Shown here one piece after another: positions 1 through 64,000 of a stretch of 64,000 bases of DNA. Numbering within the stretch: the stretch's first letter is position 1; every line of letters starts with the position of its first letter. The notes below the pieces were generated by a model. It ran no database searches, was not told where the DNA came from, and worked only from the letters and a program-made list of their open reading frames with translations. Origin of the DNA: Catajapyx aquilonaris. Its lineage: Eukaryota. A program made the translations under genes and the position numbers. The stretch spans positions 1-64,000 of the forward strand of contig JYFJ02001724.1 of the NCBI GenBank assembly GCA_000934665.2, read 5' to 3'.

Positions 1-159
1 CGCATGCGCACTTACTTCAGGGGGCGTGGCACCTGATTTGCCGAACATCCAAACAGCCCAGGAAGTCAGATTCCTGAATTGCCGAATACGCCTAATATCA
101 TAAAATGTAACAATGAATTTTGACATGGATTTCTATGGTTACAAAAAAAAAGTAGTAGC

Positions 160-830
160 AATGGGGAAGTAGCCTTGGTCTGGGATTTGGGATTTTTGTT
201 CATAACTAGCTAGCCCATGCCTGTAAACATACATTTCATCACTCTGTTGCATCAAAATGACATTACTGGATAAATTACGGCACATTTAAAAGTGTCTTCA
301 AAATTGGCGGGAAAAACGCAGCAGCCAATCGAAGGGGTACACTGAAGTGCCTGGTTGACTGCGAGATATGAGGAATTTGACTTTGAATTAACCGCGGACA
401 CGACGGAAAGCATTCGCAAGGCGGTTGTAGGCCATCGAGGTGGAGAAGGGGGGCCTTCATGTGCCGAATTCGGGTGACATATAATTCCGACCTGGTGGCA
501 CCACTGTCAGCACAGAAGCGGCTTGAGCGGCCTGGAATAAATACGCGCCCCGGCCGCTATCTTGCTCACGGAATGGGACGGTTGCTAACAACAGCGAAGC
601 ATTTTACGACAATGACGGGGCGCGTTCTATAACACCATTTTTGCGTTCATTTCACTTCGCGTGACGTCAACATTTTCTAGGGAAACAGTGACGTCACCAT
701 TTCCCTACATAAAAACGCCAATATCTCCGGAACTGAAACTGATATCTTAAAACGGAATATGCCAAAAAAAATCCAAAAAATATGGGCGAATTTATTATGT
801 AGTTTCCAAAATGAAGGCTACTTCCCCATT
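160..830. mobile_element. Non-autonomous DNA transposon (MITE-like), ~670 bp
   Basis: Perfect 17-bp terminal inverted repeat AATGGGGAAGTAGCCTT (160-176) / AAGGCTACTTCCCCATT (814-830); CpG-rich non-coding interior; no clear TSD, so superfamily not assigned. Confidence 0.7.
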
Positions 831-889
831 ATGTCTTATACATGGTCTTCCCAATTTTCCATTTTCATGAGTAAAATTTAGATAATTAA

Positions 890-1176
890 CCCTGGAACTG
901 TGACGTGGGGTCTTTTAGGACCGCAAAGGAATTAAAATGCATAAAACTACAATTTATTACAATGAACTGTTTGCCATTTTTTAAAGTATATAACAGGAAG
1001 TACATGTTTATTTTAAATTAGCGATCATTTTAGGAATTGTTTAAAGAATGATTGCATATAGTCAATACATTGAAAAGTATTGTATAAAAATTAATAAAAA
1101 TTAAAATATGGCATGGGGTCCTAAAAGACCACACGGCATGGTTAAATTAACTTTCAGGCACGTCACGGTTCTAGGG
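890..1176. mobile_element. piggyBac-type MITE
   Basis: TTAA on both sides (886-889, 1177-1180); CCCT...AGGG ends; 18-bp TIR CCCTGGAACTGTGACGTG / CACGTCACGGTTCTAGGG (16/18); asymmetric subterminal IR GGTCTTTTAGGACC / GGTCCTAAAAGACC, typical of piggyBac. Confidence 0.9.
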
Positions 1177-1436
1177 TTAAGCCCTTGTCAAATCACCCAT
1201 ATACTGTAGATGTGTAGAACATCGAGATATCGTTGCTTTTTTTTTGGAGTCAAAGTGACTATTTTGTACTTCAGTGTGTATTTTGCCTGTTTAACTTCGG
1301 ATGTGAGAGCATTCCAGTGAACTTCCTCTATTGTATTATATTTTTACCACCTTGGCTGCACCTTTCAATATCATATTCCTGTGATGAATCCCCAAGACAA
1401 CTCCATTTTGACATAAGTCTGGTATGTTTCTTCTAG

Positions 1437-2209
1437 GAGGCAAGTTCGACGGAGGCACGCACGACTCGCCACTCTTCAGGTTCACTCAGGTGCCGATTCT
1501 GCCGCTTTCAAACAACCACCTCTGCTGAATTGACCAAACATGAGAAACTGTGTGATGCAGCATCATCTGATTCACTGCAGACACCATTACTTGTTCCACT
1601 CTCACAGTCATCACCCACTTTATCAGTGCCACTACCACATTCTTCTCCTTCCACATCAACTCCAATTCCATCGCCATCGTTGTCATTGCCACTGCCCCTC
1701 CCACAACCCACGGTTCCGTTTTCAGATCACCACCGCCGTTCCTTAAGCCTCATTAATCTCAGACCTGAACAACCAGAAAAGACTATTGGGATTCAGGTCA
1801 GGCATAACTACAGCAAGTCAAAGACAGATGAAAAGGTGCAAGCTACCGTGTTGCCAGTGGAGACCAAGCGTAACAATGCGGGAGACAAAAATCAGGAGAA
1901 GCATACAGCATTGGAGGAGATAAGTGTGCGAGAGGACAAAATTATGGAAGAAGACAAGAGTGGAGAGGAGGATAACGATATGGAATTGGGGAACGGCATG
2001 GAGGAGGATGACAACGAAGATGCAATGAGCACAACCAGCACCTCGAGCAGATCCAAGCGTCGTGGTGAAAGGACTCTCTCGCCTTCCATGATTGAGAAGA
2101 TGAAACCACTTATTGATGCCAAGAAGAAGCAATGTTGCATTTGCAAGCACAAGTTTAGGAAGATGGCCAATGTGAGAAGACATGTAGCCACTCACATGGA
2201 ATGGTACAG
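1437..2209 (+). CDS. C2H2 zinc-finger protein, internal coding exon (5' part of gene outside window; possibly ZNF800-like)
   Basis: Acceptor ttcttctag|GAG at 1437; open frame with a C2HC finger (CRFCRFQTTTSAELTKHEKLC), Ser/Pro-rich and acidic linkers, and a C2H2 finger (CCICKHKFRKMANVRRHVATH); donor ACAG|gtatgg after 2209 (phase 2). Confidence 0.85.
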
Positions 2210-2495
2210 GTATGGATTCAGAATTTAATCTCCTCTGCTAGGCCAGTATCGAAAAGGACTTGATAAAGCTCTGTTTACTATAGTTCTAATTTTGTGACCC
2301 TTCTTTGAATCTGCATCAGTTGAACCCAAAGGCATCAAGCTAAGGCAATGCCTATGCTAACTAATAGTCATCTATGAAATCAGGATAATAATATGCCTGC
2401 TTAGGTCCTATCGCATTATCTGTCAATTCGGAACAATCTGTTGATCCTCCTGATGAATGTTAGCTAGATAATATCCGAAATAATTAAGTTCCTCA

Positions 2496-3456
2496 GGCCA
2501 CGTTCACATGTGAGCGATGAAATCCATTGTTTGGGAGCGAACCGCAATTGTTGGTTTCGCCTCAAACAATCGATTTCATTGTTCCGCTACGAGAGCAATC
2601 AATGTAACGCAGAAAGTGACAAAAGCATTACTTTTCATTACGGATAGGGTATAACTAGTCCGAATTTTTAGGCACGAAAAAACCTTAAATAAGCACAAAA
2701 ATTTTCCTTTTGCGGGCTTATGGAGGATGTTACATAAAATCGAAAAGAGAAACACACATTGTAAAGGCCTAAAGTATAAATGTATAAGGTCACAAACCAG
2801 AGCAAAAACCGAATAACAACGATAAACTTGACAGAAAATCACAAAACTTGGGCAAAAGACATGAAGTTCAAGCAAGTATCACTTGCTCTGGACTCTACTG
2901 TACACCGCTTACAGCGCGTTTCCACTTGCATAGTATAGATGTTACCAATATTTTTCTAAATTTTCTTGATTGGAACCACCTTTCGGCTCATACGAGTCAT
3001 GGTAACATGATTCGTATGATCATATTACTTCTGAATGATTTTGGTCCTTTCAGAAGCACAAAAAATACTCCTCAAGAAACAAACATGCCTCTGAAAGAAT
3101 AATAGGTTTGGAATAGGCCCAAAAAGTCCCGAAATTGCTACAAAAAGTGCAAAAACTATCACCAAAAAAGGACAAATAGGCAGGAAAAGGCGCAAAATGC
3201 CATAAAGGCAAATCAGTTTGCAAAACCACAAAATAAGCTAATTTAGGCACTATAAAACCTACATTTTCCACATCCTGCACTTATGAAATGGATAGATCTT
3301 TTCACAAAACCAACCCAACTCTTTCGGCATTTACCTAATAATCCGGACTTCAGTAATAATTTTCTTTCTCTCCTCTTGGCTGACCCCTAACCCCCCCATA
3401 GGTACGCGCCTGGCGATGCTCATAGCAGAATGAATCGCTCACATGTAAATGCGGCC
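2496..3456. mobile_element. PIF/Harbinger-like MITE carrying a nested element
   Basis: TIR GGCCACGTTCACATGTGAGCGAT / ATCGCTCACATGTAAATGCGGCC; 3-bp TSD TCA at 2493-2495 and 3457-3459; subterminal hairpin at ~2520-2577. Confidence 0.8.
2647..3360. mobile_element. ~0.7 kb non-autonomous DNA element, copy 1
   Basis: Colinear with 10412-11200 (shared blocks CCGAATAACAACGAT, TTTCCACTTGCA, TTACTTCTGAATGATTTTG, TTTAGGCACTATAAAACCTACATTTTCCACATCCTGCACTTATGAAAT); degenerate TIRs (ATAACTAGTCCGAATTTTTAGGCA / TACCTAATAATCCGGACTTCAGTAATAA). Ends approximate. Confidence 0.85.
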
Positions 3457-5539
3457 TCATCATTGGGCCTCATAGATAAGTAACTCATGGTCAGTGCAGA
3501 AGTTGCTAGCAAAGGTAGATGAATGCAAGCAGTGCTTGTCATAACTTCATAAAGTGATATGGAAAATTGAAATCAGTGCCGTAGATATAGGTATGGCCAC
3601 CCATCAAATCATGTGCTACACATAACTTTTAAAATTTTGCAAGGTAGTGTTATTGGTCTTGTTTGAAGAACTTTAAGCAAGATGGGTGGAGCAGATATAG
3701 GCGAGCTCAAAAAAGGAAAGGTCATTGTTACAAGGTAGACAATGACAGCACATTCTATCAAGGCTGGGAAAAATCCTTTTATAGTAGGCCTACAATGACA
3801 CACACAATAATGCATTTAATCTCATTCTTAAGCACAAATCCTGTGATACGGCAAGTTTCCCCTCTATGACTCCTCAGCCCCTCTTTTCCACAAAGAGGTA
3901 AACTGCTGTGTATTCCATAATCTCTTGCCAGTAATTTTTTTTCCAGGAATTGGATACCTTTTTGTACATTTGTTCCTAAGTTCTAAGCTGAAAAGAGTAT
4001 GCCAAAGAAGGTGCGGTTTTGCCAGATTGTGGCTGTATCATCAACTCAGAAAATCATCACAGGCTATGTGAATTTGAAATTGCTATACAGCCAAGGCATT
4101 CATTACTGAGAAATGTAATTCTGCTAGGTAGCATGGCTTGTGGATAATGGATGGAAGTCAAAAAGTGAGCTGAAAGGGTGACCCCTTTGTGATACGCACG
4201 CGAATTCTCCTGTGAAGATCAGCCACGCCATGATTGATCATGCAGAAGTGCAGGTAAATATGCTGCACAGTGCACATTTCCATCAGACTTAATATCCGTA
4301 ACATTATTTAATGCAGGAAAATATGACAAAATTTTTGTTCTTCACAAATCTGATGGACAATAATAATATGGGGCTTAGCCACATACCTGTGGCTCAAATA
4401 ATTATATTGACGCTCTTATATCTTCCTCAGTGTGTCTGTAGGATACGGTTCTCTTCATACACTGTGGTATCCATGTTTGCCTACCCTCCTGAGACCTGGT
4501 GTCGACATATGTCGACATCAGCAAAAGATTTTTTTGCCGCCAACCAGTGATGCCAACAGAACTGTAATATGTTGGTATCCCATGGTTACAATCTGGCCTC
4601 AATAGCTGTAGCCACCTAGCGTCAAATATCTGGCTTGGGCCACGAAAATTAAATCGCGGATAAAGTGGCGGATTCCGCTGCTGAAGCTAGGCGCTCATCT
4701 GATCAGTTTTATTTTTTTACTCATATTTAGAATGCGATTTTCGCAATGCAGTGAATGTCCTTGGATTCGCAAGGAATGTGTCTTAGGAAATGCGAAAAGA
4801 TGTGTCTGTGACAATCTTTGTTGCTGTAGAGAACTGGTCATTTTCTTTTCTTCCTGAGACCAAATGCCCATTTAAATGGACATCCGAAAAATGGCATTTT
4901 TAGCTGAATGGGTGTGACTTTTCTTTAAGTGCCTGTACCTATACACCCATAAGGAAGTGGGCTTTGCACTGTGCAGTTCAGTTTTAAAATCTAGGATAGC
5001 AAGGTACCACTCTAGCGGGTAAGAAGGGAAGGAGCAAGCCCCATCCCTGGAGTGGTGGCGTTCAAAAATAATTTCATTTATCTTTAATTGTCTTCTGAGA
5101 GGAATTGCTACCACAAATTCCACAAATGAATTTTAAAAACATTGTTTGGAGGATAGAGCACTATGTTAGTGATCCATTAAGTGGTATTTAAATTTTCAGC
5201 TTTCATCCCTTCTGCATTAGTAGCACCAATTGGGTCCTAATGTTCTCATTGGTTGTTTGCCACCATTTTTGTCGATATTTTAGAACTAAAATTTTTTTCT
5301 CGTTTCTTATTGGGAAAATGTTCAGAAAATGCAATAGGAACGGACATTGCGTTAAAAAATTCTTCTCAGGTCTCGGGAGGCTACACAGTATGTTTTGCAA
5401 AGTTATTGACTACCTTGCTACCATGCTTTTAAAATTTAAAGTGAGTTACCAAAGGGTAGACCACTCCTGTTGGAAATGTGAATCTGATGATAATTTCTTG
5501 TGATAATTTTCCATAAAGCATTGGAGCCTACTTGTAATT

Positions 5540-5685
5540 GGGGCTGTGCAGACGGGCCAAGCTTGGCCACGGCTGGCCCCGGCCCTGGCCAACTTCCAGG
5601 AAGTTGGCCCGTGGCCTGGCCGTGGCGTTGCTAGGGGGCCGCTAGGTGTGAACCGTCGCTAAGCTTGGCCCGTCTGCACGGCCCC
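5540..5685. mobile_element. GC-rich palindromic MITE (Harbinger-like ends)
   Basis: 25-bp TIR GGGGCTGTGCAGACGGGCCAAGCTT / AAGCTTGGCCCGTCTGCACGGCCCC (24/25), plus internal palindrome GGCCAACTTCCAGGAAGTTGGCC. Confidence 0.8.
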
Positions 5686-6935
5686 GTTGTGTGAATATAA
5701 AACAGACTGCAAACCTTTAGTGGCCAACCCCTTGTTTAACTACACCTGCGATATCATTAGATGTAGCAGGTAGTCCTGTAAGTAATTCTCTGGTATCCAG
5801 AAATGTACCCTTAGAGGTTTGTCAGTATCTTATGGAATACACTAGTTCCTGGATGCCTGCTGTTCCAGTCACAGGCAAAAGTATGATTACTAATATCACT
5901 CCCTATACCAGGGGTATTCAACTAGTTTATGACAAGGTCCAGTATTTACCTTTCCCGGGCCATTGAAGGTCTGGACCCCCCCCACCCCCCACCCAGGTAA
6001 AGATATGGATTATATCTTTTTATATGGTACTGTACCACAGGGTTCATTTTTGAACATAGAAACATGTGCAGCAAGGGTAGAAGACAGGATATATTAAGAC
6101 ATTTTTGGCCTTCATTATGTCCTGNGGGGGGGGGGGTGTAGAAGGTCACACGAGCCTAGGTGAAAGTGGGAGATTTGAATGGGTGTGTATTTGATAAAAT
6201 TGGTAGCACTTTTTCCAAAAAATCATGAATTAGTAATTTCTAATGCTATTTCAAACTGTCCTGTATATCGTCGTGGTCTGGACAAAATTACGGTTGAATA
6301 TCCCTGCCCTATACCATCTGGTAATCCCTGCATCCCGTGCAGTGACTAAAACACAGCATGAAAGCCCAGCAAATGAAATAGGATGTTGTGGTGGTCAGTA
6401 TGCACGTCAAGTTGGCCTTTTATTTTGGCCATCAAAGGTACCACCTTACCAAATCTCACTAAATATTGTTGCGCCCAACTTCTTGCAACTCATTTGTACT
6501 ATGCATCATCTGTAGGAGCTGAAATGACTACCACACACAAAGGGCAAATAACACTTAATAAACTTTCTTTCAAATAACCCAATGCCCTTTGACATTTGAG
6601 TAGTTGTATTAACAGTCATAATACAGTATGTGCACAATTGAATGCAGTACCCCACCAAACATTTTCCGTACCAGTCTAACTGTAAGGAACCTAAGGAGAA
6701 ATCTGTGTGAAGTGGATTCTATTGGATTTTGACAATTACCCAAGGATTCACGCAGTGGGTGTACCAGTGGTTGACTTATGCAAAACCTTATAAGCTGTTC
6801 GAAAACAGTTGAAAATGATAAAGGCTGATAAATTGGGACCACATGTGAAATGGTATCATGTTCCTAAAAATAAAAACACTGAGAAAGTATGTTTATTGAT
6901 TCCAAGGAAAAGTTATAATCTAAATCTTCTTGCAG

Positions 6936-7896
6936 GTACAAATGCACACTCTGCACCTTCAAGTGCTTTGACAAGTGTGGTTGCATTGCACACGTGAAGA
7001 AGATGCATCCAGATGCAGAGGCCATTGACAATGTGCAATTCATCCAGGTCAAGGCTGATGACACCAAGGACAACACAGTGTGTGTTCTGGCAAATAATGC
7101 TGCACTAGAGGTGGCTGATAAGGTTGATTTTCTGACGAATGGTTGTAATGAGGACAGTGCCAGTGATGATGAAAGAGAAGAAGCCAATGATGAGAGTTGT
7201 AGTGACAGGGTCTCTGAATCAGATGCAACCTTCCCATCCAAGAGCTCTACACAGAGTGGGGAGTTATCCAGTGAAATGGTGACAAACAGTGATAGTGATG
7301 ATGGTAGAACCAGCAAGTCAACGAGGAACACCAGCTTGTCACGGACCAGCATGAGTGAAAGTGATAATTACCTCTATAACAACGTGCACTCCTCACGCAA
7401 CTCATACAGTGAAGACGAAAGCAACAGTTCCGAACTAGACGTCCTTCAAGGAGAGGTTACTCCAGATTCCCCTGACTGTGAACCAATTGTCAATGGGCAT
7501 GATGAAACACTGGAAGATGTAGTTGTGAATGTGCCAGACGATGTTGATTCTGATAGCTCTGGAGATGTTCGATATTTGTCTGATGGTGTAGTTGTGCCAC
7601 CAAAGAAGATCAGCCAAATACGAGCTATAATGAAGTCAGTCCTCGAGGGTGACTCTGAAGAGAGTTCAGACTGGGAGTGCCAAACATTGCCTGACACACT
7701 GAAGGAGCGTAGTAAAAAGAAGGGAAAGAAGAGGCGCAGATCAGCAGATGATGGAGTGTACAACGAAAAAATCAATGGCATTACTCCAAGGAAACACAAG
7801 CATTCAATGGCAGAGTTGAGGTGTAGAAGTGTGGAAGACACACAGGGTGAAACAGACGATGATATGCCAGTCCTTGAGAACATGTTGGTGCTATAG
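6936..7896 (+). CDS. C2H2 zinc-finger protein, last coding exon
   Basis: Acceptor tcttcttgcag|G matches phase 2 of the previous exon, giving ...HMEWYR-YKCTLCTFKCFDKCGCIAHVKKMH (tandem finger); then an acidic/Ser-rich tail and basic NLS-like KKKGKKRRR; TAG at 7894-7896. Confidence 0.85.
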
Positions 7897-8955
7897 TTGG
7901 CACCATGTTTAGTGTCAACACTATTTGGAGATCTTCTTGCATTTTACCCAACAATCTCAGGTCAAGGGCAATTGTATTTGACTTAACAGAGTAGCTTCCA
8001 TTATCTCTTATGGAGTCAGTGAGGGACTGAATAAATTGGTAATTCCTTGGTACAAGCTCCTCTCCAGAAACTGCTAAGTTGATCATGTTAATGGCATACG
8101 GAGGAGGACACAAGCAAAATATATTACCTTCAATTTCTAAATGTGATTGTTATCTATTATTTTAACACTGATGCCTTAATCCTAGCAAGTCCAAGTCGAT
8201 TTGACTCATTTTTCGTGATCCAGACAATGTGGGTCAATACCAATAAAAGTAAACCAGTACTTGCTCATGTGTTAAATATTCCAGTGTCTTTAGTACAAAC
8301 CGTCATCATAATAAACTGTGTTTTCGTAACAACAAAAATTAGCAACTTTGGAGTTTCATGTGCAAAAGACTCACTATATTCCGTTATGAATTAATGGTTT
8401 TTTGTTGTTTTTTGTTAACTACTCAGTGTCACAAGTGTAGCTTCATTAAATTGCCTGATCTCACTGACTGACACTTGGTTCATGCTGTGATGGTTTGAGT
8501 TTTCAAGTTTGATGTTTACTATATTGGGTCTTTTTGCTGTCTGAGAAACTGACTTTCTGTATTTTCTCGCATTGGCTCCATAATAGTTTGTTCTAATTTA
8601 TTTTTAATTTTCTCATCCACATTTACTATAGTTACAAATGAAGTTATACCCCTCTCTAATTAGCACTGCCAAAGTTAAAAGCTCTGTAAGTAAAGTTAAT
8701 TGCAAAATCTGCGTGATGATACATGTCCTTTTGTTGTATAAAGTGTATTATAATAGTAGGTATAATCATGTACAAGGGTAAAATAGAAGGGAGCGATTTT
8801 TTAATTATCAATGTACCTGCATTCCTACTGTTACATGCAGGGATATCTTCTTTTTTCCTCCCCAACATTTCCCCCCATTCCCCTCCACTTTTGTAATAAA
8901 TCAGAAAATTGTAACAGATGCATCATCAATCTCTGGCTATGTGGGTTACCTCACA

Positions 8956-9033
8956 CTATTGATGTAGGGAGACCCACCTGATGTTTGGCCGTAGGAGCAA
9001 CTGCGGTCGCTGAATTTCATCCAGTTCCTTGAC
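8956..9033 (-). CDS. UQCC1: Ubiquinol-cytochrome c reductase complex assembly factor 1 (CBP3 family), last coding exon
   Basis: Acceptor tatctttccag|GTC; encodes VKELDEIQRPQLLLRPNIRWVSLHQ*, in phase with the previous exon. Confidence 0.8.
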   Translation of the reverse strand, partial: VKELDEIQRPQLLLRPNIRWVSLHQ

Positions 9034-9426
9034 CTGGAAAGATATAACCAGAGTTAAAGGTAATTTTCACATTCTCCTCTCTATGGCAAGATTGTGAAGA
9101 TTAGTTCGCACTGTTCAGCTAGGGCAAAACTTACAGGTCCTTGGCACTCAAAAAACAGTTACCTTCATAGGCTTGGAACACTTGCATACCATTTTTTGAG
9201 TTCCAGAGGTACATTTCCATTTTATGCAGATTTTTCAGTGCTCTCAGGCCCTTGCAAAGTAACTTATAGGAGAATCCCACACCATCTTTTCTTGGTCATC
9301 CCATCAGCAGAGCAGAGGCAGCTTGCCTAACCCAGTCAACTCCTAGTCATTCACCCCAAATAGGTCACATGCACAGGTCATGTGAAACCTGGCTTTAACG
9401 GACCATGGGTATAGTGGTAACATATC

Positions 9427-9595
9427 TCTGCCGTCAGATGTAAGAAGACTGTAACTCAAAAACTAGTAAGGGCGAAAGTCGCATGCACGCCCTGCACTAA
9501 TCCCCTCTGAGCCAGGGTGGATTAGTGCAAGGCATGCATGCGACTTTCGCCCGTACTAGTTTTTGAGTTACGGTCTTCTTACAACTGACGGCAGA
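9427..9595. repeat. Near-perfect long palindrome (fold-back MITE) in the last UQCC1 intron
   Basis: ~75-bp arms TCTGCCGTCAGATGTAAGAAGACTGTAACTCAAAAACTAGTA... / ...TACTAGTTTTTGAGTTACGGTCTTCTTACAACTGACGGCAGA with few mismatches and a short loop. Confidence 0.9.
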
Positions 9596-9779
9596 TCTAC
9601 TGTGGATATTAATTAGGTATTCTCTCTCTGATGCGCAAAAGGGTTTTGCCCAATTGTGTCGGACTGTCAAGCAGAGAATTTGGTAGGCACGAATATGTCA
9701 TTGTAAATGGTGTAATCCGCCATTATTTGCCCAAGAAATACCTCATTACATATTTAGCAGGTTAATAAGGTATCTGCAC

Positions 9780-9974
9780 CTGTTTCCGGATGTACGCCAC
9801 CATCTTCTCCAGTAGGAGTGGCTCATCGCAGTTCCTCTGAAAAAACCTTCTCCACAGTGCTCCTGCCAGCACAATATCTCCTTTCTGAATGCCTTCATCA
9901 TAGCTGAAGAGAGCACCATTGAACTGGTCGCTCAGCTCCTGAACCACAATCTTCCTCTCAGAGAGTGGCAATTC
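9780..9974 (-). CDS. UQCC1: UQCC1 coding exon 4
   Basis: Acceptor ttctattgcag|GAA; ELSDQFNGALFSYDEGIQKGDIVLAGALWRRFF...LLEKMVAYIRKQ carries the CBP3/UQCC1 YDEG...LA.ALWR signature; donor CAG|gtgcag. Confidence 0.93.
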
Positions 9975-10035
9975 CTGCAATAGAAATGGGACTTTATGAA
10001 TCACTTGTGGGAGGAATATTGAGAATTTAACTCAC

Positions 10036-10275
10036 TGTGAGTTTCTTGCTCCTCATGTGGACATCATTCCAGAGTGCTTCAATCATGGAATTTCGAACGT
10101 AGTGCCCTTCATCCCCTTCCGCAGTCAGGCGGACCATTAGCATCCACACATGCAGTTCTGTCACTAGGAACCATGAGTACATTGTGTCTGCCATCTTGAA
10201 TTCGGTGAAGAAGTCTTCATAGGATAGTTTGTCTACAATGTTCTCCAACAGGGTGTATCCACTTGCTTTCAGCTT
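10036..10275 (-). CDS. UQCC1: UQCC1 coding exon 3
   Basis: Acceptor taattag|AAG; KLKASGYTLLE...FKMADTMYSWFLVTELHVWMLMVRL...EALWNDV, the conserved DT..SWF..TELHVW motif; donor ACA|gtgagt followed by a 61-nt intron. Confidence 0.93.
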
Positions 10276-10411
10276 CTAATTAGGGAGTGTTGCATGTCAG
10301 TTTTTTAGTTCACTACCATAAAACACTGGTTTGATAGCATGTACCTATGTAGCAATATAATTTTATACGCAAAAATGAATTTGATTTCTCCATACTTCTA
10401 TCACGTAAAAT

Positions 10412-11200
10412 TAGTCATAACTAAAGTTTCCAACCTGGGGGTCACGGGCAGGGTCGCGGGGGGTCGCGAACCTTTGTTCAACTTTTTTGGAATCGGGGTC
10501 GCTTTGAAGGGGGTCGCACATTTATGGAAACATGTTTAGGGGGTAGGAGGTGGTAAAAGGTTGGAAACCACTGGAATAGGCATTACAAAACCTCACTTAG
10601 GCCCAAAATGTTACTTTTGTGGGTGTATGGAGGATAATGTTACAGTTAAAATCAAGAGACATTTTATAGGCCTACAGTAGGCCCTATAATTATATGATCA
10701 CAAACTACAGCAAACACCGAATAACAACGATTAACCTACAGAAAATCACAACTTAGTTGAAAGACACAAAGTAACACTTGCTGGACTCTACCACTTATAG
10801 CCTGTTTCCACTTGCACAGTGTACCAAATATTTTTTCTAGATTTTTATTAGTGAAATGAATTACTTCTGAATGATTTTGATCCTTTCAAGAGCACAAAAA
10901 ATACTCTGTAAAAAAAAATATGCTTCTGAAAGAACAGGTCCAGAATAGGCCCAAGAAATCCTAAAATTGCTTCAAAAAGTTCAAAAACTATCCTTTAAAA
11001 AGGCCAAATAGGCATGAATAGATGCAAACAGCCAGAATAGGCAAAATAGTTCCCAAAATCACGAAATAGGCAACTTTAGGCACTATAAAACCTACATTTT
11101 CCACATCCTGCACTTATGAAATAGATAGGTCTCTTTGCAAAACCATCCCAACTGTAAAGGAACGAAATATGCCTAACAATCTGGACTTTAGTCATAACTA
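10412..11200. mobile_element. ~0.7 kb non-autonomous DNA element, copy 2 (left TIR interrupted by a small MITE)
   Basis: Same orientation as, and homologous to, 2647-3360; left end TAGTCATAACTAAAGT, right end TGCCTAACAATCTGGACTTTAGTCATAACTA. Confidence 0.85.
10426..10573. mobile_element. Small hAT-like MITE
   Basis: GTTTCCAACCT (10426) / AGGTTGGAAACCACTG (ends 10573), i.e. a CAGTGGTTTCCAACC-type TIR with the left end clipped; internal GGGGTCGC repeats. Confidence 0.7.
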
Positions 11201-11603
11201 ACAAATTAGCCTTTTCAGTATATATTTACTGGAGTCTTGGGAGATCTTGACTTGCAATTGTAATATTTTTCAAGAATTCAAAACCTTACTACTCCTATAA
11301 ATGATGAGTGTAGCAAACTTTTTTTTCACATCTGCAGATATGTTCACATTTTTTATGTTTATTGTATTTATTTATTTTCTTTACCCCGTGATAGAGCAGT
11401 GCTTTCTTGGGGGGGAAATTAACAATTATGTTGCACACCGTGCAGCATATTTTCATAAATTCCAGTATTCACATAGCAAGCTATTGGGGCTAATGCTGCA
11501 TAAATAATGTTCAACAGACAAGACTAACGTATTTGGCCTTATAAAAATACTCTATATCATGGATACTCATTTTGCCTATGAAGGGAAAATTGTGTATGCT
11601 TAC

Positions 11604-11717
11604 ACTTTTGGAGATGTCCAGCCATCCCATCTTGCGTCCTAGCTTCTGCATCATGGTGTATTCTTTTTGTACTGCTCTAAGTGTTGGTGATGTGATATAG
11701 TTCATCCGTGGTTGCAG
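11604..11717 (-). CDS. UQCC1: UQCC1 coding exon 2
   Basis: Acceptor catttttaaag|CTG; LQPRMNYITSPTLRAVQKEYTMMQKLGRKMGWLDISKS; donor AGT|gtaagc; phase 0 on both sides. Confidence 0.8.
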
Positions 11718-11798
11718 CTTTAAAAATGAGGATGTCAAGTAGTGTTCTTAGGCACTCTAGGCTACAGTCACCAACAATTCTATTTTTCTTGAACCTAC

Positions 11799-11879
11799 CA
11801 ACTGCAAGCACCTGATAGGTAACCTCAGCTTCCAGCCTGTCGACACTACTCTGGATAGAGTCAACATTCTCACATACAT
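11799..11879 (-). CDS. UQCC1: UQCC1 first coding exon (mitochondrial presequence-like)
   Basis: Strong acceptor ttttgtcctccacag|AC ATG at 11881; MYVRMLTLSRVVSTGWKLRLPIRCLQL is Arg-rich and has no acidic residues, as expected of a targeting peptide; donor TTG|gtaggt, 81-nt intron, in frame with the next exon. Not in the ORF track. Confidence 0.75.
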
Positions 11880-12410
11880 GTCTGTGGAGGACAAAATTTG
11901 TAACATGTAGCAGATCAATTATGTCAGAATCATTATGAAATCTATCTGGGAAACGTGACTTGAAACACTTGGGACTTGGCACAAACTCTTTTATTATTGA
12001 CATTGTATCCATGCATGAGAAATCATTACTTAAAAAGACAATTTTCTTGAGCACACTGGCATTTCCCCATCACACCAGTTCCTTGATTCAGTCTCTTTAT
12101 TTATCTCAGAAATTATCCCTTTAGCCAGATATACATGTACAGATACATTTAAATAGCCAACATACCATATTTAGGAATATGCATCCAATCATACATGTGG
12201 AAAATTTATAACGTCAACTTGTGATTGCTATAAATTAGCATGTACAGTAATTACACTTGTGGCCCAAGCAATCACACCCTCATGACTAATGACTATGCTT
12301 TACCTAAATAGGAGTGTAAAATTATTTTCCTAACCATTCTTACAATGGAAGTGCTTTGCAATGGAATGTATATAAATTTACAATATTGAAAAGAGTGGAA
12401 TAAAGCTCAC

Positions 12411-12459
12411 CCTACTTATTCTGAGGCCATGCATGTGTTTACAGGCAGACCTCACTATA
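12411..12459 (-). other. Candidate 49-nt upstream/alternative exon of UQCC1
   Basis: Acceptor cttttattccatacag| and donor AGG|gtgagc; contains an ATG at 12434 reading MHGLRISR up to the donor. Confidence 0.4.
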
Positions 12460-12630
12460 CTGTATGGAATAAAAGTTTCTTAAAATGTGTATGAATGGAA
12501 ACTTCTCATACATCCTGAGTATATCTCCCCTAAGCAGCCAATAGAAAAGTACAAGGTATGTTCGCCTTTGATCTATAACTAATTGAAACACCTATTTACT
12601 CATTGAAATTGTTGAGGTTGAGTTACTTAT

Positions 12631-12806
12631 TAGTCAAACCTGTGTATAGTGGAATTGTATGGGACCAAAAAAAAATCCACAATGGACAGGCTACAGCTAT
12701 AGCTGTCAAAAATACATTTCATGTCCTCCAGTCATTCCCAAAAATAATTCCACAATGGACAAGATTCCGCTACACTCAGGCTCCGTTATGGACAGGTTTA
12801 TGTGTA
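12631..12806. mobile_element. Degenerate pogo/Tigger-like MITE
   Basis: TAGTCAAACCTGTGTATAGTGGA / TCCGTTATGGACAGGTTTATGTGTA resemble CAGTCAAACCTGT...ACAGGTTTGACTG ends; internal repeat TCCACAATGGACA x2. Confidence 0.5.
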
Positions 12807-14031
12807 GTTGTGGGTATTATCTGGGTCGTGCAGAAAATAATTTTGCATGATCAAACCATTCACATGGCACAACGATTTTATAATTAAATACTGTTTTTCA
12901 TTGTTAGTAAATGTTTTCTCAACAATAAGTAGCAATGGAAAACATTAAATGAACTTTGGTGCCATGTGAGTGGTCAATATATCTTTATACCATTATTTTC
13001 AGGTTTTAAATAACTAACCAATTCCTAGGCTAATCAACCTTGGTTTCAACCTATTTCAGGTGAATCCAAAAGAAACTGGTGTACTGTACACCTGCAATTC
13101 AAGTTTCACAGCATTGGTGTTATGCATAACATGCAATGATACAACTAATTGGACTTCCATCTATCACTACCATTTTAAAAATACCAATTATGGAAAGTTC
13201 CTTGAATTTTCTATGGTCACTTTAAAAGCCATGAAATTGCAAGTTAGCAACTTTCAATTTCAGATTTTCACAGCTCAAGAGAGCAAATCAGAAAGAAATA
13301 AGTTTCACTTTTCCATCTAATATGGTGAACAACTTTCACTAAAAACTATTGTTACACAACAATATCAATATTCTGCAACAGCCTTTTCTCACGATCTGCT
13401 ACTGGTTCCATAAATTCATGAACAAATGTGTAACACTAATCTTCAGATACAACCTATGATCTTGATTACTGTAATATGGCAGCATCACAACTTCCTCTTT
13501 GCTTTGGCTTATTATTGGGATCTGCTTTATTTACACAACTTATCCCTTTGAACAACCCTCTGGGTATGCAGTGCCTCAGGTGATTGCTGTAGTTATAAGG
13601 ATGTTTTAAAAACAAGTTTCCGGTTTTTATTGTTAGTGGGTGAGCATTATGTCCACTAAGCCTCTTCAGCTAATGACACTAATGACACTAACAGCAGCAG
13701 AGTTACAATGCATATACTCAATACATTGCATCAACGTACGTGTCACTCATGAATGGCAATGTAGTTCATAAAATTTCGAAAATTAAAATCACAACAACAC
13801 TGAAAAAAGACTGTCACTTTTGACACCCAGTTTAAAATAAAACCAACCCATGCCTAGAAGAACGCCGTTGACTTCACAAAAATGCATTATAATAAATTTA
13901 ACATTTAAATATCACATTAAAAATCTTATTTCCCATATTACAATATCATTGATACCAATACTAGTGTTCTTCAAAAGGAGGAATTCAGTTTGAAGCCATA
14001 TAAAGGGTAAAAAATTACAGAGGAAAAAAAA

Positions 14032-14610
14032 TCATTCTGAAATTTGCAAAAGTGAATTGACAGTCGCATCTTTGTTCCCTGCATTTGCCTCAAACACAGT
14101 CTTGATTGTGTCGGCATCCACATTGGGAAACATATCCTGAATCAACTTTAGCTCCTGCTCAGTAAGCTCAGGAGGTGGGGGAGGTGGTTGCTGCACTACC
14201 TGCCCTTGGGGAAGCCCTTGAGGAAGCCCTTGGGGAAGCCCTTGGGGAATCCCTTGGGTTGTCCCAGGGTAATAGGCAGGTTGCACACCATAGGGAACCA
14301 TCACAGGACCTCTTCCACCTGTCTGCGGGGCCCAACCAGAGAGGTGTGGGTGGGAGTGGGGATGGGTGACATTTGGCTGATAGGTAGGCAGTTGGGAGTG
14401 ACTCAGGACCAGGTTGACCATCCCTTCCTTTCCCTCCCCTTGCTTTCCGCTAAGTGGGTGCCAATCATCCAAAGTCTCTCCCCCTTGTATCACCGCAGGA
14501 GGAATCTGGATGTGGGCCCAGGCTATCAGTTCATCCATGGTGAAGGCGCACTCGTCATAGATCTCCAGGTATATGGCATTCACGCCCTTCGGCACGTAGC
14601 ACTGCACCAC
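14032..14610 (-). CDS. TOLLIP: Toll-interacting protein, coding exon 2 (second half of C2 domain, Pro/Gln linker, CUE domain)
   Basis: Acceptor tgcttgtgacaag|GTG; VVQCYVPKGVNAIYLEIYDECAFTMDELIAW...DDWHPLSGKQGEGKEGMVNLVLS and CUE motif IQDMFPNVDADTIKTVFEANAGNKDATVNSLL; TGA at 14034-14032. Confidence 0.95.
   Translation of the reverse strand: MVQCYVPKGVNAIYLEIYDECAFTMDELIAWAHIQIPPAVIQGGETLDDWHPLSGKQGEGKEGMVNLVLSHSQLPTYQPNVTHPHSHPHLSGWAPQTGGRGPVMVPYGVQPAYYPGTTQGIPQGLPQGLPQGLPQGQVVQQPPPPPPELTEQELKLIQDMFPNVDADTIKTVFEANAGNKDATVNSLLQISE
14203..14258 (-). repeat. Coding 12-bp tandem repeat (~4.7 units) encoding (G[I/L]PQ)n in Tollip
   Basis: CCCTTGGGGAAG units on the + strand; protein TQGIPQGLPQGLPQGLPQGQ. 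Confidence 0.9.
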
Positions 14611-14981
14611 CTTGTCACAAGCACACCACATTATTAGACTTTGCAACATGTTCTAATGGCAGAACCATCATTCCCCATTCACTTCATAAAATGTAACTTT
14701 CTCTAAAAAGGTTAGAAGAATAGTTATCACATGCTCAAAATTATTAAAAGTTAAGGGTTAGCTAAAGATAAAGTGAAACTATTAGGATTGTGTCCAACGC
14801 CCTCTTTTCGCAGCATGTAATTTTGGTGTGGGGCGGGTGTAGAGGGGGGGGGGGGGGGGNGGGGGGGGGGAACTCAGTGTTGAACACTTTTTTTTTTTTT
14901 TGGAAAAATAGAGGATAAATATGGTTCCACCATTACTTATATTCTTTATGTATTATTTGTTCCTGGGAAACAAAATTGTAC

Positions 14982-15398
14982 CTTGTTCCATTTCGGGTTC
15001 TTGGCCCCATTTGTGTCAGTGTGTGTCTCATACACATTATGACCAACCCTCATCCGAACATATGGATCCATGCGGGTCATGCCATAATTCTTGGCGAGCT
15101 TGGCTTGGACTATGGTAACGCTCAGCCTCCCTGCTGCATTCCATGGGTGAAGCAGCTGGTGCTGCAAGGCCCAAGCCGCTTGCTCGTCAGCTGCTTCTTG
15201 CATCTGAGTTGCGCTCATTGCCTCTCCCTCAGTGTTGTAGTCCACCTCGTCACCCACACGAAGGAAGGAAGGCGGGAGAGAGCCCAGGAAAACACGACGT
15301 CTGCGCTCAGCATTCCGCTGGTCAGGTGTCAATGAAGACAAGTCTGGTGCTACACCTGCCTCCACTGCTTTTTCGGCCCCAACTCCCATTGCAGCCAT
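14982..15398 (-). CDS. TOLLIP: Toll-interacting protein, coding exon 1 (Tom1-binding region, first half of C2 domain)
   Basis: ATG at 15398 (MAAMGV...); VFLGSLPPSFLRV, ADEQAAWALQ and GRLSVTIVQAKLAKNYGMTRMDPYVRMRVG...NGAKNPKWNK are hallmark Tollip motifs; donor AAG|gtacaa. Confidence 0.95.
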
Positions 15399-15495
15399 TT
15401 TTTTTATTGTTATAAATTTTTCCCCCACTTATGCACTATTCAGTCTGGGTCTGTTTTTCGTAGAACTTCGCCGAGTGTCACTCTTTAGGCACAGA

Positions 15496-15690
15496 CTGGA
15501 AGAAGGAACAGTCCATCTCAGTCTGCCTACTTGGACTCGCAGCATGTAAACCCATTGGGTTGGTCACAATTACCAACAAACAATTTAAAATAATCAAGAT
15601 TCATCGCTAACCGCAAAGGTGATTCATAACACTGTCTAGAGTTGCCACATCCAACGTTAACAAGCCAAAACTTTCCTGCACCTATACAAC
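15496..15690 (-). promoter_or_regulatory. Probable Tollip 5'UTR intron (15573-15496), non-coding leader exon and core promoter
   Basis: Donor TTG|gtaatt at 15573 and acceptor gttccttcttccag| at 15496 define a 78-nt intron, similar in size to neighbouring short introns; CpG content rises here. TSS not determinable. Confidence 0.45.
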
Positions 15691-15691
15691 A

Positions 15692-16739
15692 TAGAGGGCC
15701 TTGAAGAAGAGAGTTGACAACTTGTTATGTAAGGTCGTCTCTGATTGTCTGGAGTAATTTTGGAGTGTTTACATTACAAGGCCCGTATCTTCGACGTCTC
15801 ATGCAAACATGCGGGAGGAGCCATAATCTTCTAGAGAAACTTTCCATTGCCGTTAATCCCTGACGAGGAAAGAACCCTGGGAGTAGTTAATTTTGTTACT
15901 TAAAAATGTGTTGATTTTTACTCTCGCTGCAGAACCCTGTTAACTCCCCTCTGCGAGCGCCTCCCGCAGGTTTGCGCGAGACGTCGAAGATCCGGGCCTT
16001 ACGTGTCATATGGAGGCTGTCATCTTGAACTGCTGTGGAAACGGTATTCTCAAACCATGGAAACGGTGGCTGGCTCTGACGTCACGATTGCAGTTCGCAT
16101 GCCCTCACACAATTTGGATGCATCAAGAACAAAGAGTTCTGCTATAATATATTATACCTGATTATACTAATACCTAGAGAGAGCACTCAGGTTGAAACGT
16201 GAGTCAGGCAACAATATTACCTAAATAAAGATGGCGGACGCTTGACATTATTGGACTAATTGTCATCCCAGTTGTCATTATTGGTTGTTGTCCCAGTTGC
16301 TCGACAACTGTTAGAACAACAATATGACACAATATTACCTAAGTAAAGATGGTGGCTGCCTCAGCCTGGCCAATAGGAAAGGATAGGGAGTACTTTCTCT
16401 AGGTATACATAATATTATAGCAGAACTCTTTGGAGCCAGCTTCGGTTTCCACAGTTTTAGAATACCGTTTCCGCAGCAATTCAACATGGCGGCCCCCAAA
16501 TGACACGTAAACTAGTAACGTAAACACTCCAAAATTACTCCAGCCAATTAGAGACAACCTTACAAAATGTAAGGAAAATGAGAGAACGATCTGACGTCAT
16601 AAAGGTTTCCACGGAAATACCCTCACAGAACAATACGAGTAAACAGTGCCAACAAAAAGCAACAATTGAAGAAACGTCAGATATAGTTCTCTCGTTTTCC
16701 GAACATCAATTTGTCGACTCTCTTCTTCAAGGCTCTCTA
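15692..16739. mobile_element. hAT-like non-autonomous element with three further nested inverted-repeat layers
   Basis: 29-bp TIR TAGAGGGCCTTGAAGAAGAGAGTTGACAA / TTGTCGACTCTCTTCTTCAAGGCTCTCTA; 8-bp TSD ATACAACA at 15684-15691 and 16740-16747; inner IR pairs at ~15728/16564, ~15778/16000 and 16131/16431. Confidence 0.88.
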
Positions 16740-17947
16740 ATACAACATAGTGGGTAATAGGGAAGTAATTTCTAAATTACATTAACAAAATTACTTGGTT
16801 TTTCCTGAACAACAGTATGTGACAGGTGAGTAATGCATTCCTCTGCGGCAGTCCCTCACCACCTAAATATTGTGAAGCAATTTACATTCCTATCATAGGC
16901 TGAAAGCAAAGAAGTTAACGAGAATATCCATACTGTGAGAATGCTGGTTTACCAATATTTCAGAAGAATGGCAGGGTTGTTTCAACTAAGCAACCCCACA
17001 CCAATGTGGCATGTCGATAAGTACTGTAAATAACATTGTCAACTCCCCATTGCTGTGCTTGCTGTGACCTTAACCTGGGCTTGTTGCAATATGTGAGGTC
17101 ATGACCTAATGCGAACCACCAATATGGCCCTTATCAGACCCAGTCGCATTCTCTTTTTTTTTCCTGGTCAAGTCTCCCTCAGCCCATCCTCCGAGACATA
17201 CCTGACACGCAAAGTGCTGGTCTGATGCAACAGTCATCCCCCTCTCGAAGCAGCAGTGAGTCAAAGGGCCGGCCAAATAATGGTGGTGGTGGTGGGGGGG
17301 GTGTTCTGCGAAAAGTGCATTACGTACGTACCCCTTCTCGATCCTCTCTCTGCTGCAGTGAGGGGGTGCCAAGGTGGGTCGTGACCGTGATCCCTGGGCA
17401 GGGTCCAAAAGGTCGGTCAGGTGGATCGAGGCAGGTGCGCAGACACGGCCAATCTACTTCAGCACCACAGAAGATAAAACGTTGCAGAACAGATCAAGAC
17501 GCCATTTGCTTGGGCCCATTCCCACCACCGCTCCACGGAACAGTTCTCTCCCCCCTCTGCCACATGCAGCAGACTTGAGAGGTGCACTGCACACCCTGCT
17601 TCTTGGTCCTCCCTGCCCCTTCCCATCCAACTGAACCAAGCAATAGGTTTGAGTGGGGAATAAAACCAGACACTGGTCCAGTAAAAATGACTACAGCGTG
17701 ATCTTCATTCGCCCATGGAACAGAACACTGTACAGTACAACTGTTTCGACAGGGTGCAAACCTCCGGTACAAACAAGCACACTGCCTGTACAAATGATGA
17801 CCAGACGCTGCTTAGAGGCTTCAACCCTGCCTTCATTATAAGCTTATGAAATTGAGTGGAAAAAAATTGGACAAGACATTATCCTTCTCATATGCAGGGT
17901 ATTAATTCCAGCCAAGAGCCATCATTTCCCTGATTAGGCTACACACT

Positions 17948-17985
17948 GCCAATGCTAATTCTCCAACTGGAGAATTAGCATTGGC
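17948..17985. repeat. Perfect 18-bp-stem hairpin
   Basis: GCCAATGCTAATTCTCCA-AC-TGGAGAATTAGCATTGGC. Confidence 0.9.
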
Positions 17986-18129
17986 TGGTGTTATCTCCAC
18001 TTACAGTTCCACAGAGTGCACAGACAACATATAGTTACAATCTCAGGTACTGCAACATAAATTAATATATTGGTCGAGTTTTAGTATAATGTCACCAATG
18101 TTTACTCATAATTCTTCATAAAAAGGTGG

Positions 18130-19130
18130 TAACAATCCATCTGGTGTGGCACTTGGACAGACATTCAAGAATGCCCTTGCACAATGCATTGTTGATGTTA
18201 TACCCACTCATTCACACAAGTGTCAAGAACTCCTGAATTCTGTAGTTGGAACTCTGCTGATGGTGAGAATCAATTCAATAAGCCGAACAGATTGGCAGAT
18301 GAGCAACGAATAGGGAAGGTTCTGAATATTTCACAATGTTGCTATTTTTATAGCACGAGTATTGAGAATCCAAATTTACAGAAGAGGCACACTTGAAAGC
18401 TACACGCCATCATTTTCTGTTCTCCCCACTACACCAAGACACTTGTCCCAATATCACAACAGGCTGCAACAGGCAATGTCTCCAGTTCAGAAGCCATTCT
18501 ACTGACTTTGAAGAGCCCATGGAAGATCATAACATTGGAGGCACAAATAAGCAAGGGTTTCTCGTGGGCCATTCATGAAGCATATTCCATCACATCTGTA
18601 TTTACTCCAACACTGACCTCTGCAAACACCTAGTAATTAGTAGAGATTCATAACAATGTCCACCCACCAACTTCGCCTTTCCTGACTTTGTTAACCCTGC
18701 CATGTCAGCCTCCTGACCTTGAATGTGGCTTATCAACCTGGTCAGTAACTAACACTGTATTAGTGCTTGACCTGGTGTAGTGACACAAAGGCCCAGAAGG
18801 TCAGAACACCTAACAATTCTCCACAATGACCACACATGCCCTGGAAGTAGTCACAAATTTGGCTATGCACTCGACATGCAATAATGATTATGAGAGGTGC
18901 TCTGGTATGTTGTGAAGCCATTTCAGATTCACATGTCTAAATTCTAAATTCCCATGTGATGCCTGCCATGACGGAGACAGTCAGCAGAACTGCTTCATCA
19001 TCAACTCGAGCCCATGCCAATGCAATACTGTCTCCTGTTAGAACAAGTTCATCAACACTAAGAGGAATGACATTAGAAAACTGCGATGGAGTCAAGTTTT
19101 CAAACACTACTTTCTGTCACTCACAAATAT
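18130..19130 (+). pseudogene. Possible highly decayed Crypton-like/DUF3504 tyrosine recombinase remnant
   Basis: Frameshifted fragments in the expected order: IFHNVAIFIAR, HNIGG, CPP..FVNP, GPEGQNT/NNS, and a Ser/Thr-rich tail ending TLENCDGVKFSNTTF. Motif resemblance judged by eye only. Confidence 0.3.
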
Positions 19131-19669
19131 TTTACTGTAAAAGGAAAGCAAAATACTTGTTTAACCATTCTTATGCCCATAGCTCAATAGAATTTGTCAT
19201 CTGCACGGACTTACGGATTTCGTCAACTTATTTTGCACCAAAAGATCATTCACATCCTGTGATCTCACACTTTTCACTAGATGACAGTAACAATCACTCT
19301 GTTGATAACCTGTATTCAACCTTGAAAGCTGATGAAAGTAAACCCAAATAATCCAGCTGTAAACTCATTGTACAGTGTCAGGAGAGATATATTCATTGGA
19401 GTATATCATGAAGGGAGATATATGGCGACACTCTTAAGGTGTCACAAAAGGGAAGATGGGAAACAGGTAGGTGTGGTATGGTTCATGGGTTGAGGAGTAA
19501 CCAGGTAAGTTTAATGAGGGTACCACCACTTCACATACCTGGACTTTCACTTTCCTGTTACACCCTTCCCACACCAATAATCTGGATGCAAATATCCTCA
19601 CACACCCGGGTCCACTTTGAATGAGGGGGATGGGTCTTGCATACATAGCTTGTTGTCATCATTGTTAAC

Positions 19670-19675
19670 TTTATT
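19670..19675 (-). terminator. Candidate polyadenylation signal for syndecan (3'UTR ~1.4 kb)
   Basis: AATAAA on the - strand at the end of an AT-rich, UTR-like stretch downstream of the syndecan stop at 21086. Confidence 0.4.
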
Positions 19676-21085
19676 ACAAAAACATCCAAAGTTTTTTTTT
19701 CTTTTTCCCATGATTTTCTTTTCTTCTGACACAAGTAGTGTTCTACGTAACTTTACATGAGTAGCGTTTACTACAACGGCAATAATTTGTGCTCATGTCA
19801 TCTCTCCCAGCTAATTTAAATTATCCCTGGATTGGTGGGGGTTCTAATGTTTGGCAAAGTAAAACATATTTAACAAATTTTTTAAAAAGTTGACACAAAA
19901 TGGCAAGAGGCATTCATACCGTGTTTCCAACCCATCCTTTCCCTTCACTTAAATTTCATAGTAACATATTACAATATAAATAAATGCTTTGATATCAATC
20001 CAATCAAGTACATATCGTATTTTGTTATTTGAAAACGTTTCCTTTACAGTAATAATAATAGTAGCATGTCCGTTTCCTTGAAATATGCACTCAGCTTGTG
20101 CTCCTTACATTCTCCTTTGCATTACCTCACTTCTAAATAAAACTTTTTTTCAAGCTCTACATTTGGTAACAGCGTAATAAACTTTTCAAGTGGGAATAGG
20201 AGGGGAAAGAGACAGGTAATCAAGAGCTCATTAGTGTCAATGCATGGGTAGGAAAAGAAAAATATAAAGTGAGGTTGAAGACTGGAAGGACAGATTCTAT
20301 AATGTACACTTCACAAGTTATATTTTGCACAACCGTTAAGCCTACCTATCTGCTGTAACAAGACACAAATAAATAGCAACATTAGGTCAACGCTGTGCAC
20401 ATTAGAAACAAGTCTTCATATGGCTGAGTTGGGAGGGCAGAACATGCTGAGTTATTCCACTGCCCAAATCGTGGAGCATACATTTCAAGAAACGGATCAT
20501 ATGGAGATGGGTGGGGATCATGTAGCATTGTAGGGGGAGCGCAGATGTTCATAAACTCACTTGACAATCACTAGAAGCGGCACAACAAGTGCTCAGGACT
20601 TTTTCTTCGAAAACTACAATACATTAAGGGGGGGAAAAAACCGTCGAAACAAGAAATCCTGGTGATAATAAAATTCCCTTGCAATCTTTTTTTTTCGTCT
20701 CTCAACTTTTTATGCATTCACACATACAAACAACCCATTCATTCGCCTTCCCTCTCAGCCCCAATCACACACTCAATTGTACACACAAACACACATGCAA
20801 TATCCACATGTCACGCATATCAAATTATGGCATGGAGGGTGTCTGAGGAGGTTTCGAGGGGCAAGGAGTGGGACATCAGGAGGTGTAAAAGGGGAGTTGG
20901 GTTTTTTTTTCCAGGAAACATGCATGTGTGGCTGGCTTCACACATGCAGATGAAGGGAGTTTGAACATTGGTTGGGGGATTGGAATATGGATTTTTTGGG
21001 GCCTTTGATGCATCCCATCTTCTTAATACCTCCCTCTGACATCTCTCCCGGGATGAAGTGAACAATTACACAGAGACACGAGATT

Positions 21086-21255
21086 TCACGCATAGAATTC
21101 CCGGTTAGAGCTCTTGGTGTATGAATTGACTGTTGGAGATCGCTTGGGCTCATCCAGGGCATATGACCCTTCATCCTTCTTCCTCATCCGATAAACGATG
21201 AACATGACCAGAAGAATGGCACACAGGAGACCCACCACTGCTCCTCCTATTACAG
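21086..21255 (-). CDS. Sdc: Syndecan, last coding exon (TM and cytoplasmic domain)
   Basis: Acceptor ttttcttacag|CT; AVIGGAVVGLLCAILLVMFIVYRMRKKDEGSYALDEPKRSPTVNSYTKSSNREFYA*, with the C1 (RMRKKDEGSY) and PDZ-binding EFYA motifs. Not in the ORF track in this frame. Confidence 0.97.
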
Positions 21256-21499
21256 CTGTAAGAAAACGGATCTCTCAGTATTGGTCACTAATATTTATGT
21301 CGTATAGCAGACAAAGAAATTGAGACAATTTTGAATTTGGCTGCAATTCTAAACTGTCCCATTCTTTTTTTATCTGCTATCAGACATATTTCTAAGTTAT
21401 GGACACAAACAACAATAACTGAAAATTCTGATTTAAGCAAAATGACACGCTCATCACATACATCAAGGGCATGCTTAAAACCAGTAACTCAGGACTGAC

Positions 21500-21644
21500 C
21501 TGCAAGTATTCCAGGCTGGGAGAAGAATGACGTAGGCCGGTCATCGTGTTTCTCACCCCAAACTCCAGATCCTCTGTGGTTCGGATCCTGAGTTGCATCT
21601 TCATCATGTTCCTCTAAGCTCTCCTCATGAGGAACAACCGTTGG
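21500..21644 (-). CDS. Sdc: Syndecan juxtamembrane ectodomain exon
   Basis: Acceptor atttgctgaag|CCA; PTVVPHEESLEEHDED...DDRPTSFFSQPGILA (arthropod SFF.QPGILA motif); donor G|gtcagt, phase 1, matches the next exon. Confidence 0.9.
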
Positions 21645-22271
21645 CTTCAGCAAATATGGAAGCAGATTAATTTCTCAGTTTCCGTTCACAAACCACACAT
21701 GATATTACACTGAGTGCACTTTACCATGATCTCCAAACCCTCACAGCATCAAATTCCTATCCCCAGGAAACTAGCTCAAACAAGCTCAAATGCCTTTTTC
21801 TACTCTCATTACAACAAGTGGTGCATCAAACAACATGTAAAAGTGCAGGTAAAATTAGGAGGCATGGCATAACAGGCAGGTGGTGGGTGATGAAATTTTT
21901 TGTTAAATGGCCTAGAGCCCTGCACAAGCCATCGGAGTACGGCCGTTTGGTATCAGTTAAGTGAAGCTCCTGAAGTGGGGAGGTGGGCTCATAAATTGAT
22001 TTGGACGAGGTTCCATCCCCAAGGAACTCATTATTCCTGTTGGTTCATTATTGTGTAGTGCTAGTTCATGCAGACCCAGATTACCCTCTTCCACCTAATA
22101 ACGGCAACTCCCGTTATAAACTGCATCCAGCCAAGTTTTGCAAAAGCAAAACCCTATGAAAGCGGCTCACTGGTTTACATCCCGGAATTCTACCATTTAC
22201 CAAAATGCAGAAGTTGGATGCTCAGGAGCATCCTCAATGGAATGATACAGTGTAAGGTAGTTAATTGTTAC

Positions 22272-22348
22272 CTGTGGATCTTGTCCTTTATCTTGTGTCT
22301 TGCCTACATTGTTTATCCTCTTCTCTTCCAGTTTCTTTTCTGATGGAT
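22272..22348 (-). CDS. Sdc: Syndecan ectodomain exon
   Basis: Acceptor ttttgttttcag|AT and donor CAG|gtaaca; phase 1 in, phase 0 out, bridging the flanking exons exactly; (Y)PSEKKLEEKRINNVGKTQDKGQDPQ. Confidence 0.75.
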
Positions 22349-25300
22349 CTGAAAACAAAATCAAATTCAGTTCTGATGCAAAAAGGAATTACTTGACATG
22401 CATGCCTTATTCATTAAAACAGCACCTTAATCCTGCAACTGTATTAGAGTACGTTGCTAAACTCACTTGTCAGCACTGAGTTTAGCAACATACTGTTAGA
22501 CTGGGCTCAAAAAAAAAATCTCACTAATACTACCACCACCACCAACAACAACAACGCACCATGCAGGATTGTAGCCATATACACAAAAAATAGCAAAATG
22601 AAGAGCCACCACGTTCCGTGAGGCTCATTTTCCTAGTCCACTGATGTACTCGTTGTATATAATCACCTTTTTTGTTATTACCTACAGTATTACCAGCTAT
22701 TAGCGTTCTGATCATGTCGGACACATACAAAAAATATTGCAATCAATTTCCAGTAAAACTTGGGTAATTATGATCATATGACAGATAAAATTAGCATACA
22801 AAACCCATACAAGAACAGGTGCAAATGATCGTGCATCAATGAAAGTACTATTTGTGGTCCATGAATCTGATTATTTGAAATGTCAGCAGCAACAGTGAAG
22901 GTCTCCATGGTGAGTAACTTAAATGGACACAAAAATAGTGAAACTAATGAAACATTAATGCAATTTTGTAGCTCTCCAGGCCCCAGGCTACATATTCAGG
23001 GGGCTCTGCACACTTCCTTTGCAATGCAGTTTTTCATTAATCTTGCAGCATGCTTGGGACTAGCCAATCTTGGAGATCAGTATTGATGCTACTCCAGGCA
23101 AGTCGAGTAGCATGAGCCTGAGTTGCATCAAGTTTCACTGGATCATTTCCAACTCGGCAAGTTTCTCCAAAGCTTTGCAATGGCTTTCTGGGAATCAACA
23201 TCGAGTTGTACATTTATTCACTCAAGCCTGTCCTTATTCCACCTGTAGGTTGAGACCCATAATACAGAGATCACCTTCTTTCTCATTCCAAGTCTGCAAC
23301 TTCCCCACAGGTTTATTACAAAAATGGGTGTGTTGGTGGATTTGCTGGATGACGAATTTCTATAACTCATGATTATTATGTGCTTCTTGGACGCACCCCA
23401 TGGAGATGTTGGCTTAAGTTCAAGGTGTGCAAATGTTCAACACTTCATACATTTTGGTGTAATGAGATGTCATTCTACATGCATCATCTAGAGTGTGTGG
23501 AATGAAAGAGCAATCTTACGACTTTGTTCACACACAATTTGGCCTACTACATGTATTAAACGAAATCCCACCTACATAATGATTGAAGTATAAAAAAGAA
23601 AATTTAGCCCACTTTCCAGTTTATTTATACACCACACTCGATTATTCCAGTCTTGTCTGACAATCGAGAACAAAGTTGATGTCCAGATTTGTGAATATTC
23701 AGGGACTTTGGTGTTGCCTTTGACTAAACCAGAATGAATGGCTTTTCAAATCCAGTTCAAAGTGGGTTGCGCTATACCTGTAGTGGACACTACTCGTTCA
23801 AGACCACTATTAGAGAGACCCCTGAATCTGAGTGAAAAGAGGCTGTCTTGACATCCTCTGGTCAATTGAGGCAGCAGTCTCTCTTGCCCACATCCACTCC
23901 TAACTAATGGCTAACTGTCTGACCCTGGTTTGTGAGGTTATCGTCCTGACCCATTCATGGTCACCACCATTCCCCAAGGCATGTCACTACCAGCCAACAA
24001 GTGGTGGTACAAGAGTATGGCAGGAGAAAATGGGCCTCTCTAACCTTCTTAAATTGGATGTTTCTGGCCAAGACTACCTGCAACATTACTTCACACAGCC
24101 AATCTTTTGAAGCCATGTTTCGCCACAACACAAATGGCTTGAAAATTACGCACCCATCCCCTCATGTGTTGTGCCACACATTTATCATCGCTCACATGCT
24201 GCCACGTACTTATTTTCATGCGCCACTAATGCAAATGTTGCTATTTACATCCAATTAACAGACACAAACCTGTAATGACTATTAATAATTCACGGATGAT
24301 GAATGCAGCAAATGATCCACATTACATTGTGGAACGGTATTATGTTTAGTTTATAATACATACGTGTAGACTAGTGTTGACTAATCGCGATATGACGACT
24401 AATTGATAAAATCAGCAGTGTAGTATACACGGGCAACACTTTTTAAAACTCCGCTAATATGGATTTTATCAAATCAAAATTGGGGTAACCGAACCATAAC
24501 ACAGCATGTTTCCTGCAAATTCGTATTCCACACACAATTTTTAATACGCCATTCGGCCATTGATATTCCCACCCTGCTTCCTGCAATCGTTACTCGCGCT
24601 GTATTTGTCCTTCATATTCATTCACTATGGCTCGGCAACACCACAAATCTTCCTGGTAATTCACCAGCCATTCCCTACCGCAACACTCACATTTTCTCGA
24701 TCCCGGCTTCCCGGTATAAATGACGACCGGTCCACCCCCCACCCTTGTTCAGCAACACCCAAAAATCTCTACAAATCGCAACAAAAAGACGCCCGAGATT
24801 GATAGTCCTCTCCCGACGCCCGGCTTTAGGAAAACGTCTTGGTGGTCGCCTGGACCTGAAAGCTTCCCCTGGATGTCAACTTTTTGCAATTGTGACGGGA
24901 AAGCCAATTGGGTCGCGTGGTGATCGCCGTCACAGCCTCTGCCCTAATGGACTCAAAAAAGTCCTGCGGTTTTCATGTGCCAGGTTCCAGCTGCCCGGCA
25001 CAATCACCGCGAACACTGCCAGCATCCCGTACCATCCGGAACATTATCCCTTCCAAACTGGATATTAAAATCGTGGCTCACCGTATGCATCATTTGGGTA
25101 ACAGAACACCCTGTACACCTAACCTAATAACCAGAATTCAGTAAATGTTAACACACATTTCCGGTACAACTCCCTTGCTTACATATGATAAGATCAGGAT
25201 TTACACACTACACAGAATAAACGAGGAAAAAATCACTCCACCGTATAGCATGTACGAAAAAGTAGGGTATTCCATGTTGCACGAACTCCTTCAGAAAAAA

Positions 25301-26762
25301 ATAAAAGCTACCGACATTCAAAATCACGATCGTGCTCAATCAGACCATCAACGTAGTTTGCGCCTTTTTCTATGGCTATGACAGCTCCTTGAAAGCCTCT
25401 CTCCCCGATACACTCTGGTCGTGGGAGAAATAGCGAGCGGACGAGCCTGAAGTACCGCAAAAACCAAGCTGTCTCATATCCCAGGAAAGTGCACTTATTT
25501 CCACCATAGCGCGGCCTTGCTCCAGAAAAAGCATCCTCAAAGACACCATAAAAAATGGCGGAGGCACTTTTGACGCCCTAATTAAACGCAAGCTATGTCC
25601 GTCCTTCGATACATTTATGGCTAATTTAAGCCCATTTCCCAAACCACAATTCGTCCCTGGTTAAGTTCATCAGCCTCTCCCTACCCCAGTTTTACTGCAA
25701 AAATTGCACGAAACCAGCTGGTAGCCAGGGCTTGCACGTAATTAACCACTCAGACCAACATACTTTTCCGACCCCCCCATGCCATAAAAATGTCCGACAC
25801 TCTGACACGTGACGTCATTATCACACGGATGGGTTCGAAATGAAACTTTTCTACTGGATCCTCTCAAAATTAAACACTCGCCAAACAACAAGACAGGCCT
25901 CGTTGGGTTTTAAATGCGACCAAATTGTCTCAACGCCCTTGGGTTTCTGTCGTAGCAAAAAAGAACAAGGAGGGAAATTACATATACGTGTGAAAGCTAG
26001 GCGACATTATTAAGCTAGAGGCGAGAATCTGCATCCCAATATTCCTCAAAGTATTTTTTTGCTATTCTTGGGGAGAATTCTCTCGCTCCCTTCTTTTCAG
26101 GGGAATAACACCTCGGATTTTAATTTCCGTCCCGGCTCATCTCGTTTGCCATCTCAGCCAAAAGATTTTCCTAAGAAGTAATTTCCAAGCAGCATAGAGG
26201 GCCGGGGCCCCTTTATCGCGGGGTCCCAACTGGATTTGTTTGCTCGCTAACTTCGGGTCAACTTGCCTCCTCCTGAATGACTCGGTGGTCATACTAAATC
26301 GTTTGCGATTATCTCGCACTCTTATCCGATTGCATTATTTTTCAAGCGGATATCCTCCCAGCTAAAATCAATTGCTGCATATGGACGAATGACGTCACGA
26401 TGCAGGTTCCACTATCGAATCGATGTCACCCCTCCCTCACAAGACAATGGACATGGCGATGCATAATTGCTTTCCGGAGAGTTACACGGGGGCTATTTTT
26501 GTGCTAGCCATCCTATACGTATAATGGCTGATAGTTGCCGTAGTCACTGCCCATCACACTACCAAACTCGTGTCAGTATGTCGTCCATGTGTGCTTACTA
26601 TACTACTCGGAACCCATAAATTTAAGTCTATATAGCGACTACAATGAGCATCACAGCCTCGAGCAACTAATGCATTAAAATAGTGGAAATAATGACAAAA
26701 TGCAAAGCTTGATGGAGGTGCAAGCTAAGTCTACCACCACCACCCCATCCAGTCATGCTTAC

Positions 26763-26919
26763 ACTCAATGAACACGGCACCTGAGCCATCACCGTCTTCG
26801 TCGTCCGGTCCAAATCCGGATCCGCTGGACTCCAGGTCATCTTTCACCTCTCGGTGCCCTCCTGATCCTTCTAAGTCATCGTCTATGTAGATTTCCTCCT
26901 TGTTCCACGACGTGCCCGA
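26763..26919 (-). CDS. Sdc: Syndecan heparan-sulfate attachment exon
   Basis: Acceptor ttttgtcatttcag|TCG; SGTSWNKEEIYIDDDLEGSGG...DDLESSGSGFGPDDEDGDGSG, Ser-Gly GAG sites in acidic context; donor T|gtaagc. Confidence 0.92.
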
Positions 26920-29900
26920 CTGAAATGACAAAAGGCTCAAATTATATTAACTATACTACATGCAAACATGTGGTGTCACATGAATCATGTAATTTACTAT
27001 CCCAGTCGCTGAAAAAGCCACCTTATAGGAGATTAAAGGTCACCATCCCATACAGGCATGGTAGTTCATACTCGATCGTATACATTTTTCTTCCTCCTTA
27101 AATTATGAGCTTTCATTAGCGGCTGGTTTATCGTGGTCGCCACACGTCATCTTTCTAATTAATGTTTCCATGAGTAATGATAGGAAGCGGTGGTTGAACG
27201 AACGGATGTACCATTAACACAGTGGCCCTGGACGAACGATTTATATCAGTGTCGCACAAGACAAGTTGTCGCCATTACAGTTGCAGACAGCGAGACGACC
27301 TACGCGAACCCATATCTTCCTCTTCGTGCCTCGGTTTACAATCGACATCCTGACAAACCCAGGCCTTCCGACCAATACACACCCCCACAATGGATCTCTG
27401 ATATCCTATCTGCACCAATCAACCATCGCGGAGGTGATATCCACACAATGACTTTAATGTCGCTTAAAAACAGATTGCAGGAGCGACACACCTGATGCCA
27501 TGACGCCCCCGCAATAAAATGCATACCCCAGAGACTCCATATACTATGTGTAACTGATATTAATAGTTCTTGTGGTGAACACAGGACGAGATGTCCTATA
27601 GGTTTTGCGCTCTACCTGCCTTTGCCCCAAGGGGGACAAAAAGTTTTGACCCATCGTTCTTAATATCCTCCAGATACAAACACGGAAAGCTTTTCACACG
27701 AACAGTCTATCTTCTGAGAAGATACTATCGATCCAGGTTACTGCCCCTTATCGAACCACTTGCGGATGGCCATGCCGATTTTTATGGCCCCTCCCCCCTG
27801 AAAGACAGAACTGAGAGGGACGAGGAAAAATAAAGACAACCACTCTGTTCTGCAGACGAAAATGGGAAGGAGGAGAAGAAAACCTTCTCATATTAGGACC
27901 CCTCCCTTAGGATCCATCCATCCAAATAGTGTCAAAAATCTGATAAATAACGGGGTTTGATGGTGGGGGTAAGTTTAGGAAGCCGAATAAAGGATACTTT
28001 GAGTTTTTTCCCCCCGATTTCAATTACGAAATGGATATATAAGAAGTCTTACTATAGCAGGAAGCCTTGGCCCCAGGAACTCCTCGAAATGCAAATTGAG
28101 GACAAGTGGCACCATTAGAAGTCATTGTGGTGAAAAGGGTGGGGGTTTTGAGCTACTTGGAAACGCACAAATGCGCACTTCTCTCGTCTGCCTTTCAGAC
28201 AAACACTTCGACACTTTTGCCCGCATATCGAGCGACCCAGTGCTTCCATAAACATAGCAGAGGGTATACGGCATCCCTTCGGCCGCAGTTTTAATTAAAT
28301 TAACGACAGGGGTAAACACGCACGGAATTCCTTCTGCGTAAACACTCCCACTAATTAACATGAGGTAAATGCGGCAGGATCCCAAAACCTGCGTCTCATT
28401 CATTGTGTAATACGTCACAATAATTTAGCGCCCTCGCATGCATATTGTAACGTACTCCATGTGTGCATGACACCATAAAAAATACATGCAGCCTCGTAAG
28501 TTTACCATTATGCAAAATCCCGCCGTTAGTAATGCAGTGAAATCCCGTATAAAGCAGACCATGTATAGATAGCGGAAACTTGGCCAATTCCGCGGAAATA
28601 AATAGATTCTGCTATTATATGCACTGTACAGAAACGATGGAGCTCTAAAAAAAACCGTCTCCAGAAACATAACAGTGGCGGGCACTCATGGGATTCCCAA
28701 TAACGACCAATAATATTTCCTCCCTCCTGCAGGTATCTCCCCACAAAAGCAAATCAAGTGCTCCGTGATTCAATCTCTTCCTCCTTCAGGACTCGTCTTT
28801 CCAAGAACATTTCCTGTATATGGCCACTAGCGCTACACCTCCACTTCTCGCCAGTTCGGAGGGAAAAAAAAGCCCTGCATTGACTCATTTATAATTTCAA
28901 AAATATAATTTTAGGAAATCACTGCTCGTCACCATATGTGACCCTGAACAATTTTTAAAAATATATATGAAATCCGCGTATCACGGAGCTAATAATGAGT
29001 AGAAAATGGGAATTCCCAAGCATCCGCGAGACGGAATTTAACACGAGGTGGGTTATGGGCAGGAGGGCTTCCATTTGCGGGGGGTGAAGCCTCCGGATCT
29101 TCCGGAAAACAGAGTGCGCCCAACTTCCGATTAAGCGTCTCTCGATTGGCCTATTGCGAACCCTTTAGACTTCCGTCAGTCCGGATCACGAGAGGATAAT
29201 CCCCGCTGCATCGCTTCCTCTCTCTCTCTTTTTTTTTTTTTTTGTATAAACCACTCGTTTCTCGACCTAGTTTACTGCAGATCGATATCGGGCCATTTAA
29301 ATGGTGAGCTCCGCTGCTAATTTGAGTAATGTGCTGTACATGCAAGTACTACTGTTTTACTGCTTCGGCCGCATCAGTCGCACTGATTGAAGATACGCTT
29401 CGTTGGTTCCTCCGTGCGAGTTTTATGGGCAACAAATTTACCATTAAAACTCAACTACCTTTGCCCAATAACAACTGTGGATGATGACTTGGGGTCTGTG
29501 AAAAGGCCCCCATCGTTACTCCCTGCCCCCAATTTACTTTTTGAAAATGTGCCGACGCGTTTAAATGACGGAAATGCCTAACATCAGGAGCTGATACTGC
29601 TGTTCACTCACCGACATTCAACCGCAATTTCTAGAAACGACGGACCCATTCAGGATTTTTTCTAACCTCGATGCAGTGTGAGATACGCCTCCTAATGGGT
29701 AACAACTTGCTATTCATTTTAAACGACACATAAATATAATATTAATTACCAGCAAACCTTGTAAATGTAACTAACAGTAAGTCATGAATTTGTGTTACTG
29801 CATGCTTCTGAGTACTTGACCCACGCACACGTTACTCGAATCATGAGTTAGAAAAAATCTCTCTCCGAAACACTGAATTTCACTTGCGAGTGCGACCACC

Positions 29901-32900
29901 AGCAAGCAGACCTGCATCAAGATCGAACTATGAATTTCCGGAATGCATTACAATGTTAAAATCTGTGCTCTATGCAGACGAGGTCGTTTTTATGCGTCGG
30001 AATAAGTTAGTACCGCACCCTTCAGTTCAAATTTCTTAGCCAATACAAAGCATCGCCTCAATTATCAGCCTGTACTGCGGTACTTCCTCACACGGAGGCA
30101 CTGCGCATTATGGCACTTTAAGTTAGCCATCTAATTATCCGAGAAGCACCAAAACCCATGTGACTGATAGTTACACTCAAGTCAAAAGCCTTACGGAGAG
30201 GAACAAATTCACTTCGGAGAAACGTCGCAAATTACGCGGTCTGGTAACGCCTCTTTGAGACTGGCACTTTGGAGCCCCCGCTCCACTGATGTATCCGTCC
30301 TTTTGTGCGTATTCCGTGCTCATTTACATAAGTAATCCAATCTGATAGTGGCGCCCAACAAAATCATGTCGCCCCGTGATTTTCACTCTTCCTGCATTGC
30401 TCCCAGAGCCAGTGTTTCCCTCCGTTCATTAGCAAAGAGCAGGAAAATAAAGTTCCGCCGGTGCGCAAATAAGACGCATGCAGCCGATCTCTAACTTTTC
30501 CTCCCTGCGGCATTCCACTTTGTTCCACAGTGCGAGCGCCATAATTTCATAAAGAAATTCCTAAATAGCTAAAAGTTTACAGCAGCACAAGCTCTTGGGG
30601 GGAAAGGAAAAAAAAAAGAGTGAAATATATATGCGAAAAATTATTTTCAAGAAACTGATCTATATAGTGTGCGACTAGTTAATTGCTCTTTTCAATGGAC
30701 CATGTATACGGGTGTTGAGTTTATGCAGCCCCGTGCAAGGAGACACCTCGGGCAGCATGGCAGGATCCCAAAATACAGCGGTTCGACAACGTTGATGCGC
30801 ACCCAAGAACCGGTGGGAACCCCGCAGGAATTATTCATGCAAGTTTTCACGCCTCCTGTTGTCCAACATTTAATTAGTGCACCTCCCCTGATTGATGCCT
30901 GCAGCAATTAGCGCGATATGGGCGCTCGCCGATATTAAAGCATGCATATCTCGACCAGATAAGGCTCCAGGGTTGGGAAGATGCCAGATGAAGTCTCAGA
31001 AATGAGCGCATAGGGTTTTCTTGCCAGGAAAGGCAATGAAGTGAGATCTATTCCATTTGTCCCGACAATGTCAATTGCGAAAAAGGGGCGCAGTGACCCT
31101 CCCAGAGGTCCCTGACTCACCCGGGCCTACATGGCCACATCGTAAAACATGAAAACGCCAGAGCAAAGTTTGGTTCGCAAATTTGCATGCTAAATAGTGG
31201 TGGCGCTTGAAAAAGTAAACCCACAAGTGCGACATGATTTCCCTTTTCCCCCACAAGTTTGGCGGCATAATTAACACCCATTCTGATCTACGTGGCGAAT
31301 TATCCTCAAGAGCCTCCCCATTTGGCTTGTAAATACTAGCGCGCAGAAACTCGATGAGGAAATCTCCCAAGTTGGATTCCTGTGGCGAATAACGTCAATC
31401 AGGGCGGGCAAACATACACGAATTATCGCGCGGCATTGGTTCCACCCACACCAGATTCTTAATTACACTAATCTGGTTTCGGGGCTCATTTGATTGCAGA
31501 TTCCGTCTCCTGACCTCGCCGTCTGACACCCTCCCTGCCCTCCCTCCCTTGGATTTTCCTGCGCAAAGTCCACTGCTTCTCAGGGCCTTACACCCCCCTC
31601 GATAATTGCATTCGCAGCTGCTGGGTCGTCCACATTCGCATCTGCTTGGCATTTTCGGTCAACACTCAACCTCCAGTCACGCCCGTTTCAAGAGAATCCA
31701 CTCACAGTGCAGTGTACCACCTTTCTATTTATTTAATAAAAAGGAATAGGGCAGTGCAGCACATCTCCAGTCGTGTTGTAGGTATGACACACCCGGTACG
31801 ACCCGAATAGACATATCGGTTTTCAGACGTCCCAGTCCTCATAACAACTGCTACGGTGTCAGTTGTGACAGTCCAATTTATGCTTACAAAAGGTGTCGCG
31901 CAGGCAGACAAACGAGCTAATGCAGGCAGGTAGCCTTAATGCAATTAAGCCCACGAACAGCTATATAGAGAGCACTGCGTTAACGTCGTATCTCGGTTTG
32001 CCAGCCGGCTCTCGACGTACACTGATCTATTCCAGCTGCCAACGTAACCTAAGCCAGCTTCTCACTCCTGAAGGCCACCACGAATTGATTTTACAAGCGA
32101 TCCAAGCGGATGTGGTCACCAAGACTGAGGTCGACGGTCAAGAACCCATCAGATTGTGTTTAAAGTAATTACAGCAGGGTTCAGTTCAACCAAACAGGAC
32201 AAACACACTGGACCGACCAACCCATGCAAAAGCCTCTGTGGGACACTGTCCAGAATATTTAACCGCAGTTGCGCTCCACTGGACCCTAAACAGCAATTGA
32301 TTCGTGCCCTTATATAGTATGTACTGTACAATATATTTGGATAATTCCGCTGCGGGTGGCATGAATTTTGAGCAATACTGATACAACTGATTCATGGCAG
32401 GGAAAACCTATCGGCCAATAAATCCGAGTTCCTTTGTGAAGAAAAAAAACTGGACACATTCAGTCGAGACTGGAAAAAGTTGCGTAAAAACGGTGTGAAT
32501 ATAATTATATCCTCTCATCTCCTATTACTAGACCTGCAGTACGTAATAGATCACCGTTCATTCGTTCGATTTCACTTGAAAATGAGCACGCATGCATGGT
32601 GTACTCACATTGACATGTTCGGAATAGGCAGAAATGATAGCCCCACGATTACGCTTTTAAATGCTGGCCCAACCACAGTTATCAGCACCACTGAAACGCG
32701 AAAAACAGTATTCTCTCTGGGACCATCAATAAATTACTGTACATGTGGTGCTATTTTGCCCCATTTTTATACACCGCGTCCGCATCCATTGCATTTTAAA
32801 ACCGGCAAACGGTTTTGCAACTATGTCTGGAGCAGGCTTTCATCAACGTACGTCGATGGAAGCCATCCTTCAACAGACCCACGTTCAACTGTGGCGTACA

Positions 32901-35900
32901 GTAATCTACGCACAATATATTATAAAAATAACTTAATTACAGGTTATAATTTTTACGCCTCGTTTGGAGGAAAACAATTCGTGACCTTAACATCGGCTGT
33001 CTTATGTAAGTTTTTATGGCTGGGGAGAGGAACACGGGGTGTGGGTGTCTGCCACAAATCCCAAAACTGTACTCTATGCGACCAGGACGTGACTCAGTTT
33101 CATTACCCCGCAAAAGCGACCTCAGTAACAGGTCAATTTGTGACACCGCACCGGACCATCCATCAACCCCGCAAGTGGCGTGACTGAAATCCGAGCGCGC
33201 CCAGAGCAAAACCGTCGCAATCTTCCGCAAACACACGCCCAGGTATATATACCCCCTCCAAATGCGGACAATATCAGAAGAAACTCTACCCGAGCAATCT
33301 TGACATCTACCACCTGGCTCACGATGCGGGCCTATACATCTGACGGCATACTGCACCTCTAGAGGCCTTCAGCTGTCAATTACTACGAGCTTCGCGACAG
33401 CGGCAAACCGTCGGATGATCACTTTTTGTCGCCTTGGCAACTAAACCCACCAATGACGATGCTTCTACACACTGTAAGTGGAAAGCAGACAAAAAAAGGA
33501 GGAACCCGATATGTGGAAAATCTGACACCTGCAGCTGACCGGACGTGGGCTGATTTCTAGGCGACTATCAGCTGACCTCAAGGTTGGGCTGCCGATCAGA
33601 CGCAGGGTCAGCATGCTTGTGAATCATTCAAGATCTAAGGAAATCCTTTTACGGGTTTAGGGTGGGAAAAATCAAGATCGTGTTGTATAATTTCAAGAGT
33701 TATAATGAGCGACGTCTCGCTCCTGCGGCAATTAGAGCATCGAAAATAATGAGAACAACTGGGCCATACTTCGTTTCACATCGTTATTTGGATGCTGATG
33801 AAAGGGATCGAGTTTTATACCTCATCAAGTTGGCCGGATCACAAGATTGCGAAATTGCAGGTCATGTCGTCAGTTCGCAGTATATTTGGAGGGGACAAAG
33901 AACAGCTCTATCTTCTCAAGCTATTTAAATGGTCTTCACCTTAGCACTTGTAGCAAGATATGAAACAAATTTGACAACTTTTGCTCAAGGTAACCGTGAA
34001 GGGTCGAACATTCCAACATTTCATCTGGAATTTATATGGGGGGTTCACCCCGGTGAATGGGGCATACAAAAACTCGAAATCAGTCCATCATGCTAATGTT
34101 GCACCAACCATGTAATTTTTTGTGATAAAACAGGTGTTCCATAAATGCACCACCACGTACATCACACATCGTGTGAAGTAAAGCGGAAGATTTTATCTTG
34201 CTCGGAACTTTCCCCGTGATATTTCCCGGGAAATAACGATTCCGTAAAAGCCGCAAGCTTGTCACATTCGCACCATTACTTGATTCTTGACGGATTTAAG
34301 GATTACAGTTGGCTTCAATCCAGAGACATTAAAACCCAACCATATAACAGCGTGAAAAATGCAATTCAGTTTCTCATGATACCGATGGCCAAAGATCCAT
34401 GTGGAAACATCATCCACTTCTAGCTCATACAGTAAAATATGACGTAAAATACCCTGCTGGATGCAGTGGAAATTTATCCATAAAAATTAGTGATTTGGGG
34501 AAATGACTGCCAGTGTGCTGTATATCTGTAGCATACTGTATAACGAAAACCTGTTCAGTACGGAAAATTCAGGAGGAACGAGTGATTCCGCCATATTACC
34601 AGCCCACATAGGTTTCTTATACAATTGCGAAATAAATACTTCAAATAGAGTCCTATATTTTATCAATGTGCGTATAGGCATGATTCCACATCAGTTCATT
34701 CACAACATTCCGTTTATACCATTGATGCTGATCTTGACTGTGACGATGTTGACACACATAAAAAGGTCTGAAAACATTTTTATTGCTCTTTGAACCTGCC
34801 AGCTGATAGAAGATAATATACCAGCGATAGACACAACCACTTTTTCTAACAAGTAGCTAACGACATTTTTAAACTTTTAACGCCAGCTGGCACGTCAAAA
34901 GGCTAAAATCATGGTGGTCCCCATAAATATGAAGACCTTTAAACCGGTCGCCAAAATGCAAAAAACTATCCGGCACTGGCTAAGTTTAGATCGCAATAAT
35001 AAGCACTATTTGCACAATGTCCATTCCGTCCTTATTTGTGTATATCACCAGCCAAATTGCAAACAACATATATTTCTCTATCGCAATACAATCCCGATTC
35101 ACATGTCTTTCGCAGTCCTCCACGACACGTACTATACCGTATGACACCATTTGAGGCAACCGAATGGCAATCTCTTCTCAGTTGAATGCACTTTGCGATG
35201 CACTTCATACACGAGCTACACTGTGCGTGATGAATGCCTCCAATTGTGGGGCTAATCGATGCATGAGTCAGTTGCGAATTATCAATCAATTAGCAAAACC
35301 GGATGAAACGTCCCGATGCTGTCTCGCAACATGCGTTATTGCACCGGTCACCGACACCCATCGATTAGCCTATGTAGTCTTGTGTCACAGAGTTACTCTG
35401 CAGAAGCAACACCCCTGGTCCAAGGTCGGATCTTCACACTTTCACATGTGACACGTGTGTCCTTTGGATATCCTTGGGCATGTGGACGGGGGAGGGGGGC
35501 ACCACCTACATACTCCCGTCATTCCCACCCCAATTTACTTCACGCATCCATTCTTGAAATGGCATTCATATAATTATGTTCGGTGTCACTAACGTGATGT
35601 TTTCGTTCAGCTGTAAATCACAATCCTATAAACATGGCTTATTAGCTCATTTGCGTCCCCAACAAAACACGCCCATTGTCCCGTTATCAGCCAGCCACGA
35701 ATTTTCATATTTCCCAACCGCCATATTTATTCCAAAATAAATCGCTTTATTTACCCGCTGCTTCGCATTTTGCCGTTATTTCACTCTTTTGGTCAAAATG
35801 TATCACTACAATCATTCATGGAACCAAAATTACTGGATATCTACTTCTTCATCATGCCAGTCGGTTAAGAGTTCATACAATTGAAAATTGCCACATTTAA

Positions 35901-38900
35901 TTAAGACTGACAACATTTCTCTAATTAAGCTACCTAATTTCATTGGTTGCACCACCACTGCAGTTACGCCAGCCCTCCAGGAAAATACAGTATTACTCCC
36001 CATAAGGAATTTTACTTACTGTCAAACTGACCGATGCATCCCCATAAAAATATATCCCAAAATTCCTTTCGAGCAGATTTGCTTCCAGTCCGCCTCTCAG
36101 ACCGAAATCGAATTTCCTAGCTGGCTCTGATCGCCTTCAGACCTGAAACTGATGTGACGTTATTGGATGGATCGATCAGAACGAATGGACTACCAGTTTT
36201 GATGACCATAAACTTCACCTTGGCGGTGGGCATAGCTCCGGATCAAAGCTGATTTCATCCGACGCTGATTCCTAACTACTAAGCTCATTAGGGTTGCTAA
36301 TCTTATTAAAATCGTGGCCTTTAATGATAATCACATCAGTCGGTCGGAACCCTCCTCAATTTTTTGCTGATTTAGACACACCTCCATTCGTCCGCATGCC
36401 TAAATCGCTGACCACATTTCGCAACGCAAATTGGCCAACAAGGAGCCACACGTCTGCCATCACCGACTAATATAACGGCAGGGCTACTTAGGATTTTGGC
36501 CGTCACGAGCAGCCATTATATGAGGAGGCTTCACCTAAAACCATTCATAAATCACCCACCCCCTCTTGATGGAGACCCCCCAAGTCAACAGGGGACACAT
36601 CCACATGGCGACCCTTTTGGGACATCCTACTCCTCCTCCACCACCTCCCTGCCTCCATCTCCCCACACTTTCTCTCCTCCCCTTCCCTCCCTCCCTATTG
36701 ATTTCAAGCCACGCCCTGCACAGACAACACATGGCCCTTCCCAACACCCTATCTATTCCAGACTACTGTATTGGGAATGAAATAGCCTCAATCAATCAGG
36801 TCAAGGGCTGACGTGCACATCCATTCAAGTGCACCTTTGGCGCAGCATGTCACCTGGAACCAACCAACGACCAATTCCGGTCCGCTTGTAGCATGTTACG
36901 CAAAGAGAAACAATCATTCTGCTGCTTGGATGCCAGATTCCATCAGGGGTACACACGCAGCATGTGGAATGTCACTCAGGGTTGATACAAAAATGCTATT
37001 GATTTATCGACTGGACGTCAAAAACAAACGAGTTCACGAAATGACACATGCCCGTACTGCGTCCAGTTTATAAATGTCTTAAGTTCAAGTAACTTGGGCC
37101 CCAAAAGGACTGCTCTAATTACATCTTCTAATCTCTTCTGTAAGAAAAATTGGACACTCGCACGAAAAAGACTATCGACCTACGACAGTTATTCCAATGC
37201 TAACAAATTATGCATGCTGTAATTTTTACAAACTATCCTCTATGTAACAGAATGTGCCCTTTTTCTATATAGACCGACAACCACATGTAACATGGAGGAA
37301 TATTCTGCAACATCCTATTCAGATTAAAATAGCACATAAATTACACACTCGCAAAAATACCCCTTTTCAAAGTTCATTAACTTCCGAGTCTCGCAACACC
37401 TTCAACATCTCTCAGAAACGTTTAAAAAATTCACATGAGAATATTCCAAATTACATTCCGCACAAACGATGGGTGTTGCGCATTCCCGCATTCGGGTAAA
37501 CCCACGGCCACTCCGGAAATAGGCCTCTTCCTCCCAAGAACGTTATTGTGTATCGACAGGAATAAATCCGCTCCCATGCACGCAACATGCGGCAAATCCC
37601 GAGAAAACAATCGAATGCAAATAAAATTCTCCCACGGCTCGAAAGCATGCCGTCACCACATCAATAGCTGGGAAATTCCACCAAGGAAATACCCCGGTCA
37701 AAATTTCAGGAAAACTACCTGCAAGAAGTATGACTTCCACGAAGCCCCTCTTCAAGTCAATATCGTGCTCCCGATTAGCACATGATATGAGGTGACTGGA
37801 AACTCCGGAGATGGTCAAGAATAAAATCAATGGGTAAGGTTACCTGGGGAGGATCGACGTGCCCGGAGTGAGCCGTGCGTGATTCTAGCCGTTCTGGGAG
37901 AAAAAGATGAAAAAGCAATCTCCGGATGGCGATATCGACACAATCGCCCTGGAGCTGCGACACTTTTTTTAAAAAACCAACGACTCGTCTCATAGAAACA
38001 ATCTGTATCAGCTGCAGCGCCGCATGCGGACAAGTCGAGCTGAAGTCAAACCAACAAAGGCCGCCAACTGCTGCCTATAATTCGATCCTTGAATCGACTT
38101 TTCCACTCATGAAAAATTTACCTTCCCAACCCCCCTCCTACTTCCTCCGCCCCCCCAGCCTCGGGACATATTCTGACAACACGACGTCTGGAAGGTCACC
38201 CTTCCGGATGTCGCAGTTCGAACTCGGGCTGACTGATCAGCATGCAGGCAGATTTATTTTAGCGCGCGACGAATCCTGCTTGCCACATGCAGGATGCATC
38301 AGACAATGCGTCTATCGCCAGTAAATAACAGTCGGAAAGGGCTAAGCTTGATCTGCACGTGCCTGCAGCGTGCATTCCTGATCGAAAGCATTTTCTAGTT
38401 GCGTCCATATGCACGTGGATCGTGTAGATATCGAGGAACGGACTTGCACACCTCCCAGCACATGTCGGTTGATCTCCGCAGCGTCTGTCGATTATTCGCA
38501 GCAGACTGTCACTTACCATGCAACAGTTCAGATATCATTGCAGGCACTCATGTCAGATTCGCGTGTAGTGACACTCGCAGGTATACAAAAGAACGAGTGT
38601 AAGTAAAAACATTTGGCGTGCAGTACATTCGTGCGTGAAATCACGCAAGTACACCGCAGTTAATTCTAAATCAAATATGAACTGGCCCGCTACTTCCAAT
38701 GTATTCCTTGATTAATCGCGCCTAAAAGAAATATTGCGGGCCCATGCTCTGCCACTTCATTCTGGACCTGGCTACTATACTACCCGATTCCCAAAACGCA
38801 CAACACAACTTGAAGTACTGGCATGGCCTGTAATTGAATCCCACCTACGAACATTTCGAGTGTGATTTATCTTGCTCGGTCGGTGTAATTTTCGGGATCA

Positions 38901-41900
38901 CGCGACGATGCCCACCAACACCCCTGCGCTGCATTCCCCCGTCCAAAAATACCCAGGATGAAAGATGGAAGCAAGGTCCAATAGAGATCACCAGCATTTC
39001 GCCCGCTAATTTCACGCCTTATTGAACTCCCTCCCTCCCTCCTCCACTTCCTTCCTCCTCCTAACTTTTAACCAAACTTGCATGCGTACTTCTTCATGTC
39101 GACACCACTGCACATGCCTCCGGTACTGGGTGCACGATATATTTCGCCACAAGAAGTTGCAGCGGAATTCCGGGCCACATATCGGGCAAGTCCTCCACCC
39201 AACTCCCCCTCCCTCCCTTTCCTAACTGAAAGCAGCCTACATGATTGATGGTGGACTTGCGCCTCTTATTAGCCCGACCAGCATTAATAACAGACAAGAC
39301 CCGTATGTATCCGGGATATCATGTCCAAAGCAACCTATCAGGAGCCCTTATTCCGGCCTTCGTTTCCACACACAATTTCGGTCAGTACGAAATATTTCTC
39401 CATTAATTCACATCGGTGACGGTATGGGAACCATATTTCTTCACCCCCATCCATGAATTTTGGCGCCGACTTGTTTATAGGTCGAGGTTAAAAAAGTTGC
39501 ACCGTAAGGACGTTTATCTAGCGTAATCCCTGTCTGGAATGATTACTCTGCCCGGTAACTTATTATATAAACAGTTATTAGGATTTCATCTACTAAGCGC
39601 AGTTCACCTTATAGTGCAGCTGAATAAATACAGACATATGAGTCTGGTGCCAATTAAAACAGACTTGAAAATAGACTACATCTTTGCAAAACTAATGTAG
39701 TGTGCTACAAGTACATTCAAGGGCACGCGTCTCTCAAAGACATTATTATAACTACTGTATCCAGACATTGAGGAGGAAGGGTTTTCTTTTCCTAACACGG
39801 GCACTCTGCACTGTTCAAGGTGATCCTGCGTATTACTGGGCTGAGGAAGTAAAATTTTACGGTAGGCTGGTACAAATGGCTTATATAATTCCTTAACGTG
39901 CAGTTACTATGTCATATTTATGGACCACTTAGGAGGTAAAAGTGAAATAAAAATCCGTCTCACCTGGGTCTTGAAACTTGATTTCTAGGCATTTTTGCTT
40001 TGAAAACTCAGATTATTTTGGAACTGCCACGTTCGTGCCATCATTTTTATGGCCAACGCATTTTATCGAGAAGCGTATAGCCAAAATTTGTTCCACCTCA
40101 AAAAAAAAAAATTAGTTAGTAAAGCCGCACAAAGCCGAATGGATCCATACAAAGGAGCTTGCGAGCCACAAGAATATTTCAGACAATGAAATGGTTTATT
40201 TTTGTGCCTCGAAATAATGAAATTTCTTCCACCAGCAAATACTTTTAGGGACTTTTCAAGGTCTATATTTCCAAAGTTTACAAGGACTTTTTAGGACTCG
40301 ACGTAACTTCTAAGAAACACATGAAAAGAAGCATTAAATTTGGATGTTCCAAAAATAACTATACTTATTACTGCCAGCATCACACATGAGGATATCACAT
40401 TTCGTTCTACGCAATAGCAATGTGGCAAAAATAAGTTCAGTTACAGTTATGACAGAGCACTACGTAGGTGTCTGCAGATTACCCCACACCATGTAATACT
40501 AATGAATCAGTGTTTTAACTATCCCTGTCCAAATATGTGCATTATTCGACGGTATCTGTTTACCCAACCAGAATCAACCCCTTTCACAAAAGGCAAGCCT
40601 GACTAATGCTAATTAAATATTCTACAGCCGGGAGAAGTGTCAAGTGTTCAAGCCATAACCGATTCCGTTACGGCTCACTGGCATTCCCTTGAAACTCCGA
40701 CGTTGGCGAAAAACGTGGCGAGAATTCCTTGCACACATACACACGTCAGAGAGAGAGAGAGAGAGAGAAAAAAAGGCGGCGACGCCTTGGATAGGTCTGG
40801 AACCTTGATTATGGTAAGTGGTTTCCCCGAAGCGCCAGAACGACACTCGGCCACTTTCGATCCATCATAAACATCCATCTCATCGTAAGAAGATTGCACT
40901 GAATCATATAGTTGCTTATGTCACGACAGTATAGGGGTGACTTCTTAACCCTACCCCCGACCCCCATGAAAATTGAAAGCGGAGGCTCGTAAATGCAGAT
41001 CAATCACGGATGAAGAAAATGACGGCGCATACGGATATATACACCGGCTGGGGGGGCTTTGGAAGAGAGGGAAGATATTCTTCCTCCGGAGTTTCTTTTC
41101 CGCCATCAGGCTCCAACTTACTTTGGAAGCGGGAGCGGCGCCCATTATCTTATCAGGGAATATTGGGAGTCAAATCATGCGTAAGTGAACTTTGGTGAAA
41201 AGTTCCCCCTCTCTCCCCGCTGGAAACTCCCCGGTAACTCCCATTTTGCTTCTGTCCATTCCGGACTTCCGCCTCCGGTCCCCTTTACACGTCACTTCCT
41301 CTTATCTCCACCAAAAATTCCCCCCCNCCCCCCTCCCCCCGGATTCGATTTCGTGCTATACAGTCTCGCTCAATCTCGCCTAAGACCTAGTTCCAATGTG
41401 TGCTGCGCAATGTCGTCTAGGCAGGTCATCTCACTTGGGTCACCGCTTATTTTACGTCTCCCCTTGGAGTGACTTACAGCCCTGTCAATCATGGGACCTC
41501 ATCTAAATGCATCCTCTATAATTATTAAGATAGTGCGAGGACAGTTTGCCAACTATTCCGAGAATCCTATGCAAGTGGGATGATTTACGACATGTATGTG
41601 GCGCTGAACCACCTATACACTCGTAAATCACTTCACTTCGACATAAAATTCTCATAAAAAGAGCTGGAATAACGCCACCCGCCCGCTGATACTGGAAAGG
41701 TCGGCGTCCCCAGCACATACCGCGCCCTATATATTTCCGACATATACTGAATCCCGCCACAACAATCGTCTCCCTGGAACAATCCCAAGATGGCGTTTGC
41801 AGGCAGGCAAAGGTCAGAAAAAGGCCCAGCCCCGAATTGATCCACAAGGCAATCTAACGGAGTAGAATAAGCTCCCTGCTTGGATTCGCACCTTCCAGTT

Positions 41901-44900
41901 GGACGCGCCCCGAAATGTTTCGAAGTGTCCCAGTATCCCAGCTCTGCCTCTGCCGATCGAAGACTCCTCCTTTCCTGCTGAGCTCCTATGAAACATTTAC
42001 CCTCAGTCTCTCCAGGCAACTTCCTTCTATATATGATGGCGGAGGGAGAAGGAGTATATAGGAGGAGGGTGGAGGCCTTCTGCGCCCATTCCAAGCAAGG
42101 CCCCCCTGATGAAAACAACCCCTTCGATATCATTTCCGCGCAGTTCTGTTCTAGGAACAAACTATTGCTCGAGAGTCAAACTGCACTGTAAACATGCTAG
42201 CCAACATACAAACAGTTACAATATCGATTCTGGAAATGTTGCGCCTTCGGGAAATTCAACTGGCCGCGTTCAACTAGGGACCGACTCAAAATTTCCCCCG
42301 TTAATAAACCACAAGTCTGAGATAATATCAATCAGATTGGCAAAAAAATCTCGGGCACATGCCCACTGACTGTCGCTATATCAGATAACTACATGCGCTC
42401 TTGGTTGGGTTTTCACGAGGTTTTCACTCCATACGGTGGTAGATATGGCAAGTGTTGGCCGCCATTGCGTTGATGGTTTGAGCAAAAAAGGCACATCTTA
42501 TCCAGCAGGCCCAATGCCAACAAACATCCAAAGAAGCACGAAGGCTTTACTAAAGAAAATGCCGATATGAAGAGCAGCAGGAATAATATTTTTGTCCATA
42601 TGCACGTGTTGGCTTTTATAATGGATGCTGACAATGGACAACTTGGACGCTGCACTTTAATATATTACAAACGTAAATGAAATACACGCGATTCACCATT
42701 ATGGGTAGATGAAATATTACTTCCGCCCTGCCGAGTCCGACACACAACACAAAAATGTGCAAAACAAACACGTCCTCCAACCCACCTGGACGATATACCG
42801 GAGGTAATCTTGCTCAATAAATCCAGCAAGGCAGCCCAGATAAAACCCTCGTTTTATCTCGACGCAAAAACACGACGCGTTCGACGCACGCACGCACCTG
42901 CAATCTTATCGCGCTTTAAGCAAAACTGCTCTTGACGCAACGCATTTGCACTTCTAACCGGACTCATTAGTCACGGAGCAACAAAAAAAAAAGAGTCAAC
43001 GAACAAGAGGAACCTTCGATGTGCAGCTTCCGTTACCACACGCATGGCAGTGTCCGAAAGTGGGGCTGCTGGCCAGTGCTTAGTGTGCGGGTCACGCGCG
43101 ATAAAACGCTGGAAAAAAGTCTTCTCCCTCGGGGCCAGTCCTGAGACAAGAGAAGTATCATAGGAGTTAACTCGTAGCGCCTTTTTTTCCATTGCCTTGA
43201 ATTTGCATGCCGTTGGCCTTATAGGGCGCGTTTGTGGCTCGGCCCGCTGGCTGGCTGCTTGCCCCGTCAGAGCACCGGTTCCTCACTCGGATTGTCTTCA
43301 AGGTTCAGGCCCTCACCCCCCACACACCCTCTTCCTCCAAATATGTATATACGCACAACTCTCTGTTTTTGTTTTCCAGGCACAAACACAAAGGGCAATG
43401 CTATATGACTCGGGGGGTTGTTTACGGTCAGCAGCTGCTCTTCAACATGCATGATCCTAGACACGGTTCATCGCATCTAATTATAATGTATAGCTTGGTT
43501 GGAGGGTTTCGTAATAGTCAACAATACTGTAAAAACCCAGCTGATTACAAATAACACTAATATTCTTCGGGTCAGCAAATTAATATCAATTCATAGGCTC
43601 GAAGACTTATCACCCTATCCGCCATTATGAAACTGAAAAGTAATAACTGCTCTGCTACATCAATGATCATATTGATCACTTTAGTTTCGCGTGTGACATG
43701 AATCCTGTAATGACGTCGAGCCAACGGGTTATACACAGGCTTCCCGAAAGCTCCCTTTTCATCTTCGAACCAAGGGGTCATTCCACTCTGATGGGTACCA
43801 CCAATGACTTCAACTTGGGAGGCTAAATTCGACACGGTCCGCTTATTGGTCCGATATTAAAATCGGGAGGGGGTCACCCTACATCAGTCGACCCCCCCAC
43901 CCCCTTTGCATGCTTCCTGCCATTTGCCGGGATTCCTATTTTTGTCCGGCAAATTCATTGGACCCGCAGGCTCCCCCAAATCTCCTGTTCACAGGCTTTG
44001 TAGCCACGCGTGTAATTGCCCCGTGCAAGATAGGCTGGGGCTCAATCTGCACTTGGCACATTAATGCCTGCCCCCACCGACCCTGCAGGTTAACGCTGCA
44101 TTTCCTCGCCCAATTATTTCCCGCTTGCCGCGCAGATAAAAGATATATGCACACGTTTGTCTCCATCTGCAACGGGGGTGGGGGTGGGGGGTGGACAGGA
44201 CATATGCACACACAAAAAAGAGTTCATGGATTTCATACACGGATGCTCTCATCCCGTGCTTTGGTCACAATTCCCGGGTGGTTGCCGCTTCAAAGTCCTA
44301 AGCGCTCCCGGATTTATTTTGGCATTCCGATACACAATCGGATTTTTTTTCCCCCCTGTACGGCGCCGGTGGCACATTCATGTTTTACTCAAGGGAGGGA
44401 AAAACGGGGGTGACAACCACTGATCCGCACAACACACTAAACCCCTTTTACTGCGCGTATATAACATTCTTTATTTACTTTTTTTTTGTGATTATGCACT
44501 CCCGAAATTGCAGTCCAACTGATTTCGATGCCGTAAAAATCTTACCATCCGCACGCTACATGCAAGTCTCGTAATTGGAAATTCCAATGATCCGTCCCCA
44601 GTCCCGCCTTGAGACCCTTCGCAATGCGACGAGCAGCTAAAGGGCCAGCAGGACCCCCACTCAGCACTCTTTCCCAAAAAAACGGAGAATTCCTCTCAGG
44701 TACCGATCCCAGGACGCCAGAGGTGGGGCGGCCGGAGATTAACCTCCCCCCCCAAACCTGTGCGACCCCACAGGCTGCTGGACCGAATTTTAAGCTGCTT
44801 ACAGACCCACAAAGCTGTTCGGAAATAACTGGCTTTGCAGACACGGTCACTGTGCGCGACACTAGAAGCCACTTGACAGAAATTACGCGCATTCGAGTCT

Positions 44901-47900
44901 GCCTCATCTCTCTTCCACCTTGGGTCCTTTGGCTTTTCTTATCTCCCAAGTTTTGAGACTCAACCAAGGGGGGGAAGGGAGGCGGAAGACCTGAAGAAAA
45001 AAGGTCACGTACAAGACCGAATTTGATCCGAGGCGCGTGTTGCAGCCTCCAAGACACTTCGATTAAAGAGAACCGAAGGGCGGGAGAATTACCAGGCAGA
45101 AGGAAATGGGGAACAAAATGAGGAAAAAGGAAGATAAACGCTCACCCCGAGATGATAGCGCGGGAATAAGGGAGAGAAAGACTTGGCAGCGCAGCAAGAG
45201 ATGCTGGATTTTTGCTTCCTCTCAGAACGGAACTCAGGATTTGATCCTCGTCCAGATTAACAAAAAAAGAAAAAAAAAGGTACAAAAAAAAGCCCGCACT
45301 GTAGGGGTATTGAGCCCCCGACAGCACCCGGCGAATTAGCTGGAGAGATACTCCTTACCAATTGGGCCAGGCCGGCTAATTGGGAGAAAGAGCCATCGAT
45401 TTTGTTACGTTGTATCGACCTGGAAAAACCCCACTCCACTCAAGAGCTGATCAAAACGAGATCGCGGGATTACCATGCTCTTATGGGATCAATTCGGTGT
45501 AACTTTCCAGAGCTAATTAAAATATTAAAATATCGGCCCCAAAAGTTCGGCGCCGGAATATCCTCTCTTGCCAGACACTCAAAAAGCCCTTTCGCTCATC
45601 ACGAGCATTCAGAGTAAAAAAATTCAGCTATCCATGCGAAGAATGAAACAACGTAATTATGATGGTGAGCCCTTGTTGCTGATCACCGAAAGCGACTATA
45701 TGAAAGTTAAAAATATCTTCGCTGCCATTATTATTTTTTTATGTGACACTCTCCCCCTATCAAAAGTGTTTAAAGCATTCTTTGCGTTCCTCAAGCACTC
45801 AACAGCAGCCAATTACACAACGTTACATAACATTGCATTCACGAATTAAACAATGCAATAGAAGAGGCAGGAATTGCTGGAATTTCCGAGTATACCAGAA
45901 GAGCATCAGCAATCATCCCTCGCAAAATAAACCCAGCCTGATAAATAATTATGAATGCAGAGATGATGTAGAGCATATATGATACCCATGCAGCTCCACT
46001 CGTGCAATGATCCGCCAAGCCATAACAAATGGACAAGGGGGAGAAAAGACAATGAAAGGAGGAAACATATACACACGCGTGGGGGAGGGTGATAGACAAT
46101 CAATCAATGCGCAACGTGGCAGGGCGATAATGAGTCGCTGCAACAATAGGCACGTAGCTGCATGGAAACGATAATGAGTAAAAACCGCGATCGGAAATCG
46201 AAGCCCCTGCTTGTTAATTGGCCAATGGCTCTCGTAATGGCCGCCATGATCGTCCTCTCTGAAATCGCCTGAATGTTAGGTCGCCGGCAGCAGCAGCATG
46301 CAGCACGTGCATATTGGGCCAGGGGATTCCACGCACGTCCGGACCCATTCCCATCGGGGCCCGATATCACCCATTCCATCCTTCATGTAGCCTGTCATTC
46401 AATCGGGTCCCAAAACCAGCTCATTTGCTAAATCGCCACACATTTGCCCCGCTGTGTCGGCGCGTCCTTCCGCACATTCATGCTGGAATATTTAAAACCA
46501 TTTTCCGGCAGCCCTCGCCCTTCCAGCCTGCAAGTGAGCCAAGTCATCATTTATAAGGTGTTGAAACCTGCCAAAGGTCCGTCAGGCCCCAACATTTGGG
46601 AATTGACAGGTGCCATGCATCATGCACTTCAGCCGCACGCGTAACACCATCGTTAGTCATTATGATCAAATTGTTGAGTCATGGGTCAGGCATAACCTAA
46701 GTCACGCTGATTATCGCCTCTTTTGACCTCTCCCGTACCTCAGTGTCACGCACACTCACGTTGGAACCTCCGCCAATGGGAAGTTTATTTACCGACACTT
46801 ACTGGTCAACACCGCTATTTTCTTTCCTGAAACCTCATATTACGCTTATGGCACTCGAAATGTTCAGTGCAACACAGCAGCAGGCTGGGCAATACCGGTC
46901 TAGAGATTCAATCATGAACGAAAGTTACATATAAAAATAGCCTCCCTCAAATTCCATTGCCAGAAACTTCATGGGCGGGAAAGAACTAAAATTTGATTAC
47001 AAGTCAATCGAGTCTGGCGAAGATGGTCTCCAGAACCAATGACCCCAGAATAAGTCTTGGGAGGAGAAGAAAAGGGGGGCATGGCAAAAAAACTAGGATA
47101 CGGACTAGGAAAACAGTTGAACGGGTTGTTGGGACGCAGGTCACGATGAAACTGGCGCCATTCGGATGGATCTACCTCCACCCTTGCCTTCTACACCCTA
47201 CTCCAGGCACAAGAAAACACTCCTGCTCATTTCACGTATGCAGACTATGTTCGCCAAATGGCCTAAGTAAAGCACGTCTCTTGCTGCAGCCCAACCTCCT
47301 CCGTAGAAGAAAAAAAAAACAGGAAATAAGAAATATAAAATTGCGGTTGGAAGGGTGAGGCGTGTTCGAAGCATTAATACTGACGACTTGCTTCTGGGTT
47401 TTCTGCAAAACACGCAGTTTGAATGCAGGGAAGCGCAGTTGGGGGATTCCAATCGCTGGAAAATTTTGCTCCTTTTTCTTTCGTGTCTTACGTGGTTTGG
47501 AGGCAACCCAGCGTACAGGGTCGATTCTCTCCCTCCTTCACACCTCTCCCTTCTTCTCCTTAGGTTTGTAACCCCTTCGGAGCCTGCAGGCTGCTATTCC
47601 TGCCTTATCTGGACAACTTTCCAGTCTGTGTCAATAAACCCACCCAAGCATTCCACCCCGAGTTGTAAAAGGGCCTGGAACGACATTTTCATATTTTGAC
47701 TCAGGTCAGTCCGATATTCCAAGCATCTTACTTCCTATTATCCCAGCTTAATAAAACCATATAGACCCTAGAAAGACGATAAGCCTTAACCAAACACCTA
47801 TTTCAGAATCTACAACGCAAATATATCATCCTAGGGGCCAGCAGTGATGATTTACGAATCCCATGGAAGCAAATCCCATCTCTCTAGCTGGGTAGATGAG

Positions 47901-50248
47901 AGAGAAAGAGAGAATGGATAGAGCGAGAGAGAGAGAAAAAAAACCCCGTCTCAAACTCGTTTTTGCTTCACAAGGCGGCCTTATCTCCCCACCCGAACTG
48001 AATTCTTGCCCCCGAAATGATTTACTGCTCAACTTGCGTCTCTCGGGGAGATGTAAGGTCCTATAAACCTAACCGCACATAGAAGCACACGCACTAACTC
48101 TTGTCTTTCGTGTCGCCAATTGCGCAAAAAGGGCAGTTTTGAAAATTGCTCATTTTTCCTGTCAGATGTTACCAACTTCGGTTGAAAGCAAATCGAACGC
48201 GCCACGTCCAGATTTTCACGTGAATTGTGTCTATACACTGTGTACTGGAGGAGAAAGCATGTGGTCATCAATAAACTTTAATTTTCCAGAGTCTTGCATT
48301 CAGCCGATATCGAGAACTGAGTAGATAAAAATATGACTCGGACACCGCAAAAGGTGACCCTCTCCCACGAGGCGATAAGTAATAGTGCATAAAACGATGC
48401 TGAACTTTGGATATGAGGTGAATATAGTGACGAGTTCTGATTTCCACAGGCAACGGAAAGAAATAGGCTTTGATTTTCGCCCAGTAATATAGTCAAAATT
48501 CCCGTTGGCAATGACATGTGAAGACATCCCACAGCGAAAATGTATGCACAGGCTGAAAAAACACAGTTTTGGCATTGTTCAGTTTTAGGTTATCTCTTGA
48601 CTGTTCTGAGAGATACCGTTGCCTTCACAACCGGGTAACTTACATTGCCCCCCCTCCGCTCTATTTCCACTATTTTAACATTGTGATATTCTTTGCAAAT
48701 TCCACGGAATTACTTAGCCATAAAACAACTCAATAACCCAGAAGTCAGGGCAAGAGCACCGTAAATGCTTCTATACTAGCACATACTGTACATGATCTCA
48801 TATTTGCTACCTTCAAGTATATACGCCAAGATAGTGACTCACCGACTTTTATATATCCGGAATGAACAAACAATTTATTACGCGAGATATGCGCAATCCT
48901 CTCGCATTCATTGCCATTTTGCTACTTCGTATCATAAAGAATCATAATCATATCGTATCGTAATCATGAAGAAAGTGCGAACTTGTCACAAATAAAAGGA
49001 AGCATTCACCCAAAGATGCTATATTTGTTAGCACATTTCATGCCCGACTACGGTCCACGTAACTTAAATATCGAACTTCACCTGCGCCTTTAAATGTATT
49101 CATGAGAAGGCTTTATACAAATTGCAAGTGCCGGCACGAAACACGTATTGTGCTTCCCCAATTACCTTATAATGAGTGTATACATAACGTGTGAAGTCAC
49201 GGCACAAGTAGCTGTACTATAAAGCCCTATTCGCTTGTTATTATGAGGCAACTGCTTATTAACTTGTGCATTACTATAATATTAATTGATCGCATATAAC
49301 CTGTCCTACTCAACAGGTACCTATTAATCGACGGATGGTCTGCGGCTAATTTAAACCGTGCTCTAAATATTGACTTTATTAGCTGGTATAATAACATTTC
49401 TCGATATCTGTCATCATTGCGAGCTTATTACGTCGTAACACATTAGCACCTATGACCTATTACAACGCGCCACGTCCTCTTTCGCTATTTTTACCGGCGC
49501 AGCATCCCAGTCCATGCTAATGGCAGTACATCGGCCGTAATTTTAATACAAAAAGGGTACTAAAACGCGAGTTATAGCGAGCCCTGCACCGGGCAGCATT
49601 TCTCAAGAGACACAAGTCGTGGGCGTGACAAAAAATGGAGGTGGTCGTGAAGGGAAACAGGTTGGTGGGTTTGGCCCAAGGCTCCTGGAGTTAAGTCCAT
49701 TCCCGCTCCCGTTGGCAAAAACCAGGTTAGCGTGTCGATTTTTCTCAACGTGTAGGCGGATCCAACCTTTTTGGCAGATCGCCTCTTCACGCCAAACAGT
49801 ACGGCACACTGCAGACGTCTGATATAAACAATTTTTTCTCCTCCACTTATCATGCGTGCCCTATTTACACGCTGTGCCTGTTTGGTGTTTAAAAAATTCT
49901 GTGGTACCAAAAGCATAACGCGTAACATTTAATGTGATTTAATTTTCTATCTAAGCAGTTACTGCGTAATGTGCAGAAACAAGATTCGACTCCACATGAT
50001 ACTATCCAAGGATTTTGTCCTACCACTGCACTTTCTTAACTAAATTATGACAGATTGTCACGACAGTAATGCCGGCTTTTATTTTCATTTGTAAAAAGGC
50101 CGCCTTGACATGTAAGTTGCAAAGAATATGAAAATCTTGCCTTGCAAATATCAAATTACTGATTCTGTGCTCAAGGACTAATCTTCGGTAAACACGGCAG
50201 CATGTTGCTATTCTGAACCTCCTTATCAGCATCAGAGATAAGACCATA

Positions 50249-50612
50249 TATGGTGTTTGTTACTAGTCCAGCCAAACGGCCGTCAGCGTATTCCTTGCAA
50301 AGCCAAAAGAAGTCGAAAATGTACCGGGGAGAAATGTCGAGAGCGCAACCTTGACCAGAAACATTGGTCAATGGTTGCCGAAGGAGCAGGAAATGAGCGT
50401 GAAAATCGCGACTGTTGGGATTTGCAAGCTCACCTCTTTCAAAGAAGTGATTATCCGCTCATATCCTGCAACTTTGGCAACCACCGGCCAATGTTTCCCG
50501 TCATCTACTTCGTTAACGGTCCCTCGAACATTTCTCCCCCCTACATTTTCGTCTTGTTTTGGCCCAAGCAATACGCTGACGGCCGTTGGCTGGACTAGTT
50601 AGAAACACCCTG
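50249..50612. mobile_element. Tc1/mariner-like fold-back MITE
   Basis: TA-flanked; right end ...AAACACCCTG|TA (CAGGGTG type); long IR arms ACTAGTCCAGCCAAACGGCCGTCAGCGTATT / AATACGCTGACGGCCGTTGGCTGGACTAGT extending ~100 bp. Confidence 0.85.
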
Positions 50613-53600
50613 TATATGCATAAAATCTTTCTGATACACCTCGGCCTTTCCGAGGAAGTGTTTATTCATCCAGTTATCAAGTGACTTGTGACTCGGCCCT
50701 CTCCCACATCCTTCTCCGATACGTAATTCTCATTTCAGGACACCACCATGTCAGCACTTTTTCCTCCTCCAGTGACCCGCCCCCCTGCCATTTCCACGAT
50801 CTCGAAAAGTGAATCAATGTGCAGCGTCAACTTGCCAATCCCACATGTGCTGTGTATACATGTATACTTTATCGCCATGGGGCAGGACGCGCCTAATCTA
50901 GATAATTATGTATCACCACCCATGGATAACCCGCCACCGCCACAAAGTATGACACTCTTTCGCTATATTCTTTATCTTGCAGCATAAATAAAATGTCAGC
51001 GGTATACAGTACATGATCCGAGTGTATAGGCGGGGTATGGCCGGGAAGCATATATGTGGCCCTTGGAATGCTGCTTCTCTCGAACGGCTACGTCACTTTG
51101 TCCGCCACGACCTCTCAGTCAACATTTCAACTGCGACGATGCCTTGCATCTCACAAATGTGGTTCTTTTTTGCTGTGTAATATTGGCAACAGGCTTGAGT
51201 GGTGTTTGCAGTGCGCGTCAACACTCGCCCTTATGTTGTACGTCAGTAACACTCTGTAAAAAAGCTAGAATTGTTGGTATTGCACAACCAGCAAAGTGCA
51301 CACCAGGGTAAGATCATTACTGTTGCTGTAATAAGCGGAATTTCCAATTTCCCCCGCGCGTAATGTGCCTGGTTATAAAAAAAGATGGTTTACTTAAAAA
51401 GCGTCCTTCAAGCCATAATTTAATGACTGCGCTCTTGAGAGTAGTTACTTACTGCGTCAGGTTGAGCCCTGGGACTTAGGAAGGTAAGCGTAATAGCTCA
51501 AAGAACACGTAATGTCGCATAGGAGCAGGCCCACTCCCAGTTTGATGTTGGGTCGTAAAGGTCTGAGAAGAAGCGTTAGGAGTCTCTCAGACACAGGATA
51601 TTGGCTCAAATGGTGTGCATATCGCTTGAAATGGTACAAATCAATGCAAGTGCACCACACATGCAGCGACACTAAAAATGATTCGTCGGCAGGTTAAAAC
51701 TCCTCCGAGATCCATGCATACCATATAAAACTGTCGTGTTCCGCTGTTTTACATGATAAACGTCGCCCTTCCCAATAAAAAGGGTCCCCAAATTTGCCGC
51801 AAGTAGCATCACTGTTATCCTCTCAGCAGTGTCCCCATTGTCCCTACCTGATCTGCTGTTTTGTCATGTCAATCCAGTATGTCATCTGTGAGCAATGTTG
51901 AAATGTCGAAGATTTGCACGCTATTGGTCTTCAGCATTCCACAGCACAACACAAGGTACTATAAATGGGGATTGACGGACTGCCCTGGACTATACAGACC
52001 ATAAACACCCACATTTATTTGCAATAATAGAACAAAACTATATAACAATATCATATATTCCTCAGACTATCCTGTCCCACGTCAGTCAACACAAGGTCGG
52101 TGCTGTACTATATACCACCTCAATAATAGCAGACAAGTTTTTAACGCCTCATTAGCGTGGTGTTGTCACGATCTCTACGCATAAATCTTGCCATTACTTT
52201 ACTCATCACCAAGATTTACGATCAAACGCGACATATTTCCTTTTACGACTTCCTAATTCTGTAACAATATCGAAAAATGCAACCTTTTGCTCCGGCTCCC
52301 GTTATTTCCCTGCAGGAAAAAAAAAGAAAGTGACATGTGAGGGTCAGATATACGGACAGGTGACGTCAGTCGACGTGGGCGGAGAAGAGGCCTCCAAAAG
52401 TTCCCTCACCTTGGATCTCTTCCCAAGCTGCAACCCTTTAGGATGGCGAGCAGGAAAAACGCTTGTAAAATGGTCCCCCCCCCCCNCCCCCCCCCCCCCT
52501 CTCCCAACTCTACAAAGCCATCCCTTCCAGCTGCTCATATATGCATTACAGGCCACAGTGGGTAATTACTGTACCACGTTTTCCGAGCCCGGTTAGCTGC
52601 TCGTTCACCGTCCTTTACACGCACCCAAGATGTGTCGGAACTGGCGACATGCTGCTGGTATGGCCGGGCCTGCCCAATAAAATCGCCACCGTGCTAGGCG
52701 TAGCCAAATCGCTTCACACCTGATATATCATTTCCAATTGGATGAGGTGTTTGGAATTTCAACGTGTGACGGTATTTTATCGTTGCACCAGGTTTTCTGC
52801 TTTGAACTGATTTTCAGCCGGAAATTATGTATCCCGAGTCCCAAGCCCGGATTAGTTTTGGCTATTAGTGCGTACCGTGGTGTCCGGAGCATGGAACCAG
52901 CAACTTTAAAATTTCATTCTAGATTTAATATTGCGCAAAAATGAACGCTGCCAACATTCCTGGCCAGCCCTGGAGCAGCAGAACCCCGCGATCTAATTAT
53001 CGGAGACATTTGAGCGTCAATTGCCTCCCCTGGACTGAACGGGAACGAGCTCTGAGCCTGAAATGCTCCAGCTGGATCCAAGGATTTGTTTCGACATGAC
53101 ATCAAATAATTTTCTGGAGAAGTTGTTCGTTTGTTTTTAATCTGCGTGTGCAAATGTATCAGACGAATGCCGGAGTTTTGAAAATCCGGGTTTGATAGTA
53201 GCAATGGCAATGGGAATTTTAAATTTCTGTCACACTGAGTCGCTTTACCGACCAAGAGGATGCAAAATTGACCGTATGACACTACAACAAAACTCGTAAG
53301 TAATTTTTCAGCCTGAACAAATTGCGGGTATCTCTAGTTTGGCCCCAAAGGCGCGCCCCGAATGTCAAAACAAAATGTGGAAACGCACAAACTTCAAACA
53401 AAACCTAATTTTTCCCCGCCACTTTTGATTACTTCCTTACGTTCCAAATCCGGCAAACCCCACCCNCCCCCCCCCCCCTCTGCCCTCCAGAAAAACGTCC
53501 ACGCTTCATGACACATTCCAAAGCTCTCCCCCCGAAATCGCAATTTTCAGCAGTCCTTGGCAACAACCCCAAAAGCTTCCGACTCGTGAAATTCTCCACC

Positions 53601-56600
53601 TTTAGCCTTCTGAAAGGCTCAAGAAGAGCAAGAGAAACTCCCTTCCCGCTGGCCTTTTGCAGACATGACATTATTGCACTGAAAGGTCTCCGTGGTTCAA
53701 TTCCCGCCACAAACCCAAAATGGAGCTTGGGGGCGCCTGCAAACACCCCCTCAGAAAATAACCTGAACTTCACCTACTTAAAACTGTGCCCGCCTCTCGT
53801 CTCATCAAGACTGGGTCCCGACGTGAATGCCTGGGAAATGAATTCCTGACGACGCCTGAGAAACTGAAACCTCCAGCGTGAAACTTCATCACTTGGCATC
53901 CTTTGTCCCGAGATGACTCCCGACTTTCTCTTGTCCTGCAAACCACACAAACGCACTTGCTAATTGACAAGGTAAACTCACGGCGTCCTTGGAGCACTAC
54001 GCGACCGGAGGTACAGAGTTGTTCGTCACTACGAATGTACTGTGGAAACCAAAATGTTTCGGTCAAGGTGAAATCCAAGTGCATGCAGCTGACGATAAAA
54101 TATCGAAAAGTTCCTCGAGAGATCCCATGATGAAACTGCCAGAGTGATGTGTACGGAAATATAATATAACGTTAATTCTAGTTCCACCATATTTTTCGTC
54201 TCTCAGTTGCTCTCCACCAGCTATTGGCCAAAAATCCGTACTGGTGCTGGGGGCAACGTTTTCTCCCAGTGGCGGCAACTAAAAATGATTGTGAGGGGGA
54301 GGAGAGTTACCATGAATATTCCCGAAGAGGAATCGTTTGTTTTCCTAATCAGCAAACTAATGCAAACTCCCGAGCCACATAGTGGAACAGAGTGATGTGG
54401 ATGGGGCGGNNNNNNNCCCCCCCCCCCCCCCCCCTTATTTAACATGCAGTCTGAAATCCCAAATGGTGAGAATTTCCAGCGGCTCCGCGTCTAGATTCGT
54501 ACAGGCCAAGCTTGACACTTGCACGGCCGTAAATCCTCCCCATATGGGTGGGACGGCACCCGATTGGTCGGCGTGCTGCTATTAATCCATGCAAATTACA
54601 CAGGTTGCTACATGCCCGCGGTTTATTTCATTCACAGTCTACTAACGCTCAGCTGCACCTCTGGCCCCCAAAATTCCTGCCCAATGGAGTTGCGGTGCAC
54701 ATCTACTGTCGGTACTAGATTTGCCCTACGAAATTGATTAGAAGGCTTGGTATTCTCCTATAGGCTGCTATGTGCCACCACTTTTTTTTACTCCTTCATC
54801 ATCCAGCAGCCATATGAAGAAGGCCATCCTCAGGCCTTCAATCAAGTCGAGCATGAAGTTAATCTCACTGGAATGTGCCAAGTGGCTCAAAAGAGCAATT
54901 AATTTGGGGGGCCCATGGGGATCAATTATTCTTTCCGGTATCTGCAGGCACCCCGGGCACAGATATGACGTGCAAAAATATTCTCGCGACATACGTAATA
55001 TTAGTCACATCGAGTGTGGTTGCCATCTCATGCCCCACAGCATTGTGAAAATACATTCTACTTGGAAGTATTAGTGCAATCAGTGCGAAGTCGAATATCA
55101 CCCTCACGCTAGTTAAGCGCAACATTCAACCTCAAGGGCGAAGTGGGTGAGGACGTCCACTCTCAGCACATTATACGCAACAATGGGCACGACATTCGAT
55201 TTCCCTTCATGATCAAGACCCCGCGCTTCCTACCAAACTTCACGTTCTTGCGAGCACGCCTGCAGCAAGTAGCCTTTCTGAATACTTGCAATTAAACGAA
55301 ATAAACGAATTTGTTCCAGCCTACACAGGCTACTTTTACTACCAAACCGCTAATGGAATAACCTGTGGCTCCCCCAATTTATTCCCCTATTCCGCCCCAA
55401 CTTCGTCGCATTAAAGCCCTAATTAATTAGCAATGAGAATTACAGATGAAGATTATCACAGAGTTTTCCGCCAGGGCTAAATTAACTTCCGCCCGTCTGA
55501 ATTTTAGTAGTTTCAGTCAGCGGCAATGACTCATGCCCGGTATCCAAACAGGCCAACTCCCAAAATACACACACGTATACTGTACCGAATAGTTCTTCAC
55601 CAAACAGTTCCTGATAAGCGTCTCTGTAATCAGGTGTCACATATGACAAAAATTCTTCACATCCAAAAAGGCATCTCAATATTGTCAAGTGCAATGCCCT
55701 CCATTTTATCGGAATTTTTTTTCAAGGCACTCGTTATTTTCGACGGAACTCCTCGTGTTGTTTGAGCCTTTTGTTTGTTCCCCTTGCGACCTGCAGAAAA
55801 GTATTTAACCTTTTTTTCCGCTACTTCCCTTCCCCTCCGGATGCTTTCGTGGACCAAAACCCCTCCGGATTCACGGTGATTGTTGGGGTGGAAAAACACT
55901 GTCCACGAAGAGCGTCTCTCACTTTTTTTTAGGTAAGATGCAGCCAAGGCTTCTTGAGCAAGTTGACATTTGCAAGACTCGCCTACGCTCAACCGGGGAT
56001 AATTAATGGCATTTTTGGTATATGCAAACAGCATTGCGCATACCGCGGCTCATTCATGTGATATTCACCCATCTTCAAATAGATGTAACATGCCTAGCTC
56101 TAAGAAACAAGATTATGTAACTACCACTTATCACGAGTAATATGAACCACACACCACATCCTTTTCCTGGATTGTTTCAAGGGCACCATAGACTCTAGTG
56201 TTCCTGTCGCGTGTCGTATGCCCATCATGAACCCGTGCAGTCAGCTTTCTTATATACCTCAACATGTTTATGCATTACCAGCAAAGAAGCGTGGTAATTC
56301 GCCCTAATTTTAGGCGTCCTAAAATTGGACCTTTCTAACAATGTCAAAATTTACAAGTGGTTTTTAAGCCACTGTTTACTCAAGGCAGATTAGCTTCTCT
56401 CTTCTTTTTTTCATTCTCTGCTCCATTTTGTTCAATGCCGAGTCTTTGCATCCGCGATTCCGACCTTCCTTTGCATTAGTACTGCATAACCACTCAGTTC
56501 GAGCAAAGGCCGGAAATTATATTCCTCAGGAGGAACATTAACGTGGGTCTTGAAAAAGACTACAGATTTTAAAAGGCGGAAAAGTTCACGATCCCTACGA

Positions 56601-59600
56601 ATTTTTCTCTCTCTTTTTCTACCCCCCAGCAACCCCGGCGTCGCAGAGAAACTTTCCATCTCAGAAGGCCAGTTTGCAAAGCAGCACGCGTACTCATAGC
56701 AACATTTCCCTGGAATATTTAATCTGGCTAGTATTCTCCCCAGTTGGAAAAGGCTAATTTGAGCGGCCCAAGTGCGTTTAATCCGACAGAAATCCTTTCC
56801 GGAGTCTCTCAACACATGGCATTACGAGGTGCAATTTGACGGAGGGGACGTTCGAGAATGAATGTCAATCAAGCTGGAATGGAGCTGCGTCCGTTGGGCA
56901 CACAGCTTTGGCTGTGGGATTACCAGCCAATAGCCCGCAAACGGCCATCCAATCTCGAGAGCTAGTTATGGCCAAGGACTTTTTGACAAGGTGAGCGGAG
57001 GTGTGTCGGGAATCGAATATGCGGCGCTTACCCTACAGCACCAACCAGGAGACCAGAACGGGGTTTACCTGTCAAGTAGAAAAAATTCATATAAGCCAAA
57101 GCCAGAAAAAAAACCCTGCACATGCATCAAATCTGGACAATATATCTGAAGAGGATGTGTATGCAAGCAGACATTTGCGTCTGGGTTACCAAAGTATACT
57201 TTGAATCTCGTTTTTCCTGAGTCACGCCATATTCTGATGACATCATATCCCTGTTTTTTTTCTTTCATATTACACGGAGGCATTTCCTAATCATGAAACA
57301 TGAGCCCCCAAAAATGTGGCGATACTCTATCACAGCCCCTAATACCACCTCTATCTCCCCTTCCCCAGTCGACTTGCCCAAATAAATTAACTCGAGAGAA
57401 CTAGGTCGTTCCGTTTATCTCAAGTGGGTGTACTACAAAGACGCGAAGCACAAGATTTGGAGGATGAAGCTTCCAGAGGCCCTCCTTCCCTCCCTCTTCC
57501 CCCGCCCCCTCCAAAATAGATCAAGGCGTCATCTCACATCAGGCCCTCTTCCGAAACGAATTAGGTCGCTCACCATGTGTGAAGCTGAACTACCTTTCTA
57601 GCATGCTGCCCCTGGTCATACGTGCACCCATAAAAATGTGTGCACACGTGTCGAGAATCACATGGGCTGGATATGTCTATTCACATGTCACACACCTTGC
57701 AGGATGGATTTGGACACGAGGTCGAGCTGTAATCCGAGCTGCCAAAGAACTCGGTGAAAAGTGCCAGCAGGCAACGTGCGTACAAGCCGCTTTCAGTTTA
57801 ATAACCACCCTGTATCCTGCAGAGCTAGAGCGTTTCTCCCCGTAAAACCATTTCCCTGTGAGAAACCCTACACAAACTCCAGCCATGTATTTTTTCCCCC
57901 CGCCCAATTCCTTGCCTTGTTACGTACATGCAAGTTGTGCCGACATCCCTCTCTGAGATGTGCCGAGCAGGGGCAAAAGGGCTGCTATATATCCTGCCCC
58001 GGGGCACAGATTTGCAGCCAGCTAGAGGAAGCAGCAGAGAAACTGGCAAGTTGGCGAAATATGAGAGAGTGGCAGGCCGAAAAGGAACTGCAGCCAAACC
58101 TGCTGGATCAGCACTCCCAGACTTCCGCCATGCTTGCTCTCTTTGGAGGAAGGGAAGGGGGAATTTGCAGTCACCTTCCCTTCTCCATTTCCGCCCACAT
58201 TATATGCTCGACATCCATCCCAGAGTCTTCCATTACCACACTCTTCTCCTCTGCTTCGATCTGAAGCTGCGACACCTAGCGACGTTCACCCACACGCCAG
58301 TCAACTTAAATTGGTTCGTCCCCTTTTTGGGGGGAGAAATCTCTATACGGAGTGTGTGTACTTACAGCCACGGATTTGATACCAGCATCGACCAACCATA
58401 AGGTTCAAAGACTGTTTACTCAACACGGCCCTTCACCTGACATGCCAGCAGATAATCTTGTTTTGCGGTGTCATTCCATTTCAAGTCATACAGTCGACTA
58501 TACGGACATGAGAGACTTCAAGGGACCGCGGAAATCAGTATCCTATAACAGAGGTTTCCTATATATTCAAGTACACTGGCCATATATGGAAGAATTCCGG
58601 GACCAGCCTTTCGAGTTAGCTATAACCTTACAGCTAAAGCTCTTACTGTTGCCAGTATGAAGGTGCACATGGTTTTCCAAAAAGCCCCACCAAATGCTGA
58701 TTTCCCAGAGTGTGTGCATCTACTGGCCTATAGACGAGCCTTACCTGAACTTCGCACGCACGCAACGTTGGCCATAAATTTACATACACCCGTAAACGCG
58801 GTTAGGCAAATAGACACTTCTCACACTTTTGTCGCGCAATTTTTCAGAGCCAACCGACTAAAACAAAAATATGCAGCTCACGGGCCTTTGAAAAATGCTT
58901 TTTCTGCAATAACAAAGCCTTTACCGCGATAAAATGCTGCTCTTCCAATACATGAATCCAGCACTGCCTGCTGCCTTCCTGACTGGACTCGGCCCAGTGA
59001 AGAAACATGATTCAGGCAATCAAGCCCCTGCGTCCAAAAGAGATCACAATGATGGATTACTCACGCCACTAAAGGCTAGTATATTTCTACTTCCACACAA
59101 GCCAGGCTGAATGTGGGGCTCGTGTGTGGTTGCACATACTCGTACACAGTGGACGTGGGTATAATCCATCACCTTGACCTATCCGAGAACCCAAACCTTT
59201 CCGTACACTGGACACCCTGTAGCTTATAACATCCCCCATTGTCCAACCCCGCATCTCAAAGCTTTCTCTGGTCCCCACAACATCCGAACCCCGAACAACG
59301 ACATTCACCTGCACGTGTCACCTCCGGTTTGTGCGATGAATGGACGCGAGACATGTCACAACGGCATTTTCGGGGAACACACGTTGGGTGGATTATCGAT
59401 CCCGGACAACTCATTTTCCGGGCCGTTATCCCTCCCTGCCCTAAAACACCCTCCTCCTCCAAGCCACCTTCAAGCAGGGCCTGCTTCAAGCCAGGAGCTC
59501 CCCCACATAAAAAAAAAAAAGAATTAGAAAAAAGAGGACAGTGGACCAGGAGAGTGAGGAAAAGACTTAGACGTGCCAAAAAATGTCCCATCCCATGCAA

Positions 59601-62600
59601 GTGACACTCCATTAGGTCAGTTGTAAGGAAATCAATATAAGCGAACTGCAACGCTTCCTTGCCCTATGCAAAAGGCAAAATCTTGAGCCTGGAAGCCTGC
59701 CAGGACTGCAGATCCGGTCGTCATGCACCAAACAAACAGTTTTTAGTGGCCCGGCCGTTCATCTCCGCACAACTCCAAATTTACACCCGGTTTTACGACC
59801 GCTTTCATTCGGGCTCAATGATCCATTTTCGCCTGTTTTAATCATCTTTGCATCGGCACTGATGCTAGTGGTTTTTAATGGGGTGTGTTTTTTGGGAGGG
59901 TTGCTGTACTTACTATACGGTTCACAGTTCTCTCAAACTGCTCGCCACTTCCGGCGTTTAAAAATACACCGGCGACGAATAACATCATGCAAGGTATAAT
60001 TACGTGCAAAAAAAAAAAACTCCCATGAGAAAATGGGGTACAGTTGGCTATGAACTTTTACGTAACTGCGTCAAAATCGCGGGCTTCATTACTGTACTTA
60101 CTGACCGAGATTCTAAAATTATACATACTCCGTCACATGCGTAATTATTTTAATCTGACTATCAGCTACTCGCACCTCTAGGTACACGTCTGTCATAATA
60201 ACTGCGTGTTTCTGTAATAAATAGCTCCCGCGTGAAGCAACTGCACTGCCTGCATCAAGCACCAAACTGGGCTCTAACGTAAGTATACACAGGCAGATGG
60301 AAAACCTAGGGTGCCACCAAGCTGGCCATTTTTCTCCCTCCCACAATGGGCGGGTTTTGCTAGCGTATACATTTTGCAGGCAGACTGGTTTCCCAGCCAC
60401 CACACACGGCCCTGCACCTGAACATTTTTGGTATTCAACGAATTCAGTCACATCAAAGTGAGTATGATCCGCATTGTCACCTAGCAAACACCGCCAACCG
60501 CCGCAGGTGCAGTGACTTATCCAACCTCATTCTGTGCGTTCTCACAGCATTTCATTGACGCCCACTCGCACTTTCTCTGCTGGTGACCTCCAACCTGGGC
60601 TTCCGTATCTGATGCCTCCCTGGGAGGGCCTCCTTCGAGCTAGTACGTATTTGCTTATATGAATGTGTTCCAGCCGATGTACACACCAGGCGACAATAGT
60701 CCTGCGACCTTCGCTTCAAGGTTCAATGAATATGTCGTGCAATTAGACCGGTACGTATACCACGAATTAATGAGTGCATTACTGTTAGCGAGTGACTTAT
60801 TTAGACAGAAACACAAGACATGTTCCCCTTCGAGTGACAATGTAAGTGAGACGGACCCGTCAACAAGCCTGCAAAACTCGATGACACTCCACGCCCACTG
60901 TCCATCACGCCTCACCTTCAACTTTGCATGCAAATATCGGGGTGGATGAACCGACTAGGCATTCATTATCCCTCAATTAACTAGAATATCGAACTAGGTG
61001 ACTAGATAGATGCAGGTGCACAGTCACATCCATTGCATTAATATGTATGAAAATTACAATACCAAAAGCACACTCTGGCTGCATGGAAATTGCCCCTGGA
61101 GCATCCAAGCAGCCAAGGCAAATAAGTGCAGGGCTCAAATCAGTTAACAAGATTAGACCCTAAGGTTGTTTTAATCAGAATGCAAAGTGCAATCATGCTT
61201 ACCATACATCTGAATCATAATTTTGGCGGCACGTGCTGAATCCTCAAAGCGATTAACCACGCTTCCTGCTACGTACAATGTCATTACACGTCCTCCTATA
61301 TGCAACCAGAGTAAGCTCGTTCTTAATAAGCAAAATCAATACTTATTGAGGCTGTAATAAACACTTATCTTTCTGTTGCCTGTGAACACCTGTGGACAGC
61401 CTTGGAAATCACAAACACGACCATATAGCCATACTGTTTGAAATACAATGCACTTCAGGCGGTTTAATTTGCGAGGGAAATCAGGCCAATGCTGATGCAG
61501 TGATATTACGGTTTCAACCTTTGGAGGAGTGTAAGCTTTAATAAAACTGTATAGTACTACACCAGCATTAGTGGCTGGCAAGGGTGTGAGTATCTCGGTT
61601 CACATGATTTACATCTGTAGTGGTAATGAACAAATGGAATTGACGCCATCACATATATGCAAGAGCACTTGGGTAGGATGTTTACTTTGTGCGCCATGTG
61701 CACTTCCCTCCTGGCAAAAGTTTTGTATTTCACTGTAAGTGATACAAGTAAATGGCAGAATAATGACCACAGAACCACATGACAGCCAACATGATTGGAA
61801 TTGTGTTGGATGAATATCCAGTTCTGAATGCACGACTTGTCACCAACTGCCAACAAAGTGCTGTGTAATGTCTATCATGACATGCATGGCAGATAAGTAG
61901 GGCACATTTTAAAATGCCTCCCATTTTCATGTCCATATGATGATTAATAATTTCAACTGTAAATGTTTCATTTTCACATGCTCAGCATTTAAGGTGCATT
62001 TTTGTTGCACTATACTTTTAAGCAATTACTGCAGTTCACAATAAACACTTGACAGTTGTTTCAACATGGCATTCCTGTAACTCCATAAGGTGAAACTGTT
62101 CCTTATTCATCTCTGACCAAGCAGTACTTGTACTGCAATCGAGGGGTAACTATGTGTTCTTGCATAATGTAGAGCAACCCTATGAACAAGTCCTAGGAGA
62201 ATCCTCTCACCCAATGTTTACAGCCCAGTTGTTTCTGCAGGAGTGACAATGCATAAAATTCTGTTGTAGTGGCCAGTGCACTTGTACAGTTGCAAACTTG
62301 CTGATGGAACCTCTCTCAGCATAAAGTGCACAGGACCACCTTCACATAATGGGGATATGCAGATTAATCCTAGCATTACTATAATGATATCTACTTTGCA
62401 GTATTTCCACTGTTTCTGGTTTCGAGAAACAAGCTTTTACACCAACGGTTATCCATGTTATTTAATTGTTCACAGAGTTGTACATTAACGAGAATAAATT
62501 TGCCACATGATATGACTGATTTGTAGGGTACCTTACACCACTGCATGTTTATCCTTGTCAGTAATTGCTTGTTATTGCTGTCCTTGTAATTAGCTCCAAT

Positions 62601-63641
62601 TATTTCCCAAGAAGGATAACTTAAGGCACATCATACGATTGCAGTGATTCAACTATTGTTTTATGGCATTTAGGCTTGTAATTTGTGACCTGCTTACTGT
62701 GTCATTCTGAAAGTCTATAACACTTATTTTATTTACCAAAAGTAGTAGAAAATACTGTATATTATAAACAATAAATTTGATGAGTACAGATGTACAAAAT
62801 TGAAAACTTGCTTCGCTTGGCAGCATAGGAAATTATATTAGTTAAGCAAGCTGCCACCTAATTTATTTGGCTAGCACTTTAGTTGCTTTAGTTAGTGGCT
62901 TTTATTTGCCTAGTCAAGTTGCAACTGAAACAAAACTCAGCCACTGCATTTATCCATGCTACTCATCTAAAAGCCCCACTGGATCTAATCTCATGAATAA
63001 CACCTCTTCTGTGCAGTAGTCACTGAATTTTCAGATGTGTTTGATCTAACCTATTTCTTCTCTATGGGCAGTCTTTTCAGTGCCATCTTGCAAAAAATGG
63101 CCACCACCATTAATCTGCAGAAGTGGGTCTATCAGCTACTGCAAGAAATTATAATCCGAAATCACGCAAGACACTTCCCCATCTGAAGTTCTTGAACAGC
63201 TGCATTTTGGCTGAAAGGTGAGGTGTTATGATGCACTCTTGTTCCTTGACATTCTCAGTTTCTGTAAGCTTTCTTCAAATAATGTCTAACACACACAAGA
63301 CTTTCTATATTGCCAACAATGATAAAACCCTCAGAATCACCATTAACTATACATTACTATTTACTATTACATTACTAGTATATCACAAACAACACAACTT
63401 ATGTCATGACAGCAAGAACTTTCAATGCCAGTAACTGTAGTGGACTAGGTAAACTAATATGTAAACGGACTAAACCCCATATAATTAATCCTAGCTTTTT
63501 ATCCCAGTAAACCTATAGCACATTTTCCTGCAGATAACTCCCAATAATGTAATAATGAGTCACTCATAGTGATAATAAATCTGAGATAAAAGAAATGAAC
63601 CATGTTCCTTTACAGATTGCCTAACATCATATATCACTACA

Positions 63642-63747
63642 GTACTATATCGCTCAAAAAGATAGAGACGATTGGCATTTGATTCAAGTGCAAGTTGCAC
63701 TTGAGTCAAATGCAAAATCGTCTCTATCTTTTTGGGCGATATAGTAC
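63642..63747. repeat. 106-bp near-perfect palindrome (tiny fold-back MITE)
   Basis: GTACTATATCGCTCAAAAAGATAGAGACGATT...TCAAGTGCAA-G-TTGCACTTGA...AATCGTCTCTATCTTTTTGGGCGATATAGTAC. Confidence 0.9.
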
Positions 63748-64000
63748 ATTAACACCTCGGATCCTGTTCAAGTCATAGTACACTAGGTGACTGCAATCTC
63801 TAAAGAAGCTTCTCTGAAGAACTGGTAGTATAATTCTGTCACCTGAGCAAATGACTGATATGTTATATCAATTCAGTCCCAATCCAGGTACAGGATGCAC
63901 CTGCCAACAATTGGAATGCTACCATATAATGTAGAAATGCACACATTGGATGACTATTAAAAACACTGCATAATGCTATGGCCAGGAGGATGCAGCAGAC

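Follow-up and report, generated by a model that had tools for sequence, protein, structure and literature searches.

The question that this locus raises is where the UQCC1 messenger begins. On the minus strand of the 64-kb stretch of Catajapyx aquilonaris DNA analysed here (the window), Tollip and UQCC1 lie head-to-tail with Tollip as the upstream gene, and the ATG of UQCC1 is found only 2 nt downstream of an acceptor (a pyrimidine tract followed by CAG), the exon beginning at 11881. From this arrangement the original prediction had deduced that UQCC1 requires a further upstream exon, which it may share, together with the promoter, with a Tollip gene nested in the first intron of UQCC1.

Two genes on one strand and the DNA between them

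Tollip encodes the central C2 domain (PF00168, E 2.6e-07) and the C-terminal CUE domain (PF02845, E 9.6e-11) that define membership of the Tollip family. Among 2570 candidates a protein search identified 127 relatives (E<=0.001), the best of which is 54 % identical and named toll-interacting protein. UQCC1 belongs with the UQCC1/Cbp3 proteins by virtue of its Ubiq_cyt_C_chap domain (PF03981), two exons of which match profile positions 2-57 and 67-123 of 140 (E 5e-11 and 2.8e-11). Its best relative, at 68 % identity, is an unnamed protein and the best named one is UQCC1 from Cryptotermes secundus (67 %); the named relatives found with the two proteins are mostly from insects. The UQCC1 gene model comprises 235 aa, and the predicted N-terminus, basic and rich in Ser and Leu, resembles a mitochondrial presequence.

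The C2 and CUE gene has no coding sequence in common with the PF03981 gene, the two being built from separate exons of the same strand. A fused Tollip-UQCC1 protein was not found among longer relatives: the single longer Tollip relative is devoid of PF03981 and all ten longer UQCC1 relatives carry PF03981 only, which is weak evidence.

The exon structure (Table 1) was examined with spliced contigs from one public sequencing run containing this DNA, aligned to positions 8000-17000. The kind of run is not recorded, and the sole reason for treating it as RNA-derived is that GT..AG introns are missing from its contigs; moreover, such contigs drop rare forms, and a second Tollip or UQCC1 promoter could escape data of this sort. 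Three joints are seen, whose ends read CT..AC on the plus strand, that is, GT..AG on the minus strand. Ten loose contig letters at 9974 correspond to the reverse complement of the end of UQCC1 exon 3.

The N-terminal part of Tollip and the first half of its C2 domain are encoded by exon 2. Contigs cover the last Tollip exon at 14177-14615, 13502-13885 and 11976-13212; the bins separating these segments also have depth, as does every bin from 11913 to 14621. Four AATAAA motifs occur between 14040 and 11850, the last one being that at 11995-11990. One of these contigs (record 3) stops at 11976, 14 nt past this motif, but a contig end is no proof of an RNA end. By bin arithmetic, 11883-11975 is without contig letters, a hole in cover that proves nothing by itself.

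The 2.1 kb that separate the Tollip stop codon from UQCC1 are poor in CpG (windows of 500 nt between 11750 and 13999 give observed/expected ratios of 0.07-0.41, as compared to 0.70 for the whole window). This segment had been described as gene body or UTR, and this description holds, record 3 being unbroken from 11976 to 13212. The same contig crosses 12459-12411 without a joint, so that this segment, put forward as another candidate exon of UQCC1, had to be rejected.

Table 1. Features of the Tollip/UQCC1 locus (window coordinates).
Feature	Position	Strand	Basis and remarks
UQCC1 last exon, stop 8958-8956, 3'UTR of at least 560 nt	8395..9033	-	joint 9031/9778 (cut +2; skips 746); record 1 covers 8395-9031
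UQCC1 coding exon 4, second part of PF03981	9780..9974	-	profile match
UQCC1 coding exon 3, first part of PF03981	10036..10275	-	profile match and contig
UQCC1 coding exon 2	11604..11717	-	joints 11717/11799 (skips 81) and 10275/11604 (skips 1328), CT..AC on plus strand
UQCC1 first coding exon, ATG 11879-11877	11799..11881	-	84-letter side; joint 11717/11799 in contig
UQCC1 intron 1, 5450 nt, GT..AG, holds the whole Tollip gene	11882..17331	-	leader joined directly to 11881 in record 2
Tollip last exon: remainder of C2, Gly-Leu-Pro-Gln repeat linker, CUE, stop 14034-14032, 3'UTR of ~2.06 kb	11976..14610	-	3' end probable
AATAAA, likely Tollip poly(A) signal	11990..11995	-	~110 nt upstream of UQCC1 acceptor
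Tollip exon 2: 98-nt 5'UTR without ATG, CDS from ATG 15397-15395	14983..15495	-	record 6 covers 15129-15496
Putative Tollip intron 1, 1836 nt	15496..17331	-	acceptor use shown; donor after 17332 suggested by identical 29-letter overhang
Leader exon of the original prediction, not the UQCC1 leader	15574..15602	-	donor GT at 15573
Nested inverted repeats of a foldback or MITE-like element, within the putative leader-Tollip intron	15692..16739		4 arm pairs (I1-I4) of 33-78 nt, 83-91 % complementary
Leader splice donor GTACGT	17326..17331	-	read from sequence
Non-coding leader exon, minimum extent 30 nt	17332..17361	-	contig letters and unique window match

The UQCC1 leader exon lies upstream of Tollip

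The 5' part of UQCC1 is represented by one contig (record 2; 455 nt, depth 8.57), which joins 10048-10275, 11604-11717 and 11799-11882 and then diverges into 29 loose letters that fit nowhere within 8000-17000. The acceptor at 11882/11881 is thus used in RNA-derived contigs, and the additional upstream exon demanded by the position of the start codon does exist. In the 64-kb window the 29 letters have one perfect match, located on the minus strand at 17333-17361. This is also the sole match when up to 3 mismatches are allowed, where 0 are expected and 0 of 100 shuffles matched. Beyond 17333 the genome reads G (17332) followed by GTACGT, and the next contig letter, a G, fits 17332. The exon letters of this contig show no difference from the window.

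The UQCC1 mRNA therefore opens with a non-coding exon which ends at 17332, upstream of Tollip, the splice to 11881 skipping the entire Tollip gene. The leader side of the contig comprises 29 + 1 letters, one short of the 31 that the alignment's own rule asks of a bridge. The Tollip exons (15495-11976) are wholly contained within UQCC1 intron 1 (17331-11882), in support of the proposed nesting. A leader upstream of Tollip and on the same strand had also been foreseen correctly, but not its position, the donor at 17331-17326 being located 1.76 kb further upstream than 15574.

Since both 17504-17332 and the 5'UTR part of Tollip exon 2 are free of ATG, splicing to either gene yields a clean leader. 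The leader is situated within a local G+C peak (0.52-0.55), and the CpG ratio of about 0.5 in this region represents only a mild enrichment. Higher values (0.61-0.94) are seen in windows from 15500 to 16999; the DNA beside 15573, which had passed for promoter-like on account of its CpG content, turns out to owe this richness to the nested inverted repeats at 15692-16739. An upstream gene able to own the leader was not found by Pfam searches of ORFs outside the pair: one sub-threshold zinc-finger match was obtained in 15 such ORFs and none in 102 ORFs of at least 85 aa. An exact scan of metagenome contigs returned 0 loci with the leader.

Does Tollip use the same leader?

On the Tollip side, a contig of 397 nt (record 6) fits 15129-15496 with its letters 1-368 and has 29 letters beyond. 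The acceptor at 15497-15496 is thus used, and the exon starting at 15495 exists as anticipated. The overhang is consequently the same in both contigs: with an ambiguous G added to the 29 letters it amounts to 30, which is k minus 1 for the 31-letter words employed. Since a contig starts where the last 30 letters of the upstream exon have at least two continuations, equal overhangs fit a shared leader. In addition, the first letter past the acceptor differs (A at 11881, T at 15495), so that the two contigs pair naturally as the arms of a single branch. From the length of the overhang we infer that the Tollip mRNA carries the same leader exon as UQCC1. Altogether, it is probable that Tollip and UQCC1 constitute one two-gene transcription unit with a common leader and alternative cis-splicing.

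In such a unit, a promoter upstream of 17361, presumably with a single TSS, would produce the short non-coding leader with its GTACGT donor after 17332. Joining of this donor to the proximal acceptor at 15496/15495 would give the Tollip mRNA, with two further exons and a 3'UTR of ~2.06 kb, which probably ends near 11976, after the AATAAA at 11995-11990. Joining to the distal acceptor at 11882/11881, as seen in record 2, gives the UQCC1 mRNA upon removal of a 5450-nt intron containing all of Tollip. To produce UQCC1, the leader donor would have to remain unspliced while the polymerase passes the Tollip poly(A) site, ~95 nt before the acceptor. Because of this double requirement, the Tollip:UQCC1 ratio would be set by the competition of proximal splicing and cleavage with distal splicing.

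The most serious alternative, unlikely but deserving attention, invokes separate promoters: the UQCC1 leader would still end at 17332, while Tollip would be an independent nested gene with its own leader and TSS in 15497-17331, for example with an exon ending at 15574. A GT in a fair context is indeed present at 15573, the sharing by Tollip is deduced from the overhang length and not from a comparison of letters, and a same-strand gene nested in an intron is, according to the accessible part of PMC4528330, too ordinary for FlyBase to flag. However, a private Tollip leader must give exactly 30 letters by chance, just as in the UQCC1 contig, and a stop at 30 leader letters implies that there is another continuation, which a private leader would not have.

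Spliced-leader (SL) trans-splicing, already mentioned as an option in the original prediction, is highly improbable. Here the 30 letters would be the 3' part of an SL that is given to both genes and resolves an operon, with 17332-17361 as a copy of the SL RNA gene. Both contigs end 30 letters into the leader, as would be the case for a sequence common to many mRNAs, and a GT donor directly follows it. In nematode SL2 operons the downstream acceptor is located about 100 nt after the poly(A) signal of the upstream gene, a spacing similar to the gap of ~95 nt between poly(A) site and acceptor at this locus. Yet the leader is found in a single copy in 64 kb, in cis, exactly upstream of both acceptors and on the same strand. 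SLIDR, as described in the accessible part of PMC7986045, expects an Sm-binding motif, by default AT{4,6}G, at 20-60 nt past the donor; four forms of the motif including this default, taken from or modelled on that part of PMC7986045, gave 0 matches in the 152 nt after the donor. A looser pattern of our own, AT{3,6}G, is matched once after the leader donor, as ATTTG. No Rfam SL family matches in 15400-19400. At E up to 1, the same Rfam search listed two matches, mir-130 (E 0.85) and sR22 (E 0.91), which fall far short of the gathering threshold and were rejected as chance. In the predicted fold of 17225-17375 the leader is paired with a complementary segment of the intron, but this fold is unexceptional (z -1.86, 8 of 200 shuffles being as good). 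Moreover, the closest protein relatives are from insects, which are devoid of SL trans-splicing according to the same portion of PMC7986045.

Even less credible is an artefact, in which the leader-UQCC1 join would be a chimera of the 31-mer graph, a template switch of reverse transcription or a retrocopy and the UQCC1 promoter would lie just upstream of 11881. The join is documented by 30 leader-side letters of one contig from one run, at a depth of 8.57, but each 31-letter word over the junction must occur in reads, and the break coincides exactly with canonical splice sites on both sides, a donor and an acceptor, which chance chimeras do not respect. A retrocopy would record the same spliced mRNA, and the exon letters agree with the window throughout.

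The exact model originally proposed, a leader ending at 15574 and spliced to 15495 or to 12459/11881, has next to nothing left in its favour: the donor-like GT at 15573 (G|GTAATT) is real and offers a potential 78-nt intron to 15496, but the UQCC1 leader letters match 17333-17361 and not 15574-15602, and record 3 runs straight through 12459-12411. Depth is 0 in the bin 15525-15825 that contains this proposed exon, a hole in cover that proves nothing by itself.

A known layout, probably with a new pair of genes

The two-gene unit favoured here can be compared to several established systems. The cholinergic locus, ChAT/VAChT, whose counterpart in C. elegans is unc-17/cha-1, likewise makes two different proteins from one locus. 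In ticks, as reported in the accessible part of PMC7524744, ChAT and VAChT share exon 1, and the exon with the VAChT ORF is located inside ChAT intron 1. However, the cholinergic pair serves a single pathway and its layout is conserved in metazoa, whereas no pathway common to Tollip and UQCC1 is established; furthermore, the VAChT ORF occupies a single exon, while the Tollip coding sequence is divided between two exons and followed by a 2-kb 3'UTR. The D. melanogaster genes that FlyBase treats as rule-benders, e.g., Ip259/RpS27A, belong to the same class, but in a different species and with different gene pairs. According to the part of PMC4528330 available, 130 genes are flagged as sharing promoter and 5' non-coding exons, and VAChT appears in supplement file 6; a search of 12 supplementary files (file 1 left out) gave no entry for Tollip or Uqcc.

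As in SL2 operons, the downstream cistron would get a capped leader and one promoter would serve two unrelated genes, but here the leader is encoded as an exon within the unit itself and joined in cis, and none of the SL RNA features tested for was found. Read-through or conjoined genes also resemble this locus in that transcription must cross the 3' end of the upstream gene. They differ in that the UQCC1 contig contains no Tollip exon and no fused protein was found. A bicistronic read-through transcript, the other alternative considered at the outset, fits poorly, and a bicistronic mature mRNA was not seen: the sole UQCC1 5' contig joins the leader directly to 11881, though a rare form could escape such data. 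Papers naming both Tollip and UQCC1, sought by full-text search and judged by their titles and the start of their abstracts, include none on gene structure.

The class of shared leaders is well documented and Tollip/UQCC1 is probably a further case of a known layout, of modest general interest. One may speculate about a "cis-spliced-leader operon", in which UQCC1 lacks a private promoter and its output depends on read-through of a functional Tollip poly(A) site with the leader donor still unspliced, so that the choice between cleavage and distal splicing inversely couples an endosomal/autophagy adaptor to an assembly factor of cytochrome b/complex III, the pairing being perhaps a lineage-conserved module of mitochondrial quality control. 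Tollip has been linked to Parkin-dependent mitochondrial-derived vesicles (accessible part of PMC7265236), but we consider this extension doubtful and rather improbable.

More concretely, the gene model is corrected, the first exon of UQCC1 now lying on the far side of Tollip, 5.45 kb upstream. An automatic annotation would be likely to shorten UQCC1 at its 5' end or to miss its link to Tollip. To the cholinergic locus and the gene pairs of D. melanogaster it adds an example, backed by RNA-derived contigs, in which one leader would serve two unrelated proteins through the choice of alternative 3' splice sites, the use of this leader by Tollip being suggested by the overhang. As such, the locus may offer a simple system for studying the competition between polyadenylation and distal splicing.

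Gene models and transcript evidence

Tollip and UQCC1 lie head-to-tail on the minus strand of eukaryotic DNA with introns. Pfam recognizes the C2 (E 2.6e-07) and CUE (E 9.6e-11) domains in the ORF pieces 15428-14946 and 14652-14032, and Ubiq_cyt_C_chap (PF03981; E 5e-11 and 2.8e-11) in those at 10275-10027 and 10031-9762. Among 2570 candidates, 127 are related to Tollip at E<=0.001 (best 54 % identical), and the named ones are mostly insect “toll-interacting protein”. UQCC1 has 10 relatives, each with PF03981 alone; the best (68 % identical) is an unnamed protein, and the best named one is the Cryptotermes secundus UQCC1 (67 %). A 266-aa C2+CUE protein of Haematobia irritans is listed at NCBI as “rho GDP-dissociation inhibitor isoform X1” and may be another case of a Tollip modelled jointly with a neighbour gene.

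Transcript evidence comes from one sequencing run (X1) of unrecorded kind, which contains 0.42 of the words sampled from the window and was used in the form of contigs built on 31-letter words. These were aligned to positions 8000-17000; the leader exon described below lies beyond that stretch. The contigs are spliced, with three joints whose CT..AC ends on the plus strand correspond to GT..AG on the minus strand. Since, in addition, the end of UQCC1 exon 3 recurs, as its reverse complement, in 10 loose contig letters at 9974, all internal introns of the UQCC1 model have been seen.

Gene models and contig alignments at the Tollip/UQCC1 locus
Feature	Position	Strand	Evidence	Remark
UQCC1 coding model	11881-11799, 11717-11604, 10275-10036, 9974-9780, 9033 to stop 8958-8956	-		235 aa, five coding exons
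Tollip exon 2	15495-14983; ATG at 15397	-		first of two coding exons
Tollip last exon	start 14610; stop 14034-14032	-		second of two coding exons
X1 joints	9031/9778 (cut +2), 10275/11604, 11717/11799	-	contig alignment	
Record 2 letters 228-455	10048-10275	-	contig alignment	
Record 2 letters 114-227	11604-11717	-	contig alignment	
Record 2 84-letter side	11799-11882	-	contig alignment	

Several local features accompany these models. Within the Tollip coding sequence, a 12-nt tandem repeat (4.8 copies, 93 % matches, 14202-14258) encodes a Gly-Leu-Pro-Gln repeat in the C2-CUE linker, and in the Tollip intron a long poly-C run broken by N and adjoining a poly-A run (~14840-14900) is likely a spot of assembly uncertainty. 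UQCC1 intron 4 contains what by eye is a near-perfect palindrome (9430-9600, ~80 nt per arm, centre near 9500), probably a further small foldback or MITE insertion. An acidic, Ser-rich open frame of 325 aa (6919-7896, plus strand) runs towards the UQCC1 3' end and matches no Pfam family.

The leader exon and the first intron of UQCC1

The UQCC1 start codon lies 2 nt past a strong acceptor with a pyrimidine tract and CAG, as had been noted from the sequence, and the further upstream exon that this position called for is borne out by record 2, the X1 contig covering the 5' part of UQCC1 (455 nt, depth 8.57). Behind 11882 it carries 29 loose letters that match nothing in 8000-17000; the acceptor is therefore used and an upstream exon exists. 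The reverse complement of these letters has one exact site in the 64-kb window, 17333-17361 on the minus strand, which is also the sole match at up to 3 mismatches (0 of 100 shuffles matched). The genome continues from this site with G (17332) and GTACGT, and the contig letter placed on 11882 is likewise G, so the canonical reading puts the exon end at 17332, the donor GT at 17331-17330 and the acceptor AG at 11883-11882. The leader side of record 2 thus comprises 30 letters, one under the 31-letter threshold for a bridging record. It follows that intron 1 of UQCC1 measures 5450 nt and encloses the whole of Tollip, as originally predicted. The prediction was right in concept, with transcript support, and wrong in its coordinates: a GT is present at 15573, but the leader letters of UQCC1 match 17333-17361, and the leader ends at 17332 rather than at 15574.

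A sequence scan of 17504-17332 found no ATG. The leader sits in a local G+C peak (0.52-0.55) with a CpG o/e of about 0.5. The CpG-richer DNA at 15500-17000, earlier taken as promoter-like, coincides with four nested inverted-repeat pairs (15692-16739; arms 33-78 nt, 83-91 % complementary, ~1 kb in total) that form a foldback or MITE-like element inserted in the intron between leader and Tollip. X1 contigs fit parts of this element (bin 16127-16427, depth 16) and diverge at 16328, 16561 and 16566, which suggests that the genome has further expressed copies at other places. Over the ~46 kb upstream of the leader (18000-64000), GC skew is lastingly negative (cumulative -5.7 over the window) and no coding gene is recognisable, no stop-to-stop ORF of at least 85 aa there containing a Pfam family.

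The 2.1-kb stretch separating UQCC1 from the Tollip stop is indeed CpG-poor (o/e 0.07-0.41 in 500-nt windows over 11750-13999, against 0.70 for the whole window). X1 contigs leave no bin uncovered between 14621 and 11976, and a candidate mini-exon at 12459-12411 dissolves into record 3, a Tollip 3'UTR contig continuous over 11976-13212. Four AATAAA hexamers are found, and record 3 ends 14 nt past the last (11995-11990). We infer a Tollip 3'UTR of ~2.06 kb ending ~95 nt before the UQCC1 acceptor; the end of a contig is no proof of an RNA end. X1 also shows two variants in this 3'UTR, presumably allelic indels: one contig has 20 different letters in place of 12655-12782, and 16 extra letters are inserted behind 13754.

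Probable use of the leader by Tollip

The proposed Tollip acceptor before 15495 has a pyrimidine tract and CAG. Record 6, the contig of Tollip exon 2 (397 nt), fits 15129-15496 with letters 1-368 and leaves exactly 29 letters past this acceptor. In both records the overhang is thus 29 letters plus an ambiguous G, that is 30, one under the 31-letter word. Where the closing 30 letters of an upstream exon lead on to at least two sequences in the run, a contig starts 30 letters ahead of the junction; several alternative upstream partners would instead leave the exon contig without any leader letters. The exons open with different letters (A at 11881, T at 15495), and the two contigs are thus as expected from one leader with two acceptors. 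A private leader exon for Tollip would need exactly 30 letters by coincidence. Judged from the length of the overhang rather than from its letters, Tollip likely has the same leader as UQCC1. The 98-nt 5'UTR part of Tollip exon 2 contains no ATG by sequence scan.

Spliced-leader (SL) trans-splicing serving both genes would likewise explain why both overhangs are 30 letters long and why the gap between the genes is short. However, the sole leader copy in the window lies in cis, upstream of both acceptors; four Sm-site motifs, drawn from the SLIDR paper or patterned on it, are all missing from the 152 nt that follow the donor, where a looser pattern of our own, AT{3,6}G, matches once (ATTTG); Rfam finds no SL family; the fold of the leader region is unremarkable; and the closest relatives are insects, from which SL trans-splicing is described as absent (PMC7986045). 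This explanation is therefore unlikely. The minimum-energy fold (17225-17375, minus strand) pairs the leader with an intronic complement ~75-110 nt downstream of the donor; it is not significant (z -1.86), and such pairing, if formed, could delay donor use. Also unlikely is an origin of the leader-UQCC1 join as a graph chimera, because the break falls on canonical GT and AG. A bicistronic mature mRNA does not fit a leader joined directly to 11881.

With a common leader, one promoter and one leader donor would feed two acceptors. Tollip mRNA would arise when the donor is joined to 15495 and the transcript is then cleaved near 11976; UQCC1 mRNA would arise when the polymerase has gone beyond the Tollip poly(A) site and the donor, still free by then, is joined to 11881.

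Relation to known nested genes

Similar arrangements have been described. In Ixodes ticks, ChAT and VAChT have exon 1 in common, and intron 1 of ChAT houses the exon with the VAChT ORF (PMC7524744); FlyBase marks 130 D. melanogaster genes with a common promoter and 5' non-coding exons (PMC4528330). Tollip and Uqcc are absent from the 12 supplementary files of the latter that were searched (file 1 lay outside the search), and the 2 papers matched by a literature search for Tollip and UQCC1 together were unrelated, judging by titles and the opening of abstracts. Tollip has been linked to mitochondrial-derived vesicles (PMC7265236) and for UQCC1 a function concerning cytochrome b and complex III has been described (PMC3873243); a functional rationale for their pairing is speculation. 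The nested leader layout of Tollip and UQCC1 is real and supported by transcripts, and adds a case to an already known class.
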